Shown here: one piece after another, positions 1-64,000 of the stretch
How the letters are laid out: each line of letters starts with the position of its first letter
How positions within the stretch are numbered: the first letter of the stretch is position 1
Sequence record: OM632671.1
Strand: one strand, 5' to 3'
Origin: Escherichia phage BEU50
Length of the DNA stretch: 64,000 nucleotides
The notes under the pieces: generated by a model
The model's database searches: none
What the model was told of the DNA's origin: nothing
What the model saw: the letters and a program-made list of their open reading frames with translations, nothing else
Translations under genes and position numbers: made by a program

Positions 1-882
1 TCTAAAATTGACTCATATAACAAAGTTATTAAGATGTATCATGATGGTGGTACATGTCCTACTTGTGCATCACAGTTGCACCAGGGTGATCCTATTGTCT
101 CTAAGATTACCGATAAGCTTCACGAATGTAATCACTCATTCGAGCAACTTACATGTCACAGAGATAATCTGAGTGTCCTAGTGGACGAATATAGAGCTAA
201 TGTTAAGACTAAACAGGACCTTGCATCTGATATTCGTACCAAGAAACAAGCAATGATTGCCACTATTGATAAAGCTAAGAAAGTTAAAGCTGCAATAGAA
301 CAAGCCTCGGCGGAATTTATCGACCATGCCGATGAGATAGCTTTGCTTCAAAAAGAACTTGATAAAATCATTAAAACAAAATCGGATATCGTTCTTGAAA
401 AATACCATCGCGGTATTATCACAGATATGTTAAAAGATTCTGGTATTAAAGGTGCTATCATTAAAAAATATGTGCCTCTGTTCAACAAGCAGATTAACCA
501 TTATCTTAAAATCATGGAAGCTGATTATGTGTTTTCTATTGACGAAGAATTCAATGAATCTATAAAATCACGTGGACGTGAAGAATTCAGTTATGCTTCG
601 TTTAGTCAAGGTGAAAAGGCACGTATCGATATCGCATTGTTGTTTACATGGCGAGATATCGCTGAAAAGGTCTCTGGCGTTAGAATCAATACATTAATTA
701 TGGACGAAGTCATGGATTCCGCGACTGATTCTGAAGGTATTAAAGCTATTTCAACAATTCTTAACTCTCTAACCGATGCAAACGTGTTTATAATTAGTCA
801 CAGAGACCATGACCCACAAGCTTATGGACAACATCTTCAAATGAGCAAAGTTGGACGATTTACTGTAATGAAAGCCTCTTAA
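1..882 (+). CDS. 46: Recombination endonuclease subunit gp46 (SbcC/Rad50-like), C-terminal part; 5' end lies outside the window
   Basis: Frame open from position 1; translation has the Rad50/SbcC-type signature region (FSQGEKARIDIALL ... LIMDEV); synteny directly upstream of 45.2/rpbA/45. Confidence 0.8.
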   Translation, partial: SKIDSYNKVIKMYHDGGTCPTCASQLHQGDPIVSKITDKLHECNHSFEQLTCHRDNLSVLVDEYRANVKTKQDLASDIRTKKQAMIATIDKAKKVKAAIEQASAEFIDHADEIALLQKELDKIIKTKSDIVLEKYHRGIITDMLKDSGIKGAIIKKYVPLFNKQINHYLKIMEADYVFSIDEEFNESIKSRGREEFSYASFSQGEKARIDIALLFTWRDIAEKVSGVRINTLIMDEVMDSATDSEGIKAISTILNSLTDANVFIISHRDHDPQAYGQHLQMSKVGRFTVMKAS

Positions 883-1595
883 TGAGGCTTATATTTACAA
901 TTATCGAAATGCCAACGATGCATATTAGCAGGGATCCCTATTTTATCGCAATGAGGACATTTAATTTTCTTGTCCTCTTTTTTCTTTCTGTTAGGATTTG
1001 ATTTACAGAATTTTATATGTGGCTTTAACGCCGATAACTTAGTAGTTAAGCCACAAAACGGGCAAGAATCTTCTTTCCAAATTTTCGTGGCCATGGTTTT
1101 AATTATTTTATCTTTTGTTTCTTGATCAAGTTTTACTATTTTAGGCGTTGGACCTTGTTTACAATTATCAAAATGCCAACGTCGCATGTTTCCTTCAGTT
1201 CCAGTTAAACCACAATGTGGACAGGTAATCTTTGGTTTATTTTTTGCAGACTCGGACATTTTCTTACGGGTTTCAGCAGTGAATTCTTTATTCTTTTGAA
1301 CTTCTTGATTCTTACGTCGAAGCCATCCAAATAATTTGTTTTTGCTTCTATCTGCTTTAGGAGATGATATGGTCATCATACGAGCGGCATATATTAAAGA
1401 GGCATTATCTGGATGGATTTTTACCAACAGTTGATGTGCCAAATAATGTTCTTCCGGTGTTAAGTCTACTAAGTTTAAAGCATCATCACTTCCACCTAAA
1501 CATTGTGGTATAATGTGATGACGTTCTGTATAACCATCTAAACTTCTTGATTTAGCATTGGTGATAAGCTTTTCGTATATTGAGTTATAATTCAT
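879..1595 (-). CDS. HNH homing endonuclease with three C-terminal zinc-ribbon repeats (Mob/I-TevIII-like)
   Basis: N-terminal HNH motif (TERHHIIPQCLGGSDDALNLVDLTPEEHYLAH); three CPHCG...RWHFDNCK repeats; opposite orientation to flanking early genes; paralogue of 35065..35862 and 61264..62073. Confidence 0.75.
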   Translation of the reverse strand: MNYNSIYEKLITNAKSRSLDGYTERHHIIPQCLGGSDDALNLVDLTPEEHYLAHQLLVKIHPDNASLIYAARMMTISSPKADRSKNKLFGWLRRKNQEVQKNKEFTAETRKKMSESAKNKPKITCPHCGLTGTEGNMRRWHFDNCKQGPTPKIVKLDQETKDKIIKTMATKIWKEDSCPFCGLTTKLSALKPHIKFCKSNPNRKKKEDKKIKCPHCDKIGIPANMHRWHFDNCKYKPH

Positions 1596-1640
1596 TTACT
1601 AAATCCTTATTTGATACAGCAACAGATAAATTGATAAACC

Positions 1641-1648
1641 TATTTATA
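1641..1648 (-). promoter_or_regulatory. T4-type late promoter TATAAATA (minus strand) about 45 nt upstream of the HNH gene
   Basis: Plus-strand TATTTATA is the reverse complement of the late-promoter octamer. Confidence 0.4.
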
Positions 1649-1672
1649 TTGCTTTAATCACGGAGATTTATA

Positions 1673-1864
1673 ATGGCGGAGTATTCAACCGGACAACATC
1701 TTCTCGTTGTCCCTGAAATTAAAAGATATGTTTTGACCAATACGTTTTCAGGTGAAGAACATATTGTTACTGAACAAATGCTCAAATCTGCTTTTAAAGA
1801 TGAGTATAATAAAATAATGTCTAATCGCAATTCCGCATGGACAGTTACCGACTTCTACGAATAA
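1673..1864 (+). CDS. Small early protein at the 45.2 position
   Basis: 63-aa ORF with ATG; position between 46 and rpbA as in T4. Confidence 0.4.
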   Translation: MAEYSTGQHLLVVPEIKRYVLTNTFSGEEHIVTEQMLKSAFKDEYNKIMSNRNSAWTVTDFYE

Positions 1865-1876
1865 GAGAGAAATAAT

Positions 1877-2293
1877 ATGTTTACTACTGCTAAAGGTTTC
1901 ACTGCTGCTGATCTGAAAGTTACTTCTATCCGTACTGACGCTAACCCACATAACCATAATCGTGTTCGTAAAGCATGGGTCCTGCATTGTGATGACGCAA
2001 GTGCTAAAAAACTCCAATCTTTGCCACAAGAAACTCGTTTTATGATTTATGGTTTTATTGATAACGATGTATCTGATATGTGGATTCATCTGATGCGTAA
2101 GCACTATAAAGATTCTATTGAAGCTGGCGGAAAAATCGTTCTTGATAAAGACGGTTCTGAGCGTCTGGAAGATTTCTATTGTGTTGATGCCGACGAACAA
2201 CTAATTGCAGCTGGCGAAATTGTTGCTTCTAAAATTCCAGAATATATTGAATCACTGCCTGAAGCTATTAAAAAGCAGATGGTTGCTGCATAA
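1877..2293 (+). CDS. rpbA: RpbA-like RNA polymerase-binding protein
   Basis: 138-aa ORF immediately upstream of gene 45 (T4 rpbA position); Shine-Dalgarno GAGAGAAA before ATG. Confidence 0.45.
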   Translation: MFTTAKGFTAADLKVTSIRTDANPHNHNRVRKAWVLHCDDASAKKLQSLPQETRFMIYGFIDNDVSDMWIHLMRKHYKDSIEAGGKIVLDKDGSERLEDFYCVDADEQLIAAGEIVASKIPEYIESLPEAIKKQMVAA

Positions 2294-2335
2294 TAAATTT
2301 GTTATAAACTTTGAATTGTCTTGAAAGGAAATAAA

Positions 2336-3022
2336 ATGAAACTGTCTAAAGATACTATCGCTATTCTGAAAAACTTTGCCTCTATTAACTCCGGCATTCT
2401 GCTTAGTCAAGGTAAATTTATTATGACTCGTGCAGTTAATGGCACCACTTATGCGGAAGCAAATATCTCCGATGAAATTGATTTTGACGTAGCACTTTAT
2501 GATTTGAATAGCTTCTTAAGCATTTTGAGTCTAGTGTCTGATGATGCTGAAATTTCAATGCACACTGATGGCAATATTAAAATTGCAGACACACGTTCCA
2601 CAGTTTATTGGCCTGCCGCTGACAAGAGCACCATTGTTTTTCCTAATAAGCCAATTCAATTCCCAGTGGCTTCTGTGATTACTGAAATTAAAGCCGAAGA
2701 CCTTCAACAATTGCTTCGAGTTTCACGTGGTCTTCAGATTGATACAATTGCTATTACAAATAAAGATGGTAAAATTGTTATCAACGGCTATAATAAAGTT
2801 GAAGATTCTGGACTAACTCGTCCTAAGTATTCTTTGACTCTTACCGATTATGATGGTTCTAACAACTTTAACTTCGTAATCAATATGGCTAATATGAAAA
2901 TCCAGCCAGGTAACTATAAAGTAATGTTGTGGGGAGCTGGTGATAAAGTTGCAGCTAAGTTTGAAAGCTCTCAAGTAAGTTATGTTATTGCGATGGAAGC
3001 CGATTCTACCCACGACTTCTAA
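2336..3022 (+). CDS. 45: Sliding clamp gp45
   Basis: Translation MKLSKDT...TRAVNGTTYAEANISD...STHDF matches T4-family gp45 from memory; the ORF track start at 2321 is an upstream TTG, ATG at 2336 follows the RBS AAAGGAA. Confidence 0.9.
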   Translation: MKLSKDTIAILKNFASINSGILLSQGKFIMTRAVNGTTYAEANISDEIDFDVALYDLNSFLSILSLVSDDAEISMHTDGNIKIADTRSTVYWPAADKSTIVFPNKPIQFPVASVITEIKAEDLQQLLRVSRGLQIDTIAITNKDGKIVINGYNKVEDSGLTRPKYSLTLTDYDGSNNFNFVINMANMKIQPGNYKVMLWGAGDKVAAKFESSQVSYVIAMEADSTHDF

Positions 3023-3097
3023 GTCAAAGCTTTACGTTTATTGTGATACGTTTATGGAGGAGAAATCCTCCAGTTTAATGATAATGAGGAAAATTAC

Positions 3098-4060
3098 ATG
3101 ATTACTATCAATTCCAAAGAACACATTCTAGAACAGAAATATCGTCCTTCTTCCATTGACGAATGTATTCTGCCTGCGTATGACCATGAAACATTCAAGT
3201 CTTTAGTATCTAAAGGAAAACTTCCTCATATTATTTTGCACTCTCCTTCTCCTGGTACAGGTAAAACAACCGTAGCAAAAGCATTATGTAACGATATCAA
3301 CGCTGAAATGATGTTCGTCAACGGTTCTGATTGTAAGATTGATTTTGTGCGTGGTCCGTTAACTGCATTCGCTCGTTCAGTCTCAATGGAAGGCAAGCCG
3401 AAAGTTATCGTTATCGATGAATTTGACCGTAGTGGCCTTGCTGAATCACAACGGCACCTTCGTACATTCATGGAAGAATTCTCTAGTAACTGTTCTATTA
3501 TTATTACTGCTAACAACATCGATGGAATTATTGAACCATTACGTAGTCGTTGTCGAGTTATCGAATTCGGACGTCCAACCGAAGAAGATAAAATCTCGAT
3601 GATGAAGAAAATGATTCATCGTATGGTTGAAATCTGTAAGAACGAAAATATCGAAATCGCTGATATGAAAGTTGTTGCAGCTCTGGTTAAAAAGAACTTC
3701 CCGGACTTTCGTCGTACAATTGGACAATTAGACCAGTACTCGTCTAAAGGTGTTCTCGATGCAGGTATTCTGTCTATCGTAACTAATGACCGTGGCACAG
3801 TCTCTGATGTTATCGAAGCAATGAAGAACAAAGATATCAAACAACTTCGTGCATTAGCTCCAAAATATGCTGCAGATTATTCATGGTTCATCGATAAATT
3901 AGTTTCAGAATGTTATGACCAAGTTGCACCTGGTAAAAGTATTATTTCGCTTTACGAAATTGCAGGCGAAAATAATAAGTTTCATGGACTAGCTAGTAAT
4001 ATTGAATTACATGTTATGTATATGCTTCTTCAATTGACTTGTGAACTGACTTGGAAATAA
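3098..4060 (+). CDS. 44: Clamp loader large subunit gp44 (AAA+)
   Basis: Walker [15 protein letters not shown] Walker B, SRC motif ([10 protein letters not shown]); synteny 45-44-62. Confidence 0.9.
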
Positions 4061-4061
4061 T

Positions 4062-4625
4062 ATGAACTTATTCGATGATGACGTCCGGCTTAACGAGCAC
4101 CAAATTGCATGGAAGTCTAATGACGCTGATGCGATTCAAAAATGTGCTGACATGTTTAAAGAAAAACCTGAGAATGAATTCTTTAAAATCATTAATGCTA
4201 TTAATGAAAAGAAATCTATGTCAATTGCTCAGGTCGACTACTCAAAATTTATGGTTGAGAACTCATTATCCCAGTTCCCGGAATGTATGCCAGCTGTTTA
4301 CATGATGAACTTAGTCGGTTCTGAATTAAGTGATGAAGCACACTTCAACTATATGATGGCGGCAATTCCGCGTGGTCGTCGATTCTCTAAATGGGCTAAA
4401 CTAGTTGAAGACACTTCAGAGTTACTAGTTATCAAACTGTTGATGAAACATTACACAATCAACATGAATGATGCTACCGAGTATAAGCGGCTCCTTGAAA
4501 AAAATAACAAGTTGCCAATAGTCCTTAAAGAACTGAAGGCCATGGTCACTGATGAGTTTCTCAAAGAAGTTACAAAAAATGTGAAAGAACAAAAACAATT
4601 TAAAAAATTAGCATTGGAATGGTAA
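4062..4625 (+). CDS. 62: Clamp loader small subunit gp62
   Basis: 187-aa ORF starting 1 nt after gp44 stop; T4 synteny. Confidence 0.75.
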
Positions 4626-4627
4626 AA

Positions 4628-4996
4628 ATGATCGAAATTAAATTGAAGAACCCTGAAGATTTTCTGAAAGTCAAAGAGACTTTGACCCGTATGGGCATCG
4701 CTAATAACAAGGATAAAGTCCTTTATCAGTCCTGTCATATACTCCAAAAGCAAGGTAAATATTACATCGTCCACTTTAAAGAAATGTTGCGTATGGATGG
4801 ACGACAAGTTGATATCGATGGTGAAGACTACCAACGACGTGATTCGATTGCTCAGTTGCTTGAAGACTGGGGCTTGATTGTTATTGAAGACTCTGCTCGT
4901 GAAGATCTGTTTGGCCTGACTAATAACTTCCGTGTTATCTCTTTTAAACAGAAAGATGACTGGACTTTGAAAGCAAAATATACAATTGGTAATTAA
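4628..4996 (+). CDS. regA: Translational repressor RegA
   Basis: MIEIKLKNPEDFLKVKETLTRMGIANNKDKVLYQSCHILQK... closely matches T4 RegA from memory; ATG at 4628 preferred over 4619. Confidence 0.85.
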   Translation: MIEIKLKNPEDFLKVKETLTRMGIANNKDKVLYQSCHILQKQGKYYIVHFKEMLRMDGRQVDIDGEDYQRRDSIAQLLEDWGLIVIEDSAREDLFGLTNNFRVISFKQKDDWTLKAKYTIGN

Positions 4997-5000
4997 AGCA

Positions 5001-5018
5001 ATGGGACTTCGGTCCCAT
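5001..5018 (+). other. Perfect RNA stem-loop ATGGGAC-UUCG-GUCCCAT between regA and gene 43 (no U tract)
   Basis: 7-bp stem with UUCG tetraloop; no downstream T run, so more likely a stability/processing or regulatory hairpin than a terminator. Confidence 0.35.
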
Positions 5019-5077
5019 TTGGAGTATAATAAGTTCATCAACAAACAAAAGACAATAACTCGTCTAAAGGAAATTAA

Positions 5078-7789
5078 ATGAAAGAATTTTACTTAACGGT
5101 TGAACAGATTGGTGATTCAATTTTTGAACGTTACATCGATTCTAATGGCCGTGAACGTACTCGTGAAGTAGAATATAAACCATCACTGTTTGCTCATTGT
5201 CCAGAAAGTCAGGCTACGAAATATTTCGATATCTACGGTAAACCGTGTACTCGTAAGTTGTTCGCTAATATGCGTGATGCCTCCCAATGGATTAAACGCA
5301 TGGAAGATATCGGACTTGAAGCACTTGGCATGGACGATTTCAAATTGGCGTATTTGTCTGACACTTATAACTATGAAATCAAATACGACCATACAAAAAT
5401 TCGTGTGGCTAACTTCGACATCGAAGTAACATCTCCGGATGGGTTCCCTGAGCCGTCACAAGCAAAACATCCTATTGATGCTATCACCCATTATGACTCA
5501 ATTGACGACAGGTTCTACGTATTTGATCTATTGAATTCTCCATATGGTAATGTGGAAGAATGGTCTATCGAAATTGCGGCTAAGCTTCAAGAACAAGGCG
5601 GTGATGAAGTTCCATCCGAAATTATCGACAAAATCGTTTATATGCCGTTCGATAACGAAAAAGAATTGTTGATGGAATATCTCAACTTCTGGCAACAGAA
5701 AACTCCTGTCATTTTGACTGGATGGAACGTTGAGTCATTTGATATTCCATATGTGTATAACCGAATCAAGAATATTTTTGGCGAATCTACTGCGAAACGT
5801 TTATCACCACATCGTAAAACTCGTGTTAAAGTTATCGAAAACATGTATGGTTCTCGTGAAATCATTACATTGTTCGGTATCTCTGTTCTTGATTACATTG
5901 ACCTTTACAAAAAATTCTCTTTTACCAATCAACCGTCGTATTCTCTGGATTACATTTCAGAATTTGAATTGAACGTTGGTAAACTGAAATATGACGGCCC
6001 TATTTCTAAGCTTCGTGAAAGCAATCACCAACGATATATTTCTTATAACATTATCGACGTGTATCGTGTATTGCAAATTGATGCTAAGCGTCAGTTCATC
6101 AACTTGAGCTTGGACATGGGTTATTATGCTAAGATACAGATTCAATCTGTGTTTAGCCCAATTAAAACATGGGATGCTATTATTTTTAATAGCCTTAAAG
6201 AGCAGAACAAGGTGATTCCACAAGGTCGTTCTCACCCAGTTCAACCTTACCCTGGTGCTTTTGTTAAGGAACCTATTCCAAATCGATACAAATATGTAAT
6301 GAGTTTCGACCTTACATCTCTGTATCCAAGTATTATTCGCCAAGTGAATATTAGCCCGGAAACAATAGCAGGAACGTTTAAAGTAGCTCCACTGCATGAT
6401 TATATTAACGCAATCGCTGAACGTCCTTCAGATGTGTACAGTTGCTCTCCTAACGGCATGATGTATTATAAAGACCGTGATGGTGTAGTTCCAACTGAAA
6501 TCACTAAGGTCTTTAATCAACGTAAAGAACATAAAGGTTACATGCTTGCAGCTCAACGTAATGGTGAAATAATTAAAGAGGCATTGCATAATCCTAATCT
6601 TTCTGTTGACGAACCATTAGATGTTGATTATCGTTTCGACTTCAGTGATGAGATTAAAGAAAAGATTAAAAAGTTGTCTGCTAAATCTCTTAATGAAATG
6701 TTGTTTAGAGCTCAACGTACTGAAGTTGCAGGTATGACTGCACAGATTAACCGTAAATTGCTCATCAACTCACTTTATGGTGCACTTGGCAACGTTTGGT
6801 TCCGTTATTATGATTTGCGTAATGCTACTGCAATCACAACATTTGGTCAAATGGCTTTACAGTGGATTGAACGTAAAGTTAATGAATATCTGAATGAAGT
6901 TTGTGGTACAGAAGGTGAAGCTTTCGTTCTATATGGTGATACAGACTCCATTTACGTATCTGCAGATAAAATTATTGATAAGGTTGGTGAATCTAAATTC
7001 CGTGATACCAACCATTGGGTAGACTTCTTAGATAAGTTCGCTCGTGAACGTATGGAACCTGCTATTGATAGAGGTTTCCGTGAAATGTGCGAATACATGA
7101 ACAATAAACAACACTTAATGTTCATGGACCGAGAAGCTATCGCTGGTCCTCCGCTCGGTTCTAAAGGTATTGGTGGATTTTGGACTGGTAAGAAACGTTA
7201 TGCATTAAACGTGTGGGATATGGAAGGAACCAGATACGCTGAACCTAAGCTTAAAATCATGGGTCTCGAAACACAGAAATCTTCGACTCCTAAAGCAGTA
7301 CAGAAAGCTCTTAAAGAATGTATTCGTCGTATGCTTCAAGAAGGTGAAGAATCATTACAAGAATATTTTAAAGAGTTTGAAAAAGAATTCCGTCAATTGA
7401 ATTATATTAGCATCGCGTCGGTATCTTCTGCGAATAACATTGCTAAATATGATGTAGGTGGATATCCAGGACCTAAATGCCCGTTCCATATTCGTGGAAT
7501 TCTGACGTATAACCGGGCTATCAAAGGTAATACCGATGCACCGCAAGTTGTAGAAGGTGAAAAAGTATATGTTCTGCCTTTACGTGAAGGAAACCCATTC
7601 GGTGATAAATGTATCGCATGGCCTTCTGGTACTGAAATCACAGATTTAATTAAAGACGATGTACTTCATTGGATGGACTACACTGTTCTCCTTGAGAAGA
7701 CATTTATTAAACCACTTGAAGGATTCACATCAGCAGCGAAACTCGATTACGAGAAGAAAGCATCTCTGTTCGATATGTTCGATTTTTGA
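5078..7789 (+). CDS. 43: DNA polymerase gp43 (family B), RB69-type, 903 aa
   Basis: Translation matches the RB69 polymerase sequence as I remember it (MKEFYLTVEQIGDSIFERYIDSNGRERTREVEYKPSLFAHC...), exonuclease motifs FDIE and YNIIDV, polymerase motifs SLYPS, YGDTDS. Confidence 0.95.
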   Translation: MKEFYLTVEQIGDSIFERYIDSNGRERTREVEYKPSLFAHCPESQATKYFDIYGKPCTRKLFANMRDASQWIKRMEDIGLEALGMDDFKLAYLSDTYNYEIKYDHTKIRVANFDIEVTSPDGFPEPSQAKHPIDAITHYDSIDDRFYVFDLLNSPYGNVEEWSIEIAAKLQEQGGDEVPSEIIDKIVYMPFDNEKELLMEYLNFWQQKTPVILTGWNVESFDIPYVYNRIKNIFGESTAKRLSPHRKTRVKVIENMYGSREIITLFGISVLDYIDLYKKFSFTNQPSYSLDYISEFELNVGKLKYDGPISKLRESNHQRYISYNIIDVYRVLQIDAKRQFINLSLDMGYYAKIQIQSVFSPIKTWDAIIFNSLKEQNKVIPQGRSHPVQPYPGAFVKEPIPNRYKYVMSFDLTSLYPSIIRQVNISPETIAGTFKVAPLHDYINAIAERPSDVYSCSPNGMMYYKDRDGVVPTEITKVFNQRKEHKGYMLAAQRNGEIIKEALHNPNLSVDEPLDVDYRFDFSDEIKEKIKKLSAKSLNEMLFRAQRTEVAGMTAQINRKLLINSLYGALGNVWFRYYDLRNATAITTFGQMALQWIERKVNEYLNEVCGTEGEAFVLYGDTDSIYVSADKIIDKVGESKFRDTNHWVDFLDKFARERMEPAIDRGFREMCEYMNNKQHLMFMDREAIAGPPLGSKGIGGFWTGKKRYALNVWDMEGTRYAEPKLKIMGLETQKSSTPKAVQKALKECIRRMLQEGEESLQEYFKEFEKEFRQLNYISIASVSSANNIAKYDVGGYPGPKCPFHIRGILTYNRAIKGNTDAPQVVEGEKVYVLPLREGNPFGDKCIAWPSGTEITDLIKDDVLHWMDYTVLLEKTFIKPLEGFTSAAKLDYEKKASLFDMFDF

Positions 7790-7829
7790 TATAATGTCAT
7801 GGACGGTAAACTAATTAAATGAGAGAAAT

Positions 7830-8465
7830 ATGAAAACTACTCCTATTACTATCGCTATTGACGCAATCATAAAACAAGCTTCTTCTTTGGCCGCTATGGC
7901 CAAAGTAATTAGTCAAAACCCTGCTCGTTATAATGCTATTCTAGAAACTCTTCGACGCCCGGGACTTAGTAATTATGAAAGCCGAGTAATTATTACAGGT
8001 GTTGGTAAGAATGCTAATATTGCAACTAAAGCTTCTGAGACATTTGCTTCACTCGGTATCCCGAGTATGTACTTGAACACTGGGCATTATTCTCACGGTG
8101 ATGCAGGATTCATTGCGCCTAATGATGTGTTGATTCATATTAGTCGTTCTGGTAAAACTGAAGAAATGATAGGCGTGGCTAAGCATCTTAAAATGATTCG
8201 ACCGAACGTCAAACAGATTCTGTTGCATTGTAACCCAGACATTCCACAAGAAAATGAAGCCCTTTTTGATTACTCTTTCTGTACAGGCATCGCAGTAGAG
8301 GTTGATGAGAATTCTCTGGCTCCGACTATGTCCACTACATTGTTGTTAGCGCTTATCGATACGTTTGCTATCAACCTTTCGTCTGAACGTGGATTTACCT
8401 CTAATGACTTCCTTAAGTTCCACCCTGGTGGTGCACTAGGTGCCATGTTACGAGGCGAACAATGA
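7830..8465 (+). CDS. SIS-domain sugar-phosphate isomerase, KdsD/GutQ-type arabinose-5-phosphate isomerase catalytic domain without CBS domains
   Basis: Motifs GVGKNANIATKASETFASLG, HGDAG, ISRSGKT, LAPTMSTT, HPGGALG align with the KdsD SIS domain (ATFASTG, HGDLG, ISNSGES, LAPTSSTT, HPGGALG) from memory. Confidence 0.7.
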   Translation: MKTTPITIAIDAIIKQASSLAAMAKVISQNPARYNAILETLRRPGLSNYESRVIITGVGKNANIATKASETFASLGIPSMYLNTGHYSHGDAGFIAPNDVLIHISRSGKTEEMIGVAKHLKMIRPNVKQILLHCNPDIPQENEALFDYSFCTGIAVEVDENSLAPTMSTTLLLALIDTFAINLSSERGFTSNDFLKFHPGGALGAMLRGEQ

Positions 8466-8605
8466 AAGCAATAACAATAGGACTTTTACTATTGATGCTT
8501 GTCATGACTATCTACTGGAGCTTAACGGCTCCAGTAATGATTCCAACACTTGTAATTGGATGGATTATGATTGGACTACAAGCAAAGTATGAATGCTTTA
8601 ACTAG
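8462..8605 (+). CDS. Small hydrophobic membrane protein (47 aa), start overlaps the isomerase stop (ATGA)
   Basis: MKAITIGLLLLMLVMTIYWSLTAPVMIPTLVIGWIMIGLQAKYECFN; below the ORF-track size cutoff. Confidence 0.3.
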   Translation: MKAITIGLLLLMLVMTIYWSLTAPVMIPTLVIGWIMIGLQAKYECFN

Positions 8606-8618
8606 AATAGTGTACAAT
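8594..8618 (+). promoter_or_regulatory. Possible MotA-dependent middle promoter (MotA box TGCTTTA, 12 nt, TACAAT)
   Basis: aTGCTTTAactagaatagtgTACAAT about 30 nt upstream of the 8647 start. Confidence 0.35.
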
Positions 8619-8646
8619 ACTCCTACTTACCAATGAGGACCACAAC

Positions 8647-10332
8647 ATGAAAAAAGCTGTTATTCTTGGTGCTGGACTGGCAACTCGTTTATATCCAATT
8701 ACTCACCATATTCCTAAGGTGCTTGTTAACTATAAACAAGACACTATTCTGAGCAATTTGTATACAATTTATTCTGACCTAGGCGCAGATGAAATTATTG
8801 TAGTAGTTCATTCAAAATTTGCTGAAACTGTTCGAGCTTATTGTGAGCAAGAAGGGTTCAATGTGACTATTCGTACAGTTGATGAAGCGTATGGTTCTGC
8901 TTATGCTCTTGCTAAATTACACAAAGATTTAGACGGCCATAATGTAATTGTTAACTGGTGTGATATTATTCCGGATTTTGGTTCATGGTCTTGGAATGTT
9001 AACGCAATCTATGTTAAGGGTGACGAATGTCGATATAATTTCGACGGTGAAAATATCACTAACGTAGGTTCAACAGGTGGTAATGTTGTAGGAATTTATC
9101 AGTTCAAAGACTGGGAATTCTATATGGGTTCTACTGATGAGGAAATTCATGAATACTGCAAAGGACGTGATTTCGTAGAATTCCTTTACGGCAGCGCATT
9201 CAATAAATCAGAGCTTATGAATCTAATTGATTTAGGTGATATGCCTAAACTTGAAAAAGCTCATGAAGTTCGTGAACTTAATCGTAGTTTTAATGCAGTT
9301 GAAATTGGTGAAGAAACTGTAACTAAATTCGCATTAACCGAACAGGGCCGAGCTCTTCAGAAAGATGAGATTTCGTGGTATTTGAAAGTGAAATCAGATT
9401 CAGTCCCTCAGTTAGTTTCTGTTAATGAAAATAACTTTGAAATGGAACGCATTAAAGGTAAGCCGGCATTTGAATATATTAAATCCAAATCAAGTCTTGC
9501 TCGTCCACAAATTGTTGATGCAATTTTAGATGCACTGAAATTCAGCACAGACACTTATTTTGTAAGTCCTGAAACTGTTCGTCGTGATTTCACTAAAGAA
9601 TTCTATACGAAAGTTATTGATCGTTGTGAAAGCATTCAACCATTGATTGATTCATTTGGTAAAATCACACATGTGAACTACACTAAGATTGGACGTCTGA
9701 AGCCAATGCTGAAACAAGCTTTAGAACACCTTATTCGTTATCATAACCGTTCTCAGGGACAGTACTCTGTTATTCATGGTGACCCGAACTTCAGTAATAC
9801 TATGATTACTGATAACGGCGAAGTCAAATTTATCGACCCTCGTGGATATTTTGGCGAAACCAAGATTTACGGGCCAAAATTGTACGATGAAGCTAAAGTG
9901 CTTTACGCTGTTTCAGGTTATGATGAATTCAATGCTAATCCGACCTGGGGACAGTTTACTATTGATGAAACAACTTGTAATGTGACTATTAACATCAATC
10001 CATTAGTTTACAAATATGGAAAGATGAGTTCGTTTAACGAGTATCATCATTTGGCAGTGGCAATTATCTGGATTGCATTAGGTGGTTATTTCAAGAATAA
10101 TCCACTTAAAGCGGTAGCCGCATATTATAAAGGTATGGAACTTCTGACTAAGCAATTACGTAACATGGGCCGTGTACTTCAGGACGGCTCTATTAGTTAT
10201 GACGTAGCAGAACCTGTAACGGCTACTCTGATTACAAAAAATCCTGGTAAATGGGTACTAACTGATAAAGAAACTGGTGTTTCCTATCGTCCAATCGGTG
10301 GCGATATCACTCATCAATGGGAACGAATTTGA
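8647..10332 (+). CDS. Bifunctional sugar-1-phosphate nucleotidyltransferase (N-terminal) / APH-fold anomeric sugar kinase (C-terminal)
   Basis: N-terminal MKKAVILGAGLATRLYPIT (RmlA/GlmU-type G-x-G-T-R-L motif); C-terminal HGDPNFSNTMITDNGEVKFIDPRGYFG (APH/choline-kinase Brenner motif HGDxxxxN and DxxG). Confidence 0.65.
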   Translation: MKKAVILGAGLATRLYPITHHIPKVLVNYKQDTILSNLYTIYSDLGADEIIVVVHSKFAETVRAYCEQEGFNVTIRTVDEAYGSAYALAKLHKDLDGHNVIVNWCDIIPDFGSWSWNVNAIYVKGDECRYNFDGENITNVGSTGGNVVGIYQFKDWEFYMGSTDEEIHEYCKGRDFVEFLYGSAFNKSELMNLIDLGDMPKLEKAHEVRELNRSFNAVEIGEETVTKFALTEQGRALQKDEISWYLKVKSDSVPQLVSVNENNFEMERIKGKPAFEYIKSKSSLARPQIVDAILDALKFSTDTYFVSPETVRRDFTKEFYTKVIDRCESIQPLIDSFGKITHVNYTKIGRLKPMLKQALEHLIRYHNRSQGQYSVIHGDPNFSNTMITDNGEVKFIDPRGYFGETKIYGPKLYDEAKVLYAVSGYDEFNANPTWGQFTIDETTCNVTININPLVYKYGKMSSFNEYHHLAVAIIWIALGGYFKNNPLKAVAAYYKGMELLTKQLRNMGRVLQDGSISYDVAEPVTATLITKNPGKWVLTDKETGVSYRPIGGDITHQWERI

Positions 10333-11078
10333 TACATTATCTCTACAAAACTACTAATCTTATAAACGGTAAAGTTTATTTAGGAATGCACTCGGCTGAA
10401 GAAGCCGAGCCTTTAGATTTATATAAAGGTTCTGGTAAATTATATAAAAAGGCTGAAAGGAAATACGGTAAGGAAAATTTTCTTAAAGAAATCATTTCCT
10501 ACCATAGCTCAAGAGAAGAATTAAAAATAGCTGAAAAGGCTCTAATAACATTAGACATAGTTAAAGACCCGAATTATTACAATCTTAAAACTGGTGGCGA
10601 AGGTGGTTCTGACGGGTTATCCCAAAGGTCCAAGGATAAAATTTCTAAGGCAAATAAAGGACGTTTAGTTGGTGATAAAAACCCAAGATGGGGTAAAACT
10701 TTGTCAGCTGAATCTATAGCTAGGGGTAAAGAAAAGCACAGGAGGTATGGTAAACCTGCATTACATGGTCTAAAGATTAATGTAGATGGCAAATATTATG
10801 AATCCTGTCGGGAAGCGGCTAAAGATTTGGGTATATCTTCTGCCACGATTCAAAAGAGAGTAAAATCGCCTAAATATCTTAATTATCGATATCAGGACGA
10901 AAGCAAAAATGCTCACAAGTCTCAAAAATTTGTTAAAATAAACGAAAATTACTATGAATCTCTTAGGATAGCTGAAAAGAAAACGGGTATTCCTAGAAAG
11001 CGTATAGCTGATAATATTAAAAATTCTATTGAAGGATATTGCTATGAAACCATTACATCTTTGCGTGGACGTCGATGA
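10317..11078 (+). CDS. GIY-YIG homing endonuclease (seg-like) with NUMOD-type DNA-binding repeats
   Basis: N-terminal YLYKTTNLINGKVYLGMH (GIY-YIG core); repeated KISKANKGR / GK-x-x-S-x-E motifs; overlaps neighbours at both ends as typical of free-standing HEGs. Confidence 0.65.
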   Translation: MGTNLIHYLYKTTNLINGKVYLGMHSAEEAEPLDLYKGSGKLYKKAERKYGKENFLKEIISYHSSREELKIAEKALITLDIVKDPNYYNLKTGGEGGSDGLSQRSKDKISKANKGRLVGDKNPRWGKTLSAESIARGKEKHRRYGKPALHGLKINVDGKYYESCREAAKDLGISSATIQKRVKSPKYLNYRYQDESKNAHKSQKFVKINENYYESLRIAEKKTGIPRKRIADNIKNSIEGYCYETITSLRGRR

Positions 11079-11418
11079 TTGTATAACAGAGTGGAATAAC
11101 AATCGTGATTACGTGAACTTCAAACCAGACGTCGAAATGGTGTCTGCCATTAATGCCCTGTATGAGGCAGGGCATACCATAACGCTTTACACTGCTCGCG
11201 GTATGAAGTCAGTAGGTCCTGGTCGTATAGCAATTGACATTCTCCCAAGTCTGATTCAGAACTTGGCAAACATTGGCTTGAAGTACCATAATTTGCTAAC
11301 ACATAAACCAGTATATGATTGGATTATCGACGACAAAGCTATGCGTCCTGACGAATTCAAAGCTCTTATGAATAAAGGCGAATTCGAAACATTTAAATCA
11401 TATAAACCGAATCTATAA
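11044..11418 (+). CDS. HAD-superfamily phosphatase (small, KdsC/GmhB-like)
   Basis: Motif I LCVDVDDCIT (DxDx[T/V]); about 125 aa; ATG at 11044 preferred over 11029. Confidence 0.55.
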   Translation: MKPLHLCVDVDDCITEWNNNRDYVNFKPDVEMVSAINALYEAGHTITLYTARGMKSVGPGRIAIDILPSLIQNLANIGLKYHNLLTHKPVYDWIIDDKAMRPDEFKALMNKGEFETFKSYKPNL

Positions 11419-11464
11419 TAATTTAAGTAAGACCTGCAAAAACCATCGCATCAATTAACGTGAG

Positions 11465-12637
11465 ATGCAAAAAAAAATGAATACTTTTAAAATCGGAACG
11501 AATTTTGATTTAGCTCTTCTTGATAAAATCGTAGAGCTCAATAAAACTTATCCTAATAGCTTGATAAACGAAGTATACGGCTCTACAAGAGAAATGGCTT
11601 TTGTAGCAGCCAGACCTGATTTTAGGCTTCCTGACGTTGACAAAAAGATGTTAGAAGATTACGTTAAACGTTGTAACGAATTAGGTATTTGCTTTAACTA
11701 TACACTCAACACGATAAATCCTGGTTCAAAAAGAGAACTAGTTGAGTGGAAGAAGAAAGCTATTCAGGATTATGTTCAGTATCTTTGGTCAATAGGCGTA
11801 TGGCGTATTACTATCGCTAACCCTGTTGTTATGGAAATTGTTCGTGAAGTCAATAAAGACATTGAGATTGAAGTTTCAACAATTCTACATGTCGATGCTG
11901 TAACTCAAATCAAATACTTGCATGACCAATATAATATCAAAAAGGTCTGCTGTGGAATTCATAAGAACCGTTCAGTTTCTTTCCTGAAGCGTGCAGCAGA
12001 GTTTTGCAATAAGAACAATATAATATTTGAAGTTCTTGTAAATGAGTTCTGTTCTAATGCTGGTAAAGGGTATACAACACATTGTAGCTATCGTGACTCT
12101 TGCTATATTTTCCATAGTACTGATGTTACAGCTGATGATGCTAAATCCTTAAACGGATATCCAATGCAGCACTGTATTAAAGCTCGTGATACAGACCCAT
12201 TTAACTGGTTGAGAACTCGTTTTGTTCGTCCTCAAGATTTGAAACTTTATAATGATATTGGTATCACTCAATTCAAAGTTTCAGGACGTACAGGTAGCAC
12301 AGACTACATTTTGAAAGTTCTTGAAGCATACGCTTCTGAAAAGTTTGAAGGTAATTTGTTAGAACTGTGGAAGCCTTTAGAGACTATTTTCACTCTTGAA
12401 AACGAAACTGAGTTTTCACATACGGTAAATATTGAAACCTCTTTGTTAGATGGCTTTTTAGAAAAAAGGTGGTTCAGACATCCAGATTTCGATTGTGCTA
12501 ATGAAATCTGCGGGACGACGTGTACATATTGTGAAAGATATTATAAACGTCAGTTATCTAAAAATGGGTTATCAGAAAATTCTATATCTATTATTGATAT
12601 AACTAACTCTGACGACGCTTTGAGGTACCCGGAATGA
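11465..12637 (+). CDS. Cys-rich protein with U32-family-like features (function unknown)
   Basis: EVLVNEFCSNAGKGYTTHCSYRDSC and FKVSGRTGSTDY resemble U32 family signatures (E-x-F...C...C and K-I-E-G-R-x-x-S-x-x-Y); C-terminal CANEICGTTCTYCERYY cysteine cluster; weak, from memory. Confidence 0.3.
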   Translation: MQKKMNTFKIGTNFDLALLDKIVELNKTYPNSLINEVYGSTREMAFVAARPDFRLPDVDKKMLEDYVKRCNELGICFNYTLNTINPGSKRELVEWKKKAIQDYVQYLWSIGVWRITIANPVVMEIVREVNKDIEIEVSTILHVDAVTQIKYLHDQYNIKKVCCGIHKNRSVSFLKRAAEFCNKNNIIFEVLVNEFCSNAGKGYTTHCSYRDSCYIFHSTDVTADDAKSLNGYPMQHCIKARDTDPFNWLRTRFVRPQDLKLYNDIGITQFKVSGRTGSTDYILKVLEAYASEKFEGNLLELWKPLETIFTLENETEFSHTVNIETSLLDGFLEKRWFRHPDFDCANEICGTTCTYCERYYKRQLSKNGLSENSISIIDITNSDDALRYPE

Positions 12638-12873
12638 TTTCTAGAAAAACTTTTAATTATAAACTTAATGAAGAGATTTTGACTATGAAACTGAACACCA
12701 ACGAACAAATTCTTAAAAAGGCCCTTATGGGCCTGTTTGAAACCAAAGCGGCTAAAGTGATTAAAGAACCTATTCAATTGGAATACTATGCTGATGCATT
12801 TCTTCATAGTGTTCTTGGAAGTATCGATGCTGAAGCTTTACGTTATATCAACATTGCCAAGAAATTCAAATAA
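12634..12873 (+). CDS. Hypothetical protein (79 aa)
   Basis: ORF with ATG overlapping upstream stop. Confidence 0.3.
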   Translation: MISRKTFNYKLNEEILTMKLNTNEQILKKALMGLFETKAAKVIKEPIQLEYYADAFLHSVLGSIDAEALRYINIAKKFK

Positions 12874-12896
12874 GCTTTACGAATTGAGTATATAAT
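12874..12896 (+). promoter_or_regulatory. Possible middle promoter for gene 42 (GCTTTA MotA-box-like, 11 nt, TATAAT)
   Basis: aaGCTTTAcgaattgagtaTATAAT 20 nt upstream of the gene 42 ATG. Confidence 0.35.
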
Positions 12897-12915
12897 AAAT
12901 TGTATTGAGGTAAAC

Positions 12916-13632
12916 ATGGGAAAACATAACACAATGAAATATATCAAAGCCGCAGATTTTCAAGCCGCATTTAAAGCAGTCAATCGTGAAATTTTAGAAA
13001 ACCCGGAATTCGTAACTGATTCTCGTATTGGGCGTTGTAATGAAATTGGGTCTATGACAGTAGTTGTTGACACTCCATCATCATTCAAAATGACCGACCC
13101 ACGTATTAACCGCATCTCTTATGAATATGCCGAAGACTTCTGGAAGTTTATGATTTCTGGTGGTACCAACGCAGAAGAAGCGTTTAAGGCATATCCTAAT
13201 GTCGCTAAATTTATTTCTAAACCAAAATCAGATGTTTTGCCGGCGAACTTCAACACTTTCTATGGTCCTCGCATTGCGGCCCAATTACCAGCTCTTCTAA
13301 AAGAACTTAAAGAGAAGCCTAACTCTCGAAGAGTTGTGTTCCAAATTCTAGAAAGTTCTGATCAGGCTTTGCTTGATTCAGACGAAACGCTTGAATATCC
13401 ATGTACTGACTCAGTGACTTATTATATTCGTGATGGTAAGCTTTATACCCACTGTCATATGCGTTCTCAGAACTGTGCTGTTGTTATGCAGTTGGATTTT
13501 TATCTCCAAGGAAAATTACTTCATTATATCGCTAACGAATGTGGTGTAGAAGTTGGTGATTATACTCATACCATGGTAAGTGCCCATGTGTTTGAACGTG
13601 ATTTTGATTATGTTAAAGGATTCCTTGACTAA
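12916..13632 (+). CDS. 42: dCMP hydroxymethylase gp42-like (thymidylate synthase fold)
   Basis: TS-fold motifs (RRVVFQILESSD, EYPCTDSVTYYIRDGKLYTHCHMRSQN, H..VFERD); T4 position between 43 and uvsX. Confidence 0.7.
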   Translation: MGKHNTMKYIKAADFQAAFKAVNREILENPEFVTDSRIGRCNEIGSMTVVVDTPSSFKMTDPRINRISYEYAEDFWKFMISGGTNAEEAFKAYPNVAKFISKPKSDVLPANFNTFYGPRIAAQLPALLKELKEKPNSRRVVFQILESSDQALLDSDETLEYPCTDSVTYYIRDGKLYTHCHMRSQNCAVVMQLDFYLQGKLLHYIANECGVEVGDYTHTMVSAHVFERDFDYVKGFLD

Positions 13633-14531
13633 TGGCTATTTTCCGCGTACCTATTTTGAGTATGCGGTCTTATGAAACTGGACAGTATGCCATCCTTAAG
13701 GATGGCAACTTCCAACTTCATTTGCACCGTGCTAATCCAGGTGATGTGATTACATATCCACGTAATGCATCCGATATTAAAGAATGTGAACGTCTTTTCC
13801 CAGAATTTAAGTTTGTTCCATTATGGTATAAAGATAACGCGTATAACACTCGTAAATATTTCTGGTCTGAAAATGAATTTGTGGTTGATTCATTAATCGC
13901 TTATTATGATTGTGATTTTCTAATCACAGATATCACTGGATACGACGGCGCTTTTGATGTAGAATTCAATTTCAATATCACTGCAGACCCTAATAAACCA
14001 CGTTTTTATATTGACGAATTCTTAAAAACCGACATGTTGTCGGTTAATCGTTCAATCCAAACAACTGTGTTGAATAAACGTCAAAAGGAAGTGCTGGTTA
14101 ACGCAGGTGCAGATGGTAATAAGATTATCATAACCCAGAAAGTTATACGTCCTTCCATCATGCAGCGTCTTGTAGGTGATTTAGCTCCTATTCATCTAGA
14201 TGGTATTTTTCATCCATTTCGAATTAGTGACCCGTGCTATCGGTTTGAACAAGTGGTTGAATGTGCAATTCAATTAGGCCAACCGCTTTATATAACCGAT
14301 CCAAATAATAGCTTCGACAGAAATAAGTATCCTGAAGAAGCGCTGATTCGAATTTTTAAACCAACTAAAACTGAGTACTATCAAATTCTTAAAGGACGTC
14401 CGAAGATTCAATATTTCGAAAATCCTGAAGAAGTATTCCATCCAGGTCTTGGTGAGTTCATCTACTTTAATGCTTTAATTTCTTCACCGTATAATATACC
14501 TAAATACGAAGATGTCGTAATCGAGGAATAA
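13632..14531 (+). CDS. Hypothetical protein (299 aa) at the locus where T4 encodes beta-glucosyltransferase
   Basis: ORF with ATG overlapping gene 42 stop; no confident family assignment; position-based suspicion of a DNA-modification role. Confidence 0.4.
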   Translation: MAIFRVPILSMRSYETGQYAILKDGNFQLHLHRANPGDVITYPRNASDIKECERLFPEFKFVPLWYKDNAYNTRKYFWSENEFVVDSLIAYYDCDFLITDITGYDGAFDVEFNFNITADPNKPRFYIDEFLKTDMLSVNRSIQTTVLNKRQKEVLVNAGADGNKIIITQKVIRPSIMQRLVGDLAPIHLDGIFHPFRISDPCYRFEQVVECAIQLGQPLYITDPNNSFDRNKYPEEALIRIFKPTKTEYYQILKGRPKIQYFENPEEVFHPGLGEFIYFNALISSPYNIPKYEDVVIEE

Positions 14532-14532
14532 A

Positions 14533-15081
14533 ATGGCTAAAATTATTTTAGTAGATGGCCCGGATAATGCTGGTAAAACAACTTTCATTAATGACATAAT
14601 GGAAATTAGTGAAAGATATGTAAAGATTGATTTCCCTAAACGAACAGTTGATGGACGTTTCGATGTTAAGTCTCGAAATGAAGTTGGCTGTTTCGAAACG
14701 ATGTTGAATTATTTAGACCCTACTAAGATTTATCTGTTAGACCGTGGATATATTAGTAACTGGGTTTACGGACGTATTCGACAAGATGCGGACTCTGTTC
14801 TTGACGTTTATGAACAGGATTATGTTCGTCTTTGCCAAAACCATGATGTGTTCACAATTATTTTAACACGTAACGAAATGACTGAAAGTTTTGAAGACGA
14901 CCTTATTACTTTGTCTTCATTCGGTTTTAATACAGTCATTTCACATTTTGAAGAGTTTGCAATTCATAACAAAATCCAAACGTATCAATTACTTAATCAT
15001 GATGGTGCTAACAAAGTTATAGGATTTAATGCAAGCGAACGTAATGTTTTGATTACAGAAATCATCAAATGGGCTCGTTAA
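14533..15081 (+). CDS. P-loop nucleotide/nucleoside kinase-like protein
   Basis: Walker A VDGPDNAGKTTF (thymidylate/dNMP kinase-like), 182 aa. Confidence 0.5.
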   Translation: MAKIILVDGPDNAGKTTFINDIMEISERYVKIDFPKRTVDGRFDVKSRNEVGCFETMLNYLDPTKIYLLDRGYISNWVYGRIRQDADSVLDVYEQDYVRLCQNHDVFTIILTRNEMTESFEDDLITLSSFGFNTVISHFEEFAIHNKIQTYQLLNHDGANKVIGFNASERNVLITEIIKWAR

Positions 15082-15179
15082 GAGCCATTTAAAGTTTTAA
15101 ATGCTGTATAACCCTTAGTATATAATCATCTTATCTTTTAAACATGAGTAAAATATAATGATGCCTATGGAAAAATACA

Positions 15180-16352
15180 ATGTCTGATTTAAAATCTCGT
15201 CTGATTAAAGCTTCTACTTCTAAAATGACTGCAGACTTGACTAAGTCTAAGCTGTTTAATAATCGTGATGAAGTCCCTACTCGTATTCCGATGTTGAATA
15301 TTGCATTAGGTGGTGCACTGAATGCAGGGTTGCAATCAGGCTTAACTATTTTTGCTGCTCCTTCTAAACACTTTAAAACGTTGTTTGGGCTGACTATGGT
15401 TGCAGCGTATATGAAGAAATATAAAGATGCAATCTGTTTGTTTTATGACTCAGAATTCGGTGCTTCAGAATCTTATTTTCGTTCAATGGGTGTTGATTTA
15501 GACCGTGTAGTTCATACTCCGATTCAATCTGTCGAACAACTTAAAGTCGATATGACTAATCAGCTTGACGCTATTGAACGCGGTGATAAAGTTATTATCT
15601 TTATTGACTCGATTGGTAATACTGCATCTAAGAAAGAAACCGAAGATGCATTGAACGAGAAAGTTGTAGGTGATATGTCTCGTGCTAAGGCACTTAAATC
15701 TCTGTTCCGCATTGTGACTCCTTATCTGACTATTAAAGATATTCCATGTGTTGCAATTAACCATACAGCAATGGAAATCGGCGGATTGTATCCTAAAGAG
15801 ATTATGGGCGGTGGTACAGGTATTCTTTATTCTGCCAACACGGTATTTTTTATCTCTAAACGTCAGGTTAAAGAAGGTACAGAATTGACCGGTTATGACT
15901 TCACGTTGAAAGCAGAAAAATCTCGCACAGTTAAAGAGAAATCTACTTTCCCGATCACGGTTAATTTTGATGGCGGTATTGACCCATTCAGTGGCTTGTT
16001 AGAAATGGCAACTGAAATTGGTTTTGTAGTTAAGCCTAAAGCCGGTTGGTATGCTCGCGAATTCCTTGACGAAGAAACAGGTGAAATGATTCGTGAAGAA
16101 AAATCATGGCGTGCTAAAGCTACTGATTGTGTAGAATTCTGGGGACCTTTGTTTAAACACAAACCTTTCCGAGATGCAATTGAAACTAAATATAAACTAG
16201 GTGCTATCTCTTCTATTAAAGAAGTTGATGACGCTGTTAATGACCTTATTAATTGCAAAGCAACAACTAAAGTTCCGGTTAAAACTTCTGATGCTCCGTC
16301 TGCAGCAGATATAGAAAACGACCTTGACGAAATGGAAGATTTCGATGAATAA
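15180..16352 (+). CDS. uvsX: RecA-like recombinase UvsX
   Basis: 390 aa; RecA core (FAAPSKHFKT P-loop, IFIDSIGN); T4 synteny. Confidence 0.9.
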   Translation: MSDLKSRLIKASTSKMTADLTKSKLFNNRDEVPTRIPMLNIALGGALNAGLQSGLTIFAAPSKHFKTLFGLTMVAAYMKKYKDAICLFYDSEFGASESYFRSMGVDLDRVVHTPIQSVEQLKVDMTNQLDAIERGDKVIIFIDSIGNTASKKETEDALNEKVVGDMSRAKALKSLFRIVTPYLTIKDIPCVAINHTAMEIGGLYPKEIMGGGTGILYSANTVFFISKRQVKEGTELTGYDFTLKAEKSRTVKEKSTFPITVNFDGGIDPFSGLLEMATEIGFVVKPKAGWYAREFLDEETGEMIREEKSWRAKATDCVEFWGPLFKHKPFRDAIETKYKLGAISSIKEVDDAVNDLINCKATTKVPVKTSDAPSAADIENDLDEMEDFDE

Positions 16353-16686
16353 TCTCGATGATTTAAATCTAGAAATCGTTGATGAATCCCCTTCTTCGGA
16401 AGGGGAAGACATTCGCAAAGAACGAGTGTTTAATGAATCTCTTAAAATTATCCGTTCAGCAATGGAAAATGTCATTCAAGAGATTCTGATTACACTTGAA
16501 GACGGTTCCCATCATATAGTCTATATTACAAAACTAGACTGGGTTGATGGTAAAATCGTAATGGACTTTGCAGTTCTTGACCAGGACAGAAAAGCAGAAC
16601 TTGCACCACATGTTGAAAAATGTGTTACAATGCAAGTACAACAAGCTTTTAATGAACGAACCAAGAAAAAATTTAAATTCTTTTAA
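16345..16686 (+). CDS. 40: gp40-like head vertex assembly protein
   Basis: ATG at 16345 overlaps uvsX stop; about 113 aa; T4 position between uvsX and 41. Confidence 0.4.
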   Translation: MNNLDDLNLEIVDESPSSEGEDIRKERVFNESLKIIRSAMENVIQEILITLEDGSHHIVYITKLDWVDGKIVMDFAVLDQDRKAELAPHVEKCVTMQVQQAFNERTKKKFKFF

Positions 16687-16695
16687 GGAGTTATC

Positions 16696-18138
16696 GTGGT
16701 AGAAATTATTTTGTCTCATCTAGTATACGACCAGGCTTATTTTTCTAAGGTCTGGCCTTATATGGATTCTGAGTATTTTGAGCGTGGACCGGCAAAAAAC
16801 GTCTTTAAAATTATAAAGAGCCACGTTAACGAATATAATGCAATGCCATCTATCAATGCATTAAAGGTGGCTTTAGATAACAGTTCTTTAACTGAAGCCG
16901 AATATAAAGGAACTTCAGACCTAATTGAAAAATTGGCTGATACTCCTGAAGACCACGAATGGTTGGTTAAAGAAACTGAGAAATATGTCCAGCAAAAAGC
17001 GATGTATAATGCTACATCCAAAATCATTGAGATTCAGTCTAATGCTGAACTACCTCCAGAACAACGTAACAAGAAAATGCCTGATGTAGGAGCTATTCCT
17101 GATATTATGCGTCAAGCACTTTCAATTTCGTTTGATAGTTATGTTGGACATGACTGGATGGAAGACTACGAAGCACGCTGGCTTTCTTATCTAAATAAAG
17201 CACGTAAGGTCCCGTTCAAATTAAACATTCTGAATAAAATCACTAAAGGTGGTGCTGAAACAGGTACACTAAACGTTTTAATGGCTGGTGTTAACGTTGG
17301 TAAATCTTTAGGCCTTTGTTCACTTGCTGCAGATTATCTTCAAACAGGTCATAATGTTCTTTATATTTCCATGGAAATGGCTGAAGAAGTTTGCGCTAAG
17401 CGTATAGATGCAAACATGCTTGACGTATCACTTGATGATATCGATGATGGTAACGTATCTTATGCTGAATATAAAGCCAAGATGGAAAAATGGCGTTCAA
17501 AATCCACATTAGGACGTTTAGTAGTTAAACAGTATCCTACTGGTGGAGCTAATGCTAATACATTTCGTGCATTGCTTAATGAGTTAAAACTTAAGAAGAA
17601 CTTTGTGCCATCTGTAATCATGGTTGATTACTTAGGTATTTGTGGGTCTTGTCGTATCAGAGTTTACACTGAAAATAGCTACACATTAGTTAAAGCTATC
17701 GCAGAAGAACTTCGTGCATTAGCAGTAGAATCTGAAACAGTTCTATGGACTGCAGCTCAAGTAGGACGTGCAGCATGGGATGCTTCGGATATGAACATGA
17801 GTGATATTGCAGAATCAGCAGGTTTACCAGCAACGGCAGATTTCATGTTGGCCGTAATTGAAACCGAAGAACTTGCACAAGCTGAACAACAACTTATCAA
17901 ACAAATCAAATCACGATATGGTGATAAGAATAAGTGGAATAAATTCCTGATGGGTGTACGTAAAGGCAACCAGAAATGGATTGAGATTGAGCAAGAAGGC
18001 ATGAACACACCTAACACAGTAAATGAAAACGCAGGTGCTCAGATGCGTCAGGCAGAGGTGAATCGTACGGAACGCGTAGGTAAAGCCAAAGCAACACGGG
18101 CTGACCTAGATAGCTTAGCCAATGAGTTAAAATTTTAA
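16696..18138 (+). CDS. 41: Replicative DnaB-like helicase gp41 (GTG start)
   Basis: Walker A GVNVGKS, DnaB-family core; RBS AAGGAG 6 nt upstream of GTG. Confidence 0.9.
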   Translation: MVEIILSHLVYDQAYFSKVWPYMDSEYFERGPAKNVFKIIKSHVNEYNAMPSINALKVALDNSSLTEAEYKGTSDLIEKLADTPEDHEWLVKETEKYVQQKAMYNATSKIIEIQSNAELPPEQRNKKMPDVGAIPDIMRQALSISFDSYVGHDWMEDYEARWLSYLNKARKVPFKLNILNKITKGGAETGTLNVLMAGVNVGKSLGLCSLAADYLQTGHNVLYISMEMAEEVCAKRIDANMLDVSLDDIDDGNVSYAEYKAKMEKWRSKSTLGRLVVKQYPTGGANANTFRALLNELKLKKNFVPSVIMVDYLGICGSCRIRVYTENSYTLVKAIAEELRALAVESETVLWTAAQVGRAAWDASDMNMSDIAESAGLPATADFMLAVIETEELAQAEQQLIKQIKSRYGDKNKWNKFLMGVRKGNQKWIEIEQEGMNTPNTVNENAGAQMRQAEVNRTERVGKAKATRADLDSLANELKF

Positions 18139-18144
18139 TAAAAA

Positions 18145-18163
18145 GGAGACTTCGGTCTCCTTT
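18145..18163 (+). terminator. Stem-loop GGAGAC-UUCG-GUCUCC followed by UUU after gene 41
   Basis: 6-bp GC-rich stem, UUCG tetraloop, short U run. Confidence 0.5.
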
Positions 18164-18167
18164 CGGG

Positions 18168-18197
18168 GTTTACATCTTCCTCTAGGCATGATATGAT
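18168..18197 (+). promoter_or_regulatory. Early promoter (GTTTACA, 18 nt, TATGAT)
   Basis: Matches the recurrent GTTTAC-N18-TAnnnT pattern seen before many early genes here. Confidence 0.4.
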
Positions 18198-18226
18198 GTA
18201 CTTACACCAACCAAGAGGAAAACATT

Positions 18227-18601
18227 ATGAATATGTCTCAAGCAATTTTTACTGCAATCACCGAAAACACAACTGTTGAAGTAGTTTCTCCACTGGCAAC
18301 CTACGTTATTCTTGCTCCTAAAACTATTGTATCTCGTATGGAAAACATGGGCAAACGTATCGTACAAATAGTTGGAGCCGGAAATCAAAAACTTGATTAT
18401 CTACGAACCATCAAAGCTTATGAACATTTCCAACTCGAAAAAGGTTCTCCTATCCAGGTAGAACTCGTAAATGGTGATATCGTTCGAGCAATGTTCCATC
18501 ATTTCTATGCATTGAATGACCCATCTAAAGCGGTTCGTTTAATTGCATACGATGCAAACCAAAACGAAATCAACGCAGATATATCTAAATTACGTTTTTA
18601 A
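18227..18601 (+). CDS. Hypothetical protein (124 aa)
   Basis: ORF with RBS AAGAGGA before ATG. Confidence 0.4.
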   Translation: MNMSQAIFTAITENTTVEVVSPLATYVILAPKTIVSRMENMGKRIVQIVGAGNQKLDYLRTIKAYEHFQLEKGSPIQVELVNGDIVRAMFHHFYALNDPSKAVRLIAYDANQNEINADISKLRF

Positions 18602-18656
18602 GTTTACTTCTCCAGTAGTTGTGTTATTATAGATCTATCAACTACTGGAGAACAAA

Positions 18657-18974
18657 ATGAAAACCATCGATTGTAAAGCAGAATTTAAGATTTTTTATCA
18701 CGGTTCAAGTAGTTCAGCTAACATCGAAAACATGCTTTGTCCTCCTGAGGAAACAGGAGTTCTGTCTGAAACTGGACGTAAGAAAAACTTGGATCGTGTA
18801 TTCTTTACTGAAGATATCGGTTTAGCAAAGATTTATGCAGGACGAGCAGCACGCTCTTATGGAGGTGAACCACGTCTCTACCGAGTAATTTCTCCGGTAG
18901 ATGTAGTTCAAATGAATGATACTAAAGGCGCTACAGTTTATCACGCTGAATGGGCATTTTGCGAGGAAATATGA
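18657..18974 (+). CDS. Hypothetical protein (105 aa)
   Basis: ORF with ATG; no confident family. Confidence 0.4.
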   Translation: MKTIDCKAEFKIFYHGSSSSANIENMLCPPEETGVLSETGRKKNLDRVFFTEDIGLAKIYAGRAARSYGGEPRLYRVISPVDVVQMNDTKGATVYHAEWAFCEEI

Positions 18975-19172
18975 GCAAATTAACTAAAGTTACTTTTATC
19001 GGTTGGTTTAAAAGCGGTGAGATGTTCACTAAAGATATGATGTTATCAGGTGATCGCGAAGAAATCGAGTGGGTTACGGTACAACTTGCTGAAGTGAACA
19101 AAGCATTAGTTAAAGCATTTGTTAATGACGAGAAAGTTTTCGAAGCAGATTTTCGATAATTTTAAAATAACT

Positions 19173-19202
19173 GTTTACAAGCCCCACATACTGTGTTACT
19201 AT
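19173..19202 (+). promoter_or_regulatory. Early promoter (GTTTAC, 18 nt, TACTAT)
   Basis: Consensus-like elements about 30 nt upstream of the 19231 start. Confidence 0.4.
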
Positions 19203-19230
19203 CTTTCTATCAACTACAGAGGAAATTGAA

Positions 19231-19599
19231 ATGAAAAAATTAATCGCTTTAGCAATGGTATTCGGATTAACCGGATGTGGTGCCCATGGCTTTATCCCTA
19301 ATAACGTTGGCCAACTGATTTACAATCCGAATGTTAAACAGTACGACCAACCTAAAGTTGAAGTGGAAGACCCGGTTACTGTAGGTAATCGAATGATTCA
19401 AGCTGATGCCCATGCTCAACGTTATCGTGACTCTGATACTGTAGCATTGTCAAAAGAACAACGCGTTAAAGAACATTGCTTACAGGCTACTGAAATCGCA
19501 TTCATTCGCTATGTTGAAACAACTGGTAAAGAGCCTACCCAGAAACAAATAGCGAATAACTACGTCCAGTGTATTGAACGTTTAAACAAATTTAATTAA
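19231..19599 (+). CDS. Putative lipoprotein (122 aa)
   Basis: Signal peptide with lipobox MKKLIALAMVFGLTGCG. Confidence 0.45.
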   Translation: MKKLIALAMVFGLTGCGAHGFIPNNVGQLIYNPNVKQYDQPKVEVEDPVTVGNRMIQADAHAQRYRDSDTVALSKEQRVKEHCLQATEIAFIRYVETTGKEPTQKQIANNYVQCIERLNKFN

Positions 19600-19602
19600 T
19601 TG

Positions 19603-19632
19603 GTTTACACCAAAGTTAAAACAAGATACTAT
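19603..19632 (+). promoter_or_regulatory. Early promoter (GTTTAC, 18 nt, TACTAT)
   Basis: Upstream of the 19661 start. Confidence 0.4.
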
Positions 19633-19660
19633 AAACATAACAAATCAAGAGGAAATTAAC

Positions 19661-19909
19661 ATGGAATTATTCGTAGCTAGTTCAGTAGCAGTTTTAATCG
19701 CAGGTATTGGTTCAATCATCATTTACATGTTGCCTTGGGTAATCGCACTTATTCGTGGCACAAAAGGCACAACAGCAATCTTCTTTGTATCTTTACTCTT
19801 TAACTGGACGATGGTTGGTTGGATTGGAACTTTAATTTGGTCTATCGTTGCCGAAAAGAAATCTGCTCAGCAGCCTCAACAAGTAATTATTATTCGCGAA
19901 AAAGAATAA
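19661..19909 (+). CDS. Superinfection immunity (Imm)-family small membrane protein
   Basis: Two TM segments and motif YMLPWVIALIRG...NWTMVGWIGTLIWSIV resembling the Imm family pattern (LPxxIA..R ... GWT.IGW..A.IW). Confidence 0.45.
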   Translation: MELFVASSVAVLIAGIGSIIIYMLPWVIALIRGTKGTTAIFFVSLLFNWTMVGWIGTLIWSIVAEKKSAQQPQQVIIIREKE

Positions 19910-19913
19910 ACTT

Positions 19914-19943
19914 GTTTACATTATAGATGGACTATAGTATAGT
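19914..19943 (+). promoter_or_regulatory. Early promoter (GTTTACA, 18 nt, TATAGT)
   Basis: Upstream of the 19973 start. Confidence 0.4.
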
Positions 19944-19972
19944 AGTCCTATCAAATCAACTAAGGAGTTAAA

Positions 19973-20266
19973 ATGAAAAAGTTATCATTGGCAGCAATCT
20001 TACTTGCAGTATCATGTGCACCGGCTCCAGTTACGGCAGGTTATGATAAAGACCTCTGTGAGTGGTCAATGACTGCAAATCAAGAAGATGTTGAACAACA
20101 AATCTTCTCTGATATCATGAACATCACTAAACGAGACCGTCCTAATATGGTTAATAAAGTTGTTGAACAACTTAAGTCTGGCGGTATCATGCAGTACAAC
20201 TATGTTTTGTATTGTGACCCTAATTTCGATAACAAAGATATCGTAACCGAAATCACAGGTGAATAA
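19973..20266 (+). CDS. Periplasmic Sp (spackle)-like protein, 97 aa with signal peptide
   Basis: Signal peptide MKKLSLAAILLAVSCAPAPVTA; size and GYDKDLCEW...YNYVLYCD content fit what I recall of T4 Sp. Confidence 0.45.
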   Translation: MKKLSLAAILLAVSCAPAPVTAGYDKDLCEWSMTANQEDVEQQIFSDIMNITKRDRPNMVNKVVEQLKSGGIMQYNYVLYCDPNFDNKDIVTEITGE

Positions 20267-20918
20267 TATGATTTATTATATGCACAAAAATGCGCCATTT
20301 AAATATGGTAAATTTCCTAATGCACAATGTTATAATATAACGCCGAATGAAAATAATAACGGATACCATCTCGGTGTAATTTTTGTAATTGTTAAAGATA
20401 ACGAAATCGTTGCCTGGGCAGATTTTAAAGGTACAACATATGACGTTAATCCTGTGCCTTTCACATATTACAATATAATGGATTTGGCATATGATTATAA
20501 TTGGTTTAATCATGACACGTTGGCTCATATTGAAGGTGTAGGATTTGACATCTCTTATTCTAGTTATTCATTATGTCCTATGAGCCGAGCTCACGGTAAA
20601 GATGCATCATATCTTTCAATTCGGAAACGTGTAAACTTCAAACGTAGTACAGAGTATGTTGGTGGACTCTTTGTTAAAGATAATAAAATAACCCGTATTA
20701 GTTATCCTCTAAGTGTAGGCCAAAAAGATGTTGATGTTGATTTGGACTTAACTGAAAATAACATTAATCGTATTGCTTCTGTATATTTTGATATCGATGA
20801 AAAAATTGTAGTGTGTGGATATGAATTACCACCTGAAGAAAAGGCTGAAGCAATTGAAGTCGAATTAGAAATTTCTGTTGATGACCAAATATTTAATGCA
20901 TTTATGAATCGAGGTTAA
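20259..20918 (+). CDS. Hypothetical protein (about 215 aa)
   Basis: ORF; true start may be an internal ATG shortly after 20259. Confidence 0.4.
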   Translation: MNNMIYYMHKNAPFKYGKFPNAQCYNITPNENNNGYHLGVIFVIVKDNEIVAWADFKGTTYDVNPVPFTYYNIMDLAYDYNWFNHDTLAHIEGVGFDISYSSYSLCPMSRAHGKDASYLSIRKRVNFKRSTEYVGGLFVKDNKITRISYPLSVGQKDVDVDLDLTENNINRIASVYFDIDEKIVVCGYELPPEEKAEAIEVELEISVDDQIFNAFMNRG

Positions 20919-20919
20919 A

Positions 20920-21117
20920 ATGACTACTGCAATTTGCACTGGTTCTAAAATTAGTGTTTTTACAAGTTTTGAAGATTATGAAGTTGTTTCAAAACACCAA
21001 TGCCATATTAGCGTAAAAGCTAATGACGGTGTAATTTGGAATATTCCACAGTATGAAGGCACTACATATGAAGTCACAGATATAAATGGTGACAAAGCGA
21101 TCTTTGTAATTGATTAA
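20920..21117 (+). CDS. Hypothetical protein (65 aa)
   Basis: ORF starting 2 nt after the previous stop. Confidence 0.3.
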   Translation: MTTAICTGSKISVFTSFEDYEVVSKHQCHISVKANDGVIWNIPQYEGTTYEVTDINGDKAIFVID

Positions 21118-21604
21118 ATATACTCAGGAGGTACCTATGGGTATTATTAACACTGCAATAGATTCTGTTTATGCATATAAGTTTATTCGACTAATGCAAA
21201 AACCTTTTACCGAATGGAAAGCATACGAAGCCAAAATCATCGATGAACGTGGAAGTGTTCTTAAACGTCCTTCTACTCCCGAAGAAAAAGCGGCGTATAC
21301 ACCTTTTCATGCTTCAGTTCGTTCAATGAAGCGAATGATGAGCACTGTTCCGGGTCTTAATGGAATGGCCTCAATGATGTCTGCCTGGAGTGCTGTAGCT
21401 TCACGCTATAACATTACGGAAGAACAACAGAAAGAAATATTTAAAGAACTCCCTTTATTTGAGGATATGGTTGCTGGTGATTCAGGCGGCAGTCCTCAAG
21501 CTATTGCATCAGGAACAACTACAGGTGCAGTCGTAAATAAAGGTCCAGACCAAATTCCTTCCAAGAAAAGAAAGCGAATTAAAGTAAATATTAATAAGTT
21601 GTGA
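21110..21604 (+). CDS. Hypothetical protein (about 155-164 aa)
   Basis: ORF; RBS AGGAGG precedes the internal ATG at 21137. Confidence 0.35.
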   Translation: MIKYTQEVPMGIINTAIDSVYAYKFIRLMQKPFTEWKAYEAKIIDERGSVLKRPSTPEEKAAYTPFHASVRSMKRMMSTVPGLNGMASMMSAWSAVASRYNITEEQQKEIFKELPLFEDMVAGDSGGSPQAIASGTTTGAVVNKGPDQIPSKKRKRIKVNINKL

Positions 21605-21645
21605 TATGATGGCCTTAAATTAATTTAAGGCCTCTGGAGAATACT

Positions 21646-22668
21646 ATGGCTGAATGGATAGATAATGAATTTGCTTATCGTGCGTTTTCTCACCTCCCTC
21701 GTTTTAGACAAATCAATAATTCAAGCACATTTAAATTAACGTTTCGTTGTCCAGTTTGTGGCGACTCTCAGACAGATGCAATGAAAGCTCGCGGTTGGTA
21801 TTATGGCGGTACTCCTGGTAATGTACATTGCTATAACTGTCAATACCACAATACAATTTCCGGATACTTAAAAGAGTATGATGAAGAGCTTTATCGCGAA
21901 TATCTAATGGAAGTTCGTAAAGAAAAAGCTAGAATGGAACCAAAGATTGAAAAGGTTCCTGAAGCTAAGCCAGAGCCAGAGAAAAAGACTATAAATTCTT
22001 TGCCGTCTTGTTCTCGTCTGGACAAGTTGCCTGAAGAGCATCCTATTGTGAAATATGTTAAGTCTCGGTGTATTCCTAAAGAATCATGGAACAGATTATG
22101 GTTCACATTAGAATGGCCCAAATTGGTCAACAAGATTCAACCTGGTACGTATAAGAAAGAGATTCCAGAACCACGTTTAGTGATTCCTATTTTTAATAAA
22201 GATGGGAAGGCCGAGTCATTCCAAGGACGTGCACTTCGTAAAGATGCTCCTCAGAAATATATCACTATTAAAGCGTTTGAGTCTGCAACAAAAATTTATG
22301 GTGTTGAACGTGTTAAGGAAGGAGACGTCTGGGTAATGGAAGGCCCTATTGATAGTTTATTCATACCCAATGCAATCGCTATTACAGGCGGCTCAATAGA
22401 TTTAGATGTGGTACCATTTAAAGAACGTCGGGTATGGGTAATGGATAATGAACCTAGGCATCCGGATACTATAGCTCGCATGAAGCGATTAGTTGATGCA
22501 GGCGAACGTGTCATGTTCTGGGATCGAGCTCCATGGAGATCAAAGGATGTGAATGATATGGTAATGAAAGAAAATGCAACACCACAAGAAATTTTAGAAT
22601 ATATGAAACAGAATATTTCAAGTGGGTTGCATGCTAAAATGAGATTATCTCGTTATTCGAAGATTTAA
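21646..22668 (+). CDS. 61: DNA primase gp61
   Basis: Zinc ribbon FRCPVCGDSQTDAMKARGWYYGG...CYNCQYH, TOPRIM-like EGPIDSL, matches T4 gp61 from memory. Confidence 0.9.
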   Translation: MAEWIDNEFAYRAFSHLPRFRQINNSSTFKLTFRCPVCGDSQTDAMKARGWYYGGTPGNVHCYNCQYHNTISGYLKEYDEELYREYLMEVRKEKARMEPKIEKVPEAKPEPEKKTINSLPSCSRLDKLPEEHPIVKYVKSRCIPKESWNRLWFTLEWPKLVNKIQPGTYKKEIPEPRLVIPIFNKDGKAESFQGRALRKDAPQKYITIKAFESATKIYGVERVKEGDVWVMEGPIDSLFIPNAIAITGGSIDLDVVPFKERRVWVMDNEPRHPDTIARMKRLVDAGERVMFWDRAPWRSKDVNDMVMKENATPQEILEYMKQNISSGLHAKMRLSRYSKI

Positions 22669-22853
22669 ACAAGCCCTATAATAGCAAAGGCCAAATCAAC
22701 TACAGTATCCAATGGAACAGAAGGAACTATAATACCATGGGCAACTAACAATGGTGCAATCCCGAAGTTCCATGAAATAATGCCACCTACAACTATTGCA
22801 GTTTTCTTTTTATTGCCTTTAATAGCGTTGATTAACGATGGAAGTTTAAACAT
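22665..22853 (-). CDS. Small membrane protein (62 aa) encoded antisense to the early-gene direction
   Basis: Minus-strand ORF with strong RBS (TAAGGAG, 6 nt, ATG); hydrophobic; occupies the intergenic space between 61 and 56. Confidence 0.35.
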   Translation of the reverse strand: MFKLPSLINAIKGNKKKTAIVVGGIISWNFGIAPLLVAHGIIVPSVPLDTVVDLAFAIIGLV

Positions 22854-22941
22854 AATATCTCCTTAGTTACCTATTATTTATTACGCTTTATAAAATTAAT
22901 GTTAGAATTAACTCTCTTATACTGAATTGAAAGGAAAAATA

Positions 22942-23463
22942 ATGGCACACTTTAACGAATGTTCACAACTTATTTCTGGTGTTGATAAAGCAGAAGAAGC
23001 TTATTTTAATGCTCTGATTCACGAAGATAAAGACCCACTGCAGGTAATGCTTGATATGCAGAAATCTTTACAGGTTCGTCTGGCAAATGACAAGCCTGAA
23101 CATAACAAACATCCTGATGAATTGGCCACTGCTGGTGATGTTGTTGATTGGCTGCGTAATCAGAAAGATTATATTGATGATGAATTCCGTGAACTGCTGA
23201 CTTCACTTGGTGGTATGAGCAATGGTGAGAAAACCGCTAGCTCTGTATGGAAGCCATGGAAAGCACAACATGCTGAATATCGAAATCGTCGTATCGATGA
23301 ACTGTCTCCTGAAGACCAGCTTGAAATTAAATTCGAGATGATTGATATCCTCCACTTTGTTCTGAATATGTTCCAAGGTCTGGGTCTTTCCGCTGAAGAA
23401 ATCTTTAAACTTTACTACTTGAAAAACCAACACAACTTTGAACGTCAGGATAATGGTTACTGA
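22942..23463 (+). CDS. 56: dCTP pyrophosphatase gp56-like (MazG-like)
   Basis: About 173 aa; T4 position near 61; motif content DELATAGDVVDWLRN...EFRELL...DILHFVLNMF. Confidence 0.6.
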   Translation: MAHFNECSQLISGVDKAEEAYFNALIHEDKDPLQVMLDMQKSLQVRLANDKPEHNKHPDELATAGDVVDWLRNQKDYIDDEFRELLTSLGGMSNGEKTASSVWKPWKAQHAEYRNRRIDELSPEDQLEIKFEMIDILHFVLNMFQGLGLSAEEIFKLYYLKNQHNFERQDNGY

Positions 23464-23469
23464 TTAAGT

Positions 23470-23477
23470 TATAAATA
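23470..23477 (+). promoter_or_regulatory. Late promoter TATAAATA for soc
   Basis: Exact octamer 32 nt upstream of the soc ATG. Confidence 0.55.
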
Positions 23478-23508
23478 CACCTGTAATTAAACAACAAAGG
23501 AGTTAATT

Positions 23509-23745
23509 ATGGGTGGTTACGTTAATATCAAAACCTTTACACATCCGGCTGGTGAAGGCAAAGAAGTTAAAGGTATGGAAGTTTCTGTACCGTTTGAGAT
23601 TTATTCAAACGAACATCGGATTGCAGATTCTCATTACCAAATCTTTCCATCAGAAAAGGCAGCTTATTCTGATGTCGTTTCTGATGCAGCAACTTGGAAA
23701 ACTAAGAACGCTGCAATGTTTACCCCTACACCAGTAAGTGGTTAA
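23509..23745 (+). CDS. soc: Small outer capsid protein Soc
   Basis: 78 aa; GYVNIKTF...HYQIFPSEKAAYS matches T4 Soc from memory; late promoter and terminator flank it. Confidence 0.65.
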   Translation: MGGYVNIKTFTHPAGEGKEVKGMEVSVPFEIYSNEHRIADSHYQIFPSEKAAYSDVVSDAATWKTKNAAMFTPTPVSG

Positions 23746-23753
23746 ATAATTTA

Positions 23754-23781
23754 AGGAATCCTTCGGGATTCCTTTTTTTTT
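23754..23781 (+). terminator. Intrinsic terminator (AAGGAAUCC-UUCG-GGAUUCCUU followed by U9)
   Basis: 9-bp stem, UUCG loop, long T run immediately after soc. Confidence 0.7.
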
Positions 23782-23790
23782 GTTTCTACA

Positions 23791-23820
23791 GTTTACATCC
23801 ACTAAAAACTGTGTTAAGAT
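23791..23820 (+). promoter_or_regulatory. Early promoter (GTTTACA, 18 nt, TAAGAT)
   Basis: Lies inside the ORF-track start at 23780, so the downstream gene more likely starts at ATG 23849. Confidence 0.35.
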
Positions 23821-23848
23821 ATTCTTACTTACTCAAGAGGAGAACAAT

Positions 23849-24076
23849 ATGTTAAATCGTTGGATTAAACCTAATAACACATTAGGTGCTTTGATTGCTC
23901 AAGAAGTTTCATTGAAATACGGTCTTGGATATTACGATGATGTAGTCGTACACTCATTCATGATGGATGGTGAAGACGTCAAATTTAATGCCGAAATCCG
24001 TTGGGATGATGGTGGTGTTCGTTTTGTTCGAGGAACAATTAATGCTTACGATACTGAAGAAGTTGTTTGCTGTTAA
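23849..24076 (+). CDS. Hypothetical protein (75 aa)
   Basis: ATG preceded by AAGAGGAG; shortened relative to ORF-track 23780. Confidence 0.35.
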   Translation: MLNRWIKPNNTLGALIAQEVSLKYGLGYYDDVVVHSFMMDGEDVKFNAEIRWDDGGVRFVRGTINAYDTEEVVCC

Positions 24077-24465
24077 ACCAGGCGAAGGTATGATGCCTAT
24101 TCCTGATACACATGAAAAGGCTTGGGAATACATTGGTGACGGCATGATAGAAGAAGTTGTTCGTCCAAAAACAAAACATGTTAATGCTTCAAGCTCTTCA
24201 AGTTATAATCATTCATACGTATCGTCTTGGCCTGGTGATTCTGGGTCAAGTTATTCTGATTGTGGTTCAAGCTCAGGGAGCTGCGAATGAACAAGATAGT
24301 TAAATGGTTTAAAAGCTGGGACGATGGTGTCGGTCCAGAAGATTGGCTGGATGTTCTTGAAGAGAATATGGCTAAAGAATTCCAGAAACATGAAGAAAAG
24401 CTCGTCGAAGATGAAGGCGAACGTATTGTAAAACTTTATATGGGTGAACCATCGAGGAAATTATA

Positions 24466-24930
24466 ATGGATGCTATGTTATTTAAAATGTATTTGCTTGA
24501 AGCCAAGTCATTTAAACATATACCAGTGGAAGATAAGACTCCACTAGAAATAGCTATTCTCATTAACAAAAGTCTAAATAATCCGCAATATATCGTAGAA
24601 GAATTCTGCAAATTGCAGATTCCTAAAGGTTACAAAATTCGTGTAGAGCGAGTTGGAGCTATTACTCATTCTAAAAATTCTCCGTTTAGTCTTGAAGAAG
24701 GCATAAAGGACTTAGGTTATGAATCTACGGAAAATGCCGTTTATGTGAATCCTGAAAAGCGTTTAGACTTGTTTGAAAAGCGAGACCATAAGTATTTTGC
24801 CAAAAAATACTTTATTACATCATTAGCAGATTTAATCCATTTGCAACGAGCTATTTGGAAATTTTTTAAGACAAAAGGTGTAGCGCTAGAAACATTCTCC
24901 GAGCAGCCTAGTTTTTATTTAGGTGAATAA
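24466..24930 (+). CDS. Hypothetical protein (154 aa)
   Basis: ORF with ATG overlapping upstream stop. Confidence 0.4.
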   Translation: MDAMLFKMYLLEAKSFKHIPVEDKTPLEIAILINKSLNNPQYIVEEFCKLQIPKGYKIRVERVGAITHSKNSPFSLEEGIKDLGYESTENAVYVNPEKRLDLFEKRDHKYFAKKYFITSLADLIHLQRAIWKFFKTKGVALETFSEQPSFYLGE

Positions 24931-25271
24931 TATGGACCTTATGAGTATGTTTGACGAGCCTGAAGTTGAGGCTCCTAAAGTGCATCGTAGTGAACTTGTT
25001 GATGAACTAGATAGTATTATACAACGACACGGCTTTAGTTTACCTGTTGAAGCCCTGAAAGACCTTGCCTCTTATTATGACGACCCTCCGCCATGGAGTC
25101 CTTGGAAATGAAAGAGAAATTTAAAGAGAAATTCTTACTAGAAATCAAGGAAAAAGACTTTGAGACATGGTATCGAATGGTGAAAGGGTTGACATTGCTT
25201 TTTAAAGCATCCTTATTCATGTTAGAACAACCTGGTCCTGATGGTCCTTTAGTAGGAAAGCTTAAAAAGTA

Positions 25272-25300
25272 GTTTACATTCCCTCCTCTCGTGTTATGAT
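25272..25300 (+). promoter_or_regulatory. Early promoter (GTTTACA, 17 nt, TATGAT)
   Basis: Upstream of the 25328 start. Confidence 0.4.
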
Positions 25301-25327
25301 AGGCTTATCTTTAAATGGAGGTCTATC

Positions 25328-25909
25328 ATGACATGTCAATCTGAACTTCAAGAACGTGAATACCTAACAAATCTGATTGATAGCAAATTCACCCGCCAAG
25401 AACAAAACATTCTCTGGGCTTGCACCGATTCTAAGGAAGACCCGGATTTCCACTATGAATTAGACCATCTTGTTCGTAAGCATATGACTTCTACAGTACC
25501 AGTAGAACTCTACCGTGGTGTAACTCCAGAAGAAGTAGAACGTCTTTCCCTTCTTTCTGTTGGATGCCATTGGTCTCCTGGACGAGTAACATCGTTCACA
25601 ACTGATTTCAGTACAGCTCGTCAATTCTCCGGGAGTTGGGAATATCAGACGTACACTATTCTTAGTCTCAGGAATGCTCCATTCATTTTTGATTACTACC
25701 AAAACATGATTAACATTGTACTTGCCGGAAAGAACCCTAAGCATGTTATGGAAGAAACTCGTATCGATGTCCTAGATATGATTGAATCTGAACAAGAGTA
25801 CATGGTCTCAGGCATCTCTCGATTTGAGATTGTGGAAATTGAAGACTTAGAATATGACCCTTTATCTCGATTATACAAAATCATTCATTTGAAAATGTTG
25901 AATTTTTAG
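25328..25909 (+). CDS. ADP-ribosyltransferase-like protein (ModB/ModA family paralogue 1)
   Basis: R-S-E type spacing: LYRG (Arg), TTDFSTARQFS, EQE; T4 position of modA/modB between soc and dda. Confidence 0.5.
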   Translation: MTCQSELQEREYLTNLIDSKFTRQEQNILWACTDSKEDPDFHYELDHLVRKHMTSTVPVELYRGVTPEEVERLSLLSVGCHWSPGRVTSFTTDFSTARQFSGSWEYQTYTILSLRNAPFIFDYYQNMINIVLAGKNPKHVMEETRIDVLDMIESEQEYMVSGISRFEIVEIEDLEYDPLSRLYKIIHLKMLNF

Positions 25910-25966
25910 TGTACAAACTCTTCCGATGATGATATTATACCTTTATCAACCACAGGAGAAACCTAA

Positions 25967-26575
25967 ATGTTTATGCCGTATAACGAGTGTGAAATTGAAG
26001 AAATGGTTCGTCGTGCTCAAAACCCCGAATATCAAGATGTATTGCAGTACGAAATTGATAGTCAATTCAACGATAATGAACAAAGCATCCTTTGGCAGTG
26101 TATGGAAAACAAGCCAGACTGTATTCAACAGGAGTTAAGTTCAATCGTTCGTAGAAATTGGACGTCTTCTGTTCCTGAGACAATGTATCGTGGAATCTCT
26201 AAGAAAACTATGGCCACACTTGATGATAAAGGCATTGGTAGTATTATTAAATTTGACAGAGTAATGAGCTTCAGCCCAGTGTTCGGTGTAGCACGTAACT
26301 TTGCTTCGTATAATTTTTACGGAACATTTAATATGTTCTGCATCAAAGATGCACCATTTGCTTTCAACTTCCGTGAACATATGCTTAACATGATTCTGGC
26401 CGCGCCATCTTGCGAGTTCAATGGAGCTTTCCCTGAAGCGACAAGACGGTCTAATGCTAGACTTATATCTGACGAATGTGAATTTATGCTCCCTATAGGG
26501 ACTACACTGCGTGTAGATTCTATTATTCAAGATGGACGTTATACAATCTGGAATCTATCTATTGTCAGTTACTGA
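25967..26575 (+). CDS. ADP-ribosyltransferase-like protein (ModB/ModA family paralogue 2)
   Basis: Paralogue of 25328..25909 (ILWxC, SxVP..xYRG, FxF/STS-like, ECE motif). Confidence 0.5.
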   Translation: MFMPYNECEIEEMVRRAQNPEYQDVLQYEIDSQFNDNEQSILWQCMENKPDCIQQELSSIVRRNWTSSVPETMYRGISKKTMATLDDKGIGSIIKFDRVMSFSPVFGVARNFASYNFYGTFNMFCIKDAPFAFNFREHMLNMILAAPSCEFNGAFPEATRRSNARLISDECEFMLPIGTTLRVDSIIQDGRYTIWNLSIVSY

Positions 26576-26650
26576 CTGAATTGGAATAACCGGATGGAAC
26601 TCAGAACCATTATAACACATAAAAAATTAAAGCATTTTACGAAAAAAGAG

Positions 26651-26678
26651 TGTACACTACCTGAGGGCATGATATTAT
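26651..26678 (+). promoter_or_regulatory. Early promoter-like element (TGTACA, 16 nt, TATTAT)
   Basis: Upstream of the 26728 start. Confidence 0.3.
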
Positions 26679-26727
26679 AAGCTTATCAGCTAAATGACCT
26701 AACGTCCGTAAGACAGAGGAAAATATT

Positions 26728-27474
26728 ATGTTATCAAATAATAAAATTAACAAAATCAATCGTCGTCTTGACCACACCAGAGCTTCTGCGAAGAGACGCT
26801 CTAAGGATTTTAACTTAGACTTTAATTACCTTAAAAACATTCTTGATCAAAAGGTCTGCGCTTACTCAGGTGAATCTTTTAATAACTCTGTTGAAGGTGA
26901 GAAATTATCCTTAGAACGTTTTAATAATGATATAGGCTACATTAAAGGTAATGTTATCCCAGTTAAGAAAAAATATAACACGGCTCGTTCTGATTTAACA
27001 TTAGAAGAACTTATTGGGAAACGTGATGCCATTGCAAGACGTATCGCTAATCCTTCTGTCAGTAAAGTAGAGAAACTTAATCTTGACGAGAAGAAATGGG
27101 CCCAAATTAAAAAGGTTTATGATACTATTTTAAAAATCCGAGCAAAACGTGAAAATCGTGTTAAGCATATGGCGAACATGATGAAAAATCAACCTTTATC
27201 TAACGAATCTAAACTTAGAATTGTTGCTTTGAAAGCACGCATTAATGGCTCACATCAAGCACTAGGCCATGAACTTACTAAACTCAACGTTCTTCTTAAA
27301 GGCTCTGACTGGAAAACTAAAACTAAATTAACTGACGCTGAATCGCTTTTCGATACATATGATAAAGTTATCCAAGGTCTGCAACGTTTTGAAAAGATTG
27401 GTTTCATTGGTAAATTAAAATTGAAACGTGGCTTACCACTTAGCGCATCATTATTCCAACTGATTAAAGGTTAA
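26728..27474 (+). CDS. Hypothetical protein (248 aa), possibly HNH-like nuclease-related
   Basis: Weak HNH-like segment CAYSGESF...ERFNNDIGYIKGNVIP; position of T4 srd. Confidence 0.35.
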   Translation: MLSNNKINKINRRLDHTRASAKRRSKDFNLDFNYLKNILDQKVCAYSGESFNNSVEGEKLSLERFNNDIGYIKGNVIPVKKKYNTARSDLTLEELIGKRDAIARRIANPSVSKVEKLNLDEKKWAQIKKVYDTILKIRAKRENRVKHMANMMKNQPLSNESKLRIVALKARINGSHQALGHELTKLNVLLKGSDWKTKTKLTDAESLFDTYDKVIQGLQRFEKIGFIGKLKLKRGLPLSASLFQLIKG

Positions 27475-27476
27475 TT

Positions 27477-27788
27477 ATGGTTTATGTATATGCAATAGTT
27501 TATCGAGATATGGAAGGATTTACTGTCCCGGTTCCACTTGATGAGCATCGTCCTGCAGTATTTTTTAGAAAGGATATTGCAGATAAAGTTTTCGATACTT
27601 TGAAAACACAGTATAAAACAGATTTAAAAATGGGAGTTCTAAGAATGGTCGAAACTCCGCGTAAGTTCTGGTTTAATAAGCTTGAAATGAAACACGTTAA
27701 ACTAGATGCGGAGACGCAAAGATTGTATCAACGAATCCTGGACACAGGCCGTATTGTTAGTATTCCAATTGCAGGGACTTTACGATGA
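27477..27788 (+). CDS. Hypothetical protein (103 aa) upstream of dda
   Basis: ORF; overlapping stop/start with dda. Confidence 0.35.
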   Translation: MVYVYAIVYRDMEGFTVPVPLDEHRPAVFFRKDIADKVFDTLKTQYKTDLKMGVLRMVETPRKFWFNKLEMKHVKLDAETQRLYQRILDTGRIVSIPIAGTLR

Positions 27789-29098
27789 CATTTGATGATT
27801 TGACTGAAGGTCAGAAAAACGCCTTCAACGTTGTTATGAACGCTATTAAAGAAAAGAAACATCACGTAACTATTAATGGGCCTGCTGGTACAGGTAAAAC
27901 AACCCTTACTAGATTCATCGTTGAAGCCCTTATTTCTTCTGGAGAATCAGGTATTATTTTAGCAGCCCCTACACATGCTGCTAAAAAGGTTCTAAGCAAA
28001 CTTGCTGGTCAAGAAGCATCGACTATTCATAGCATTCTTAAAATCAACCCAACTACATACGAAGAAAACGTATTGTTTGAACAGAAAAAGGTTCCCGACT
28101 TAGCCTTGTGCCGTGTACTGTTATTTGATGAAGCGTCAATGTGCGACCGTTCTCTGTTTAAAATAATGTTAGCTAGTATCCCTAAATGGTGTACAGTAAT
28201 TGGAATCGGCGACCGATGCCAGATTCGACCGGTAGACCCAGGCGAATCAACTGCGTATCTAAGTCCTTTCTTCACTCACAAAGACTTCGTGCAATGCAAC
28301 CTTACAGAAGTTAAACGTAGCAATGCACCAATTATTGATGTTGCGACTGATATTCGTAATGGCAAATGGATTTACGATAAAGTAGTTGATGGGCACGGTG
28401 TTCATGGATATACAGACCTTAAATCGTATATGATGAACTATTTTAACGTTGTTAAAACTCCTGAAGACCTTTTCGAAAATCGAATGATGGCATTCACAAA
28501 TAAGTCAGTGGACAAGTTAAATTCAATTATTCGCCGAAAACTTCTTGAAACAGAAAAACCATTTATTAAAGACGAAGTCATTGTTCTACAAGAGCCATTT
28601 ACTAAGACATATAAGCTAGATGGTAAAAATATGACCGAAATGCTTTTCAATAACGGGCAATTCGTTCGTATTCGAGATGCTGTAGAAACGTCTACATTCG
28701 TTAAAGCACGTGGTGTTTCAGGCGAATATATGATACGATACTGGAATCTTACAGTAGAAACATATGGGGATGATGAAGAATATATCCGCGAAGATATAAA
28801 GGTTATTTCTTCTGAAGAAGAGCTTTATAAATTCAATTTGTTTTTGGCTAAGACTGCAGAAACATACAAATTCTGGAATAAAGGTGGTAAAGCTCCATGG
28901 AGCGAATTCTGGGATGCTAAACGTATGTTCACTAAGGTGAAGGCACTACCTGTATCAACCTTCCATAAGGCCCAGGGTATGTCTGTTGACACGGCCTTTG
29001 TTTATACACCGTGTATCCATTATGCTGATTCAGAATTAGCTAAACAGTTATTGTATGTCGGCACGACTCGTGGTCGTTTTGACGTCCATTTTATTTGA
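27785..29098 (+). CDS. dda: SF1 DNA helicase Dda
   Basis: Walker A NGPAGTGKTT; 437 aa; RecD-like motifs; T4 synteny with dexA. Confidence 0.9.
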   Translation: MTFDDLTEGQKNAFNVVMNAIKEKKHHVTINGPAGTGKTTLTRFIVEALISSGESGIILAAPTHAAKKVLSKLAGQEASTIHSILKINPTTYEENVLFEQKKVPDLALCRVLLFDEASMCDRSLFKIMLASIPKWCTVIGIGDRCQIRPVDPGESTAYLSPFFTHKDFVQCNLTEVKRSNAPIIDVATDIRNGKWIYDKVVDGHGVHGYTDLKSYMMNYFNVVKTPEDLFENRMMAFTNKSVDKLNSIIRRKLLETEKPFIKDEVIVLQEPFTKTYKLDGKNMTEMLFNNGQFVRIRDAVETSTFVKARGVSGEYMIRYWNLTVETYGDDEEYIREDIKVISSEEELYKFNLFLAKTAETYKFWNKGGKAPWSEFWDAKRMFTKVKALPVSTFHKAQGMSVDTAFVYTPCIHYADSELAKQLLYVGTTRGRFDVHFI

Positions 29099-29107
29099 GA
29101 GAAAATT

Positions 29108-29785
29108 ATGAGCACTGATGTTATTATAGATTTTGAAACATTCGGCAATACATCAAAAGCGGCTGTTATTGACCTTGCGGTTATTGCATATAATTCCGAC
29201 CCTGAAGTTGTTGAATCATTTGAAGAACTTGTTCAACGAGGTAAGCGAATTAAATTTAATTTAGCTTCTCAGAAAGGGAAGCGAGTTTTCGCTAAATCCA
29301 CTATGAAATGGTGGAAAGAACAATCGGCTGAAGCGCGTAAAAACTTGGCTCCGTCTGAAGACGATGTCACTACGCTTGAAGGCATTAAAATCTTTTTAGA
29401 CTATTGCCGAGCTAATAAAGTTGACCAATGGAAATCACAGATGTGGTGCCGTGGTATGAGCTTTGACTTCCCGATCTTGGTCGATTTGATTCGTGACCTC
29501 TATCGTGATGAAGGTGTTCTTGAACCAGATATTGATACTGATAAATTAGAACCGGTTAAATTCTGGGCTCAACGCGATATTCGTACGGCAATCGAAGCTT
29601 ACTCTTTGACACGAGGATTAAGTATGTGTCCATTACCGATGGGTACGCTAAAAGGATTCGTTGCCCATGATAGTATTCATGATTGTGCTAAAGATATTTT
29701 GATGTTAAAATATGCTCAGCGTTATGCGCTTGGCCTTGAAGATGTACCTGAGAATCCTGACCCGTTAAGTGTAAAACAGCGATAA
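29108..29785 (+). CDS. dexA: 3'-5' exonuclease DexA
   Basis: DEDD-type N-terminus VIIDFETFG; 225 aa. Confidence 0.8.
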   Translation: MSTDVIIDFETFGNTSKAAVIDLAVIAYNSDPEVVESFEELVQRGKRIKFNLASQKGKRVFAKSTMKWWKEQSAEARKNLAPSEDDVTTLEGIKIFLDYCRANKVDQWKSQMWCRGMSFDFPILVDLIRDLYRDEGVLEPDIDTDKLEPVKFWAQRDIRTAIEAYSLTRGLSMCPLPMGTLKGFVAHDSIHDCAKDILMLKYAQRYALGLEDVPENPDPLSVKQR

Positions 29786-29789
29786 AACA

Positions 29790-29819
29790 GTTTACAACCA
29801 AGGACGGTTGGAGTATAAT
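29790..29819 (+). promoter_or_regulatory. Early promoter (GTTTACA, 18 nt, TATAAT)
   Basis: Upstream of paralogue 1 (29851). Confidence 0.4.
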
Positions 29820-29850
29820 CTTTCTATCTTAACCAAACAGGAAAAACATT

Positions 29851-30345
29851 ATGAATATCAATACTACGGCTACTTACATCCTGAAAGACGAAAAACAAAT
29901 CAACTGGTACGGTGCTTCAGTGAGAGCTTATGAAAAGTTTTGTGAAATTTTAGGTGCCACTCAAGGTAATAGTTTCACTATTGTTAACTTCATCAAACAA
30001 GCTGAAGGCCCTTGGTTATTCTTAGAAATTAAAAATTCATACGGTACAATTTCTACTACCGCCCTTCCAAGCACCGACTTTGAACTGTTGATTGAAGAAG
30101 TAGAACCCGGTAAAGACATCTGTATTGATATGGATATCGCTTGTATGTACGGTACTCTGATTAAGCCTATTGAGCCTACTGATTTGTTGTGTAAAGCTGT
30201 TTCAATTCGACGTCCGTTCGCAGGTCCAGTGAGTGGATGGGTAACTGATCAATGGATTGAAGACGGTGTTGAACTTCTGAACGTTGTTCATGCAGGTGAT
30301 TTTAGTGTAGTTCCACGTAGTGCTGTGGTTAATATCCTTAATTAA
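29851..30345 (+). CDS. Tandem paralogue 1 of a three-gene family (function unknown)
   Basis: Shares C-terminal block ...WV(T/S)DQWIEDGVELLNVVHAGDFSVVP... with the next two ORFs. Confidence 0.45.
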   Translation: MNINTTATYILKDEKQINWYGASVRAYEKFCEILGATQGNSFTIVNFIKQAEGPWLFLEIKNSYGTISTTALPSTDFELLIEEVEPGKDICIDMDIACMYGTLIKPIEPTDLLCKAVSIRRPFAGPVSGWVTDQWIEDGVELLNVVHAGDFSVVPRSAVVNILN

Positions 30346-30347
30346 TG

Positions 30348-30377
30348 TTGTACATCCAAGGATGGATGGAGTATAGT
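30348..30377 (+). promoter_or_regulatory. Early promoter-like element (TTGTACA, 18 nt, TATAGT)
   Basis: Upstream of paralogue 2. Confidence 0.35.
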
Positions 30378-30407
30378 GAATTCAATTTAAACAAAGAGAG
30401 AAAAATT

Positions 30408-30863
30408 ATGATTACTATTGGTGAAATTAAGCGTGTATCGTCTGCATCTCGTTCTAAAGCTGCAGGTCGTCTAGTTGAAGTGGTAGGACTTCGTACTAAT
30501 GGTACTGGTCGTGTTAAAGAAGTTAAAGTTCGAATCATTCCTAGTTCTGGAAAAACTGAAACTCAGTACGCTTACGTAAGTCCTAAATTTTTGGAAACTC
30601 CTGTGAGCGCTCATTTTGCTTCTACTGAACCTAATGCACAGTTCAAATGGGCCCTTTGCAAAGGTGTTGAATTCCAGACGGATAAAGAATTTGACTTCAT
30701 CGATGAATACGGTTATCCAAGCAAAACTGATACTATGTGTGGCTTCATTAGTGACCAATGGGTTGAAGATGGTGAAAAGTTATACAATATCGTATTCTTA
30801 GGTGACTTCCGAGTTGTTAAAGAATCTGAAATCACTCGCTATGTGTCTCCTCGTAAAGCTTAA
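30408..30863 (+). CDS. Tandem paralogue 2 of the three-gene family
   Basis: ISDQWVEDGEKLYNIVFLGDFRVV; ATG at 30408 preceded by AAAGAGAG. Confidence 0.45.
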   Translation: MITIGEIKRVSSASRSKAAGRLVEVVGLRTNGTGRVKEVKVRIIPSSGKTETQYAYVSPKFLETPVSAHFASTEPNAQFKWALCKGVEFQTDKEFDFIDEYGYPSKTDTMCGFISDQWVEDGEKLYNIVFLGDFRVVKESEITRYVSPRKA

Positions 30864-30872
30864 GGAATTATT

Positions 30873-31292
30873 ATGAATATTGTAAATCTCTCTACAGGTG
30901 ATTATGTATATGTATCCGTTGCTTCTCGCTCTAAAGTTGCCGGGAAGTTGGTTGAAGTTCTTTCTGTGAGTGATCCGGTTTTTGGACGTAACGAAGTTAA
31001 AGTTCGTGACGCTGATGGTAACATTGGTTATGTCTCAAGCCAATTCATTGAACCAGAAGAAAAAGCGTTCAAATGGGGACTATGCAGATCAGTTTCTGTT
31101 GAAAAAGACCATGAATTCACTATTGCTGCGGCAACTGATGGAACACCGTGGAAAACTAAGCAAATCGCTGGATTTATTAGCGACCGTTGGGTAGAAGATG
31201 GTGTTAAGCTTTATAACATCGTTTTCGCTGGACAGTTCATGGTAGTTCCTGAATTCCAAATTAAAAAATATAGCCCAGCTGCTTTCGCATAA
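30873..31292 (+). CDS. Tandem paralogue 3 of the three-gene family
   Basis: ISDRWVEDGVKLYNIVFAGQFMVV; N-terminal ...SRSKVAGKLVEV... shared with paralogue 2. Confidence 0.45.
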   Translation: MNIVNLSTGDYVYVSVASRSKVAGKLVEVLSVSDPVFGRNEVKVRDADGNIGYVSSQFIEPEEKAFKWGLCRSVSVEKDHEFTIAAATDGTPWKTKQIAGFISDRWVEDGVKLYNIVFAGQFMVVPEFQIKKYSPAAFA

Positions 31293-31296
31293 AGTT

Positions 31297-31325
31297 GTTT
31301 ACTTCTCCTCTGGTTTTGGTATTAT
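31297..31325 (+). promoter_or_regulatory. Early promoter (GTTTAC, 17 nt, TATTAT)
   Basis: Upstream of the 31352 start. Confidence 0.35.
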
Positions 31326-31351
31326 AACCATATCAACCAGAGGAGAATAAT

Positions 31352-31876
31352 ATGTTAGTTTACCGCGTAGAACGTAGTTTTTGTACTCAACGTGAATCAT
31401 TACCAGGAATTGCTATCGAAGACGGTAAAGCCGTCAGAATTTGGGAAACCTCTTGGAATAAAGAACCTCGCTCACCATACGGTTGGTCGGGCACCGACAA
31501 CTCTGAAGAAACATGGGAGTTCCTTGATAAACATGGAATAATCTCAGGTAATTTCTACCATCACGGCGACAACTATAACGTCCCTAATCGTCCTACAGTA
31601 AATGAAGACAAACTCCTTGAACAAAATATCTTAAGATACTATAGAATTGAGCACACATTTGAATTGAGTGAAGATTGGGCTCAAGGGTTCTATTTTGGAT
31701 TTGAAAGTGTTGACGCGGTTTATGCATGGTTTGATGACCAGGTGGATGTTGAACTCTTGAAAGCTAAAGGATACTACATCGCGGTCTATGAAGCACCTGA
31801 TTTCATCCTCGGAAGTTGTCAATTAATGTTCAGACGTTCATTGGCAGAACAAGTTGATTTTATTTTGCTAAAATGA
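31352..31876 (+). CDS. Hypothetical protein (174 aa)
   Basis: ORF with RBS AGAGGAGAA. Confidence 0.4.
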   Translation: MLVYRVERSFCTQRESLPGIAIEDGKAVRIWETSWNKEPRSPYGWSGTDNSEETWEFLDKHGIISGNFYHHGDNYNVPNRPTVNEDKLLEQNILRYYRIEHTFELSEDWAQGFYFGFESVDAVYAWFDDQVDVELLKAKGYYIAVYEAPDFILGSCQLMFRRSLAEQVDFILLK

Positions 31877-31933
31877 TGTACAACAACTATGGTCTATGAT
31901 ACTATAGACCTATCAAAACAAGAGGAGAATATT

Positions 31934-32161
31934 ATGAAACGTCAAATCATTAAAAACGTAACTACTGATTCAAACATCGATGAGTTTGAAGATGTTCTGT
32001 TTAATCCTGATTTAGTTGTTGTACAGAAAAACTGGACCGAATTTTTATGCTACACTGAAGTGGTTTACGTTTACGAAAAACTCGGCGATGAAATGCCTAT
32101 CTATGGTATCTTCCGTGAAATCACTGAAAACGGTACAACTTATTGGAAGGAAACTTACTAA
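31934..32161 (+). CDS. Hypothetical protein (75 aa)
   Basis: ATG at 31934 preceded by AAGAGGAGAA and a promoter-like element at 31877..31905. Confidence 0.3.
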
Positions 32162-32574
32162 TGGCTAATAAATTCCGCGTTAACTCATGGTACCAATTTA
32201 AAGATAAACGTGCCCAAGAAGAGTTTATTAAAGACCACACTGATAATGGGATTTATGCACGACGTCTTGGCATGGAACCATTTAAAGTATTAGATGTTGA
32301 CCATCTTGGTCGTCCTACTAAAATTGTGACATCTACTGGCATGGTTGGATACGCAACAGGCGGTGATATCCTTGATGAAAACTTTATCTGGCTCTCCACG
32401 AATGAAGCAGAGTTCTTTGACGAAGTTGGAAATCCATATCAAGAGTCTAAAGAGCAAGATTCTGGTGAACTTGACGAATTGTCTGAATTTCCGGTGATGA
32501 CGATTACTATCGAAAATAACGACCAGGCATGGTCTTTGTATCAAATGTTGAAAGCTCACTTTAAGGAACAATAA
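32161..32574 (+). CDS. Hypothetical protein (137 aa)
   Basis: ATG overlapping upstream stop. Confidence 0.35.
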
Positions 32575-32753
32575 TGCCGTTATACGACTATAAATGTCAA
32601 TCTGAAGATTGTGGTCATGAATATGAAAAAATTAAAAGAATTTCTGAACGAGAAAACGATGTTTGCCCTGAATGTCATCGTCTGTCTACTCGTCGGGTTT
32701 CTGCTCCTAAACATGTGAACGGTGGTTTTTACGACTTACTTAAGAAGGGTTAA
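32574..32753 (+). CDS. Small zinc-ribbon protein (59 aa)
   Basis: CQSEDCGH ... CPECH (two CxxC pairs); ATG overlaps upstream stop; below ORF-track cutoff. Confidence 0.35.
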   Translation: MPLYDYKCQSEDCGHEYEKIKRISERENDVCPECHRLSTRRVSAPKHVNGGFYDLLKKG

Positions 32754-32755
32754 TT

Positions 32756-33181
32756 ATGGCTTTTAAAGGTTTTGAAGTTGGTAAGAAATATCGTATTATC
32801 AAAGGACAAGAAGATAATTTCTTGAGAATTCTTAATACGACTGGTAAACGTCTTAATACTAATCTGCATACTACTTTATTGTCCAAAGATTTTATTGTGG
32901 AAGAGATGATTGGTTACGGTGTTTCGATGATTGCTGTAGAAGCCGTAGGCGATTATGGCCGAACTATTCATAGTATGCAAGGTGATATTCTGCTTTATGG
33001 TGCAGAATTTAAATTCTTTGAAGAAGTTCCGGAACCAGATACAGCTGTCGATTTCAAAAAAGGCTCTATAGAATTTGTTGATGGTTCGGTGATCGTATCA
33101 GGCGATGTGGTCATTACAGTTAAAAGTGAACAAGGGCGTTTAGCTGCAATTGATGCACTTCAGAAAATTAAATTTAAATAA
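32756..33181 (+). CDS. Hypothetical protein (141 aa)
   Basis: ORF directly upstream of gene 39; same length as T4 goF, not verified. Confidence 0.35.
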   Translation: MAFKGFEVGKKYRIIKGQEDNFLRILNTTGKRLNTNLHTTLLSKDFIVEEMIGYGVSMIAVEAVGDYGRTIHSMQGDILLYGAEFKFFEEVPEPDTAVDFKKGSIEFVDGSVIVSGDVVITVKSEQGRLAAIDALQKIKFK

Positions 33182-33199
33182 GGGCTTAGGCCCTTTTTG
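33181..33199 (+). terminator. Terminator-like hairpin (AGGGC-UUAG-GCCCU followed by UUUU)
   Basis: Short GC stem plus T run immediately after the 32756..33181 ORF. Confidence 0.4.
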
Positions 33200-33244
33200 C
33201 TTTAGATTTTGGATGATAGAATACCTTCATAACGAGGAGACAAC

Positions 33245-35065
33245 ATGATTAAAAATGAAATTAAGGTATTGTCAGATGTAGAACATATTAAGAAACGTAG
33301 TGGTATGTATATTGGTTCTTCTGCTAAAGAAGCACATGAGCGTTTTTTGTTTGGTAAATATCAACAAGTTGAATATGTTCCTGGTCTGGTTAAATTAATC
33401 GATGAGATTATTGACAACTCGGTTGATGAAGCTATTCGTACATCATTTAAGTTTGCAAATAAAATTGATGTGCAAATTAAAAATAATCAAGTTTCGGTGG
33501 AAGATAACGGACGTGGTATTCCTCAAGGTTTAGTTACCGACCAAACGGGTGAACAAATTCCTGGGCCTGTAGCAGCCTGGACTATTCCAAAGGCTGGTGG
33601 TAACTTTGGTGATGACTCTGAACGCAAGACTGGTGGTATGAACGGTGTAGGGAGTAGTTTAACTAATATCTTCTCTACGTTGTTTACAGGCATCACGTCA
33701 GATGGCGAAAATGAAATCACTGTTAACTGTTCAAACGGAATGGAAAACAAATCATGGTCTTCTAAGAAATCTAAAGGTAAAGGCACTAAAGTAATCTTCA
33801 CTCCTGATTTCTCTTCATTTGAAGAGCATAATTTATCTCAAATTTATTTAGATATTACTTTAGACAGACTTCAAACATTGGCAGTCGTTTATCCTGATAT
33901 CAAGTTCACATTTAATGGTAAAAAGGTTGATGGTAATTTTAAACGATTTGCTAAACAATTTGGTGAAGATAACATCATTCAAGAAAATGATAAAGTCTCT
34001 ATAGCATTCACAACATCACCAGATGGCTTCCGTCATTTAACTTATGTGAATAACATCCATACTAAAAATGGTGGCCATCATGTTGAATGTGTAATGGATG
34101 ATATCTGTGAACATCTTTTGCCGGGTATTAAAAAGAAATATAAGGGTATTGAAGTCACTAAAGCTCGTGTTAAAGAATGCCTCACAATGTTGATGTTTAT
34201 TAGAGACATGAGCAACATGCGTTTTGATTCTCAGACTAAAGAACGTTTAACGTCAACGTATGGTGATATTCGTAATCATATCCAATTAGATGCTAAGAAA
34301 ATTGCTCAGGCACTTCTTAAAAACGAAGCCTTGATTATGCCTATTGTTGAAGCAGCATTAGCTCGTAAATTGGCAGCAGAAAAGGCTGCAGAAACTAAAG
34401 CAGCTAAAAAGGCGACTAAAGCTAAGGTTCATAAGCATATTAAAGCTAACCAATGTGGTAAAGATGCAGATACGACATTGTTTTTAACAGAAGGTGATTC
34501 GGCAATTGGTTATCTCATTGATGTTCGTGACCGTGAACTACACGGCGGATTCCCATTACGTGGTAAGGTGATGAATAGCTGGGGTATGTCATATGCTGAT
34601 ATGATGAAGAACAAAGAGCTCTTTGATATCTGTGCTATCACAGGTCTTATTCTTGGTGAAAAGGCAGAGAATACGAACTATCGTAATATTGCAATTATGA
34701 CCGATGCCGATCATGACGGTCTTGGAAGTATCTATCCAGCTTTGCTTGCTTTCTTTAGTAATTGGCCTGAATTGTTTGAACAAGGACGTATTCGCTTTGT
34801 TAAAACGCCTGTAATTATTGCACAAATTGGCAAAACTCAAAAATGGTTTTATACTGTAGCTGAGTATGAAGAAGCTAAAGATACACTGCCTAAGCATAGT
34901 ATTCGATACATCAAGGGATTGGGCTCACTTCAGCGAGATGAATATAAAGAAATGATTCAAAACCCTGTGTACGACGTAGTTAAACTTCCTGAAAATTGGA
35001 AAGAACTATTTGAAATGCTCATGGGTAACGACCCTGAACTCCGTAAAGATTGGATGCTAGGATAA
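33245..35065 (+). CDS. 39: DNA topoisomerase II ATPase subunit, fused gp60+gp39 form (606 aa)
   Basis: GyrB-like GHKL ATPase N-terminus (LVKLIDEIIDNSVDEA), TOPRIM (LTEGDSA ... DADHDG); continuous ORF of the length of the fused 60+39 form. Confidence 0.9.
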   Translation: MIKNEIKVLSDVEHIKKRSGMYIGSSAKEAHERFLFGKYQQVEYVPGLVKLIDEIIDNSVDEAIRTSFKFANKIDVQIKNNQVSVEDNGRGIPQGLVTDQTGEQIPGPVAAWTIPKAGGNFGDDSERKTGGMNGVGSSLTNIFSTLFTGITSDGENEITVNCSNGMENKSWSSKKSKGKGTKVIFTPDFSSFEEHNLSQIYLDITLDRLQTLAVVYPDIKFTFNGKKVDGNFKRFAKQFGEDNIIQENDKVSIAFTTSPDGFRHLTYVNNIHTKNGGHHVECVMDDICEHLLPGIKKKYKGIEVTKARVKECLTMLMFIRDMSNMRFDSQTKERLTSTYGDIRNHIQLDAKKIAQALLKNEALIMPIVEAALARKLAAEKAAETKAAKKATKAKVHKHIKANQCGKDADTTLFLTEGDSAIGYLIDVRDRELHGGFPLRGKVMNSWGMSYADMMKNKELFDICAITGLILGEKAENTNYRNIAIMTDADHDGLGSIYPALLAFFSNWPELFEQGRIRFVKTPVIIAQIGKTQKWFYTVAEYEEAKDTLPKHSIRYIKGLGSLQRDEYKEMIQNPVYDVVKLPENWKELFEMLMGNDPELRKDWMLG

Positions 35066-35862
35066 TGAATTATCGTAAAATTTATGATAAACTTATCGCT
35101 GCGGCTAAAAACCGCAGCATTATTCCTAATTATACTGAGACACATCATATATTGCCAAAATCTATGGGTGGGAGTAATGATAAATCAAATCTAGTTAAAA
35201 TGACCCCTAGAGAGCATTTTATCGCCCATTTATTGCTTTATAAAATTCATAAGAACCGTTCTATGCTTATGGCTATTAGAGCTTTTTACATGGGAGCTAG
35301 AAATTCTAGAGATTATGATTGGCTTAAACAAGAATTCTCTAAAGAGCACTCTAGATTTATGAAAGAATGGATTGCTAAAAACGGCAACCCATTTAAAGGT
35401 AAAAAACATACTAAAGCAACAAGAGAATTAATGTCACATATTGCTTCACAACGTATAGGCGAATTAAATCCATTTTATGGTAAAACTCATACGCAAGAAG
35501 CAATAGATAAAATAATACAGGCCAACAAGTTATCTTGGGAGAATGGGCGAAAAGCACCTGTAAAAACAAAAGAACACCAGGATAAAATAACTAAATCAAG
35601 AATGGAAACATTTAAAACAAAAGGATTTAAACCATACACTCCTAGGTCGGAAGAAACTAAAGCTAAGACTAGAGAGTTGTATAAATCTAAATATGAAAGA
35701 AGGCCTATAAGAATCACAAGTGTAAAAACAGGTGAAACTATTGATTTTAACTATCTTTATGAATTAAGAGAGTATTTAGATATAGGGTCTTCTAATATAT
35801 TGAAAGCATTAAATAATCCTAACAGAACCTGCAAAGGTTATAAAATGTGTTGGATGTCCTAA
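35065..35862 (+). CDS. HNH homing endonuclease (MobA-like position)
   Basis: ETHHILPKSMGGSNDKSNLVKMTPREHFIAH; N-terminus MNYRKIYDKL parallels the other two HNH paralogues; ATG overlaps gene 39 stop. Confidence 0.7.
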   Translation: MNYRKIYDKLIAAAKNRSIIPNYTETHHILPKSMGGSNDKSNLVKMTPREHFIAHLLLYKIHKNRSMLMAIRAFYMGARNSRDYDWLKQEFSKEHSRFMKEWIAKNGNPFKGKKHTKATRELMSHIASQRIGELNPFYGKTHTQEAIDKIIQANKLSWENGRKAPVKTKEHQDKITKSRMETFKTKGFKPYTPRSEETKAKTRELYKSKYERRPIRITSVKTGETIDFNYLYELREYLDIGSSNILKALNNPNRTCKGYKMCWMS

Positions 35863-35885
35863 GCTCCTTCGGGAGCTTCATTTTA
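35861..35885 (+). terminator. Terminator-like hairpin (AAGCUCC-UUCG-GGAGCUU)
   Basis: 7-bp stem with UUCG loop immediately after the HNH gene; weak U tract. Confidence 0.4.
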
Positions 35886-35904
35886 ATTTTAATAAGGCTT
35901 AATT

Positions 35905-37005
35905 ATGAAAGTTATGTTTATCCCATCTCGTGCAGTCCCATTTAATCCTGACCGTGTACAAGGTGGTCTTGAAGCGGTTCATTTGAACGTGTTGAAATAT
36001 TTAGTTTCTATCGGTGCCGATATTGATTATATCGGCTTTGATAATGACACGTTTGGTGACTGGAAAGTTACACACCATCCTGTTGGTCATCTGACTAAAT
36101 TCAGTCTAGGTATGAGTTATACTATGGCTCGTAAGATTGTTGAACTAGCCGGCATCCATGAATACGATTTTGTTGTTACTATGGAACCGACTAAACTAAC
36201 CGTTCAGGCAATTAAAGACGCAGGTCTCTCTAAAGTTCATAAGAATTTTATGGCAACACCATTTGAACCAGTATCTCGTGGCATTGTTCAAATTTGGGAC
36301 CAGACTATTCAAATTCATAAGAATGGCGGTAAGAGTTATGCTCCTACTAAAGCCTTCCGTGAATTTGAACGCAAATATTGTTATATGACTTCAGGTCTGA
36401 CTGACAAAATCGATTATGATTATTGGCGAGCAAATCCGTTGTTTGAAGCCGAAGATTATCCGGTTATTTGTTTGACTGAAAAGCCAGAAGTTCTCCCGGC
36501 AACTGATTTGATTATTAGTGCTCAACGTTATGACACTAAGATGCGTCGCACTGATGTTGCTCTTGAAGCAATTAAAGCACTAGGCGAAAATGGTGTAGGA
36601 TACTGTCCTAGTAAATGGGCACCACCAGCTAAATATCCTGTTATTATTGATGCTCCACACAGTGAAATCATGGAACGTCTTAAAACAGCTAAAGCACTTA
36701 TTAATACGTGTCCTGACACAGGTACGGTAGAGAATAGTTCTATTGAAGCCATCTCTAAAGGTGTCCCTGTAATCCAGTTAGTTTTTAAGGATTATCCTCA
36801 TGCGACATTTGAATACGACCCAGATACTGTGCGTGTAGAAATTGATTCCTCTACTCCTAAGAAAGAAGTAGTTGCGCTTTACACAAAAGCTGTATTAGAA
36901 TTCACTGACACATACGAAGCTCGAGTTAAACGTGCTGAAGCAGTATGGAAGAAGTATAATCGAGATGCAGTTGTTGCGATGTGGGATAAAATCTTCACAG
37001 CGTAA
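35905..37005 (+). CDS. GT-B fold glycosyltransferase (candidate DNA hydroxymethylcytosine sugar transferase)
   Basis: C-terminal GT-B/GT4-like motif TGTVENSSIEAISKGVPVIQ (compare EGFG..LEAMA.G.PVI); located between topoisomerase and rIIA. Confidence 0.6.
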   Translation: MKVMFIPSRAVPFNPDRVQGGLEAVHLNVLKYLVSIGADIDYIGFDNDTFGDWKVTHHPVGHLTKFSLGMSYTMARKIVELAGIHEYDFVVTMEPTKLTVQAIKDAGLSKVHKNFMATPFEPVSRGIVQIWDQTIQIHKNGGKSYAPTKAFREFERKYCYMTSGLTDKIDYDYWRANPLFEAEDYPVICLTEKPEVLPATDLIISAQRYDTKMRRTDVALEAIKALGENGVGYCPSKWAPPAKYPVIIDAPHSEIMERLKTAKALINTCPDTGTVENSSIEAISKGVPVIQLVFKDYPHATFEYDPDTVRVEIDSSTPKKEVVALYTKAVLEFTDTYEARVKRAEAVWKKYNRDAVVAMWDKIFTA

Positions 37006-37020
37006 ATCCTGAATAGCCTG

Positions 37021-37071
37021 AGGCACTATTACACATAAGATGATAGATTATATGGTCTTTAGTAATAGTGC
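37021..37071. repeat. Inverted repeat GGCACTATTAC / GTAATAGTGCC separated by 29 nt
   Basis: 11-bp perfect inverted repeat in the intergenic region after the glycosyltransferase gene. Confidence 0.5.
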
Positions 37072-37097
37072 CCTAGGAATCTACTGAAGAGAATATT

Positions 37098-37298
37098 ATG
37101 AGAACATATAACGTGGACTTGGAACTTTTTGATAAAGCAGTGCTCCGGGAATTCCGGCTTATCCAAAGATTTTTTGATATCGAATCAGCAGAGTCCTTTA
37201 AAGAACGCTTTAAAGAAATTCGATATAAAATACAAACCGATACAGCTACTAAAGAAGAACTTCTTGAAGTAGCAGAAATTTTTAAACGTAACTTGTGA
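37098..37298 (+). CDS. Small protein (66 aa) at the rIIA.1 position
   Basis: ORF with RBS GAAGAGAA. Confidence 0.3.
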   Translation: MRTYNVDLELFDKAVLREFRLIQRFFDIESAESFKERFKEIRYKIQTDTATKEELLEVAEIFKRNL

Positions 37299-37310
37299 TG
37301 AGAGAAAAAC

Positions 37311-39368
37311 ATGATTATCGAAACGGCTAAAGAAACGATTATTGGTTCTGGTGGTAAGAGCACAGCATTCACTATTCAAGGCAATAGCAAAGTTTATAAG
37401 ATTTTGTCTAATGACCTTTATACAAACAAAGAATTGGCTTGTGTACGTGAATTAATCACAAACTGTATCGATGGACAAATTCTTAATGGTTGCACTGATA
37501 AGTTTATTGTTCAGGCTCCAGGTCGTTTAGACCCACGTTTTGTAGTTCGAGACTTTGGTCCTGGTATGAGTGATTTCACCATTCGAGGTAATGACGAAGA
37601 GCCAGGAATCTATAACTCATATTTTGCTTCAACTAAAACATCGAGTAATGATTTCATTGGTGGATTCGGACTCGGCTCTAAAGCTCCATTAGCATATACT
37701 GATACGTTTAACATTACTTCTTATCATAATGGTGAAGTTCGTGGTTATGTAATTTATCAAGATGACAGTGGTCCACAAATTAAGCCAACCTTTGTAGATA
37801 AGATGGGCCCTGATGACCGTACGGGTGTAGAAGTAGTTGTGCCTGTTAACCCGGAAGATTTTGAAAAGTTCGCATCTGAAATTGCGTATGTTATGCGTCC
37901 TCTCGGCGATATTGCAGAAGTTCGTGGTGTTAAAGATATCAAATACTTCCCGGAATTCGATGATGTTTATTTAGCCAAGGAAGCTCCATGGGGTGAACGT
38001 GGTAATATCATGGCTGTTTATGGTGGTATTGTATATCCAATCGGAAGTGTTATTAAAGAACAAACATGGATGATGACGCGATGCACTACAGCTTATATCA
38101 AATTCCCTATGGGTGAACTAGATGTAGCCCCGTCTCGTGAAGCATTGTCATTTGATAAACGTACAGTAGCAAATATTCATAAACGTGTTGCAGAAATTGA
38201 TGCAAAATTATTTGCTGAAGATTCTAAGAAATGGATTGATTGTGAATATCCACGTCATGTATTCCGTGAAATCGATTCTCTTGGTTACTCTGCTCGTAAA
38301 TACATGGAAAAAGCCGGTTCTAATATTGAATCACTGAAATATTCTAAAGAACAACTAACTTATTCTGAGTTGTACAAACGTTTTAAAATGGGACCTGAAT
38401 GGTGCAACCTTGGCGTTGTATATGATATCGTTTCAGATCCACGACTTCGTCGTATTCGTGAAAGCGGAAGCTCGTCTGCAACTATTTCAATTAATAGCCT
38501 GCTAGGTATTAGTCGTAAGCATATTGATATTGTTATTGACGATGTGAAAGGCCGCGTACCAATGATGCGTGCTCTGAACGATGCTTTGACTTCCACCGAT
38601 GCATCAACACTCGTTGATAAGGTTCCTTCCGGACGGGGTAGTAGCGTATTATTCATTAACCCGGAAGATGAAGTTGCAATGAAACTTCTGGAACGATTAA
38701 AGGTTATTTTCGCTGGTGATAGCCTTAAATTTTATAAGACCTCTGAAATTCTTGCATTAGTTAAACCATGGATTGAAGTTAAAGAACGTTCATCGCAGCC
38801 TCGTCCTAAATCCCCAAGTGCTCATCGGTTCTTTAAGAATGAAAACGATGTTTGGGTATCAGAAGATCTCTTTATTCCGGCCGGTAAAGCTGATGAGATT
38901 CAAGGTTATGTTGTAATTCGTAATCGTTCTAACGCTGAATGTCTTGACGCAGATAAAGGTTGGTTGAACTATGATTCTAATTTCTTGACTCGTATTGCTG
39001 ATTTGTCAGGTATTAAAGAGTTCACTGTAGTCCGTCCACAGATTGCTAAGAAAGTTCGTAAACTTGGTGAAGTAGAATGCTTGTTCGAAAAATCAATTAA
39101 TGACTATATTACGCTAATTGATAAAGTGGATTATGATGAGTATGTATCACCAAGTCGTAGAGCACAGCCTTATTTGAATCATATTACTCGTAACGAAGAG
39201 CTTAACTTCCTTAGTAAGTATTTTAGCTCTAAGAACAAAGAAATCAGTAAAGACTTTGCAAAACTCTCAACAGTAAATAATCGCTGGGGATGGAATCGAT
39301 TCGCAGGTGCTGATAACAGAGACCTGAACAGGAAGTTAGAATTGTGCTTAAAGAGGACTCTTTTGTAG
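37311..39368 (+). CDS. rIIA: rIIA-like protein (GHKL ATPase fold), possibly C-terminally truncated at a breakpoint
   Basis: N-terminal MIIETAKET...[15 protein letters not shown] (GHKL motif I-like), GGFGLGSK (G-loop); 685 aa versus about 725 aa recalled for T4 rIIA; no rIIB follows. Confidence 0.55.
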
Positions 39369-39619
39369 ACCCAGAAATTTTCTACGGTTTGCGTGCCCGT
39401 GAAATTGAAATTGAGCCACAACCTACAGTTAAAATTGAAGGTGGTCAACACCTGAACGTTAACGTTCTGCGTCGTGAAACTCTGGAAGATGCAGTTAAGC
39501 ATCCGGAAAAATATCCGCAATTGACTATCCGTGTATCCGGTTATGCAGTTCGCTTTAACTCTCTGACTCCGGAACAGCAGCGCGACGTTATCGCTCGTAC
39601 CTTTACCGAGAGTTTGTAA
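39344..39619 (+). CDS. GrcA/YfiD-like autonomous glycyl-radical domain (3' portion of gene; N-terminal part not present upstream)
   Basis: C-terminal about 60 aa ...[60 protein letters not shown] is near-identical to E. coli GrcA as I recall it, including the glycyl-radical motif RVSGYAV; host-like GC-rich codons. Confidence 0.6.
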
Positions 39620-39840
39620 TGGCAAAGATAATTATTGAAGGTTCTGAAGATGTGCTAAATGCTTTCGCCGAGTGGTTTAGTAATTCAGGTGAACAACAAT
39701 TTAATGAAGCGTGGAATATGGGTGATATTGATGGAATTTATCCTACGACAGAAATTTCTGTTCAGGGATATGGCATTCATGAACCTATTCGTTTAGTTGA
39801 ATACGATTTATGTACTGGCGAGGAAGTCAAATATGATTGA
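39619..39840 (+). CDS. Hypothetical protein (73 aa)
   Basis: ATG overlapping upstream stop. Confidence 0.3.
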   Translation: MAKIIIEGSEDVLNAFAEWFSNSGEQQFNEAWNMGDIDGIYPTTEISVQGYGIHEPIRLVEYDLCTGEEVKYD

Positions 39841-40099
39841 AGATATTAAGGGTTATAAACCACATACCGACGAAAAAATCGGTAAAGTAAATGCTATTAA
39901 AGACGCTGAAGTTCGTTTAGGACTTATCTTTGATGCTTTATACGATGAATTTTGGGAAGCATTTGATAGCTGTGAAGATGATGAACTCGCGAAGAATTAC
40001 GCCGAAAGCCTCGATCAGTTAACTATTGCTAAAACGAAACTCAAAGAAGCAAGTATGTGGGCTTGCCGTGCTGTGTTCCAACCAGAGGAAAAATACTAA
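39833..40099 (+). CDS. Hypothetical protein (88 aa)
   Basis: ATGA start/stop overlap with previous ORF. Confidence 0.3.
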
Positions 40100-40377
40100 T
40101 GGCTCAATTAAGCGCAGGGTTTGGTTATGAGTATTATACTGCCCCTCGTCGTGTATCTGTTGCTCCTAAGAAAATTCAAAGTCTTGATGATTTCCAGGAA
40201 GTAGTCCGTAACGCTTTCCAGGACTATGCACGCTATCTTAAAGAAGATTCACAGGACTGTCTCGAAGAAGATGAAATTGCTTACTATACGCAGCGTCTTG
40301 AACAGCTCAAAAATCTACATGAGGTTCGTGCCGAAGTTTCAAAGTCTATGAATAAATTGATTAGATTTAAAGAATAA
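40099..40377 (+). CDS. Hypothetical protein (92 aa)
   Basis: ATG overlapping upstream stop. Confidence 0.3.
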
Positions 40378-40379
40378 CT

Positions 40380-40409
40380 GTTTACTTTTCCTCTTGACTG
40401 TGGTATAAT
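40380..40409 (+). promoter_or_regulatory. Early promoter (GTTTAC, 18 nt, TATAAT)
   Basis: Upstream of regB. Confidence 0.4.
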
Positions 40410-40436
40410 TTTTCTATCAGTTAAGAGGAGAATAAC

Positions 40437-40898
40437 ATGACTATCAACACAGAAGTTTTTATCCGTCGAAATAAGCTTCGTCGTCACTTTGAGTCGGAGT
40501 TTCGTCAAATTAACAATGAGATTCGTGAGGCATCAAAAGCAGCAGGGGTCTCATCGTTTCATCTAAAATATTCTCAGCATCTTCTTGATCGTGCAATTCA
40601 ACGGGAGATTGATGAGACATATGTTTTTGAATTATTCCACAAAATAAAAGACCATGTTTTAGAAGTTAATGAATTCCTGAGTATGCCTCCGCGTCCTGAC
40701 ATTGATGAGGATTTTATTGATGGGGTTGAATACCGTCCTGGACGTTTAGAAATCACAGATGGAAATCTTTGGCTTGGATTTACAGTTTGTAAACCTAATG
40801 CGAAGTTCAAAGACCCGTCGCTTCAATGCAGGATGGCAATTATCAATAGTCGTCGTTTACCAGGAAAGGCTTCTAAAGCAGTAATTAAAACTCAATGA
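40437..40898 (+). CDS. regB: Endoribonuclease RegB-like (153 aa)
   Basis: Length and sequence fit T4 RegB as I recall it; position upstream of tk. Confidence 0.6.
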   Translation: MTINTEVFIRRNKLRRHFESEFRQINNEIREASKAAGVSSFHLKYSQHLLDRAIQREIDETYVFELFHKIKDHVLEVNEFLSMPPRPDIDEDFIDGVEYRPGRLEITDGNLWLGFTVCKPNAKFKDPSLQCRMAIINSRRLPGKASKAVIKTQ

Positions 40899-40905
40899 GG
40901 TAAGC

Positions 40906-41451
40906 ATGAGAAAAGCACTACTCGCTGGTCTATTGGCCATTTCAATGATGGCACATAGCTCCGAGCATACTTTCAGTAATGTCCAACTCGATAACATGCG
41001 TTACGCGTATCAATTCGGGGAACAATTTTCTAAGGATGGAAAATATAAAACACACAAAAACATCCACAAGAGCGGATTGGGTCATATAATGGCTGCTATT
41101 TTGTGGCAAGAAAGCTCTGCCGGAGTTAATTTAAAATCTAAACCAAAGCATCACGCCTACGGAATGTTCCAAAATTATTTGCCTACTATGCGAGCGAGAG
41201 TTAAGGAACTTGGTTATAATATGACCGATGCTGAAATAAAAAGAATGTTGAATAAACGATCCAATTCAGCTTCCTGGGCGTACATTGAACTTTCTTATTG
41301 GTTAAATATACATAAGGGCGATATAAGAAAAGCAATATCCTCTTATAATTCGGGATGGAATGTTAAAGCAGGTTCTAAATATGCTTCTGAAGTCCTAGAA
41401 AAGGCTAATTACCTTAAAAATAATAAACTTTTGGAAATAGTAAATGACTAA
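40906..41451 (+). CDS. Secreted lytic transglycosylase-like protein (SLT-like motifs)
   Basis: Signal peptide MRKALLAGLLAISMMAHS; ILWQESSAG ... AYGMFQ ... SYNSGW resemble SLT family E-S / GLMQ / AYNAG motifs. Confidence 0.45.
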   Translation: MRKALLAGLLAISMMAHSSEHTFSNVQLDNMRYAYQFGEQFSKDGKYKTHKNIHKSGLGHIMAAILWQESSAGVNLKSKPKHHAYGMFQNYLPTMRARVKELGYNMTDAEIKRMLNKRSNSASWAYIELSYWLNIHKGDIRKAISSYNSGWNVKAGSKYASEVLEKANYLKNNKLLEIVND

Positions 41452-41785
41452 AATTTTGGTTTTATGTATAGGATTAATTTCATTTTCTGCGTTAGCAGAT
41501 ACATCATATACTGAAATTAGAGAGTATGTAAACCGTACTGCAGCGGATTATTGCGGGAAAAATAAAGCATGCCAAGCTGAATTTGCGCAGAAATTAATAT
41601 ATGCATATAAAGACGGAGAAAGAGATAAATCAAGCAGATACAAAAATGATACATTGTTAAAACGATATGCTAAAAAGTGGAATACCTTAGAATGTTCAGT
41701 TGCGGAGGAGAAAGATAAAGCCGCTTGTCATTCAATGGTTGACCGTTTAGTAGATTCTTATAATCGAGGATTGAGTACTAGATGA
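41444..41785 (+). CDS. Secreted small protein with four Cys (113 aa)
   Basis: Signal peptide MTKILVLCIGLISFSALA. Confidence 0.35.
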   Translation: MTKILVLCIGLISFSALADTSYTEIREYVNRTAADYCGKNKACQAEFAQKLIYAYKDGERDKSSRYKNDTLLKRYAKKWNTLECSVAEEKDKAACHSMVDRLVDSYNRGLSTR

Positions 41786-42261
41786 TTGTAAAATATATCA
41801 AGGGCGATATTGTCGCCCTATTTCTTCAAGGTAATATTATTGCGCACGGGTGCAATTGCTTCCACACAATGGGCTCTGGCGTAGCAGGTCAATTAGCAAG
41901 AGCCTATCCCAAAATTTTAGAAATAGATAAAACCACTACCGAGTACGGTTCTCGTGATAAATTAGGCGATATGTCTATTGTTTTTAAACATAGTCCTACG
42001 GGATTTGGTATATGCTATAACCTGTATACACAATACGAACCGGGTCCTAATCTTGATTATGGTGCTTTAGTAAACTGCATGATAGAATTAAATCTACAGG
42101 CAGAAACCCTTTTGTTTAAACCAGTAATTTACATTCCACGCATAGGTTGCGGTATTGCTGGTGGTGATTGGGATAAGGTTTCTAAATTAATCGACATGTT
42201 TACTCCTGATATTGATTTAATAGTGGTGGATTATGAAAGTACATTACCCGCATCCGTTTGA
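41782..42261 (+). CDS. Macro-domain-like protein (ADP-ribose binding/processing)
   Basis: GDIVALFLQGNIIAHGCNCFHTMGSGVAGQLARAYP resembles the macro-domain N-terminal signature (GDIT...VNAAN..L.GGGV.GAI); later PRIGCGIAGGDWDKV. Confidence 0.5.
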   Translation: MIVKYIKGDIVALFLQGNIIAHGCNCFHTMGSGVAGQLARAYPKILEIDKTTTEYGSRDKLGDMSIVFKHSPTGFGICYNLYTQYEPGPNLDYGALVNCMIELNLQAETLLFKPVIYIPRIGCGIAGGDWDKVSKLIDMFTPDIDLIVVDYESTLPASV

Positions 42262-43009
42262 TCCTAAAAACAAAGTGGAAATTATTCGTCAATGGGAACG
42301 CATTTGCCGTACTAAATGCCCAATTAATAGTCCACATGATGTAGATAAAGACTATATTGGAACATTCGTTGAATATACCTTTATTGATAGGAAAGGTCGT
42401 AAACAACATGTAGAAGAATATTGTTTAAAGGTTACATGGTTATGAGCCAAACTAGTATTCTTAAAAATGCCCATTGTGAAAAGTGTAAGTGGCCGATTGT
42501 TTTTGCTTTATGTAATGATGAAATGGCTTGTGATTTCGATTATTGGTGCTATTGTTCTAATAAAGGATGCATCAATCATAAAGGTGAAGGATTTTATTCA
42601 GGATTTTATCCTTATCCTGATTTCGTTAAAGAAGGTAAACCGAAATGAATAGTTTTGAGTTACAATATGAAGTGTTACGTGAGCTTGATAATTTAATTGA
42701 ACTCGCTGTCAATAAAGGTTTTGCCATTGGAATCGGTCAAAAAGATACTGGTCATTTAACTATGGAAATATTTAAGCAAAAGCGAATTATTTTAAAACTC
42801 CTGGAAATTAATATATGAGTCTGAGTAAAGAATAAAAAGATAAATTGTTTGAGCTTATCCATGAACTTCTAGATGAGCATGCAGAAGCAAACACCTTTTA
42901 TGATGAATACGGCCCGCTATCTCCCGAACAGCAAGAAGAATTTGCTGATCGGTTTGATAAGAAAGAAAACGAATTAATAGCTTATGTGAATATGCTTTAA
43001 GAAGGTGAT

Positions 43010-43591
43010 ATGGCGAGTTTAATTTTTACTTACGCAGCAATGAATGCTGGAAAATCTGCTTCTCTTTTGACTGCTGCACATAATTATAAAGAACGCGGAA
43101 TGAGTGTATTAGTTCTTAAGCCTGCTATTGATACTCGCGATTCTGTCTGTGAAGTCGTTTCTCGCATTGGAATTAAGCAGGAAGCGAATATTATTACAGA
43201 TGATATGGATATTTTCGAGTTCTATAAATGGGCTGAAGCACAAAAAGATATTCATTGCGTATTTGTAGATGAAGCTCAGTTTTTAAAAACTGAACAGGTG
43301 CATCAATTAAGTCGAATTGTTGATACATATAATGTTCCTGTTATGGCTTATGGATTAAGGACTGATTTCGCTGGAAAATTGTTTGAAGGTTCTAAAGAAC
43401 TTTTAGCGATTGCAGATAAACTTATTGAACTAAAGGCAGTTTGTCATTGCGGCAAAAAAGCGATTATGACAGCTCGATTAATGGAAGATGGAACACCAGT
43501 TAAAGAAGGTAATCAAATCTGTATTGGTGATGAAATTTATGTTTCTTTGTGTAGAAAACATTGGAACGAATTAACTAAAAAGCTCGGTTAG
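43010..43591 (+). CDS. tk: Thymidine kinase
   Basis: Walker A AAMNAGKSASLL, DEAQF, C-terminal zinc-binding CHCG...C..H; 193 aa. Confidence 0.9.
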   Translation: MASLIFTYAAMNAGKSASLLTAAHNYKERGMSVLVLKPAIDTRDSVCEVVSRIGIKQEANIITDDMDIFEFYKWAEAQKDIHCVFVDEAQFLKTEQVHQLSRIVDTYNVPVMAYGLRTDFAGKLFEGSKELLAIADKLIELKAVCHCGKKAIMTARLMEDGTPVKEGNQICIGDEIYVSLCRKHWNELTKKLG

Positions 43592-43600
43592 TGCAAAAGT

Positions 43601-43608
43601 TATAAATA
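43601..43608 (+). promoter_or_regulatory. Late promoter TATAAATA
   Basis: Exact octamer 26 nt upstream of the 43634 ATG. Confidence 0.4.
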
Positions 43609-43633
43609 GGTTTATCTAACTAAAGGGGTATAT

Positions 43634-43846
43634 ATGCTACAATTAACTGAAAAGCAACTTCGCAATCTTACTGTTCTTCAATTAGATGAAATTCGTAGGG
43701 AAGTTGGAAATATCATTTCAGCTTTGCGTCGAGAAGTATCACTCAACCAATCTCCGGCAGACTATACTAGATTGCGAAATTTTGAAAAATACCTTGATAA
43801 AGTTAAGGCCGTGCATCGGCATAAAGTAAATACAGGACAAAAATGA
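43634..43846 (+). CDS. Hypothetical protein (70 aa)
   Basis: ORF with RBS AAAGGGG. Confidence 0.3.
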
Positions 43847-43858
43847 TAGGAGGCCTTT

Positions 43859-44152
43859 ATGGCCTTAAAAGCAACGGCACTATTTGCCATGCTAGGATTA
43901 GCGTTTGCTTTATCTCCATCGATTGAAGCGAATGTCGATCCTCATTTTGATAAATTTATGGAATCTGGTATTAGACACGTTTATATGCTTTTTGAAAATA
44001 AAAGCGTAGAATCATCTGAACAGTTCTATAGTTTTATGCGAACGACTTATAAAAATGACCCGTGCTCTTCTGATTTTGAATGTATAGAGCGAGGCGCGGA
44101 GATGGCACAATCATACGCTAGAATTATGAACATTAAATTGGAGACTGAATGA
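43859..44152 (+). CDS. Secreted hypothetical protein (97 aa)
   Basis: Signal peptide MALKATALFAMLGLAFALSPSIEA. Confidence 0.35.
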   Translation: MALKATALFAMLGLAFALSPSIEANVDPHFDKFMESGIRHVYMLFENKSVESSEQFYSFMRTTYKNDPCSSDFECIERGAEMAQSYARIMNIKLETE

Positions 44153-44535
44153 AATTCAGCGACTTTTCACAAAGTGGAAAACCTTCAAAGGCAGATGAAT
44201 ACTTAGGTTTATTAATGGCTGCACAAGCTTATTTTCATTCTGCGCATTTTGAAACTAAAAGTTATGCTAGACACAAAGCATACGATTTTATTTTCTCCGA
44301 GTTGCCAGATTTGATTGATAAATTTGGTGAGCAATATTTGGGGTATTCTGGTAGAAAATACACACCTTCAATTCCAGATGCTAGTAAACTTCCTACCGAC
44401 ACAATTAAAATGATTGATCGCATACTAGACCAATCTAACAGCATTTATAAAGAAATGCCTCCAGCCATTCAAAGCACGATAGATGATATCACTGGGATGT
44501 TTTATCAGAGTAAATATCTTCTTTCCCTCGAATAA
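44149..44535 (+). CDS. Hypothetical protein (128 aa)
   Basis: ORF with ATGA overlap. Confidence 0.35.
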
Positions 44536-44539
44536 CGTT

Positions 44540-44563
44540 AGTCTCCTTCGGGAGACTTTTTTC
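44540..44563 (+). terminator. Intrinsic terminator (AGUCUCC-UUCG-GGAGACU followed by U6)
   Basis: 7-bp stem, UUCG loop, T6. Confidence 0.7.
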
Positions 44564-44572
44564 ATTTTACCG

Positions 44573-44602
44573 GTTTACTTTCCATTTGAGCTGTGATACT
44601 AT
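44573..44602 (+). promoter_or_regulatory. Early promoter (GTTTAC, 18 nt, TACTAT)
   Basis: Immediately after the terminator, upstream of the 44631 ATG. Confidence 0.4.
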
Positions 44603-44630
44603 ACAACCATCGGATAAAGAGGAGAACATC

Positions 44631-44819
44631 ATGAAAATTGAAGCACTTAATCAAGAAGGAAATATCTACGTCATCATTAATGGTGATTTTTTCGTCGACA
44701 TGGATGAAGTTACCAGTGAAGAACTTGTAGAACTTCTTAAGAAACGTTATAATATGTGTGATGAAGTTGCAACTCACATGGCGTGTGCAATATTCTCTCT
44801 TTCATATGTGGTGGAATAA
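44631..44819 (+). CDS. Hypothetical protein (62 aa)
   Basis: ATG preceded by AAGAGGAGAA. Confidence 0.3.
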
Positions 44820-45022
44820 TGAAAACTGAAAAGCAAGCGGATAAAATTAAGGAATTAGTGGCTTCAATTCGTAAAGCAGATGAAGAGCTGATTGACTTTG
44901 CTTGGTATTCATCGGGTATTTCGAATAAAGGCATTAAAGACTTTGAAACTAAAGTTGATAATGCTTTAGAAGCGTTAGATATGTTTCTTGATGAAATTAT
45001 CGATCATAATACGAGAGTTTAA
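44819..45022 (+). CDS. Hypothetical protein (67 aa), starts MKTEKQ within a 26-nt repeat
   Basis: ATG embedded in GGTGGAATAATGAAAACTGAAAAGCA. Confidence 0.3.
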   Translation: MKTEKQADKIKELVASIRKADEELIDFAWYSSGISNKGIKDFETKVDNALEALDMFLDEIIDHNTRV

Positions 45023-45024
45023 GT

Positions 45025-45219
45025 ATGCTAACACGTGAACAGTTTGAAAAAATCATTAAATTAGCACGTGATGTTGAAATAGATTCATATCAATTAGCAG
45101 TTGAGCATTGTGAAGGATATTCATACGATGGTATAGAATCAGCTAAAAGGGATTTGGATAAATCTAAAGCTAAGTTAGTCCAATATCTTGAAATGATTAG
45201 GTGGAATAATGAAAACTGA
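45025..45219 (+). CDS. Hypothetical protein (64 aa)
   Basis: ORF following 44819..45022. Confidence 0.3.
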   Translation: MLTREQFEKIIKLARDVEIDSYQLAVEHCEGYSYDGIESAKRDLDKSKAKLVQYLEMIRWNNEN

Positions 45220-45382
45220 AAAGCAGATGTTTTTAATGAAACTAATTGAAGAATATGCTAATGCAGTTTCTGACTATGAGCGTTCTTCTCGGGAAAGAGG
45301 TACAGCTTTCGCCAAAGAAGAAATGAAAATCATGGTTGATGCTCACACAAAGCTTCAGAATTTTATTGAAAACAACATTTAA
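45209..45382 (+). CDS. Hypothetical protein (57 aa), starts MKTEKQ within the second copy of the 26-nt repeat
   Basis: ATG embedded in second copy of GGTGGAATAATGAAAACTGAAAAGCA. Confidence 0.3.
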   Translation: MKTEKQMFLMKLIEEYANAVSDYERSSRERGTAFAKEEMKIMVDAHTKLQNFIENNI

Positions 45383-45870
45383 CGGTTTACAAGTTGGCAA
45401 GGTTATGGTATAGTAATCTTGTCAACTGTCAAGGAGAAGAGAATGAAAGTTTTGTTTGTTGTGTATGTAATGATTCAATATAATTACCCAATGTTTACTT
45501 ATAATCTGGTGAACAACATTATTGATATTATTCAAAGGAGTATGTAATTGTGAGTGAGTCGAAGAGAATCAATATGAAACGATTAGTATTAGAAGTTAGT
45601 CCGCTTTTTGGTGAATTGGCTATAGAAAAAGTAAATAACATGTATCGTTTGACGCAAGAAGACGATATGCTATATTTTACGCCTAGTGAAATCATTCATT
45701 TAACCCAAATTGAATATCCTTATACTGATAAAATAGTAAGTATCAATGATGAGCACAAAATTCATTGCTCGTTTGATTGAAGTTGAAGCCCAAATTGCAG
45801 AACACACCAAATTGTTAAAAGCTCTTAATGCAAAAGCAAATGGTTTACGTAATGCTATTGAGGTATTGAA

Positions 45871-46185
45871 ATGAAAAAGCGTCTATTAGAAGACATTGCA
45901 GCTTCAAGTAATTCCAGTTTAATTAAAATTATTATGGCCGGTGAAGAAGACGATCTGGAAATGCGTGGAAAGATTTATGGTTGTGATGATTATAGCAGCC
46001 CTATTAATTGGGATTCTGTAATGGTCATGGTTGAACGTCGCGAAAGGGCTTCTAAAAACGTTCCTAATTGCCCTGAATGTGGAACTGAACAGGTGCAATT
46101 AGTCCATTGGCAGACTAATAATCTTCGTTATAAATGTCGCCATTGTAAACACCGATTTGACCGAGAAGAAAATGACAAAGCGTAA
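45871..46185 (+). CDS. Small zinc-ribbon protein (104 aa)
   Basis: CPECG ... CRHCKH. Confidence 0.35.
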
Positions 46186-46415
46186 AGAATATATGGAGAC
46201 CGCCGAAAAGGCAGTCCGTGAATTAGCAATAGCTTATTATAATGAACACGGTAAATTTCCTGATAGATACAGCGTGCTTAAATCTGCTTTAACTCGTTCA
46301 TATAAAAATATGCTATCAGAAGTAAGTGATATTATATACAAACATAAAGAACAAACGGGCCAAAGTCTTGATTACGACGAGACTTTTAAACAAGTACTAG
46401 GAATTAAGGAATAAT

Positions 46416-46679
46416 ATGTTTAAAGTATATGGTTATGATAGCAACATCCATAAATGTGTGTATTGCGATAATGCAAAACGTCTTTTGACCGTGAAGAAAC
46501 AGCCGTTTGAATTTATCAACATTATGCCGGAAAAAGGTGTTTTTGATGATGAGAAAATCGCTGAGCTTCTGACTAAACTAGGTCGTGATACTCAAATCGG
46601 CTTAACAATGCCTCAGGTATTTGCTCCTGATGGAAGTCATATTGGTGGATTTGACCAATTGCGGGAATACTTTAAATGA
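46416..46679 (+). CDS. nrdC: Glutaredoxin/thioredoxin NrdC
   Basis: 87 aa; active-site CVYC; matches T4 NrdC from memory. Confidence 0.8.
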   Translation: MFKVYGYDSNIHKCVYCDNAKRLLTVKKQPFEFINIMPEKGVFDDEKIAELLTKLGRDTQIGLTMPQVFAPDGSHIGGFDQLREYFK

Positions 46680-47168
46680 TTCTCGAAGGAACTGATTATA
46701 TCCATGATTACCGCGGAAGCGCGGTATATGTAGGTGATGAAGTTGCAGTTTACTACGGGTATGGAACTTTGATGACAGCCAAGGTTATTCAAATTAAAAA
46801 TAATCGTGCTAAACTCGAAGTTTATTATTCTAACGGCGAAAAGTCTATTTCTAAGTGGAAATACGGCGATTGTATGGTCAAACTGGGGTAAATATGATTT
46901 ACGATATTAGTGCAGCAAGAGCTCCATCAATGGTTGCTATTCCAGCTGAAGAATTAGATCGTCTTCATAAAATTGAAGAACTTCTGTGGGAAATTGAATC
47001 TGATTTGCCATCAGGATTAGAATCCTGGATTGATTATGAAGAACTTAATAAGCTTCGGGGTTAAACCCTGGTGGGCGGCTAGATGGGAAACTGTAGAGCC
47101 AGAGCCGGAAGAACCGGTTTACACTGATGAAGAAACAGTATATAATGAACCAACGATAAATGACTTAA

Positions 47169-47672
47169 TTGATATGGAGATGGGACATGATTACAGTAGA
47201 TAAGTGGTTTAGAATTAATCGTGTTGATACAGGGCTATGTAATTACTGGCCGGAACTTAGTGCAGGTACTGTCTTTAAAGTTCGTGAACTTGCAAAAGAA
47301 TGTGAAGATGATATAGAACCTGATACTGGAATTATTGAAATTGAACTTTCTGATGGAAAGATTATTAACATCTATGATAAGCCAATTACGTATTGGTGCT
47401 TGTGGAATACTGAATCCGTTGAAAATGGCGAAATTGAAGAAGTTGTAGAGAGAACTAGCCAAGATGCTCAGAAGCCTAAAGCCGCTTTTCAAGGTGAACG
47501 TATTTCATACGCATTAGCTAAATTAGCTGCACAAGAAAATAACGATGGTTATGAAGGAAATTTAATGCAAGCTGCCGCAGAGTACATTGAATGGCTTGAA
47601 ACTCAAATTTCTTTTTCTGACCAAATGATTCGGCAATATAAGCGATTGCATCAAATGTTTTACAATACTTGA
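47169..47672 (+). CDS. Hypothetical protein (about 160 aa)
   Basis: ORF; its C-terminus (MIRQYKRLHQMFYNT) is repeated downstream. Confidence 0.35.
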   Translation: MIWRWDMITVDKWFRINRVDTGLCNYWPELSAGTVFKVRELAKECEDDIEPDTGIIEIELSDGKIINIYDKPITYWCLWNTESVENGEIEEVVERTSQDAQKPKAAFQGERISYALAKLAAQENNDGYEGNLMQAAAEYIEWLETQISFSDQMIRQYKRLHQMFYNT

Positions 47673-47925
47673 AAAAACTCAAAATTCTTTTTCTGACAAG
47701 GCATTTTAATGAAAACCGAATTGGTTTATACTGAAAAGTTAAATGGCGGTAAGGTTTGGAAACTTTTTATTAAAGGACATTCTACGGACCCTCATATGAC
47801 CACTTGCGTAGGAACCTATTCTCGTCCTACTAAAAAGATGATTCGACAGTATAAACGATTGCATCGAATGTTTTACAATACTTAAATAATAAATACCCTT
47901 ATCTATTTAAGGTAAGGGTTTTATT

Positions 47926-48399
47926 ATGTTATTGACTGGCAAATTATACAAAGAAGAAAAACAAAAATTTTATAATGTACAAAACGGTAAATGCTTAATT
48001 TGCCAACGAGAACTAAATCCTGATGTTCAAGCTAATCACCTTGACCATGACCATGAATTAAATGGACCAAAAGCAGGAAAGGTACGTGGATTGCTTTGTA
48101 ATCTCTGCAATGCTGCAGAAGGTCAAATGAAGCACAAATTTAATCGTTCTGGCTTAAAGGGTCAAGGTGTTGATTATCTTGAATGGTTAGAAAATTTACT
48201 TACTTATTTAAAATCCGATTACACCCAAAATAATATTCACCCTAACTTTGTTGGAGATAAATCAAAGGAATTTTCTCGTTTAGGAAAAGAGGAAATGATG
48301 GCCGAGATGCTTCAAAGTGGATTTGAATATAATGAATCTGACACCAAAACACAATTAATAGCTTCATTTAAGAAGCAGCTTAGAAAGAGTTTAAAATGA
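47926..48399 (+). CDS. 49: Endonuclease VII (gp49) Holliday junction resolvase
   Basis: 157 aa; GKCLICQREL...HLDHDHELNGPKAGKVRGLLCNLCN matches T4 endo VII from memory. Confidence 0.9.
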   Translation: MLLTGKLYKEEKQKFYNVQNGKCLICQRELNPDVQANHLDHDHELNGPKAGKVRGLLCNLCNAAEGQMKHKFNRSGLKGQGVDYLEWLENLLTYLKSDYTQNNIHPNFVGDKSKEFSRLGKEEMMAEMLQSGFEYNESDTKTQLIASFKKQLRKSLK

Positions 48400-49217
48400 A
48401 TGTAGTATATAAACTATCATTTATTAATAGAATTAATGCTAAAACCCCACCATATTATTACATTGGAAGTAAAACCAATTGCACTTTTGATGGAACGAAT
48501 ATTATTGATAAAAATGGTAAATTTTATTATTCGTCTTCGTCATCTTCTGAATTTCAAAAAGCCTTATTGAAAGAAACGCCGAAAGTTGAAATATTATATT
48601 TTCAATTAGTCGGAGATGAACAAATAACTAGCATTGAAGCTGAATTTCAAAAGAATATAGAAAAAGATGTATGGAATAAAGAGTATTTTAATTTAGCATA
48701 TGCTGATGGCAAATTTACGACATATGGTATTTCTCCTTCTAAAGAAACTAGAGAAAAGCAATCAATAACCATGATTAAAAGAAATCGTAATAAAGGCAAA
48801 AATCATGGATTTTATGGAAAGCATCATACTAATTTAGCTAGAAAGAAAATATCAGAAGCTTCTAAAAAATACTGGAAAGAAAATCCACATCGTGGATTTT
48901 CGCATACAAAGGAAGCTAAAATTAAAATTGGAATTTCATCTTCTATCAGGCATAAAGGAAGTGGAAATCCGATGTATGGTGTAAAACCTTGGAAAACTCC
49001 GAGCGCAATTAAATCTGGTACTTGTATATTATGGTTAAAATACGCAGAAATTTTATATGATTATTTAAGTCCAGATTTTAAAAGTAAATCATCTATTTTT
49101 GCGGATTTAAACTTACCGAAATTTAGAATTGATAATTTCATCAAAAGGTTTAAAATGGGTTGGAACCCATATTTAGACGAAGAATTTCAAAAGGATAAAT
49201 TAGAATTATGTCTTTAG
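48396..49217 (+). CDS. GIY-YIG homing endonuclease with NUMOD repeats, free-standing between 49 and nrdD
   Basis: N-terminal YKLSFINRINAKTPPYYYIGSK (GIY-YIG-like), repeated G..HTxxAxxKIS motifs. Confidence 0.6.
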   Translation: MNVVYKLSFINRINAKTPPYYYIGSKTNCTFDGTNIIDKNGKFYYSSSSSSEFQKALLKETPKVEILYFQLVGDEQITSIEAEFQKNIEKDVWNKEYFNLAYADGKFTTYGISPSKETREKQSITMIKRNRNKGKNHGFYGKHHTNLARKKISEASKKYWKENPHRGFSHTKEAKIKIGISSSIRHKGSGNPMYGVKPWKTPSAIKSGTCILWLKYAEILYDYLSPDFKSKSSIFADLNLPKFRIDNFIKRFKMGWNPYLDEEFQKDKLELCL

Positions 49218-50200
49218 AAAAAGATGTTTTAAATTTTATTTCAAATAAAGATAAAGAATTAAATACAGAAAACGCCAACAAAGATTCTCGCGTCTTTCCA
49301 ACAAAAAGAGATTTAATGGCCGGTATTGTTTCTAAACATATCGCTTGTCGTATTCTTCCAAGTCATATTGTAAATGCCCATAATGTTGGATTAATTCATT
49401 TTCATGATTTAGATTACAGTATATCATTGCCTTTTACTAATTGCTGTTTAGTAGATTTAAAAGGAATGCTTGAGAACGGGTTTAAGCTCGGTAATGCACA
49501 GATTGAAACTCCTAAATCAATCGGTGTTGCTACTGCAATTATGGCACAAATTACTGCACAGGTTGCTTCTCACCAATATGGCGGAACTACATTTGCTAAT
49601 GTCGATAAAGTACTTTCTCCTTATGTTAAACGCACCTATGCAAAACATATCGAAGACGCAGAAAAATGGCAAATCGCCGATGCGTTAAATTATGCTCAAT
49701 CTAAAACAGAAAAAGACGTATACGATGCATTCCAAGCTTATGAATATGAAGTAAATACTCTCTTTAGTTCAAACGGACAGACTCCTTTTGTAACAATTAC
49801 ATTTGGTACAGGAACTGACTGGACTGAACGAATGATTCAGAAAGCAATTCTGAAAAATCGTATTAAAGGTCTTGGTCGTGATGGGATAACTCCTATTTTC
49901 CCTAAGCTTGTTATGTTTGTTGAAGAAGGTGTTAATCTTTATAAAGACGATCCGAACTATGATATTAAGCAGCTTGCTCTAGAGTGTGCAAGCAAAAGAA
50001 TGTATCCTGATATTATTTCAGCTAAGAACAATAAAGCTATCACTGGTTCATCTGTTCCTGTTTCTCCAATGGGTTGCCGTAGTTTCTTGGGCGTATGGAA
50101 AGATTCGACTGGTAATGAAATTCTTGATGGACGTAATAATCTTGGCGTTGTAACACTGAATCTTCCTCGCATCGCGTTAGATTCTTATATTGGAACACAG
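49208..50200 (+). CDS. nrdD: Anaerobic ribonucleotide reductase NrdD, N-terminal about 330 codons only (truncated at a breakpoint)
   Basis: [72 protein letters not shown] match class III RNR; the glycyl-radical C-terminal half is absent and the ORF tail runs antisense into gene 37. Confidence 0.7.
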
Positions 50201-50205
50201 TTCAA

Positions 50206-50340
50206 TCCTGAGTCATCTTTTGTGAAAATTGTTTTATCTTTTAAGTTTATAGCCAATTCACCTTCGGCTAATACTGAAGCAGCAGGACGTTGACCTGCAG
50301 TTTTGCTTCTTTTAAATTGTATTTGTTTTAAAGTAGCCAT
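50206..50340 (-). other. 37: 5' fragment of long tail fibre distal subunit gene 37 (first 45 codons only)
   Basis: Minus-strand [45 protein letters not shown] matches the gp37 N-terminus, then diverges and stops after 6 more codons. Confidence 0.6.
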
Positions 50341-50348
50341 AAGTCCTC

Positions 50349-50999
50349 TTAATAATAGCCGAAATCTTGAACAGAATCCTTAATTACGATTTGGTCAAAT
50401 CGTGGAACGTGTGAAGGTTGAGATGCAGGATTCTGTGAAAAAAGGTTTGGCGCAGTTAAATTTCCTGTCATAGTGTCTCCAGAGCGTAATACCCTAGAGT
50501 TTGCATTTGCTGTAACAGTATTTATTGCTCCATCAACATAATCTTTACGAGTAGCATCTGATGCTGCGGAAGGAGTAGATGTAACAGTTACAGATGGAGC
50601 CGTTACAGCTTTGGTAAATGTTGTCAAACCTTCTGGCGTAATAGTAATTTGTCCAGTAGTGATTTCACTACCTGCTGGTCTAAAACTAATACCGCCAGAA
50701 GAGCCACCAACTACAAGAGTATTACCAGTGCCGCCACCAGAACGAATTCGGATGGGGGTTTCATTATTACTTAATTGAAGATAACTATTTACACCATAAT
50801 TAATAGTAACTGGGCCTGTGTAAGTACCACCAGTAGATTTAGAAACGAAATCATTATCAGCTGCCTGTGGTTTATTATATTCTGAATATATTTTAAATGA
50901 TTTGTAGAGTACATCGTCACCGGCTGAATTCAACGGAAAATTTCCTTGATGCCAAATGACAGATCCACCTACAGTTGAACCTCCTTTTAAATCAGCCAT
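50349..50999 (-). CDS. 36: Long tail fibre hinge protein gp36
   Basis: 216 aa; synteny 34-35-36-37 on the minus strand. Confidence 0.8.
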
Positions 51000-51022
51000 A
51001 GTATGCCCATTTATTTTAATAT

Positions 51023-51030
51023 TATTTATA
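51023..51030 (-). promoter_or_regulatory. Late promoter TATAAATA (minus strand) for gene 36
   Basis: Plus-strand TATTTATA about 24 nt upstream of the gp36 start. Confidence 0.5.
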
Positions 51031-51039
51031 AAGAAAAAA

Positions 51040-51055
51040 GGAGCCCGGCGGCTCC
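51040..51055 (-). terminator. Minus-strand terminator hairpin (GGAGCC-GCCG-GGCUCC followed by U6) between genes 35 and 36
   Basis: Reverse complement reads GGGAGCCGCCGGGCTCCTTTTTT. Confidence 0.5.
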
Positions 51056-51061
51056 CTCAGT

Positions 51062-52177
51062 TTAAACTTCTCTAAATTCCTGTCCAAACACTTTACCAGT
51101 TTTAGACGATGCCTGTGTAGGAAGTACCATTATATCTGGAGGTGAAGCCGATTCACAGACATAATTAACGCGAATACCATTGACGCCAAATTCGGCAGGT
51201 TTTGAAATGCCGCCATTTCTTGATACTTCAGAAAAGCTTAAATTTCTCATACCGCCTTGACCCGCTTGGGCGGTTCTCTGTGTGTATATCGTAAATCCTA
51301 CTGCATTTTCAGGAACAACTACATAATCTTCTTTTAATTCCCAAGACCCAGCTTGCCCAGTAAACTCAGCTTGGGTCGAGGAAATATATCCATTTGATGC
51401 ATCATAAAAACGAATAGATATATTTGCAGTTCCAAGATCAAGTAAATCAGCATCAGCATATAGTTGTGCTTTAAGATAAAGAACATCACCAGGAATTAAA
51501 TTGTAGTCAGAAAGTTTACTTATAGCAGCTGAAGTTGGTAAACGCGCAATTTCATTATTAGTTCCACCAACCGCAGACATAAATTGCTCAACGCTTTCGT
51601 ATGTTCTTTTAGGAAATCCTGTAGCTCCGACGTCTTCTAAACTATCAAATACAACATCTAAAATAGTTTGATAATCATCTGTGCTTTTTCTATTACTTAG
51701 TTTAACATGCTCTAATGCAATAGCTCTTTTAGAAGAAGTATAAAAAGCAGCATATGACACGTCAAATCTTGACAATACTGAATCTGATGGAAAAACTGAA
51801 GTTCCTGCTCCCCTTAACCAAGATACCACTTCAGGAGGAAAATTAACCTTTCCGCTAGTTAATATAGCAACAAGTCTATTGTTTGACAAAGAATTCATGA
51901 AACTGACAAAAGTGGTAGATGTTGTATTGTTTGAAGCAGAAAAAGCATATGACTTACTATCAACTAATGCTCCCGTAGAAGGGTCAAAAACTCTTAAATG
52001 AAGACCTGCACTAAATGTTTGATTTCCAACGGGATTATCCTGAAATTTAACATATGGTCCCGCAGTAGAAAGCGGGCAAGAACCCGCTATGCTTATTTTA
52101 TATCTTACTGAATTGCTTTCCGATAAAAATGGCGTTTGGACATATCCTTGTCCAAACTCTGCCATAAATTTTTCCAT
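51062..52177 (-). CDS. 35: Long tail fibre protein gp35
   Basis: 371 aa; synteny. Confidence 0.8.
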   Translation of the reverse strand: MEKFMAEFGQGYVQTPFLSESNSVRYKISIAGSCPLSTAGPYVKFQDNPVGNQTFSAGLHLRVFDPSTGALVDSKSYAFSASNNTTSTTFVSFMNSLSNNRLVAILTSGKVNFPPEVVSWLRGAGTSVFPSDSVLSRFDVSYAAFYTSSKRAIALEHVKLSNRKSTDDYQTILDVVFDSLEDVGATGFPKRTYESVEQFMSAVGGTNNEIARLPTSAAISKLSDYNLIPGDVLYLKAQLYADADLLDLGTANISIRFYDASNGYISSTQAEFTGQAGSWELKEDYVVVPENAVGFTIYTQRTAQAGQGGMRNLSFSEVSRNGGISKPAEFGVNGIRVNYVCESASPPDIMVLPTQASSKTGKVFGQEFREV

Positions 52178-52185
52178 AATACCTC

Positions 52186-55100
52186 TTATTCAACCCATTC
52201 AAATTTAACAGTTTTATTCACTGGGTCAGGAATAATGCGAACATTACCAATTCGTAAGAAATCACGAATAGTAAGATTACCTATTATTCCATTATCAGAT
52301 GGGATTGCTCCTATATCCGAAGGTTGAGGAGGATTACCTCCATCGAATACCTGAACAAAACTTGACCAAGAGTTTTTGGTTTTCTGCCATGTACGTGTCC
52401 AGCGAGTGGTACGTGCTTCTGGGGTCGTTGGATAAGTAATCCAATCTTGGTAAAGTGAATCAAGTGTGTTACCAAACTGAGTCAATGTACCAGGAGATTT
52501 AACTTCTTCACCGCGTTCTAAATATGGAAGTCCAGTCACTTCATTAGTTTTTTCAACCATTTTAAAATAACCCGGGAACTGGTTATAAGTGGCTGAATCA
52601 TTAATATCGATTGACCAGAATCCTACAGTATCAGATGTTGGCGCACGGGTATATAAATCAGATGTTTTAACACCTTGAGAACGAATTCTCGAGTTAACAG
52701 TTAAACCGCCTGAACTTATAGTAGCACCTTTTGCAATGATTAAGCTTTCACCAATCGTTACTTGGCCAGATGCATTATTAATAGATAAAGGACGTAATCC
52801 ATTAAATCCGCCAGTTTGATCACCCGATGCAGTAAGCATAAAATTCGTTACTGACCCATCATTGCGAACAATGAAACCATAATTTCCGTTAATAGCACGG
52901 AAAGCATTTGCGCTTCGAGAAATAATTTCACCAGTTGCAGTGACTGAATTACCAAATGTTGCTACACCATTTGCATTCAATGTTCCTGAAGCATTAACAT
53001 TTATCGGTGTTACTGTACCGTTGATATTAAATGTTATATTTCCAGCTTTATTACGCTGAGAATAAAAATGACTAGACGTTTCATCACTAACTTCAAATAC
53101 GGTAGAACGTGTTGTGTCTGATTCCCCACTAAATTGATTTCCCCACACTCTGACTGTCATCGTTTGAGCCGGGTTTGTTCCAGTTTGAGGTCCTTTCTCA
53201 AAAATCAATCGAGTTGCCGTTCCAGTATTAGAAATAGTTAATGTACTATTTGCTGAAACTGATCCACCGAATGTAGCAGTACTAGATGATACAAGAGGGG
53301 CACTCAGATTCGTTTGTTGGGTTAAGGTTAGTGAACCATTAACTGTTTGTGCAATGTCCCTACGAATGAACTGGAGCGAATCTAGACCATCTAATAAATT
53401 ACTATCTACAGCTTTTGCTTTTAATGGCAAATAATTTGCTAATACGCGATTTAATTCATATGGTGATACTGCATAACCATTTTTCTCATATGATTCTAAT
53501 GGTTGTGTTGAACCTACCGTATCATTACCAACGAATGTAATTGAACCAGATGAAGTTTTAACAAACCCTCTTATCAGAGTAGTTGCTGCCCAAGTTGGTT
53601 CACTCTGCACAATCCATTTTAAATTTTTTGGAGATACAGCAGTATTTGCTGATGTTCCAGTCACAGTTTCAGACTGAGTTGCAACTTTAATAACACCTTC
53701 CTGTGCTTCAGTAGATTTAGTACCTAAAAGCTTTTTAGGAGTTATTAAAACATTATCTAATGTTCCTGCAGCAGCTTCAACTTGTGTAGCTACACGAAGT
53801 GTACCACGCTGTGTCTCATTTGCTTCAAGAATATTAAGTGTATAATGGTCCCAGAGAGTTCCTGATTCAACTAATCCAGATAGAGCAACAACAGAAGTAC
53901 GATCAGTACTATTAAATCTAGTTTTAATTTTTAATGGTGTAGAGATGCGAGTATCGTCGACGCCTGCGTCGAATTCAACTTGCGTAGCAATTTCAGCTAT
54001 ACCACTTAAACTTTCAGTTGCTCTACGGTCATTTAAAGTTTTAGGAGTGACTGCACGAGTATAGTCAGTTCCTGTGTTAACTTCACTTTGCGTAGCAATT
54101 TCAATTAAACCAATTCTTCCATCAGTTGATGTCTTTTTATGTAACGTTTCTGGCGTTACAACCGCATTTGCCCATCCTTCTTGGCTTTGTCCAGCAATTA
54201 CTTCACTTTCAACTGCTAAAATTACTGCGCCTTGTTGCGTTGGAGTAGCTTTATACTGATCCAAAGCTTTAGGTGAAACAACTAAATTATTAGTGTTTTT
54301 ATTATAAACATTCGTACCATTTAATTCACGGCTAGAAGCTGGAGTAGCTCCTGCAGTAGATACATAAGTTACAATACCAGATAATGATTCAGAACCTTGG
54401 CGAGCTTGAAGCTTTTTAGGAGTGATGATTGTAGTATCATCAGTACCTGTATTAGTTTCCTGCTGCGTAGCAATTTCAGCGACACCTCTACGAGTTTCTG
54501 TAGCAGTTCTTTCATTCAGCTTTTTAGGAGTGATGATAAGGTCATCTGCAAAAGAGAATGTGGTGTTCTGATTCACTTGAGCAGTAGTTGCTATTCTTGC
54601 AATACCTCTGCGAGTTTCTGTAGCAGTACGATTAGCTAACGTTTCTGGAGTAATTGCTAATTCTTTTTGTGGAGAATTTTCTAAATCAGCATTTGCTTGA
54701 GCTTGCGTAGCTAAAGCAATTACGCCTAATCTTGCTCTAGTAGAAGCATTTAAAGAGTCTACTCTTTCTACAGTTGGAACGTTTTGCTGTACAACCCAGC
54801 ATTTTCCATCAGAATCTTCTATATAAGCAAGTTGTAAAACTGGAACATAATTAGTTTCACCGTTAAAAACTAATTCTTGAACTGTTACCCATTCAGCTTC
54901 AGGCGGATATTCTGAACGTTTTGGGAATTGCAGCAATTGAACTGAGGAAGCAATTTTATCTTCACCTGCAGCTTTGATTTTAACTGTTTGTCCTTTTCTC
55001 ATGTAATTCATGGAAATTTTAACAGTATCACCAACAGAAATATCAGTCGGAAGCTGAAGTTCAATTGTTTGGGTTGTTCCATTATTCGCGCCAAATACCA

Positions 55101-56055
55101 TGACTTCTTCATTTGGACGAATATTAGAATTAGTTGTTATAATGCGTAAACGTGCTTTACTATCCCCGTCAAACAATCTCCACAATTTCTCATTATCATC
55201 AAACATCAAGAAACCGTCAATCGATGTACGGCCTTCAATGGAATGAGTTCCAACTTCTTGCACTGACGTTGTTTCATCATATGTCGTAACAATTGTATGA
55301 TAAAGTGGATTTAATTTATCTAAATCAACGAAATTAATGATATCTCCATGATTGGCAAATCTTGGAAGCTTAACATTAATCGGCGCGGCAGAAGTAAATC
55401 TACGTACGATAAAATCATTAGATTGTGCTTGATATGCAGTCGATGGAGTAACAATCGCAGCTTCTCTGCTATAATCAGCAATATACATTTGCCACAAACG
55501 ATTATTAAAAATGAATACCATCTGTGACTTTGGATGAGTCATTAAAACTGAACGTACCTGTTCACCTCTAAAATTGACAATACTCTGATTTGAAGAATTT
55601 ATTTTAACCTGATTTATGCCAGGTTTTCCACCGATATCTTGAATTATTACGGTTTCTCCATCAAGCGGAGAAGGTGGTAAAGTAAACTCAATGTCATTGC
55701 CAACTGATGTATCTACTGAAATTGCTTCTCCGGATTTTAATTGATATGGTCCAGATGATACGGTTGTATATACAGCATCAGTACGTAATGCTTTCCAACG
55801 AATTCTATTAAAATTTCCAGCAGGTTTTGGAATATTATCCGTTGCTGCCCAAAAACGATTATTATAAATGATTACAAAATCTTTTAAATATCCACGAGTT
55901 GGATCATATTGCTGAACTGTGTTTTCTTGAATTAAGTAATCAACGTTAACACCGTCAGTTCCTACGGTACGATCAGCTAAAGCTACGTTGATTATTTTAT
56001 CGCCACCTGCGTCCAGACCATCTTCTGCTCTGAACTTTCTTTTAATCTCGGCCAT
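52186..56055 (-). CDS. 34: Long tail fibre proximal subunit gp34
   Basis: 1289 aa, same length as T4 gp34; fibrous repeat-rich sequence. Confidence 0.9.
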   Translation of the reverse strand: MAEIKRKFRAEDGLDAGGDKIINVALADRTVGTDGVNVDYLIQENTVQQYDPTRGYLKDFVIIYNNRFWAATDNIPKPAGNFNRIRWKALRTDAVYTTVSSGPYQLKSGEAISVDTSVGNDIEFTLPPSPLDGETVIIQDIGGKPGINQVKINSSNQSIVNFRGEQVRSVLMTHPKSQMVFIFNNRLWQMYIADYSREAAIVTPSTAYQAQSNDFIVRRFTSAAPINVKLPRFANHGDIINFVDLDKLNPLYHTIVTTYDETTSVQEVGTHSIEGRTSIDGFLMFDDNEKLWRLFDGDSKARLRIITTNSNIRPNEEVMVFGANNGTTQTIELQLPTDISVGDTVKISMNYMRKGQTVKIKAAGEDKIASSVQLLQFPKRSEYPPEAEWVTVQELVFNGETNYVPVLQLAYIEDSDGKCWVVQQNVPTVERVDSLNASTRARLGVIALATQAQANADLENSPQKELAITPETLANRTATETRRGIARIATTAQVNQNTTFSFADDLIITPKKLNERTATETRRGVAEIATQQETNTGTDDTTIITPKKLQARQGSESLSGIVTYVSTAGATPASSRELNGTNVYNKNTNNLVVSPKALDQYKATPTQQGAVILAVESEVIAGQSQEGWANAVVTPETLHKKTSTDGRIGLIEIATQSEVNTGTDYTRAVTPKTLNDRRATESLSGIAEIATQVEFDAGVDDTRISTPLKIKTRFNSTDRTSVVALSGLVESGTLWDHYTLNILEANETQRGTLRVATQVEAAAGTLDNVLITPKKLLGTKSTEAQEGVIKVATQSETVTGTSANTAVSPKNLKWIVQSEPTWAATTLIRGFVKTSSGSITFVGNDTVGSTQPLESYEKNGYAVSPYELNRVLANYLPLKAKAVDSNLLDGLDSLQFIRRDIAQTVNGSLTLTQQTNLSAPLVSSSTATFGGSVSANSTLTISNTGTATRLIFEKGPQTGTNPAQTMTVRVWGNQFSGESDTTRSTVFEVSDETSSHFYSQRNKAGNITFNINGTVTPINVNASGTLNANGVATFGNSVTATGEIISRSANAFRAINGNYGFIVRNDGSVTNFMLTASGDQTGGFNGLRPLSINNASGQVTIGESLIIAKGATISSGGLTVNSRIRSQGVKTSDLYTRAPTSDTVGFWSIDINDSATYNQFPGYFKMVEKTNEVTGLPYLERGEEVKSPGTLTQFGNTLDSLYQDWITYPTTPEARTTRWTRTWQKTKNSWSSFVQVFDGGNPPQPSDIGAIPSDNGIIGNLTIRDFLRIGNVRIIPDPVNKTVKFEWVE

Positions 56056-56089
56056 TCTCCCGGGCTCCTATTGTGTTTTCAATAATAAG

Positions 56090-56097
56090 TATTTATA
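56090..56097 (-). promoter_or_regulatory. Late promoter TATAAATA (minus strand) for gene 34
   Basis: Plus-strand TATTTATA 35 nt upstream of the gp34 start. Confidence 0.45.
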
Positions 56098-56100
56098 CTT

Positions 56101-56130
56101 GTTTACTTTAAGATTTAGATAGTATATAAT
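56101..56130 (+). promoter_or_regulatory. Early promoter for rnh (GTTTAC, 16-18 nt, TATATAAT), divergent from the gene 34 late promoter
   Basis: Consensus-like elements 30 nt upstream of the rnh ATG. Confidence 0.4.
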
Positions 56131-56159
56131 AGAAATCTCACTAATTGAACGAGGTTCAT

Positions 56160-57077
56160 ATGGATTTAGAAATGATGTTGGATGAAGATTACAAAGAAGG
56201 AATTTGCTTAATTGACTTTAGTCAGATTGCGCTTTCAACTGCTCTGGTAAACTTCCCAGATAAAGAAAAAATTAATTTATCAATGGTTCGTCATTTGATA
56301 TTGAACTCAATTAAGTTTAATGTCAAAAAAGCAAAAACGCTTGGATACACTAAAATTGTGCTGTGTATTGATAACGCGAAATCTGGATACTGGCGTCGTG
56401 ATTTTGCTTATTATTATAAGAAAAACCGTGGAAAAGCACGAGAAGAATCTACTTGGGACTGGGAAGGTTATTTTGAATCCAGCCATAAAGTTATAGATGA
56501 ATTGAAAGCTTATATGCCATACATTGTTATGGATATTGATAAGTATGAAGCAGATGACCACATTGCTGTTCTTGTTAAAAAGTTCTCTTTAGAAGGACAT
56601 AAGATTTTAATCATTTCATCGGATGGTGACTTTACACAGCTTCACAAATATCCAAATGTTAAGCAATGGTCACCGATGCATAAGAAATGGGTTAAAATTA
56701 AAAGCGGTTCTGCTGAAATTGACTGTATGACTAAAATCCTTAAAGGCGACAAAAAGGATAACGTTGCTTCAGTTAAAGTACGATCTGACTTTTGGTTTAC
56801 CAAAGTTGAAGGTGAACGGACTCCTTCAATGAAAACTTCAATCGTTGAAGCTATTGCTAATGATCGTGAGCAAGCTAAGGTGCTTCTCACAGAATCTGAA
56901 TATAATCGTTATAAAGAAAATTTAGTTCTAATTGATTTTGATTATATTCCTGATAATATTGCTTCAAACATTGTGAATTACTATAATTCATATAAATTAC
57001 CACCGCGTGGCAAAATTTATTCATATTTTGTAAAAGCGGGTCTTTCTAAATTAACTAATAGCATTAATGAATTTTGA
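56160..57077 (+). CDS. rnh: RNase H / 5'-3' flap exonuclease (rnh)
   Basis: MDLEMMLDEDYKEGICLIDFSQIA... matches T4 RNase H from memory; ATG at 56160 preferred over 56145. Confidence 0.9.
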   Translation: MDLEMMLDEDYKEGICLIDFSQIALSTALVNFPDKEKINLSMVRHLILNSIKFNVKKAKTLGYTKIVLCIDNAKSGYWRRDFAYYYKKNRGKAREESTWDWEGYFESSHKVIDELKAYMPYIVMDIDKYEADDHIAVLVKKFSLEGHKILIISSDGDFTQLHKYPNVKQWSPMHKKWVKIKSGSAEIDCMTKILKGDKKDNVASVKVRSDFWFTKVEGERTPSMKTSIVEAIANDREQAKVLLTESEYNRYKENLVLIDFDYIPDNIASNIVNYYNSYKLPPRGKIYSYFVKAGLSKLTNSINEF

Positions 57078-57085
57078 GGTGAATA

Positions 57086-57355
57086 ATGGCTAAAAAAGAA
57101 ATGGTTGAATTTGATGAAGCTATCCATGGCGAAGACTTGGCTAAATTTATTAAAGAAGCATCTGATCATAAACTGAAAATTTCCGGTTATAATGAACTGA
57201 TTAAAGATATTCGAATTCGTGCTAAAGATGAACTTGGCGTTGATGGTAAGATGTTTAATCGTCTATTAGCTTTGTATCATAAAGATAACCGTGATGTGTT
57301 TGAAGCTGAAACTGAAGAGGTAGTTGAACTTTATGACACAGTTTTCTCTAAATGA
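57086..57355 (+). CDS. dsbA: DsbA-like late transcription enhancer protein
   Basis: 89 aa; T4 position between rnh and 33. Confidence 0.5.
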   Translation: MAKKEMVEFDEAIHGEDLAKFIKEASDHKLKISGYNELIKDIRIRAKDELGVDGKMFNRLLALYHKDNRDVFEAETEEVVELYDTVFSK

Positions 57356-57671
57356 CATTCGTCCGGTCGATGAGACCGGTCTTTCAGAAAAAGAACTTTC
57401 AATTAAGAAAGAAAAGGATGAAATAGCAAAGCTTCTTGATCGTCAAGAAAATGGATTTATTATTGAAAAAATGGTAGAAGAGTTTGGAATGAGTTATCTT
57501 GAAGCTACAACAGCATTCTTAGAAGAAAATTCTATTCCTGAAACTCAATTTGCTAAATTTATTCCTTCGGGTATAATTGAAAAAATTCAGTCAGAAGCTA
57601 TTGACGAAAATCTTTTACGTCCTTCTGTTGTTCGTTGTGAAAAAACTAATACATTAGATTTTCTACTATGA
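57324..57671 (+). CDS. 33: Late transcription co-activator gp33-like
   Basis: About 112 aa; position immediately upstream of the gene 59 start; start may be ATG 57333. Confidence 0.5.
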   Translation: MNFMTQFSLNDIRPVDETGLSEKELSIKKEKDEIAKLLDRQENGFIIEKMVEEFGMSYLEATTAFLEENSIPETQFAKFIPSGIIEKIQSEAIDENLLRPSVVRCEKTNTLDFLL

Positions 57672-57727
57672 TTAAACTCCGCATGCCTGCTGGTGGTGAA
57701 AGATACATTGATGGTAAATCAGTTTAG
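57668..57727 (+). other. 59: 5' fragment of helicase loader gene 59 (first 19 codons then stop)
   Basis: [19 protein letters not shown] matches the gp59 N-terminus as recalled, followed immediately by TAG TGA. Confidence 0.55.
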
Positions 57728-57810
57728 TGAGTATTTTGATAATAAAATTTCTACAGTTAAAACTTCTTCTGATTGTTACTATGATATTACTGTTTTGACG
57801 GAAAAACAAT

Positions 57811-58137
57811 ATGTTGAATTATCACCGCGCGGGCCGTCTATGCCGGGTAGTGAATAAATATAAATCCGACTTTGATGTTAATATTCACCGTGGTACATTT
57901 TGGGGAAATTACGTCGGTAAAGATGCTGGCAGCCGGGAGGCTGCCATTGAATTATTCAAAAAAGATTTTATACGTCGAATTAAATCCGGAGAAATAACTA
58001 AAGCACATTTAGAGCCTTTACGTGGAATGAGGCTAGGATGCACATGTAAACCAAAGCCGTGTCATGGTGATATAATAGCTCATATAGTTAACCGACTGTT
58101 TAAAGACGATTTTCAAGTTGAGGACTTATGCAATTAA
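57811..58137 (+). CDS. Hypothetical Cys/His-rich protein (108 aa, DUF4326-like pattern)
   Basis: RGTFWGNY ... [18 protein letters not shown] pattern; overlaps nrdA start by 10 nt. Confidence 0.35.
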
Positions 58138-60392
58138 TTAATGTTATCAAAAGTAGTGGTGTTTCTCAGAGCTTTGACCCGCAAAAAATTATTAAAGTTT
58201 TATCTTGGGCAGCTGAAGGAACATCAGTAGATCCTTATGAATTATATGAAAATATTAAATCTTATCTCCGTGATGGAATGACAACTGATGATATTCAGAC
58301 TATTGTCATTAAGGCCGCTGCGAATTCTATTTCGGTTGAAGAGCCTGATTATCAATATGTAGCTGCACGCTGTTTAATGTTCGCTCTTCGTAAGCATGTT
58401 TATGGGCAGTATGAACCACGTTCATTTATTGACCATATTTCTTACTGCGTAAATGAAGGTAAATATGACCCTGAATTATTGTCAAAATATTCAGCAGAAG
58501 AAATTACATTTTTAGAATCAAAAATTAAGCACGAGCGGGATATGGAATTTACTTATTCCGGGGCGATGCAATTAAAAGAAAAATATCTAGTCAAAGATAA
58601 AACCACCGGTCAAATTTATGAAACTCCGCAGTTTGCATTTATGACTATTGGAATGGCATTGCATCAAGATGAACCTGTTGATAGACTAAAACACGTTATC
58701 CGTTTTTATGAAGCAGTATCCACTCGACAGATTTCATTGCCAACTCCTATTATGGCTGGTTGCCGTACTCCGACTCGACAGTTTAGTTCATGTGTTGTTA
58801 TTGAGGCAGGAGATTCATTGAAGTCTATCAATAAGGCTTCTGCTTCAATTGTTGAATATATCTCTAAACGCGCTGGAATTGGTATTAACGTTGGTATGAT
58901 TCGTGCCGAAGGTTCTAAGATTGGCATGGGTGAAGTACGCCATACTGGTGTTATTCCTTTTTGGAAACATTTTCAGACTGCAGTTAAATCATGTTCACAG
59001 GGTGGAATTCGTGGCGGCGCTGCTACTGCTTATTATCCTATTTGGCATTTGGAAGTTGAAAATCTTCTCGTTTTGAAAAATAACAAAGGCGTAGAAGAAA
59101 ACCGCATTCGTCATATGGATTATGGTGTTCAACTGAATGATTTGATGATGGAACGTTTTGGAAAGAACGATTACATTACTTTGTTCAGTCCCCATGAAAT
59201 GGGTGGAGAGCTTTATTATTCTTATTTTAAAGACCAAGACCGTTTCCGTGAATTATACGAAGCAGCAGAAAAAGACCCTAATATTCGTAAAAAGCGTATT
59301 AAAGCCCGTGAACTATTTGAATTGCTCATGACTGAACGTTCAGGAACAGCAAGGATTTATGTACAGTTCATTGATAATACGAATAACTATACTCCGTTTA
59401 TTCGTGAAAAGGCACCTATTCGTCAGAGTAACTTGTGCTGTGAAATTGCTATTCCAACAAATGATGTGAATAGTCCTGATGCTGAAATTGGATTGTGTAC
59501 TCTCTCTGCATTCGTACTAGATAATTTTGACTGGCAAGACCAAGATAAAATTAATGAATTGGCAGAAGTTCAAGTTCGTGCTCTTGATAATCTTTTGGAT
59601 TACCAAGGATATCCAGTTCCTGAAGCAGAAAAAGCTAAAAAGCGTCGTAACCTTGGCGTAGGTGTTACCAACTATGCAGCTTGGCTGGCAAGTAACTTTG
59701 CTTCTTATGAAGATGCTAACGATTTAACACATGAACTATTTGAGAGATTACAGTATGGACTCATTAAAGCATCCATTAAGCTCGCCAAAGAAAAAGGACC
59801 TTGCGAATATTATTCAGACACTCGTTGGTCTCGAGGCGAATTACCTATCGACTGGTACAATAAAAAGATTGACCAAATCGCAGCTCCAAAATACGTTTGT
59901 GACTGGTCGTCGCTGCGGGAAGACCTCAAGCTCTTTGGCATCCGTAATAGCACATTATCAGCACTTATGCCATGTGAGTCATCTTCCCAAGTTTCTAACA
60001 GTACAAACGGTATCGAGCCTCCACGTGGACCGGTAAGTGTTAAAGAATCAAAAGAGGGTTCCTTTAATCAAGTCGTGCCCAATATTGAGCATAACATAGA
60101 CCTCTATGATTATACGTGGAAATTAGCTAAGAAAGGTAATAAACCTTATCTTACGCAGGTAGCTATTATGCTGAAATGGGTATGTCAATCAGCTTCAGCG
60201 AATACATACTATGACCCGCAAATTTTTCCAAAAGGAAAGGTTCCAATGTCAATAATGATTGATGACATGCTATATGGATGGTATTATGGCATTAAAAATT
60301 TCTATTATCATAATACCCGTGATGGTTCTGGTACTGATGATTATGAAATAGAAACTCCAAAAGCTGAAGATTGTTCATCCTGTAAATTATGA
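58128..60392 (+). CDS. nrdA: Aerobic ribonucleotide reductase large subunit NrdA
   Basis: 754 aa; class Ia active-site motifs (SNLCCEIA, catalytic Cys/Glu region, C-terminal CxxC tail ...CSSCKL). Confidence 0.9.
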   Translation: MQLINVIKSSGVSQSFDPQKIIKVLSWAAEGTSVDPYELYENIKSYLRDGMTTDDIQTIVIKAAANSISVEEPDYQYVAARCLMFALRKHVYGQYEPRSFIDHISYCVNEGKYDPELLSKYSAEEITFLESKIKHERDMEFTYSGAMQLKEKYLVKDKTTGQIYETPQFAFMTIGMALHQDEPVDRLKHVIRFYEAVSTRQISLPTPIMAGCRTPTRQFSSCVVIEAGDSLKSINKASASIVEYISKRAGIGINVGMIRAEGSKIGMGEVRHTGVIPFWKHFQTAVKSCSQGGIRGGAATAYYPIWHLEVENLLVLKNNKGVEENRIRHMDYGVQLNDLMMERFGKNDYITLFSPHEMGGELYYSYFKDQDRFRELYEAAEKDPNIRKKRIKARELFELLMTERSGTARIYVQFIDNTNNYTPFIREKAPIRQSNLCCEIAIPTNDVNSPDAEIGLCTLSAFVLDNFDWQDQDKINELAEVQVRALDNLLDYQGYPVPEAEKAKKRRNLGVGVTNYAAWLASNFASYEDANDLTHELFERLQYGLIKASIKLAKEKGPCEYYSDTRWSRGELPIDWYNKKIDQIAAPKYVCDWSSLREDLKLFGIRNSTLSALMPCESSSQVSNSTNGIEPPRGPVSVKESKEGSFNQVVPNIEHNIDLYDYTWKLAKKGNKPYLTQVAIMLKWVCQSASANTYYDPQIFPKGKVPMSIMIDDMLYGWYYGIKNFYYHNTRDGSGTDDYEIETPKAEDCSSCKL

Positions 60393-60443
60393 TATAATTT
60401 GACTCATGGACGAGTCACTATCTATTAACTAAGTGGAAAATTT

Positions 60444-61100
60444 ATGAGCACAGTTTTTAATACAAACCCAGTTGATGTTTTAAAAGAACCTATGTTTTTT
60501 GGTTCAGGTCTTGGTATTGCGCGTTATGATATTCAACGCCATAAAGTTTTTGAAGATTTGACCGAAAAGCAATTGTCATTTTTCTGGCGTCCTGAAGAAG
60601 TAAACTTAATGATGGATGCTGCACAGTTTAATAAGCTTCCTCAGTATCAGCAAAATATTTTTACTAATAACCTGAAGTATCAATCACTTTTGGATAGCAT
60701 TCAGGGTCGTGCGCCATCTGCTGTACTTATGTCATTAATTTCAGACCCGAGTCTTGATACATGGGTTGCTACATGGACTTTTAGTGAAACTATTCACAGC
60801 CGTTCATATACACATATCATGCGAAATCTTTATACTGATCCATCGAAGGTATTTGATGAGATTGTATTAGATGAAGCTATTATGAAACGTGCTGAATCTA
60901 TCGGTCGCTATTATGATGATGTTCTGATTAAAACCCGTGAATGGGAAAATGCTAAAGAATTTGTAGAACTAGCTAAAGAATCTCCTGATGCTGTCTTTCG
61001 TTTAAACCGAGCTATTAAACAAGAAGCCGAAGCTAAACGTGCTTTAATGAAATCTCTTTACCTCTGTTTGCACGTTATTAATGCCTTAGAAGCATTCGTT
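60444..61100 (+). CDS. nrdB: Ribonucleotide reductase small subunit NrdB, exon 1 (3' boundary approximate)
   Basis: R2 di-iron motifs (WATWTFSETIHSRSY, LYLCLHVINALEA); reading frame then enters the intron and stops at 61133. Confidence 0.75.
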
Positions 61101-61228
61101 TTTATGTATCTTTTGCGTAAAATGCGCCTTTAAACGGTAACGTTTATCGAAAACTCCTTTAATTGCTGGAAAGTCCTTTATAGGAAAACTAGCAGCCAAG
61201 GTTTTGCTTGCACCTTTAATTAGTATAA

Positions 61229-61236
61229 TATAAATA
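61229..61236 (+). promoter_or_regulatory. Late promoter TATAAATA inside the intron, upstream of the endonuclease ORF
   Basis: Exact octamer 27 nt upstream of the ORF start. Confidence 0.45.
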
Positions 61237-61263
61237 TGGTTATACTTTTAAGAGGATGCACAA

Positions 61264-62073
61264 TTGAACTATAGAAAAATTTGGATAGATGCTAACGGAC
61301 CTATACCTAAAGATTCTGATGGAAGAACATACGAAATCCATCATAAAGACGGTAACCGTGAAAATAATGATTTAGATAATTTGATGTGCCTTTCTATACA
61401 GGAACATTATGATATACATTTAGCTCAAAAAGATTACCAGGCTTGTCATGCTATAAAGCTTAGAATGAAATATTCTCCTGAAGAAATTTCTGAATTAGCT
61501 TCTAAAGCCGCAAAATCTAGAGAAATCCAGATTTTTAATATCCCTGAAGTACGAGCTAAAAATATTGCCTCTATTAAATCTAAGATAGAAAATGGTACAT
61601 TTCATCTTTTAGATGGTGAAATACAGCGTAAATCTAATTTAAATAGAGTTGCATTAGGTATACATAATTTTCAACAAGCTGAGCATATTGCAAAAGTTAA
61701 AGAACGCAATATTGCAGCTATAAAAGAAGGTACTCATGTATTTTGCGGTGGTAAAATGCAGTCAGAAACTCAATCAAAACGGGTAAATGACGGTTCACAT
61801 CATTTCTTATCAGAAGACCATAAGAAAAGAACATCAGCAAAAACATTAGAAATGGTTAAGAACGGGACCCATCCTGCACAAAAAGAAATCACATGTGATT
61901 TTTGTGGTCACATTGGTAAAGGTCCTGGATTTTATCTAAAACATAATGACAGATGTAAATTAAATCCAAATAGAATTCAATTGAATTGTCCATATTGTGA
62001 TAAGAAAGATTTATCACCATCAACATATAAACGATGGCACGGCGACAATTGCAAAACAAGGTTCAACGACTAG
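61264..62073 (+). CDS. Intron-encoded HNH homing endonuclease (I-TevIII-like), TTG start
   Basis: HNH motif YEIHHKDGNRENNDLDNLMCLSIQEHYDIH; C-terminal zinc ribbons CDFCGH ... CPYCDK ... WHGDNC; no in-frame ATG, start is TTG after RBS AAGAGGA. Confidence 0.75.
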   Translation: MNYRKIWIDANGPIPKDSDGRTYEIHHKDGNRENNDLDNLMCLSIQEHYDIHLAQKDYQACHAIKLRMKYSPEEISELASKAAKSREIQIFNIPEVRAKNIASIKSKIENGTFHLLDGEIQRKSNLNRVALGIHNFQQAEHIAKVKERNIAAIKEGTHVFCGGKMQSETQSKRVNDGSHHFLSEDHKKRTSAKTLEMVKNGTHPAQKEITCDFCGHIGKGPGFYLKHNDRCKLNPNRIQLNCPYCDKKDLSPSTYKRWHGDNCKTRFND

Positions 62074-62192
62074 TCTTCGGACGTAGGGTCAAGCGACTCG
62101 AAATGGGGAGAATCCCTCCGGGATTGTGATATAGTCTGGACTGCATGGTAACATGCAGCAGTTCATAAGAGAACGGGTTGAGAATTAGCGAG

Positions 62193-62711
62193 CTCAATCG
62201 AACATACGGTACCTTTAACTTCCATAAAAATATGGAAATTATGGAAGGTAATGCAAAGATTATGAAGTTCATTGCTCGTGACGAACAACTCCACCTCAAG
62301 GGTACTCAGTACATTATCCGTCAACTTCAATCTGGTACTGATGGTGATGAGTGGGTTCAAATTGCTAAAGAATGTGAACAAGAAGCAGTTGACATTTTTA
62401 TGGAAGTAAATAGTCAAGAGAAGGAATGGGCTGCACACCTCTTTAAAGACGGTACATGTCCAGGTATCAATACGCAGAGTATGTGTGCTTTTGTTGATTA
62501 CTTGACTGTGTCTCGTATGAAACAGTGTGGTTTGCCATGCCCAATCACTGATGCTCCGACCAAGCATCCGTATCCTTGGATTCGTGAATATCTGAACTCT
62601 GATTTAGTTCAAGCCGCTCCTCAGGAAGTTGAAATCAGTTCTTATCTTGTCGCACAAATTGATAATGATGTAGACCAAAATGTAATCAATTCATACAAAA
62701 AATATTTCTAA
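62193..62711 (+). CDS. nrdB: NrdB exon 2 (5' boundary approximate)
   Basis: FNFHKNMEIMEGNAKIMKFIARDEQLHL continues the R2 sequence (compare E. coli [28 protein letters not shown]). Confidence 0.75.
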   Translation, partial: LNRTYGTFNFHKNMEIMEGNAKIMKFIARDEQLHLKGTQYIIRQLQSGTDGDEWVQIAKECEQEAVDIFMEVNSQEKEWAAHLFKDGTCPGINTQSMCAFVDYLTVSRMKQCGLPCPITDAPTKHPYPWIREYLNSDLVQAAPQEVEISSYLVAQIDNDVDQNVINSYKKYF

Positions 62712-62715
62712 GGAC

Positions 62716-62737
62716 GGGACTTCGGTCCCACTTTATT
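62716..62737 (+). terminator. Stem-loop GGGAC-UUCG-GUCCC after nrdB
   Basis: Same hairpin core as at 5001..5018; followed by ACUUUAUU. Confidence 0.4.
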
Positions 62738-63148
62738 ATGAAAGATATTGCCGCCGAATATTCCTTTATTAAATATACAGAATTGGAGCTATTAGAAGAT
62801 GCAACAATTAAAACAGTTGATGTCCCTAATAAGAAAAATGTCATATACGCTATTGCTATAGATGACGAACTTGTGTATATTGGTAAAACCAAGAATTTAA
62901 AGAAACGCATTAACTATTATCGAACAGCCATAAATCGAAAAGACCAGACTTCAGATTCAAGAAAATCACTTATGATTTTGGATGCCTTAATGCAAGGCAA
63001 AAAGGTTGAATTCTGGGCCCGCCAATGTTTTGACCTTTCAGTCACCAACGAACTTGGTTCAATGACCATCGCAACAATGGACCTTGAAGAACCACTTTTT
63101 ATCAAAAAGTTCAACCCGCCTTGGAATATCCAACATAAGAAAAAGTAG
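62738..63148 (+). CDS. denA: Endonuclease II (DenA), GIY-YIG family
   Basis: 136 aa; VIYAIAIDDELVYIGKTKNLKKRINYY; T4 position between nrdB and rnlA. Confidence 0.65.
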   Translation: MKDIAAEYSFIKYTELELLEDATIKTVDVPNKKNVIYAIAIDDELVYIGKTKNLKKRINYYRTAINRKDQTSDSRKSLMILDALMQGKKVEFWARQCFDLSVTNELGSMTIATMDLEEPLFIKKFNPPWNIQHKKK

Positions 63149-63177
63149 TTTACATACCACAAGGATTGTGGTACAAT
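63148..63177 (+). promoter_or_regulatory. Early promoter (GTTTACA, 18 nt, TACAAT) for rnlA
   Basis: Upstream of the rnlA ATG. Confidence 0.4.
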
Positions 63178-63195
63178 TTAAAAAAAACTAACTGA

Positions 63196-64000
<805 letters not shown>

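Follow-up and report, generated by a model that had tools for sequence, protein, structure and literature searches.

A U32-family protein encoded among the DNA-modification genes of an RB69-like coliphage is a candidate oxygen-independent pyrimidine hydroxylase

Why does an RB69-like coliphage carry a gene for a U32-family protein among its DNA-modification genes, beside a gene whose product already makes the hydroxyl group of the modified base? The gene (11465..12637, + strand) lies in the window, the 64,000-nucleotide stretch of Escherichia phage BEU50 (OM632671.1) analysed here, within a nucleotide-sugar and DNA-modification cluster that extends from DNA polymerase to UvsX, and the initial annotation was right to call this placement unusual. 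The DNA of Mosigvirus carries arabinosyl-5-hydroxycytosine (PMC13326640), and a hydroxymethyl derivative is not the base in these phages; mono- and di-arabinosyl-5hoC are the only non-canonical bases in RB69-type DNA (PMC13326640). Upstream of the U32 gene and on the same strand, the cluster encodes a probable arabinose-5-phosphate isomerase in the position of RB69 gp55 (7830..8465), recognized only by a length and position like those of bas46_0148 of Bas46; the AfhE (RB69 gp52:53) orthologue, a bifunctional sugar kinase/nucleotidyltransferase (8647..10332; Pfam NTP_transferase, PHROG 4098, PMC13326640) whose kinase part gave weak Pfam matches; and the HAD phosphatase orthologous to AfhF (RB69 gp51) of the UDP-arabinofuranose pathway (11029..11418; PHROG 1238, PMC13326640). 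Downstream, also on the + strand, a 79-aa ORF (12634..12873; RB69 ORF049c, PHROG 8601), the start of which overlaps the U32 stop codon (ATGA), is followed by the orthologue of RB69 gp48, the ThyA-like 5-hydroxy-dCMP (5hodCMP) synthase (12916..13632; Pfam Thymidylat_synt, function from PMC13326640), by the PHROG 3891 glycosyltransferase corresponding to RB69 gp46:47 (13632..14531), which has been proposed as the first arabinosyltransferase (PMC13326640), and by a thymidylate-kinase-like nucleotide kinase corresponding to RB69 gp45 (14533..15081; PHROG 761). The hydroxyl is made by the ThyA-like synthase in a flavin- and O2-dependent reaction, as seen by 18O2 labelling (PMC13326640).

The 390-aa ORF was found exactly as first noted, and it is a real gene, that of RB69 gp50 in an RB69-like Mosigvirus coliphage. 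Its true start is probably the ATG at 11477, giving a protein of 386 aa, because the homologues and the Bas46 annotation start at M5 (MNTFK...). The U32 family assignment, originally a weak guess, proved statistically sound. Pfam PF01136 (Peptidase_U32) matched aa 98–290 (11756..12334, + strand) at 42.2 bits (E=7.5e-11; gathering cut-off 22.4), precomputed PF01136 matches were also present on homologues of the protein, and PHROG 5757 ('peptidase') matched at E=3e-267. The AF2 model (pLDDT 93, pTM 0.91) placed the Pfam domain within a TIM-barrel-like fold, and its top PDB fold match was the U32 peptidase Mk0906 of Methanopyrus kandleri (5D88; Foldseek E=7e-7, TM 0.71 target-normalised), the other PDB matches being generic TIM barrels; 5D88 is also given as a fold match of RB69 gp50 in PMC13326640. 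Although Mk0906 is the closest solved fold, it has 11% sequence identity to the phage protein, covers only part of it and is of unknown function. A phmmer search of PDB sequences returned no match, and BIM1, the sole PDB match of the family profile, was spurious. PF00303 (Thymidylat_synt) had no match on the U32 protein, whereas the neighbouring ORF at 12916..13632 has it. Family membership is thus observed at the level of both Pfam and fold, and the phage protein is a bona fide Peptidase_U32 member.

The protein was 99–100% identical across about 150 Mosigvirus genomes and 80–89% identical in other T4-like genera. No other protein of the module is as well conserved: identity across genera was 82–89%, compared with 42–83% for the neighbouring proteins. 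More than 200 sequenced phages keep the gene, and its homologues fall into about 490 protein clusters at 50% identity. In NCBIfam searches there were only partial matches, at 12–19 bits, to the models for UbiU and TrhP (cut-offs 440 and 534 bits), and membership of the RlhA, TrhP, UbiU or UbiV equivalogs was ruled out, with scores far below the cut-offs. At E<=1e-3, only 1,706 sequences among 1.84 billion representatives were recovered with the family profile, and we therefore regard the phage U32 proteins as a separate subfamily. No function for RB69 gp50 was found in the literature searched, which did not extend to He et al. 2026 and Mahler et al. 2025, either of which might assign or exclude a role. 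A search for phage together with U32, prephenate or chorismate mutase returned nothing relevant, and the paper on phage Thanatos contains no discussion of its U32 gene.

The motifs quoted in the initial annotation were all found (N-E-F-C196, F270-K-V-S-G-R-T-G-S-T-D-Y281 and C344-x4-C349-x3-C353-x2-C356), and its suggestion of a U32 cysteine signature held in part: the protein is Cys-rich with invariant cysteine residues, but the canonical four-Cys motif is, as judged from the alignments, kept only partly. In an alignment of 77 family sequences reaching down to 46% identity, nine cysteine residues were invariant and C181 was nearly so (at least 90%). C196, C207, C213 and C237 (12050..12175, + strand; MAFFT, and hhalign against RlhA), all among the invariant residues, lie where the canonical U32 [4Fe-4S] motif (CX6CX15-16CX3-4C) would be, but are spaced as CX10CX5CX23C, and C196 and C237 were kept in 118–119 of 119 more distant family representatives. 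Neither MAFFT nor hhalign against the E. coli paralogues revealed a counterpart of the canonical fourth ligand in the phage protein, and the two methods disagreed on whether the first ligand is C196 or C207. The block K271-V-S-G-R275-T-G-S-T-D-Y281 (12275..12307, + strand), the counterpart of the U32 'K-I-E-G-R...Y', aligned with FKIEGR of RlhA, TrhP and UbiU by both methods, as N-E-F-C196 and D-S-C213-Y aligned with the same three proteins; the Glu of KIEGR is Ser or Thr in the phage subfamily, and K271 and R275 were kept in all 119 distant representatives. The C-terminal motif C344-C349-C353-C356 (12494..12532, + strand) was invariant among the 77 sequences, present in ~87–92% of the 119 and, by alignment, not present in the E. 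coli U32 paralogues. This motif is a hallmark of the subfamily and a candidate second metal or Fe-S site, for which there are no metal-binding data. The cysteine conservation is an observation; Fe-S binding is inferred from it, and the protein is probably a Cys-rich Fe-S enzyme.

Profile comparison with hhalign covered three of the four E. coli U32 paralogues, with UbiV left out, and RlhA was the best match (E=1.4e-5 over 205 columns, compared with 2.7e-3 for TrhP and 4.7e-3 for UbiU). The kinship with O2-independent hydroxylases that had been suggested at the outset holds, and the coupling to chorismate mutase, DAHP synthase and 5hoC glycosyltransferases described below lends the idea of a hydroxylase strong indirect support. 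RlhA (YdcP), the 23S rRNA 5-hydroxycytidine-2501 synthase, has the Peptidase_U32 core, the FK(I/V)xGR block and a cysteine pair aligned with the phage protein as CX5-6C. The chemistry proposed for the phage protein is that of RlhA, a hydroxylation of cytosine at C5 that depends on prephenate and Fe-S but not on O2 (PMC5727448). RlhA is a 653-aa protein with DUF3656, while in the 390-aa phage protein, which ends in the Cys4 motif, neither the Pfam scan nor the alignment found DUF3656, and there is no RNA-binding extension. Compared with RlhA, the phage protein has an 11-residue insertion carrying C207 and the extra C-terminal CX4CX3CX2C, and lacks the canonical fourth cysteine. The substrate of RlhA is rRNA, whereas that of the phage protein is presumed to be a free deoxynucleotide. 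RlhA, TrhP and UbiU/V all need prephenate, and supplying just the chorismate mutase domain is enough to make them work again (PMC5727448, PMC6599085, PMC10990095). No direct activity had been shown for the U32 hydroxylases as of 2024, and no in vitro assay existed (PMC10990095); in vitro reconstitution has yet to be achieved for any of them.

TrhP and TrhO provide a parallel in which a prephenate-dependent U32 protein and an O2-dependent enzyme give the same ho5U34 product in tRNA (PMC6599085), and the logic in the phage would be alike. The O2-dependent partner is a rhodanese in TrhO and a flavin-binding thymidylate-synthase homologue in the phage, and while TrhP and TrhO serve a few tRNAs, the phage target would be the DNA precursor pool, with millions of turnovers per infection. 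UbiU–UbiV (with UbiT) are U32 Fe-S proteins in which prephenate was identified as the oxygen donor by isotope labelling (PMC10990095), and UbiU was a target of the weak NCBIfam matches. In contrast with the UbiU–UbiV heterodimer, which acts on a lipid-bound aromatic ring, the U32 protein of T4-like phages has no adjacent second U32 or UbiT-like gene. The ThyA-like synthase (RB69 gp48 and its homologue in phage HY126) is encoded by an adjacent gene and would share both product, 5-hydroxy-dCMP, and pathway with the U32 protein. However, it has a thymidylate synthase fold and uses flavin and O2, whereas the U32 protein is a TIM barrel, and the two would be analogues rather than homologues.

The product of chorismate mutase is prephenate. 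A chorismate mutase gene lies directly 3' of U32 in at least eight other T4-like genera, with CM_2 matches of Pfam significance in Winklervirus, Kanagawavirus, Kagamiyamavirus, Gualtarvirus, Tegunavirus and Shewanella Thanatos, and in Thanatos the pair is intact despite a rearranged cluster. The two genes are gained or lost as a pair; Kosakonia 305 is without both, and two other Kanagawavirus genomes carry both. A tblastn search of 50,697 phage records with the chorismate mutase of phage EcS1 matched 56 records, all of them from U32 phages with the paired chorismate mutase, and the EcCM catalytic residues R11, R28, K39, E52, S84 and Q88 are kept in the phage enzymes. No chorismate mutase was found by CM_2 scan or by tblastn with the EcS1 protein in any Mosigvirus, the window's phage included, and none was found in phage Marfa. 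The 79-aa ORF directly 3' of U32 in the window was excluded as a chorismate mutase, with no CM_2 match and an hhalign probability of 0.3% against the phage enzymes; it is 48% identical to a small ORF of Yersinia phage TG1 located between U32 and chorismate mutase.

Outside the T4-like phages we analysed 49 U32 loci, mostly on phage contigs and several of them binned with strict anaerobes; many of these loci are inter-related and the counts are not independent events. A 5hoC glycosyltransferase homologue accompanied U32 in 30 of the 49, often with overlapping reading frames, an AfhE homologue in 18 and an arabinose-5-phosphate (A5P) isomerase in about 10. Homologues of the PHROG 3891 glycosyltransferase directly abut U32 in non-T4 phages, PolIII-alpha phages have a Tmk-like gene upstream of the glycosyltransferase–U32 pair, and a Tmk-like kinase, dCMP deaminase and TAGT/GLF also accompany U32. 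A ThyA-like 5hodCMP synthase was found in none of the 49 loci within the 7–10 kb around U32 that were searched (less at contig ends). These neighbourhoods are observed; the company of glycosyltransferase, AfhE and kinase genes without a ThyA-like gene suggests, therefore, that U32 fills the hydroxylase slot. Chorismate mutase or DAHP synthase adjoined U32 in 14 of the 49 loci, as DAHP-synthase–chorismate mutase fusions 5' of U32 (L051, L053 and L054), as DAHP synthase 3' of U32 (L013 and L039) or as a chorismate mutase that stands alone on the 3' side, the last in loci on contigs of 190–295 kb and in Romboutsia MAGs. These links to the shikimate pathway arose independently in unrelated phages. 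The possibility that the DAHP_synth_1 neighbour is a KDO8P synthase using arabinose-5-P was excluded: scores against DAHP-synthase models exceed those against the KDO8PS models by a factor of three to four (221–237 bits for the best model in L013 and L039, against about 60–67 bits), and three copies are fused to chorismate mutase.

The hosts of these phages differed with respect to oxygen. U32 and the ThyA-like synthase were both present in phages of facultative anaerobes (Enterobacterales and Shewanella), while the ThyA-like synthase alone was present in arabinosylating phages of the strictly aerobic Acinetobacter, with AfhE carried by 57 records; Acinetobacter was not among the U32 hosts in the matches listed, and the DLP2 locus is without U32. 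Contigs with U32 only were binned with Erysipelotrichales, Oscillospiraceae, Romboutsia, Tannerella and Phocaeicola, host assignments that rest on MAG binning. Facultative anaerobes have both TrhP and TrhO, strict anaerobes have the U32 protein alone and aerobes have just the O2-dependent enzyme (PMC6599085), and the phage distribution mirrors this host pattern. The coliphage Dhakavirus Bp7 lacks U32, as does Kosakonia 305, and U32 is therefore dispensable under some conditions at least.

We propose, with a probability of roughly 0.6, that the phage U32 protein is an O2-independent, prephenate-dependent pyrimidine C5 hydroxylase, here converting dCMP into 5-hydroxy-dCMP. The coupling to shikimate genes and 5hoC glycosyltransferases without a nearby ThyA-like gene gives strong indirect support for a hydroxylase; substrate, prephenate use, Fe-S binding and anaerobic role are inferred, without biochemical or genetic evidence. 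The enzyme would hydroxylate C5 of the pyrimidine deoxynucleotide without O2, with prephenate as the oxygen donor and the Fe-S cluster(s) performing the oxidation, in the manner proposed for RlhA (ho5C), TrhP (ho5U) and UbiU/V. It would serve as the anaerobic counterpart or back-up of the adjacent flavin- and O2-dependent synthase, so that Mosigvirus could go on producing arabinosyl-5-hydroxycytosine DNA when the gut is anoxic, and its product would join the aerobic route through dNMP kinase, polymerase and arabinosyltransferases. Since no chorismate mutase is encoded by the window's phage, prephenate would be supplied by PheA/TyrA of the host. A wider proposal, which in our judgement stands at even odds, is that a U32 subfamily of the phages' own hydroxylates free pyrimidine deoxynucleotides by means of prephenate, with two non-homologous 5-hydroxy-dCMP synthases in phages of facultative anaerobes and U32 alone in those of strict anaerobes, and with chorismate mutase or DAHP synthase imported by many of these phages. 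The imported enzymes would feed a demand of ~1 prephenate per cytosine in each progeny genome.

Fe-S chemistry on a nucleotide or base, possibly with prephenate, could also serve another redox or modification step, such as a second oxidation, the 'repair' of unmodified C in DNA or the hydroxylation of dUMP rather than dCMP. This would fit the general nucleotide-metabolism context of some loci (dCMP deaminase directly upstream of U32 in L010 and L014; NT5C, dNK and Nuc_deoxyrib_tr flanking it in L011), the label 'sugar or heterocycle reductase' given to RB69 gp50 in Table 1 of PMC13326640, and the extra C-terminal Cys4 motif, which is missing from the known hydroxylases. We consider such a step unlikely, though worth keeping in mind: with only mono- and di-arabinosyl-5hoC in RB69-type DNA (PMC13326640) no further product needs explaining, and U32-only phages with 5hoC-type glycosyltransferases need some enzyme that makes the hydroxyl. 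A place in the sugar branch, with U32 modifying or reducing arabinose or another nucleotide-sugar intermediate, is implied by the BASEL annotation ('putative enzyme involved in UDP-arabinose biosynthesis') and by the position of the gene between AfhF and the hydroxylase, among sugar-activation genes, and AfhE and A5P isomerase recur beside it in the non-T4 loci. However, the A5P isomerase, AfhE and AfhF already complete the UDP-Araf route according to work cited in PMC13326640, some U32 loci have non-arabinose glycosylation genes (TAGT, GLF) and others no sugar genes at all, and arabinosylating Acinetobacter, Dhakavirus and Kosakonia 305 phages do without U32. A sugar role, under which the recurrent pairing with chorismate mutase or DAHP synthase would also go unexplained, thus appears quite improbable.

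The characterized U32 enzymes that act on nucleic acids act only on RNA, and RlhA is the best paralogue match, so that U32 might instead hydroxylate phage or host tRNA or rRNA, as TrhP and RlhA do, and tune translation, its position in the cluster being incidental. Against this, RlhA (653 aa, DUF3656) and TrhP (453 aa) have additional C-terminal domains that the phage protein lacks, both are already present in the host, and in many unrelated phages the gene keeps close company with those for DNA glycosyltransferase, nucleotide kinase and polymerase, often in overlapping reading frames; we find an RNA substrate very improbable. That U32 is a genuine (collagenase-like) peptidase, as the family name and database annotations would have it, or a non-functional passenger is scarcely credible, given that no gene of the module is better conserved, that its invariant residues form Cys clusters with no protease triad, that its gene contexts are consistently nucleotide-metabolic, and that the evidence for U32 proteins being peptidases is itself weak (PMC5727448).

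If the hydroxylase assignment is correct, the phage protein would be the first viral U32 hydroxylase and also the first to act on a small soluble molecule; a role would be assigned to a gene kept in >200 phages. It would explain how arabinosyl-5-hydroxycytosine phages, whose sole known hydroxylase needs O2, replicate under anoxic conditions; it would imply that glycosylated 5-hydroxypyrimidine DNA is widespread among phages of gut and other anaerobes, and that chorismate mutase and DAHP synthase are phage auxiliary metabolic genes for DNA hypermodification. Oxygen-dependent host range and defence evasion would be predicted, which is relevant to the therapeutic use of Mosigvirus-type phages in the gut. 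Being only 390 aa long and acting on a soluble mononucleotide, the enzyme would also be far easier to reconstitute than the rRNA-, tRNA- and polyprenyl-quinone-dependent enzymes.

A scan of the cluster for promoters and terminators gave counts equal to chance. The GIY-YIG homing endonuclease gene between AfhE and AfhF (10317..11078, + strand; identified as an ORF and by annotation in the closest genomes) is an insertion outside the pathway, absent from most Mosigviruses, whose matches span only 89% of the query.

The initial annotation had tentatively placed the 390-aa ORF in the U32 family, and our results supported that reading. The ORF was found exactly at 11465..12637, all of the quoted motifs were located in the protein, Peptidase_U32 (PF01136) scored 42.2 bits against a curated threshold of 22.4, and the best solved-structure match of the AlphaFold2 model was the U32 protein Mk0906 (PDB 5D88), so the observation was confirmed. 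The model, built on a 77-sequence alignment, was confident (pLDDT 93, pTM 0.91). As homologues begin at MNTFK, the true start is probably the ATG at 11477. Residues C162, C196, C207, C213, C237, C344, C349, C353 and C356 were invariant down to 46% identity and C181 nearly so; among 119 more distant representatives, C196, C237, K271 and R275 were essentially universal and the C-terminal CX4CX3CX2C was retained in about 90%. Compared with Escherichia coli UbiU, UbiV, RlhA and TrhP, the phage Cys-rich segment lies at the position of the canonical [4Fe-4S] motif, although its cysteine spacing is different and the canonical fourth cysteine is absent. The counterpart of the first ligand was either C196 or C207, with MAFFT and hhalign in conflict, leaving the ligand set unresolved. 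The protein belonged to none of the characterised NCBIfam equivalogs, and the family profile recovered only 1,706 of 1.84 billion representative proteins at E≤1e-3 (488 at E≤1e-30), indicating a distinct subfamily of moderate size.

The U32 gene lies inside a cluster bounded by the genes for DNA polymerase (5078..7789) and UvsX (starting at 15180), and the 6.6-kb stretch around it was 98–99% identical with the genomes of Mosigvirus (such as NRG-P0074, a20 and Bas46), which are RB69-like T-even coliphages. Upstream are a probable arabinose-5-P isomerase (7830..8465), a 47-aa ORF (8462..8605), the AfhE-type kinase/nucleotidyltransferase (8647..10332), an inserted GIY-YIG homing endonuclease (10317..11078) and the HAD phosphatase AfhF (11029..11418). 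Downstream are a 79-aa ORF (12634..12873), a thymidylate-synthase (ThyA) homologue (12916..13632), a glycosyltransferase of PHROG 3891 (RB69 gp46:47; 13632..14531) and a Tmk-like kinase (14533..15081). The 47-aa ORF is conserved, being present in most T4-like clusters inspected, and its equivalent in Serratia phage LC53 is annotated with a transmembrane segment. Among T4-like genera, U32 showed the highest conservation within the module (82–89% identity, compared with 74–83% for the ThyA-like enzyme and 38–88% for the others).

RB69-type DNA contains mono- and di-arabinosyl-5-hydroxycytosine rather than a hydroxymethyl derivative (Lee et al., NAR 2026, PMC13326640). RB69 gp48, the ThyA homologue, adds the hydroxyl to dCMP; it is a flavin-binding protein whose oxygen source was identified as O2 by 18O2 labelling (PMC13326640), and He et al. 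2026 is cited there as confirming this hydroxylation. RB69 gp50, the orthologue of the U32 protein, appears in the same paper only as a table entry ('sugar or heterocycle reductase', with 5D88 as structural match) without discussion, and the two RNA hydroxylation pathways named in its discussion are not linked to gp50.

In LC53, U32 is overlapped at its 3′ end by a chorismate mutase gene. Other T4-like genera were then checked for a Pfam-significant chorismate mutase (CM_2) protein after U32, and one was present in Kanagawavirus (CIP9 and PEi26), Kagamiyamavirus (EcS1), Winklervirus (LC53), Gualtarvirus (Providencia phage PSTRCR_127), Tegunavirus (Yersinia phage TG1) and Shewanella phage Thanatos-2, where the U32 gene is relocated within the cluster with the overlapping chorismate mutase ORF still next to it. 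The catalytic residues of E. coli chorismate mutase are preserved in these phage proteins. A tblastn search of 50,697 phage records with the EcS1 chorismate mutase matched 56, all from U32-bearing T4-like phages, and the position next to U32 held in the matched records inspected. Kanagawavirus itself is divided, with both genes present in CIP9 and PEi26 and both missing from Kosakonia phage 305, and thus the two behave as a cassette.

Prephenate is the product of chorismate mutase. It is needed by RlhA and TrhP (PMC5727448, PMC6599085) and was identified by isotope labelling as the oxygen donor for UbiU/V (PMC10990095), and for RlhA, TrhP and UbiU/V alike, function is restored by the PheA chorismate mutase domain on its own (PMC5727448, PMC6599085, PMC10990095). 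Full-text literature searches found no paper in which prephenate or chorismate mutase is connected with U32 proteins of phages. No chorismate mutase was detected elsewhere in Mosigvirus genomes by tblastn with the EcS1 protein, and in the present phage the U32 enzyme would have to draw on host prephenate. Klebsiella phage Marfa, whose U32 protein is 89% identical, also lacks the gene, and no small ORF separates its U32 gene from the ThyA homologue; related Klebsiella phages (loci L030 and L031 among those compared) have the chorismate mutase. Mosigvirus and Marfa thus appear to represent at least two losses of the gene.

The 79-aa ORF was ruled out as a chorismate mutase; it contains no cysteine, gave no Pfam match and had no relation to chorismate mutases by hhalign. 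It corresponds to RB69 ORF049c (PHROG 8601), its start overlaps the U32 stop (ATGA), and it was found only in Mosigvirus, Tegunavirus, Pectobacterium phage PM2 and Serratia phage 92A1. In the non-Mosigvirus genomes in which both genes were located (TG1 and relatives, PM2 and 92A1), it lies between U32 and chorismate mutase. It is far less conserved than U32, with frameshifts in some genomes, and may assist the U32 enzyme as an accessory factor.

Many U32 homologues at 46–58% identity were recovered from 5.8 billion proteins searched. The first contigs examined held nine loci (two duplicates), all in nucleotide-metabolism contexts and most clearly phage, with U32 mostly within a replication/nucleotide module alongside PolIII-alpha. 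The ORF overlapping U32 upstream belonged to PHROG 3891 and was preceded by a Tmk-like kinase in loci L015, L022, L023 and L024, and L013 had an AfhE homologue upstream and a DAHP synthase downstream of U32. In L015 and L047, a TET-associated-type glycosyltransferase (PF20691) overlaps U32 downstream with a UDP-galactopyranose mutase near, and the flanks contained no TET/JBP gene and no ThyA homologue; U32 there appears to stand in for the oxygen-dependent enzyme that usually generates the hydroxyl. L014 and L010 (a 466-kb contig) are phage-like contigs of very large size with a PolIII-alpha/UDG replication module; a dCMP deaminase lies directly upstream of U32, a 250-aa protein of weak epimerase similarity comes after it, and no PHROG-3891 glycosyltransferase is present. 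This arrangement suggests that the pathway here is directed at uracil (5-hydroxy-dUMP) or differs in some other way. Two metagenome contigs (L011 and L012) and Phocaeicola faecalis NZ_JADNRM010000017.1 (L085) carry, in this order, GP88 (PF17338), a methyltransferase, a 265-aa protein and U32, a different and possibly cellular or prophage-remnant context; in L085 a guanylate kinase is fused to the methyltransferase. L011 continues after U32 with NT5C, a PnuC-like transporter, a deoxynucleoside kinase, a radical-SAM/SPASM protein, a second faint U32 and a nucleoside 2-deoxyribosyltransferase. The recurring arrangement looks like a nucleoside-modification or salvage island.

For 49 loci from IMG/VR and 10 from GTDB genomes, the genes around U32 were scored by phmmer over flanks of 7–10 kb on each side, less at contig ends. 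Several loci were near-duplicates, so the 49 non-T4 loci are not independent. Within these flanks, the ThyA-like 5hodCMP synthase was near U32 in 15/15 T4-like loci but in 0/49 non-T4 loci (L042 had one canonical ThyA), whereas the PHROG-3891 glycosyltransferase was present in 15/15 and 30/49, and AfhE in 15/15 and 18/49 respectively; AfhF was found in all 15 T4-like loci. A shikimate gene accompanied U32 in 13/15 T4-like loci (chorismate mutase) and 14/49 non-T4 loci (chorismate mutase and/or DAHP synthase). Among the latter, a DAHP-synthase–chorismate-mutase fusion lay immediately 5′ of U32 in three loci, DAHP synthase immediately 3′ in two, and a stand-alone chorismate mutase 3′ in loci on 190–295 kb contigs and in Romboutsia MAGs; in L076 one chorismate mutase lay about 2 kb downstream. 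The coupling of U32 to prephenate supply takes at least four architecturally different forms, near-duplicates notwithstanding.

The best-supported reading, inferred without experiments, is that the U32 protein is an O2-independent, prephenate-dependent hydroxylase. It would form 5-hydroxy-dCMP, or 5-hydroxy-dUMP in phages with an upstream dCMP deaminase, and the product would enter the kinase, polymerase and glycosyltransferase route shared with the O2-dependent ThyA-like enzyme. That the substrate is a mononucleotide is an inference from the complete replacement of cytosine in virion DNA (PMC13326640), the adjacent nucleotide kinases and the lack of the RNA-binding extensions that RlhA and TrhP have. 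The last point bears on an RNA hydroxylase, which is one rival; the others are a different nucleotide redox step, a role in the sugar branch and a peptidase, the label under which this already known gene is annotated with no function assigned. None of them accounts for the coupling to chorismate mutase and DAHP synthase together with the absence of the ThyA-like gene beside 5hoC-type glycosyltransferases. On the combined evidence, the protein is a strong candidate to be a new kind of U32 hydroxylase, borne by a virus and active in DNA hypermodification, everything past family membership, fold, conservation and genomic association being inference. Assuming one prephenate per hydroxylation, a 168-kb genome of about 37% G+C would consume about 6e4 molecules per copy, and an assumed burst of about 100 phages millions per infected cell; such a demand would rationalise a phage-borne chorismate mutase, even a DAHP synthase.

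U32 was found in 221 phage records, with named hosts Escherichia, Klebsiella, Shigella, Serratia, Proteus, Yersinia, Enterobacter, Providencia, Edwardsiella, Pectobacterium, Erwinia, Kosakonia, Morganella and Shewanella, genera generally taken as facultative anaerobes. The arabinose-pathway marker AfhE was found in 368 records, 57 of them Acinetobacter phages; Acinetobacter are strict aerobes and are not among the U32 hosts listed, and the DLP2 cluster contained neither U32 nor chorismate mutase. The U32-only loci from genome bins bore the names Erysipelotrichales, Bacillota, Oscillospiraceae, Romboutsia, Tannerella, Phocaeicola faecalis, Planctomycetota, BRC1 and Woesearchaeota, host names that come from MAG binning. 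This distribution shows the same three-way pattern as O2-dependent TrhO and O2-independent TrhP (PMC6599085). Counter-examples to a simple host rule are the coliphage Dhakavirus Bp7 and Kosakonia phage 305, both without U32; thus the pathway itself can do without U32, as one would expect of a conditional back-up.

The homing endonuclease gene of the present cluster sits between AfhE and AfhF and overlaps both. The insertion was seen in only a few Mosigviruses (NRG-P0074, a20 and JM17); most are without it, and their coverage of the query is only 89%. In LC53 and PEi26, homing endonuclease genes likewise flank the U32 cassette, and in Kosakonia phage 305 they follow the ThyA homologue; such genes could be behind the patchy spread of the U32/chorismate-mutase cassette.

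Follow-up and report, generated by a model that had tools for sequence, protein, structure and literature searches.

A GT-B glycosyltransferase and a thymidylate-kinase-family protein at the beta-gt position of a Mosigvirus genome, probable members of the arabinosyl-5-hydroxycytosine pathway

Results

The stretch of DNA analysed here (the window) comprises 64,000 nucleotides of Escherichia phage BEU50 (OM632671.1), a Mosigvirus with RB69, Bas46 and HY126 as relatives; nucleotide identity of the locus to Mosigvirus genomes is about 98–99%. Between a thymidylate-synthase homologue and uvsX, the place of beta-gt and segA in T4 (Thomas et al. 2018, PMC6024577), lie two genes that we call GT1 and KIN. 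An earlier note, made from the sequence alone, had placed open reading frames of 299 and 182 aa at this beta-gt position, the second with a Walker A motif, and their coordinates, motif and setting all proved correct; both lie on the plus strand.

12916..13632, plus strand: predicted 5-hydroxy-dCMP synthase, a flavin-dependent thymidylate-synthase homologue at the T4 gene 42 position; first gene of a coupled three-gene unit
13632..14531, plus strand: GT1, a 299-aa GT-B glycosyltransferase, ATG start; orthologues RB69 gp46:47, DLP3 gp79, Thanatos TH1_063 and bas46_0141
14533..15081, plus strand: KIN, a 182-aa thymidylate-kinase-family P-loop kinase, ATG start; orthologues RB69 gp45, DLP3 gp78, Thanatos TH1_064 and bas46_0140
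15180-16352: uvsX, downstream neighbour of the GT1-KIN pair

Synthase, GT1 and KIN form, in that order, a translationally coupled unit: the GT1 start overlaps the synthase stop (TAATG), a single base separates the GT1 stop from the KIN ATG, and KIN has its own ribosome-binding site (GAGGAA). Both GT1 and KIN are real genes rather than chance open reading frames, given their database homologues (137 clusters for GT1, 27 for KIN), their presence in 348 and 343 phage genome records, respectively, the many invariant residues in each alignment and their high-confidence structure models (pLDDT 95.3 and 88.0). Gene order around the pair is the same in Bas46 and NRG-P0074. Between positions 7500 and 16500, promoter-like sites (29 against 33.3 expected) and terminator-like sites (4 against 4.5 expected) were not above chance.

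The upstream gene, at the position of T4 gene 42, matched PDB entries 9iqc/9ir2/9iqu over its full 238 aa (E = 7.9e-161) and Pfam Thymidylat_synt. Judged by sequence, it is a 5-hydroxy-dCMP synthase and not a dCMP hydroxymethylase, almost identical to the solved flavin-dependent enzyme of HY126, so that the chemistry at this locus would be that of 5-hydroxycytosine and not hydroxymethylcytosine. For its RB69 counterpart, gp48, 5-hydroxy-dCMP synthase activity has been demonstrated (PMC13326640). Other genes of the arabinosylation pathway of RB69-like phages, which was described in 2025–2026, lie elsewhere in the window.

7830..8465, plus strand: SIS-domain arabinose-5-phosphate isomerase, RB69 gp55 type (Pfam SIS; annotated 'arabinose 5-phosphate isomerase' in NRG-P0074)
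8647..10332, plus strand: 561-aa bifunctional sugar kinase/UDP-sugar pyrophosphorylase, AfhE type, RB69 gp52:53 (N-terminal NTP_transferase; weak C-terminal APH/kinase match)
11029..11418 (bounds of the open reading frame), plus strand: HAD-family phosphatase, AfhF type, RB69 gp51 (PHROG 1238; NCBIfam capsule biosynthesis phosphatase, E = 2e-13)
11465..12637, plus strand: U32-family protein, RB69 gp50 (Pfam Peptidase_U32, 42 bits; weak UbiU match)
22927..23463, plus strand: dCTPase, gp56 type (Pfam dUTPase_2; annotated dCTPase/dCDPase in Bas46)
35905..37005, plus strand: GT2, a second GT-B arabinosyltransferase of the RB69 gp3/ORF003c type, all but identical to the solved HY126 protein (PDB 9iqz/9ir0, 'phage HY126 glycosyltransferase', E = 3.6e-250)

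In RB69, the isomerase is the source of Ara5P for UDP-arabinofuranose, the bifunctional enzyme (with He et al. 2026 as the source) and the phosphatase have been given their pathway roles, and the gp3-type enzyme is the proposed transferase of the second arabinose (PMC13326640). The bifunctional enzyme of the window also had NCBIfam nucleotidyltransferase matches, and the phosphatase probably starts at an ATG near 11044. The U32-family protein sits inside the sugar gene cluster and has at least 10 invariant cysteines. A homing endonuclease likewise lies within the sugar gene block of the window.

Remote homology searches and structure prediction, which the earlier note had suggested as checks, gave a GT-B fold for GT1 and a thymidylate-kinase-like one for KIN. 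The predicted structure of GT1 has two Rossmann-like domains separated by a cleft (GT4-like), and the structures it matches best are those of transferases whose acceptors are small and phosphorylated, including 6kih, a match reported previously (PMC13326640). The description of the 299-aa protein as of no obvious family stands at sequence level: neither the window protein nor 29 diverse members matched any Pfam or NCBIfam family (Glycos_transf_1 and Glyco_trans_4 included), and neither the sequence by itself nor profiles of 70 members and, more broadly, of 29 members found anything in known families or among PDB sequences. By structure the protein is itself a GT-B glycosyltransferase, so that the implied replacement of beta-gt by something other than a glycosyltransferase does not hold. 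The GT-B family to which GT1 belongs is an orphan, with about 229 cluster representatives. In the C-terminal half of its alignment R197 and H270 are invariant and K246 is nearly so; a Glu four residues after H270, also in this half, is conserved in all alignment rows shown. GT-B enzymes of this kind bind the nucleotide-sugar through basic residues (diphosphate) and an acidic residue (ribose) of the C-terminal domain, a part that these residues might play. Orthology to T4 beta-GT was rejected, there being no similarity between the two, and so was a structural-protein role, given the enzymatic fold and the position among early nucleotide-metabolism genes. For the Thanatos orthologue, formation of UDP-xylose from UTP and xylose-1-phosphate has been reported in vitro (PMC12838424), an activity that fits poorly with a simple transferase role for GT1.

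The likeness of the 182-aa protein to thymidylate or dNMP kinases, already noticed from the sequence, was borne out by both fold and family profile. Its model is a P-loop kinase fold closest to thymidylate kinases (TMKs), in agreement with PMC13326640. As a single sequence KIN reached no threshold against Pfam, and its NCBIfam dTMP kinase score was 16 bits, where 83 are required; the family profile, however, matched TMKs (E = 2.6e-13, 1.6e-11 and 6.3e-11), and 16 of 25 family members matched PF02223 at E ≤ 0.01. The Walker A motif, LVDGPDNAGKTT, occupies residues 6–17. Across the 25 diverse members G9, K15 and R71 are invariant and D11 is nearly invariant; K15, D11 and R71 we take to be the Walker A lysine, the acidic P-loop residue and the DR(Y) arginine of TMKs. 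In TMKs the P-loop Asp reads the 3'-OH, and the Arg of the SANRW segment reads thymine O4. That segment aligned with S47-R48-N49-E50-V51 of KIN (HMMER against yeast TMK), and a distant family member has SANEF there. A Glu in place of the base-reading Arg argues against dTMP as substrate, in a stretch where the alignment is only moderately reliable, and, as a lead only, might suit the N4 amino group of cytosine.

Three other assignments of KIN were considered. T4 gp1-type dNMP kinases (1dek/1del) were not its closest match in fold or sequence. A polynucleotide-kinase or 5-hydroxymethyluracil-DNA-kinase type is disfavoured, since KIN matches mononucleotide kinases best and retains the P-loop Asp. 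A sugar kinase was rejected because fold and motifs are those of TMKs and the C-terminal domain of the 561-aa enzyme (8647-10332) covers the sugar step.

This last point also bears on the reading of the earlier note, in which the 299-aa protein would be a second-step modification enzyme and the 182-aa kinase would act on a sugar. RB69-type DNA does carry two arabinoses, so that a second-step transferase must exist, and a sugar kinase step is indeed required in the cluster. However, the second step is assigned to the gp3-type gene, GT2, which is found only in di- or tri-arabinosylating phages, whereas GT1 is also found in mono-arabinosylating ones. GT2 occurs in 211 phage records, all from Escherichia, Shigella and Acinetobacter phages, against 348 for GT1; among these 211 there were none from Serratia, Klebsiella, Yersinia or Shewanella phages, and hence none from the hosts of the mono-arabinosylated phages Thanatos (TH1_063) and LC53, both of which have GT1 and KIN. 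No GT2-type gene was present in the 11 kb examined around the cluster of Thanatos. With the nucleotide-binding motifs as well as the fold of a TMK in the 182-aa protein, we regard this reading as highly improbable. Since GT1 is present in all arabinosylating phages, including mono-arabinosylated ones without a second transferase, its distribution makes it most likely the first, base-proximal (alpha) arabinofuranosyltransferase for 5-hydroxycytosine. GT1 also adjoins the 5-hydroxy-dCMP synthase in most of the 53 metagenomic loci that have a full GT1 open reading frame.

GT1 and KIN are closely linked. Their occurrence is nearly one-to-one (348 phage genomes for GT1, 343 for KIN) and divides among hosts in the same way, and 51 of the 53 metagenomic loci carry both, KIN directly adjoining GT1 in 40 and lying elsewhere in the cluster in 11. 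The linkage spans distant viruses with rearranged clusters: jumbo contigs of 216–356 kb, Pol III-alpha phages and Pootjesviridae-like loci. Eight natural fusion proteins (519–599 aa) join an N-terminal GT1 to a C-terminal kinase, and the four that were looked up came from contigs of four separate sequencing runs. Co-occurrence, adjacency, translational coupling and fusions would be more easily explained if GT1 and KIN shared one small-molecule substrate.

Each of these four observations favours a pre-replicative route, in which GT1 would arabinosylate free 5-hydroxy-dCMP or its diphosphate, KIN would take arabinosyl-5-hydroxy-dCMP towards the triphosphate, the polymerase would insert the glycosylated nucleotide, and only later sugars would be added on DNA. 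Also in its favour are the small size and acidity of GT1 (pI 5.3), together with its structural matches to enzymes that use small phosphorylated acceptors. Host base-excision glycosylases act on 5-hydroxycytosine in DNA, and such a route would have the advantage of not exposing it. Moreover, 5-hydroxycytosine DNA was not arabinosylated by purified DLP3 GT1, whether UDP-Araf or UDP-Arap was supplied; the authors of that work, unable to say if the mononucleotide or DNA receives the first sugar, leave the possibility open (PMC13326640). The T4 gp1-type kinase of RB69 (gp159) converts 5-hydroxy-dCMP to the diphosphate (PMC13326640), so that on a DNA-level model KIN looks redundant in T4-like phages and yet is conserved in all of them; a second kinase would need another job.

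Against the pre-replicative route, un-glycosylated 5-hydroxy-dC is readily incorporated in vivo, as seen in E. coli expressing the synthase and the gp1-type kinase (PMC13326640). In the JS98 and Marfa groups KIN lies apart from GT1, and enzymes that are fused do not always act one after the other, as the bifunctional sugar enzyme of this cluster shows. We know of no phage that glycosylates a base before replication. Finally, Morganella phage MP1 has a 54%-identical kinase with all motifs, standing alone between a polymerase gene and uvsX, and neither GT1 nor a hydroxylase was found in the 129 of 163 kb scanned. MP1 led us to reject a strict dependence of KIN on GT1; since it keeps the kinase alone, the kinase can work without GT1. 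On balance the pre-replicative route appears possible but doubtful.

The lone MP1 kinase, in the same position upstream of uvsX, would also be expected if KIN served pyrimidine dNMPs in general, or as a back-up kinase, without being specific to modification, and owed its link to GT1 to inheritance as a block. Many records annotate KIN simply as thymidylate kinase, and a TMK of jumbo phage PCH45 is dispensable (bioRxiv 10.64898/2025.12.19.695335). We nevertheless consider a back-up role unlikely: linkage to GT1 persists in very distant viruses with rearranged clusters, GT1-kinase fusions exist, the KIN family lacks the thymine-reading Arg of TMKs, and T4-like phages already have gp1 for dTMP.

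Discussion

The two genes very probably encode the GT-B transferase and the TMK-family kinase of the arabinosyl-5-hydroxycytosine pathway, with GT1 as the base-proximal enzyme. The earlier note was right to connect the pair with DNA modification, as the orthologues in the RB69-type pathway indicate; its view that both genes were unassigned no longer holds, for the roles of RB69 gp46:47 and gp45 were predicted by Lee et al. (NAR 2026, PMC13326640), and this already accounts for the locus.

The full order of steps, namely hydroxylation, KIN, incorporation, GT1 on DNA and then GT2, is a less secure proposal that we hold to be somewhat favoured. The dCTPase would give dCMP while removing dCTP, and the synthase would hydroxylate dCMP to 5-hydroxy-dCMP, a step shown in the literature. 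KIN may then phosphorylate 5-hydroxy-dCMP to the diphosphate beside the T4 gp1-type dNMP kinase, after which host NDP kinase and the phage polymerase would put 5-hydroxycytosine into DNA, incorporation having been shown in E. coli. The isomerase, bifunctional enzyme and phosphatase encoded upstream would supply UDP-arabinofuranose, from which GT1 would move arabinofuranose to the 5-hydroxyl as the alpha-linked, base-proximal sugar, and GT2 (35905-37005) would add the second arabinose. DNA-level glycosylation is the paradigm, and in vitro the later arabinoses go onto DNA (PMC13326640).

RB69-like phages probably attach the first sugar to their DNA by way of this locus. The modification guards against restriction enzymes, CRISPR-Cas and DNA glycosylases and exposes the phage to type IV systems (GmrSD/BrxU), and many therapeutic phage candidates for E. 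coli, Klebsiella and Acinetobacter carry the GT1-KIN locus. With both genes already given roles in published work, the finding by itself is a small addition. New here are the co-occurrence counts, the metagenomic linkage, the transferase-kinase fusions and the lone MP1 kinase, of which the linkage counts, the fusions and MP1 sharpen the question of what a conserved second kinase does and whether the first arabinose is added on DNA or on a nucleotide. If true, a nucleotide-level route would be the first instance among viruses of a base glycosylated before replication; it would alter the accepted scheme of phage DNA glycosylation and offer an enzymatic route to glycosylated dNTPs.

Among known systems, the closest is that of RB69, whose gp46:47 ('arabinosyltransferase 1') and gp45 ('nucleotide kinase') are, like DLP3 gp79 and gp78, orthologues of the window pair (PMC13326640). 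GT1 is 98.3% identical to RB69 ORF046c/047c, and there is no material sequence difference between the two systems, apart from the homing endonuclease in the sugar block of the window; a frameshift divides GT1 in the reference record of RB69, whereas in the window GT1 is one intact open reading frame. RB69 gp159 is, like KIN, a P-loop nucleotide kinase, and it acts on 5-hydroxy-dCMP. Compared with the TMK family (PF02223: vaccinia 2v54, yeast 1tmk and SPbeta YorR 2axp), KIN lacks about 18 residues behind the FPKR segment and has a Glu at the base-reading Arg and a genomic tie, sometimes a fusion, to a glycosyltransferase. The same three-gene logic is seen in Rhizobium phage RL38J1, where gp216, gp215 and gp214 are 5-hydroxy-dCMP synthase, galactosyltransferase 1 and nucleotide kinase (PMC13326640), although the sugars there are galactose and then glucose, and in the window arabinose. 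Four Pootjesviridae-like metagenomic loci (L059 and L061-L063) carry, in this order, a synthase, a distant GT1 homologue (HMM E = 1e-21 to 1e-24) and a kinase with an EGLDRxGKD P-loop, at 22–27% identity to GT1 and 11–18% to the kinase of the window.

A two-gene pair in the beta-gt slot

Two plus-strand ORFs, encoding a 299-aa protein (GT1) and a 182-aa kinase (KIN), lie between a thymidylate-synthase homologue and uvsX exactly where the earlier note had placed them, and the beta-gt locus was correctly recognized, T4 having beta-gt and segA in the matching slot before uvsX (Thomas et al. 2018, PMC6024577). The genes considered here are as follows.

7830-8465, SIS isomerase, upstream sugar gene
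8647-10332, bifunctional nucleotidyltransferase/kinase, upstream sugar gene
11029-11418, HAD phosphatase, upstream sugar gene
11465-12637, plus strand, U32-family protein (U32), among the upstream sugar genes
12916-13632, thymidylate-synthase homologue, flanking the pair
13632-14531, plus strand, GT1 ORF, ATG start, 299 aa
14533-15081, plus strand, KIN ORF, ATG start, 182 aa, Walker A LVDGPDNAGKTT
15180-16352, uvsX, flanking the pair
35905-37005, 366-aa ORF, putative second arabinosyltransferase (GT2)

The synthase stop overlaps the start of GT1 (gacTAATGgct) and KIN starts 1 base past the GT1 stop (GAGGAAtaaAATG), a spacing of the three genes that would suit translational coupling. With a generic scan for promoters and terminators, the region gave nothing beyond chance. 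The 2.3 kb around the pair has 98–99% identity to ~150 Mosigvirus genomes (among them phage a20, NRG-P0074, Bas46 (ChristianSchoenbein), JS09 and phiC120), and the gene order of Bas46 and NRG-P0074 is that of the window. In the matching records, GT1 is mostly 'hypothetical' ('glycosyltransferase' in one), and KIN is labelled 'thymidylate kinase' in many.

The neighbouring genes point to 5-hydroxycytosine chemistry

The thymidylate-synthase homologue matched PDB 9iqc/9ir2/9iqu across all 238 residues (E 7.9e-161), and because this match is near-identical and full length, we assign its product from sequence as 5-hydroxy-dCMP synthase. The same match to a solved enzyme (9iqc) ruled out a dCMP hydroxymethylase in the 'gene 42' slot and removes the premise of hydroxymethylcytosine chemistry. 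The 35905-37005 ORF matched PDB 9iqz/9ir0, 'phage HY126 glycosyltransferase' (E 3.6e-250), and is the predicted gp3-type second transferase, GT2.

In the first report on RB69 DNA the modification was arabinosyl-hydroxymethylcytosine (PMC6024577), which Lee et al. (NAR 2026, PMC13326640) revised to mono- and di-arabinofuranosyl-5-hydroxycytosine. For Mosigvirus NP, the Durham collection paper agrees with the revision (PMC13390438). In RB69, gp48, a thymidylate-synthase homologue and O2-using flavin enzyme, makes the 5-hydroxyl on dCMP; gp159, a T4 gp1-type kinase, phosphorylates 5-hydroxy-dCMP; and gp45, the KIN orthologue, was assigned as 'nucleotide kinase' (PMC13326640). The same study reports no activity for GT1 or KIN orthologues, and 5-hydroxycytosine-containing DNA was not modified by single transferases (PMC13326640).

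Public annotations of the arabinosylation cluster are often wrong. The synthase gene is often labelled dCMP hydroxymethylase or thymidylate synthase; NRG-P0074 has 'dCMP deaminase' for the bifunctional sugar enzyme, 'phosphoheptose isomerase' for the phosphatase and 'peptidase' for U32; and feature labels under the GT1 match in LC53 (OP617331.1) include 'putative RNA polymerase binding protein'. Other plus-strand ORFs accompany the pathway genes. At the RB69 gp49 position, after the U32 gene and before the synthase, 12634-12873 encodes a conserved basic 79-aa protein (pI 9.4, phrog_8601) found in only part of related clusters. A 253-aa homing-endonuclease-like ORF (10317-11078) overlaps the ends of the bifunctional enzyme and phosphatase genes; NRG-P0074 has it ('homing endonuclease') and Bas46 does not. 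The ORF directly upstream of GT2 (35050-35862, 270 aa) has a NUMOD3 motif and is likely another homing endonuclease.

GT1 is a predicted base-proximal transferase

Whether GT1 was searched alone, through a profile of 70 members or through a broader one of 29, Pfam, NCBIfam and PDB sequences gave zero matches, in keeping with the description 'no obvious family' at the sequence level; its PHROGs entry is phrog_3891, 'unknown function'. The predicted structure matched the glycosyltransferases BshA (16.4), HepE (16.2), PimA (15.7), the HY126 transferase 9iqz (13.8) and T4 alpha-glucosyltransferase (13.1), with T4 beta-GT missing from the matches, and this modelled fold reproduces the published transferase assignment. 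In 29 members with identities as low as 22%, the invariant residues include S10, M11 and R12 of an SMRS loop, D24-G25-N26, R197 (FPFR(I/L)SD motif), T222 and N225 (TDPN motif) and H270; K246 is nearly so (≥90%), and a Glu at H270+4 is kept in all alignment rows shown. The family is small: 1.84 billion protein clusters hold 229 of its representatives (E ≤ 1e-3).

A tblastn search of 50,697 phage records placed GT1 in 348, whose host names include Escherichia, Acinetobacter, Klebsiella, Shigella, Serratia, Enterobacter, Proteus, Yersinia, Shewanella and others. Records with GT2 number only 211; apart from a few with non-host names they are all of Escherichia, Shigella or Acinetobacter phages, and no Serratia phage is among them. 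Shewanella phage Thanatos, with its single pentose, has a cluster encoding a bifunctional enzyme (TH1_060), phosphatase (061), synthase (062), GT1 (063), kinase (064) and U32 (065). Mono-arabinosylation is described for Serratia phage LC53, which has GT1, and di-arabinosylation for Bas46 (bioRxiv 10.64898/2025.12.19.695335). Because GT1 occurs in these single-sugar phages and GT2 is narrower in distribution, GT1 is most likely the base-proximal transferase. This contradicts the second-step role that the earlier note suggested for it.

TH1_063 (L064:4995-5897) is 47% identical to GT1 (GT1 HMM E 3e-118) and is reported as a UDP-xylose pyrophosphorylase in vitro (PMC12838424). One would not expect such a role in a GT-B transferase, the more so as TH1_060 is already a dedicated nucleotidyltransferase in that cluster; the assignment deserves re-examination.

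KIN belongs to the thymidylate kinase family

Single-sequence searches with KIN gave only weak P-loop matches, and its PHROGs entry is phrog_761, 'thymidylate kinase'. The profile of a broader alignment, built with distant members from related loci, matched solved thymidylate kinases (TMKs; E 2.6e-13 for 5uiv, 1.6e-11 for 1tmk, 6.3e-11 for 2v54), bearing out the earlier reading of a thymidylate/dNMP-kinase-like Walker A, as well as SPbeta YorR (E 1.2e-10). In that alignment, 16 of 25 members matched Pfam PF02223 (E ≤ 0.01); G9, K15 and R71 (DR arginine) are invariant and D11 nearly so. HMMER aligned K46-S47-R48-N49-E50-V51 of KIN opposite 'FSANRW' of yeast TMK, and one distant member reads SANEF at this segment. 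In TMKs, the Arg of this segment forms a hydrogen bond with thymine O4; a Glu at that position would suit the cytosine amino group, which we offer as a lead, not a result.

GT1 and KIN are linked and in places fused

Phage records with KIN number 343, and their hosts break down as they do for GT1. Among 56 IMG/VR loci seeded on GT1, 53 had a full GT1 ORF; the kinase was directly downstream in 37, directly upstream in 3, elsewhere in the cluster (0.7–2.9 kb off) in 11 and not found in 2 (L055, L057). The pair persists on 216–356 kb jumbo-phage contigs (kinase 28% identical), in reversed order on a marine-type contig, and in phages with a Pol III-alpha polymerase. Eight cluster representatives (P0240, P0254, P0255, P0260, P0264, P0278, P0280 and P0289; 519–599 aa) are natural fusions of a full GT1 domain followed by a full kinase domain. 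Four that were looked up came from contigs of four separate sequencing runs, and one adjoins an isomerase, bifunctional enzyme, HAD-like protein and U32. In a second fusion type, GT1 is preceded at the N-terminus by a HAD-like phosphatase domain with a DFDG motif (P0168, P0175, P0227, P0248 and L057:5452-7107); L057 has no kinase within 6 kb.

Morganella phage MP1 (NC_031020) shows that the kinase can occur without GT1. Its kinase (L086:7996-8526 = NC_031020.1 20500-21030), between the polymerase gene and uvsX and directly upstream of the latter, is 54% identical to KIN with all motifs kept; in the 129 of 163 kb scanned there was no GT1, hydroxylase, U32, sugar gene or GT2, and a gp1-type dNMP kinase is present. 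MP1 still encodes a dCTPase homologue, a DenB-like endonuclease and an 'inhibitor of host transcription', functions that in T4 accompany cytosine-free DNA.

U32 as a candidate anaerobic hydroxylase

At least 10 cysteines of U32 are invariant, among them C344-x4-C349-x3-C353-x2-C356. Homologues occur at L054:6954-8051, L056:5783-6865, L060:6885-7973 and L065:12301-13401. Three Pol III-alpha phage loci have the order kinase, GT1, U32 and no thymidylate-synthase homologue within 6 kb; nor is there one on the 13.4 kb contig of a fourth locus, a contig that stops just past the U32 gene. The U32 gene is missing from Acinetobacter and Pseudomonas phage loci and the JS98 group. Since U32 proteins include the O2-independent hydroxylases RlhA (5-hydroxycytidine in rRNA), TrhP and UbiU/V, the cluster protein may by analogy be an anaerobic cytosine C5-hydroxylase, backing up or replacing the O2-dependent synthase. 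The RB69 protein, gp50, was labelled 'sugar or heterocycle reductase' (PMC13326640).

Order of phosphorylation and glycosylation

We are highly confident that the pair comprises a GT-B transferase and a TMK-family kinase of the pathway, GT1 being base-proximal. As to the order of events, we lean towards a route in which KIN would act as a kinase for 5-hydroxy-dCMP, 5-hydroxycytosine would enter DNA, GT1 would glycosylate it there and GT2 would act after GT1. This agrees with the T4 paradigm, with MP1, and with two demonstrated facts, that 5-hydroxy-dC is incorporated and that later sugars are added to DNA. It leaves unexplained the second kinase kept universally beside gp1, the kinase–transferase fusions in some viruses and the inactivity of GT1 on DNA in vitro. 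All three would be explained if the free nucleotide were glycosylated first and then phosphorylated by KIN as a dedicated kinase; however, such a route is without known precedent and is weakened by MP1, and we regard it as a tentative second choice. That KIN is an unrelated housekeeping kinase appears improbable. The earlier note's version, read as a second-step enzyme and a sugar kinase, is very improbable as a whole: its nucleotide-kinase family and DNA-modification context stand, but not the second-step role or the hydroxymethylcytosine chemistry.

The interest of the locus rests on biochemistry, for which the fusions, co-occurrence figures and MP1 are concrete leads. The locus itself is already described, as RB69 gp45 and gp46:47 with orthologues in Bas46, HY126, DLP3 and Thanatos; the GT1–KIN linkage figures and the fusions are new in this analysis. 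Further loci, in which a kinase with an EGLDRxGKD P-loop comes after a distant GT1 homologue (HMM E 1e-21 to 1e-24), resemble the arrangement of RL38J1 (PMC13326640).

Follow-up and report, generated by a model that had tools for sequence, protein, structure and literature searches.

The second of three small early genes that follow the replicative helicase gene in Escherichia phage BEU50 encodes a protein (ORF2) that can be assigned, with the help of profile and fold searches, as a minimal Arr-like protein of the ADP-ribosyltransferase (ART) fold. The most coherent account of the block as a whole, which we consider probable, combines promoter/stem-loop cassettes, a binding function for the first gene product (ORF1), an independent Arr-like enzyme encoded by ORF2, and the antitoxin Dmd (ORF3).

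The window analyzed here, that is, the entire 64,000-nucleotide stretch from sequence record OM632671.1, represents a Mosigvirus (RB69-like) T-even phage and shares 99.7% DNA identity with Escherichia phage a20. The original prediction of ORFs of 124, 105 and about 62 aa at positions 18227-19159 held up: all three lie on the + strand and are true genes, with homologs that are each conserved in length. Codon differences among close relatives amount to 21 synonymous and 3 nonsynonymous for ORF1, 33 and 7 for ORF2, and 20 and 14 for dmd; chance ORFs are ruled out by the conservation and by these ratios. The annotated gene order of RB69 is 41-ORF041c-ORF040c-dmd-61.4-imm.1-imm-sp-61.2, and the block in the window belongs to the variable 41-61 region, which carries the counter-defense and superinfection-exclusion genes dmd-(tifA)-imm-sp-adfA. 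The following features were delineated in this region:

16696-18138, + strand: gene 41, replicative helicase (480-aa ORF; Pfam DnaB_C, 1.2e-17; gp41 in RB69)
18142-18163, + strand: hairpin with a 9-bp stem and a UUCG loop, 3' of gene 41 (dG -12.8 kcal/mol, z -2.7)
18168-18197, + strand: early promoter-like element P1, GTTTACA-N17-TATGAT, TG-extended, for ORF1 (signature match)
18227-18601, + strand: ORF1, equivalent to RB69ORF041c, 124 aa
18602-18630, + strand: early promoter-like element P2, GTTTACT-N16-TATTAT, TG-extended, for ORF2-dmd (signature match)
18608-18652, + strand: inverted repeat I1, 14-bp stem (18608-18621 / 18639-18652; dG -21.2 kcal/mol, z -4.98)
18657-18974, + strand: ORF2, equivalent to RB69ORF040c, 105 aa (phrog_2110)
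18971-19159, + strand: ORF3, dmd, 62 aa (ATG start with a GAGG Shine-Dalgarno sequence)
19160-19230, + strand: junction lacking tifA/61.4, followed by the imm.1 early promoter at 19173-19202 (RB69 alignment; promoter signature)
19231-19599, + strand: imm.1, lipoprotein (Pfam DUF5481)
19661-19909, + strand: imm (Pfam Imm_superinfect; RB69 annotation)
19973-20266, + strand: spackle, sp (Pfam T4_Spackle; RB69 annotation)
20280-20918, + strand: adfA/61.2 (Pfam AdfA; RB69 annotation)

The original prediction stated that no family could be assigned to any of the three ORFs and proposed remote-homology and structure-prediction searches. This assessment stands for ORF1, for which these searches produced no significant family, but not for ORF3, which is recognized as Dmd in a plain Pfam scan, nor for ORF2, for which the profile and fold searches yielded the Arr-like fold. 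With the ORF2 sequence itself, no match was found in Pfam at E <= 1, in NCBIfam or PADLOC, or in direct searches of PDB sequences, and a profile of the T4-like ORF2 clade alone (A1) had no match in the PDB. The link to Arr is thus transitive: it emerged only once distant relatives retrieved in a search of 1.84 billion proteins joined the profile (A3), which then matched Arr (2hw2/9iaf, E = 1.6e-4) and Arr-2 (E = 3.6e-3) in the PDB. The profile alignment spans residues 13-82 of the 143 residues of Arr and pairs Arr H19-G-T with ORF2 H15-G-S, E40-x-G42-R43 with E38-x-G40-R41, and Y49-x-T51 with F49-x-T51. Pfam Arr-ms (PF12120) was matched by 16 of the 43 ORF2 relatives (E <= 0.01), and those relatives in which the domain is part of a fusion pass the cut-off of this family (26.9-29.4 bits vs 25).

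Structure comparison also ranked Arr first. The AlphaFold (AF2) model of ORF2 (pLDDT 86) retrieved 9iaf and 2hw2 as the top two PDB matches in Foldseek (probability 1.00, query-normalized TM score 0.57-0.58, E = 0.015), followed by KptA/Tpt1 proteins (probability 0.84-0.95, TM score 0.37-0.43). Its match in BFVD is denoted 'Ms Rifampin ADP-ribosyl transferase' (TM scores 0.72/0.80), and the UniRef cluster that includes ORF2 is already named 'ADP-ribosyl transferase'.

Among 220 relatives of ORF2, the aligned positions are nearly invariant: H15 (99-100%), G16 (100%), E38 (97-100%), R41 (96-100%), F49 (97-100%), T51 (97-100%) and, in addition, Y60 (99-100%). The active site of Arr comprises His19, Tyr49 and Asp84, with Asp84 as the catalytic residue. 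The counterpart of His19 is kept in ORF2 (H15), whereas Tyr49 corresponds to F49, and 97-100% of the family members have Phe at this position. For Asp84, no counterpart could be pinned down, as the profile alignment stops at E82 of Arr. Position 82 is acidic in 81% of the near and 56% of the far relatives, and E103 is invariant in the T4-like clade only.

Arr (PF12120; 2hw2, 9iaf, 9iba) is both the best fold match and the sole significant PDB profile match of ORF2, and the two proteins share the H-G-[ST] motif, the E-x-G-R loop, the aromatic-x-Thr strand, an Ala-rich helix and a G..Y.V.P strand. There are, however, several differences: ORF2 is shorter (105 aa vs 143), lacking the C-terminal third of about 35 residues, falls below the Pfam threshold, has Phe in place of Tyr49 with no established counterpart of Asp84, and contains a conserved basic K-K-N extension in the loop. 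Furthermore, Arr is encoded on resistance elements, whereas ORF2 is found in lytic phages and as a domain of polyvalent proteins; there seems to be no reason to expect rifamycin as a substrate of ORF2. The RNA 2'-phosphotransferases Tpt1/KptA, homologs of which exist in phages, are the second-best fold match, but the TM scores are low, no match to ORF2 was detected at the sequence level, and the winged-helix RNA-binding lobe at the N-terminus is absent from ORF2 (about 105 vs about 180 aa).

The ART modules of polyvalent proteins (Iyer et al. 2017, J Bacteriol 199:e00245-17) and the T4 enzymes Alt, ModA and ModB are phage ARTs deployed right at the start of infection, as predicted for ORF2. 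An ORF2-type domain of about 95 aa is also present within giant polyvalent effector proteins of phages and plasmids, together with ART-PolyVal, ddrB-ParB, LPD23, CHAP, portal, GNAT and Toprim domains; it is directly followed by a NUDIX domain in two cases and by a 2H/Acb1-like phosphoesterase in one. ART-PolyVal is an ART family distinct from ORF2, given that both are found side by side in three of these proteins (P0132, P0165 and P0188). ORF2 differs from the polyvalent ARTs in being a free-standing early gene rather than part of a virion-packaged fusion, and from the Alt/Mod enzymes in that the latter are of the R-S-E type.

ORF2 was identified in 609 phage records, including phages of Klebsiella (116), Acinetobacter (68) and Aeromonas (62); free-standing members of the family are typically 95-110 aa long. 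Between phages that infect Escherichia, Klebsiella, Acinetobacter, Aeromonas and Vibrio, ORF2 is 62-72% identical, which suggests that its target is conserved. In 70 loci, ORF2 is accompanied by 26 different gene clusters upstream and 26 downstream, which argues that it functions independently of its neighbors. Related loci were searched for with the alignment of the T4-like clade (A1) as the query. A scan of genome contigs yielded five loci: three appear to be contigs of T4-like phages within bacterial assemblies, and the other two are Patescibacteria genes that are uninformative with respect to the function of ORF2. No ORF2 is present in the 41-61 region of T4, where dmd directly follows gene 41.

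ORF3 is, by sequence comparison, Dmd, the discriminator of mRNA degradation. It matches Pfam PF17587 with 72.9 bits (cut-off 27; E = 2.7e-20) in an effectively full-length alignment (ORF3 residues 4-62 against positions 3-59 of the 60-position profile), the PHROG Dmd family at 8.7e-33, chain A of PDB 5i8j at E = 5.8e-36 (59 identical residues out of 62, about 95%), and T4 Dmd (5hy3_B) at E = 2.8e-17. The longest version of ORF3 starts at 18950 and encodes 69 aa. T4 Dmd is an antitoxin and a direct inhibitor of RnlA and LsoA, two RNase toxins of the host. Compared to Dmd of T4 and RB69, the protein shows no notable difference and occupies the same 41-61 region; in the window and in RB69, however, dmd is coupled to the upstream ART-like gene, rather than lying directly after gene 41 as in T4, and the window phage lacks tifA, which comes after dmd in both T4 and RB69. 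Because one of the supposedly unassigned ORFs is the classic antitoxin Dmd, this part of the block is textbook material and adds nothing new.

The stop codon of ORF2 overlaps the start codon of dmd (ATGA at 18971-18974), and the signature scan revealed a promoter-like site upstream of ORF2 but none between ORF2 and dmd. A phage toxin-antitoxin pair consisting of a 'p0068-family ART' and Dmd has been predicted, with the ART gene located immediately 5' of dmd in T4-like phages of Escherichia, Shigella and Salmonella (Iyer, Burroughs, Anantharaman, Aravind 2022, Viruses 14:1977). This description fits the arrangement in the window, and ORF2 probably is the ART discussed there, although no 'p0068' locus tag was found among the cluster names. 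The p0068 family has been placed in the H-Y-[EDQ] clade (Iyer et al. 2022), whereas the nearest matches of ORF2 are Arr and KptA, and our survey confines the ORF2-dmd pairing to one sub-lineage.

The terminator/promoter pair after the helicase gene that was noted in the original prediction consists of the hairpin at 18142-18163, in a region annotated as a terminator in the GenBank record of phage NBG1, and of P1. In phage L011, a related hairpin (GGAGC-TTCG-GCTCC) is located 3' of gene 41. The hairpin in the window was missed by a simple terminator scan because its T-run is interrupted; the sole call of that scan, at 18742-18759, falls within ORF2 and is implausible. We regard this hairpin as a putative terminator-like or RNA-stabilizing structure and as the stem-loop half of an element of the PeSL type. 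The designation of the genes as early is likewise supported: the window holds 17 copies of the T4-type signature GTTTAC-N16-18-TANNNT, compared to 2.69 +/- 1.62 expected. Of these, 16 are on the + strand, and one copy precedes each of ORF1, ORF2, imm.1, imm and sp. The -10 element of P2 and the 5' UTR recur ahead of imm.1 as direct repeat D1 (79% identity).

PeSL denotes promoter-early stem-loop cassettes (Arbiol et al. 2010; Comeau et al. 2014), in which a stem-loop and early promoters with the consensus TTTACW-N17-TAYWAT flank each small gene. The same arrangement was found here: P1 agrees with the consensus, and the hairpin at 18142-18163 together with P1 flanks a variable gene, ORF1, which is bracketed by two copies of the promoter element, compared to a single copy in the relative L011. 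The spacer between ORF1 and ORF2 differs from the PeSL scheme in that the promoter lies inside a stem-loop, the 14-bp stem of 18608-18652, for which none of 200 shuffled sequences was equally stable. The 5' arm of this stem overlaps P2 and the 3' arm holds the Shine-Dalgarno sequence of ORF2 (GGAG), whereas RNA from about 18636 on is unfolded (dG 0). In the folding model, RNA reading through from P1 would have the ribosome-binding site of ORF2 buried in the stem, whereas transcripts that begin at P2 would leave it exposed. Such a translational switch, if it exists, goes beyond the PeSL definition. The 41-61 region is probably assembled from promoter/stem-loop cassettes, each unit being expressed early, and the block would comprise two transcription units, one running from P1 through ORF1 and the other from P2 through the translationally coupled ORF2 and dmd.

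ORF1 is identical (100%) to RB69ORF041c and, with homologs in just 6 clusters among 5.8 billion proteins, is, on sequence grounds, a lineage-restricted orphan under purifying selection. Searches of Pfam, NCBIfam, PADLOC and PDB sequences returned nothing usable: weak matches to phosphoheptose isomerase (E = 0.079), HSBP1 and YmzC were taken as chance, and a match to 3-dehydroquinate dehydratase was dropped (17 bits vs a cut-off of 329). The AF2 model of ORF1 has an overall pLDDT of 69, with values above 80 for residues 55-124 and below 50 for the N-terminal half. Its Foldseek matches are Tudor/SH3/Hfq/WYL-like and weak (E >= 0.036), and TM scores of about 0.65-0.73 are reached only if normalized to the targets of about 55 aa, so that the model weakly suggests a small Tudor/SH3-like beta-barrel in the C-terminal half. 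No enzyme signature was detected in ORF1, which might act by binding or inhibiting a component of the host or the phage. A role as a partner of ORF2 was rejected: ORF1 is found only upstream of ORF2, yet nearly all ORF2 loci lack ORF1. ORF1 can be regarded as an ordinary lineage-specific orphan that illustrates well how a gene is inserted between two promoter/stem-loop cassettes.

With regard to function, ORF2 appears to be a stripped-down homolog of the Arr/Tpt1-KptA branch of ARTs that keeps the hallmarks of the NAD site, namely H15-G-S, the E38-x-G-R loop, F49 and T51 on strand 2, and Y60. Most likely, it is an NAD+-dependent enzyme that ADP-ribosylates a conserved target in the host early in infection. 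Judging from the relatives and fusion partners of ORF2, this target would be a small molecule or the end of a nucleic acid, not a protein, and ORF2 would act as an independent effector, like the same domain inside injected polyvalent proteins. ARTs of the H-H-h clade are involved in RNA repair and act on small molecules and soluble ADPr derivatives (Iyer et al. 2022). A literature search found no experiment on any member of the ORF2 family. The narrower proposal that ORF2 is an active ART of the Arr/KptA lineage that modifies an RNA or DNA end or a small NAD-derived or immune-signaling molecule in the first minutes of infection, co-translated with Dmd, is one that we consider unlikely; under it, ORF2 would be conserved across Straboviridae because the target is universal, and would be co-translated with Dmd in the RB69 lineage because both protect phage mRNA or translation from RNA-directed host defenses. 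Because Phe replaces Tyr on strand 2 and no family-wide acidic residue occupies the expected catalytic position, ORF2 might instead be a non-catalytic binder of NAD or ADPr, an inactive ART remnant serving as a sponge or decoy for NAD+, for immune signals derived from ADP-ribose, or for an ART-recognizing host protein. The loss of the C-terminal third compared to Arr fits such a function. Sequestration of nucleotide signals is a known strategy of phage proteins, such as Tad1/Tad2 and Acb2, and provides a precedent. Against this, H15-G16, E38, R41, T51 and Y60 remain near-invariant in very distant relatives, a pattern resembling an active site, and the neighbors in polyvalent proteins are other enzymes along with NUDIX and 2H domains that would process the products. 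Moreover, the H-H-h clade is named for the hydrophobic residue in its third position (Iyer et al. 2022), and therefore a missing acid need not mean that ORF2 is inactive. On balance, we hold a purely binding role to be rather improbable.

The operon structure also invites the interpretation of ORF2 and Dmd as a type II toxin-antitoxin pair, in which an ART toxin, possibly acting on RNA, would be neutralized by Dmd besides or instead of RnlA/LsoA. ORF2 lies directly 5' of dmd with overlapping codons, and the two genes abut wherever both are present in a sampled locus (10 IMG/VR loci plus RB69, NBG1 and a Dhakavirus). Nevertheless, consistent co-occurrence across genomes was not observed. Only 10 of the 62 IMG/VR loci have Dmd next to ORF2; in the remaining 52, no Dmd was found within 4 kb. 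In all 10 paired loci, ORF2 is at least 86% identical to that of the window. ORF2 is present in phages of Klebsiella, Acinetobacter and Aeromonas, whereas the 800 Dmd records come essentially all from phages of enterobacteria; T4 has dmd without ORF2 after gene 41, and about 490 more Escherichia/Shigella/Enterobacteria records contain Dmd than ORF2. The 26 unrelated downstream neighbor clusters, the toxin-first gene order, and the strictly lytic lifestyle, which creates no obvious need for a phage to neutralize its own toxin, point in the same direction. Obligate pairing is weakened by these observations, and a toxin-antitoxin function appears decidedly improbable. By analogy with the surrounding genes, ORF1 and ORF2 may have a counter-defense role, and one or both could be dedicated inhibitors of a specific host defense system, like Dmd, TifA and AdfA. 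In line with the original prediction, this region holds counter-defense and superinfection-exclusion genes (dmd, imm, sp and adfA here; tifA in RB69), and the homologs did not turn out to be housekeeping proteins. ORF1 and ORF2 are located in this dmd-(tifA)-imm-sp-adfA region, each with its own early promoter, and ORF1, lineage-restricted and forming a cassette between two promoter copies, resembles accessory arms-race genes. However, location by itself is weak evidence; neither homology to known anti-defense proteins nor any PADLOC-related signal was detected, and none of the results shows an action of ORF1 or ORF2 against a defense system. ORF2 is also much better conserved, at 62-72% identity across host orders, than its neighbor Dmd, a direct inhibitor (20 synonymous to 14 nonsynonymous differences), and the ratio of 21 to 3 in ORF1 reflects purifying selection rather than diversification. 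We therefore view dedicated inhibition of a defense system as possible but on the whole unlikely.

Taken as an independent Arr-like protein, ORF2 stands out as a very small, strongly conserved member of the ART fold in about 600 sequenced T4-like phages and in polyvalent proteins. If active, it would be, at 105 residues, smaller than Arr (143 aa), which was the smallest of the ARTs used for comparison. Its target, if found, would define a fourth kind of T-even ART beside Alt, ModA and ModB, and would also settle the published prediction of Dmd as an antitoxin for a phage ART.

Downstream of the block, the pairwise alignment with RB69, in which tifA is present after dmd, shows a clean 206-nt gap in place of tifA/61.4, and AdfA of the window phage is the R164 allele. 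The missing tifA and AdfA R164 are predicted to make the phage sensitive to ToxIN and DarTG1.

The block of three small genes that follows helicase gene 41 in Escherichia phage BEU50 is real and largely explained: it comprises the known gene dmd, a predicted minimal ADP-ribosyltransferase (mini-ART) recognized by computation, and an ordinary orphan, ORF1. The three plus-strand ORFs of 124, 105 and 62 aa are present as originally described, among the following features:

18168-18197, plus strand: early-promoter-like GTTTACA-N17-TATGAT, downstream of the gene 41 hairpin
18227-18601, plus strand: ORF1 (RB69ORF041c), 124 aa
18608-18621 and 18639-18652, plus strand: arms of a 14-bp stem in the ORF1-ORF2 spacer (dG -21.2 kcal/mol, z -4.98)
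18657-18974, plus strand: ORF2 (RB69ORF040c), 105 aa
18971-19159, plus strand: ORF3 (dmd), 62 aa from an ATG with GAGG upstream; the mechanical ORF from 18950 has 69 aa

Across the 1.15 kb around the block, identity is 99.7% with Escherichia phage a20 and 98-99% with many other Mosigvirus (RB69-like) T-even phages. The gene order is that of RB69: uvsX, 40, 41, RB69ORF041c, RB69ORF040c, dmd, imm.1, imm, sp, and 61.2 through 61. In T4, dmd directly follows gene 41, so that ORF1 and ORF2 are additional genes in the RB69-type lineage. Comparison with four close relatives yielded 21 synonymous and 3 non-synonymous codon differences in ORF1, 33 and 7 in ORF2, and 20 and 14 in dmd. This synonymous excess, together with the conserved length of the homologs of all three genes, rules out chance ORFs.

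Downstream of gene 41, which ends at 18138, lies a 9-bp stem capped by a UUCG loop (18142-18163; dG -12.8 kcal/mol, z -2.7). A simple terminator scan did not list this hairpin because its T-run is interrupted; a terminator is annotated there in the GenBank record of a near-identical phage. With the promoter-like site at 18168-18197, the hairpin lends good support to the terminator/promoter pair of the original prediction. The window contains 17 copies of the T4-type early-promoter signature GTTTAC-N16-18-TANNNT (2.69 +/- 1.62 expected), 16 of them on the plus strand, and the gaps upstream of ORF1, ORF2, imm.1, imm and sp hold one copy each; this enrichment and placement strongly favor the designation of the block as early genes.

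The original view that no family could be assigned holds for ORF1, but not for ORF3, which was identified by a plain Pfam scan, or for ORF2, identified by profile and fold comparison. ORF3 matches Dmd in Pfam (PF17587; 2.7e-20, 72.9 bits, threshold 27) and PHROGs (8.7e-33), shares 59 of 62 residues with the solved chain 5i8j_A, and matches T4 Dmd (5hy3 chain B) at 2.8e-17. According to published work, Dmd is made by the phage and inhibits the RNase toxins RnlA and LsoA of the host; ORF3 is thus an already known anti-defense protein, not a new one.

The remote-homology and structure-prediction searches proposed originally led to an Arr-like fold (Arr, rifampin ADP-ribosyltransferase) for ORF2 and to weak barrel matches only for ORF1. 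Direct searches of Pfam, NCBIfam, PADLOC and PDB sequences with ORF2 gave no match. In four related fusion proteins (P0129, P0134, P0151 and P0161), the homologous stretch scored above the Pfam Arr-ms threshold (26.9-29.4 bits versus 25). A broader profile of 43 sequences, 16 of which individually matched Arr-ms, aligned with the solved Arr structures 2hw2/9iaf (E 1.6e-4) and with Arr-2 (9iba; 3.6e-3). The AlphaFold model of ORF2 is confident (pLDDT 86.2, pTM 0.78); its best PDB matches are Arr (probability 1.00, TM 0.57-0.58), followed by Tpt1/KptA RNA 2'-phosphotransferases and then other ART toxins, and in a viral structure library it matches a 94-aa 'Ms Rifampin ADP-ribosyl transferase' (TM 0.72/0.80). 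The exact ORF2 sequence in UniRef and a few GenBank records already carry the name 'ADP-ribosyl transferase'.

In the profile alignment, Arr H19-G-T, E40-x-G42-R43 and I48-Y49-I-T51 pair with ORF2 H15-G-S, E38-x-G40-R41 and V48-F49-F-T51, respectively, the strand-2 Tyr of Arr being replaced by Phe in nearly all members of the ORF2 family. Residues H15, G16, E38, R41, F49, T51, Y60, G69 and G70 are 95-100% conserved among 220 ORF2 relatives. The alignment stops at Arr E82, short of Asp84, the catalytic residue of Arr, and ORF2 ends about 35 residues before Arr does. Position 82 carries an acidic residue in 81% of near relatives and in 56% of far ones, and E103 is invariant in the T4-like clade only. 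ARTs of the H-H-h clade, named for their hydrophobic third active-site position, have been linked to RNA repair, small molecules and soluble ADPr derivatives (Iyer et al. 2022, Viruses 14:1977); given that hydrophobic position, a missing acid would not by itself imply inactivity. ORF2 falls outside Arr proper because it has no Pfam match of its own and a truncated architecture. It belongs to a sister family of Arr with the same fold and, judging from profiles and model, is a minimal Arr-like ART-fold protein. The substrate of this predicted mini-ART is the most useful question to come from the block.

ORF2 belongs to phrog_2110, has 149 close clusters in a set of 5.8 billion proteins (62-99% identity among the 120 listed) and occurs in 609 phage records (Escherichia 215, Klebsiella 116, Acinetobacter 68, Aeromonas 62, plus Vibrio and others). 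A T4-like-clade profile retrieved 222 relatives from 1.84 billion representatives. Of the 150 listed, 89 stand alone and do not exceed 150 aa; in the others, of up to 3,924 aa, the domain of about 95 aa is C-terminal (33), internal (23) or N-terminal (6). Its fusion partners include ART-PolyVal, ddrB-ParB, LPD23, CHAP, lambda-type portal, GNAT and Toprim domains. These fusions are 'polyvalent proteins' of phages and conjugative elements, which are thought to be co-delivered with DNA and to act immediately on host targets. Directly after the ORF2-type ART, two proteins carry a NUDIX domain and one a 2H/Acb1-like phosphoesterase. NUDIX and 2H domains process ADP-ribose-type products, and these partners would fit KptA-like or small-molecule chemistry for the predicted ART. 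Free-standing ORF2-like genes of 143-148 aa, with an N-terminal extension of about 45 aa, were found in two Patescibacteria (CPR) genomes (L074 4902-5348; L075 4923-5354), one of them adjoining an integrase/transposase-like ORF of 347 aa. In Acinetobacter phage Acj61 (L006 1-1458), a nicotinamide phosphoribosyltransferase (NAD salvage) gene precedes the ORF2 homolog by about 1 kb, a weak hint of a link between the predicted mini-ART and phage NAD+ supply.

Iyer et al. predicted an ART-Dmd toxin-antitoxin pair, and this arrangement is present in the window, with their 'p0068' family as the candidate match for ORF2: the stop codon of ORF2 overlaps the start codon of dmd (ATGA, 18971-18974), with one early promoter for both. 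However, in 62 IMG/VR loci encoding ORF2 relatives, Dmd adjoins ORF2 in only 10, in each of which ORF2 shares at least 86% identity with that of the window, and no Dmd lies within 4 kb of ORF2 in the remaining 52. The downstream neighbors of ORF2 form 26 clusters, with Dmd in 13 cases (reference loci included), a small membrane protein in 9, gp30.6 in 4, a Cys-rich peptide of 41-46 aa in 4 (plus a similar one in locus L004), and many singletons; the upstream neighbors likewise form 26 clusters. Dmd is present in 800 phage records, essentially all from enterobacterial phages and most of them T4-type with less than 60% identity; ORF2 is common in phages of Klebsiella, Acinetobacter and Aeromonas. 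Given these differing neighbors and host ranges, the two genes are distributed largely independently, which weakens the case for a functional link; the ORF2-Dmd pairing characterizes one sub-lineage.

Some relatives carry two tandem Dmd-like genes after ORF2 (L008 3754-4152, L017 4319-4873, L021 4295-4830); in L017 and L021, the second ORF is the longer, and in a Dhakavirus record one of the tandem genes is annotated as 'translational repressor protein'. The tandem copies and the higher non-synonymous rate suggest that the antitoxin Dmd is diversifying. After the dmd stop (19157-19175), tifA/61.4, the ToxN inhibitor gene that comes next in T4 and RB69, is absent, and comparison with RB69 shows a clean gap of 206 nt; some close relatives (matches H21, H24, H25 and H30) have about 206 extra bases at this junction. 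Because tifA is absent, BEU50 is predicted to be more ToxIN-sensitive than RB69. AdfA (adfA/61.2, 20280-20918) has Arg at position 164, the RB69-type allele, where T4 AdfA has His; according to papers from the LeRoux laboratory, the R164-type allele does not neutralize DarT1.

In the related locus L011, only one hairpin, promoter and 5'UTR element stands between gene 41 and ORF2, whereas in the window ORF1 is flanked by two copies of the promoter element, the second retaining the same 5'UTR. [quoted passage not shown] No shuffled sequence was as stable as the spacer stem (stem-loop region 18596-18662), the 5' arm of which overlaps the early promoter, whereas the 3' arm contains the ORF2 Shine-Dalgarno sequence. 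Transcripts begun after the -10 element do not contain the 5' arm, and their computed structure is unfolded. ORF2-dmd would then be translated poorly from read-through transcripts of the ORF1 promoter and well from those of the proximal promoter, so that the stem-loop could act as a switch between untranslatable and translatable transcripts.

ORF1 is identical to RB69ORF041c and always lies between gene 41 and ORF2. It occurs in 134 phage records, 132 at no less than 95% identity and 2 below 60% (one from Dhakavirus, 36%), and a profile search of 5.8 billion proteins found six clusters. The AlphaFold model is confident for residues ~55-124 only, a helix and four strands, with weak Foldseek matches to Tudor, SH3-like, Hfq and WYL barrels (E >= 0.036, about 54 aligned residues) and no enzyme signature. 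A small binding protein is our best, weakly founded guess.

Elsewhere in the window, a 182-aa ORF upstream of uvsX (14533-15081) contains the P-loop GPDNAGKTT and is the counterpart of RB69ORF045c by position. The 61.1-like gene (21137-21604) is a single ORF, 155 aa long if translation begins at the ATG at 21137, which has an AGGAGG site, or 164 aa if counted from the TTG at 21110; in the RB69 record it is split into ORF032c and 61.1 by a 1-nt difference in an A-run near 21285.
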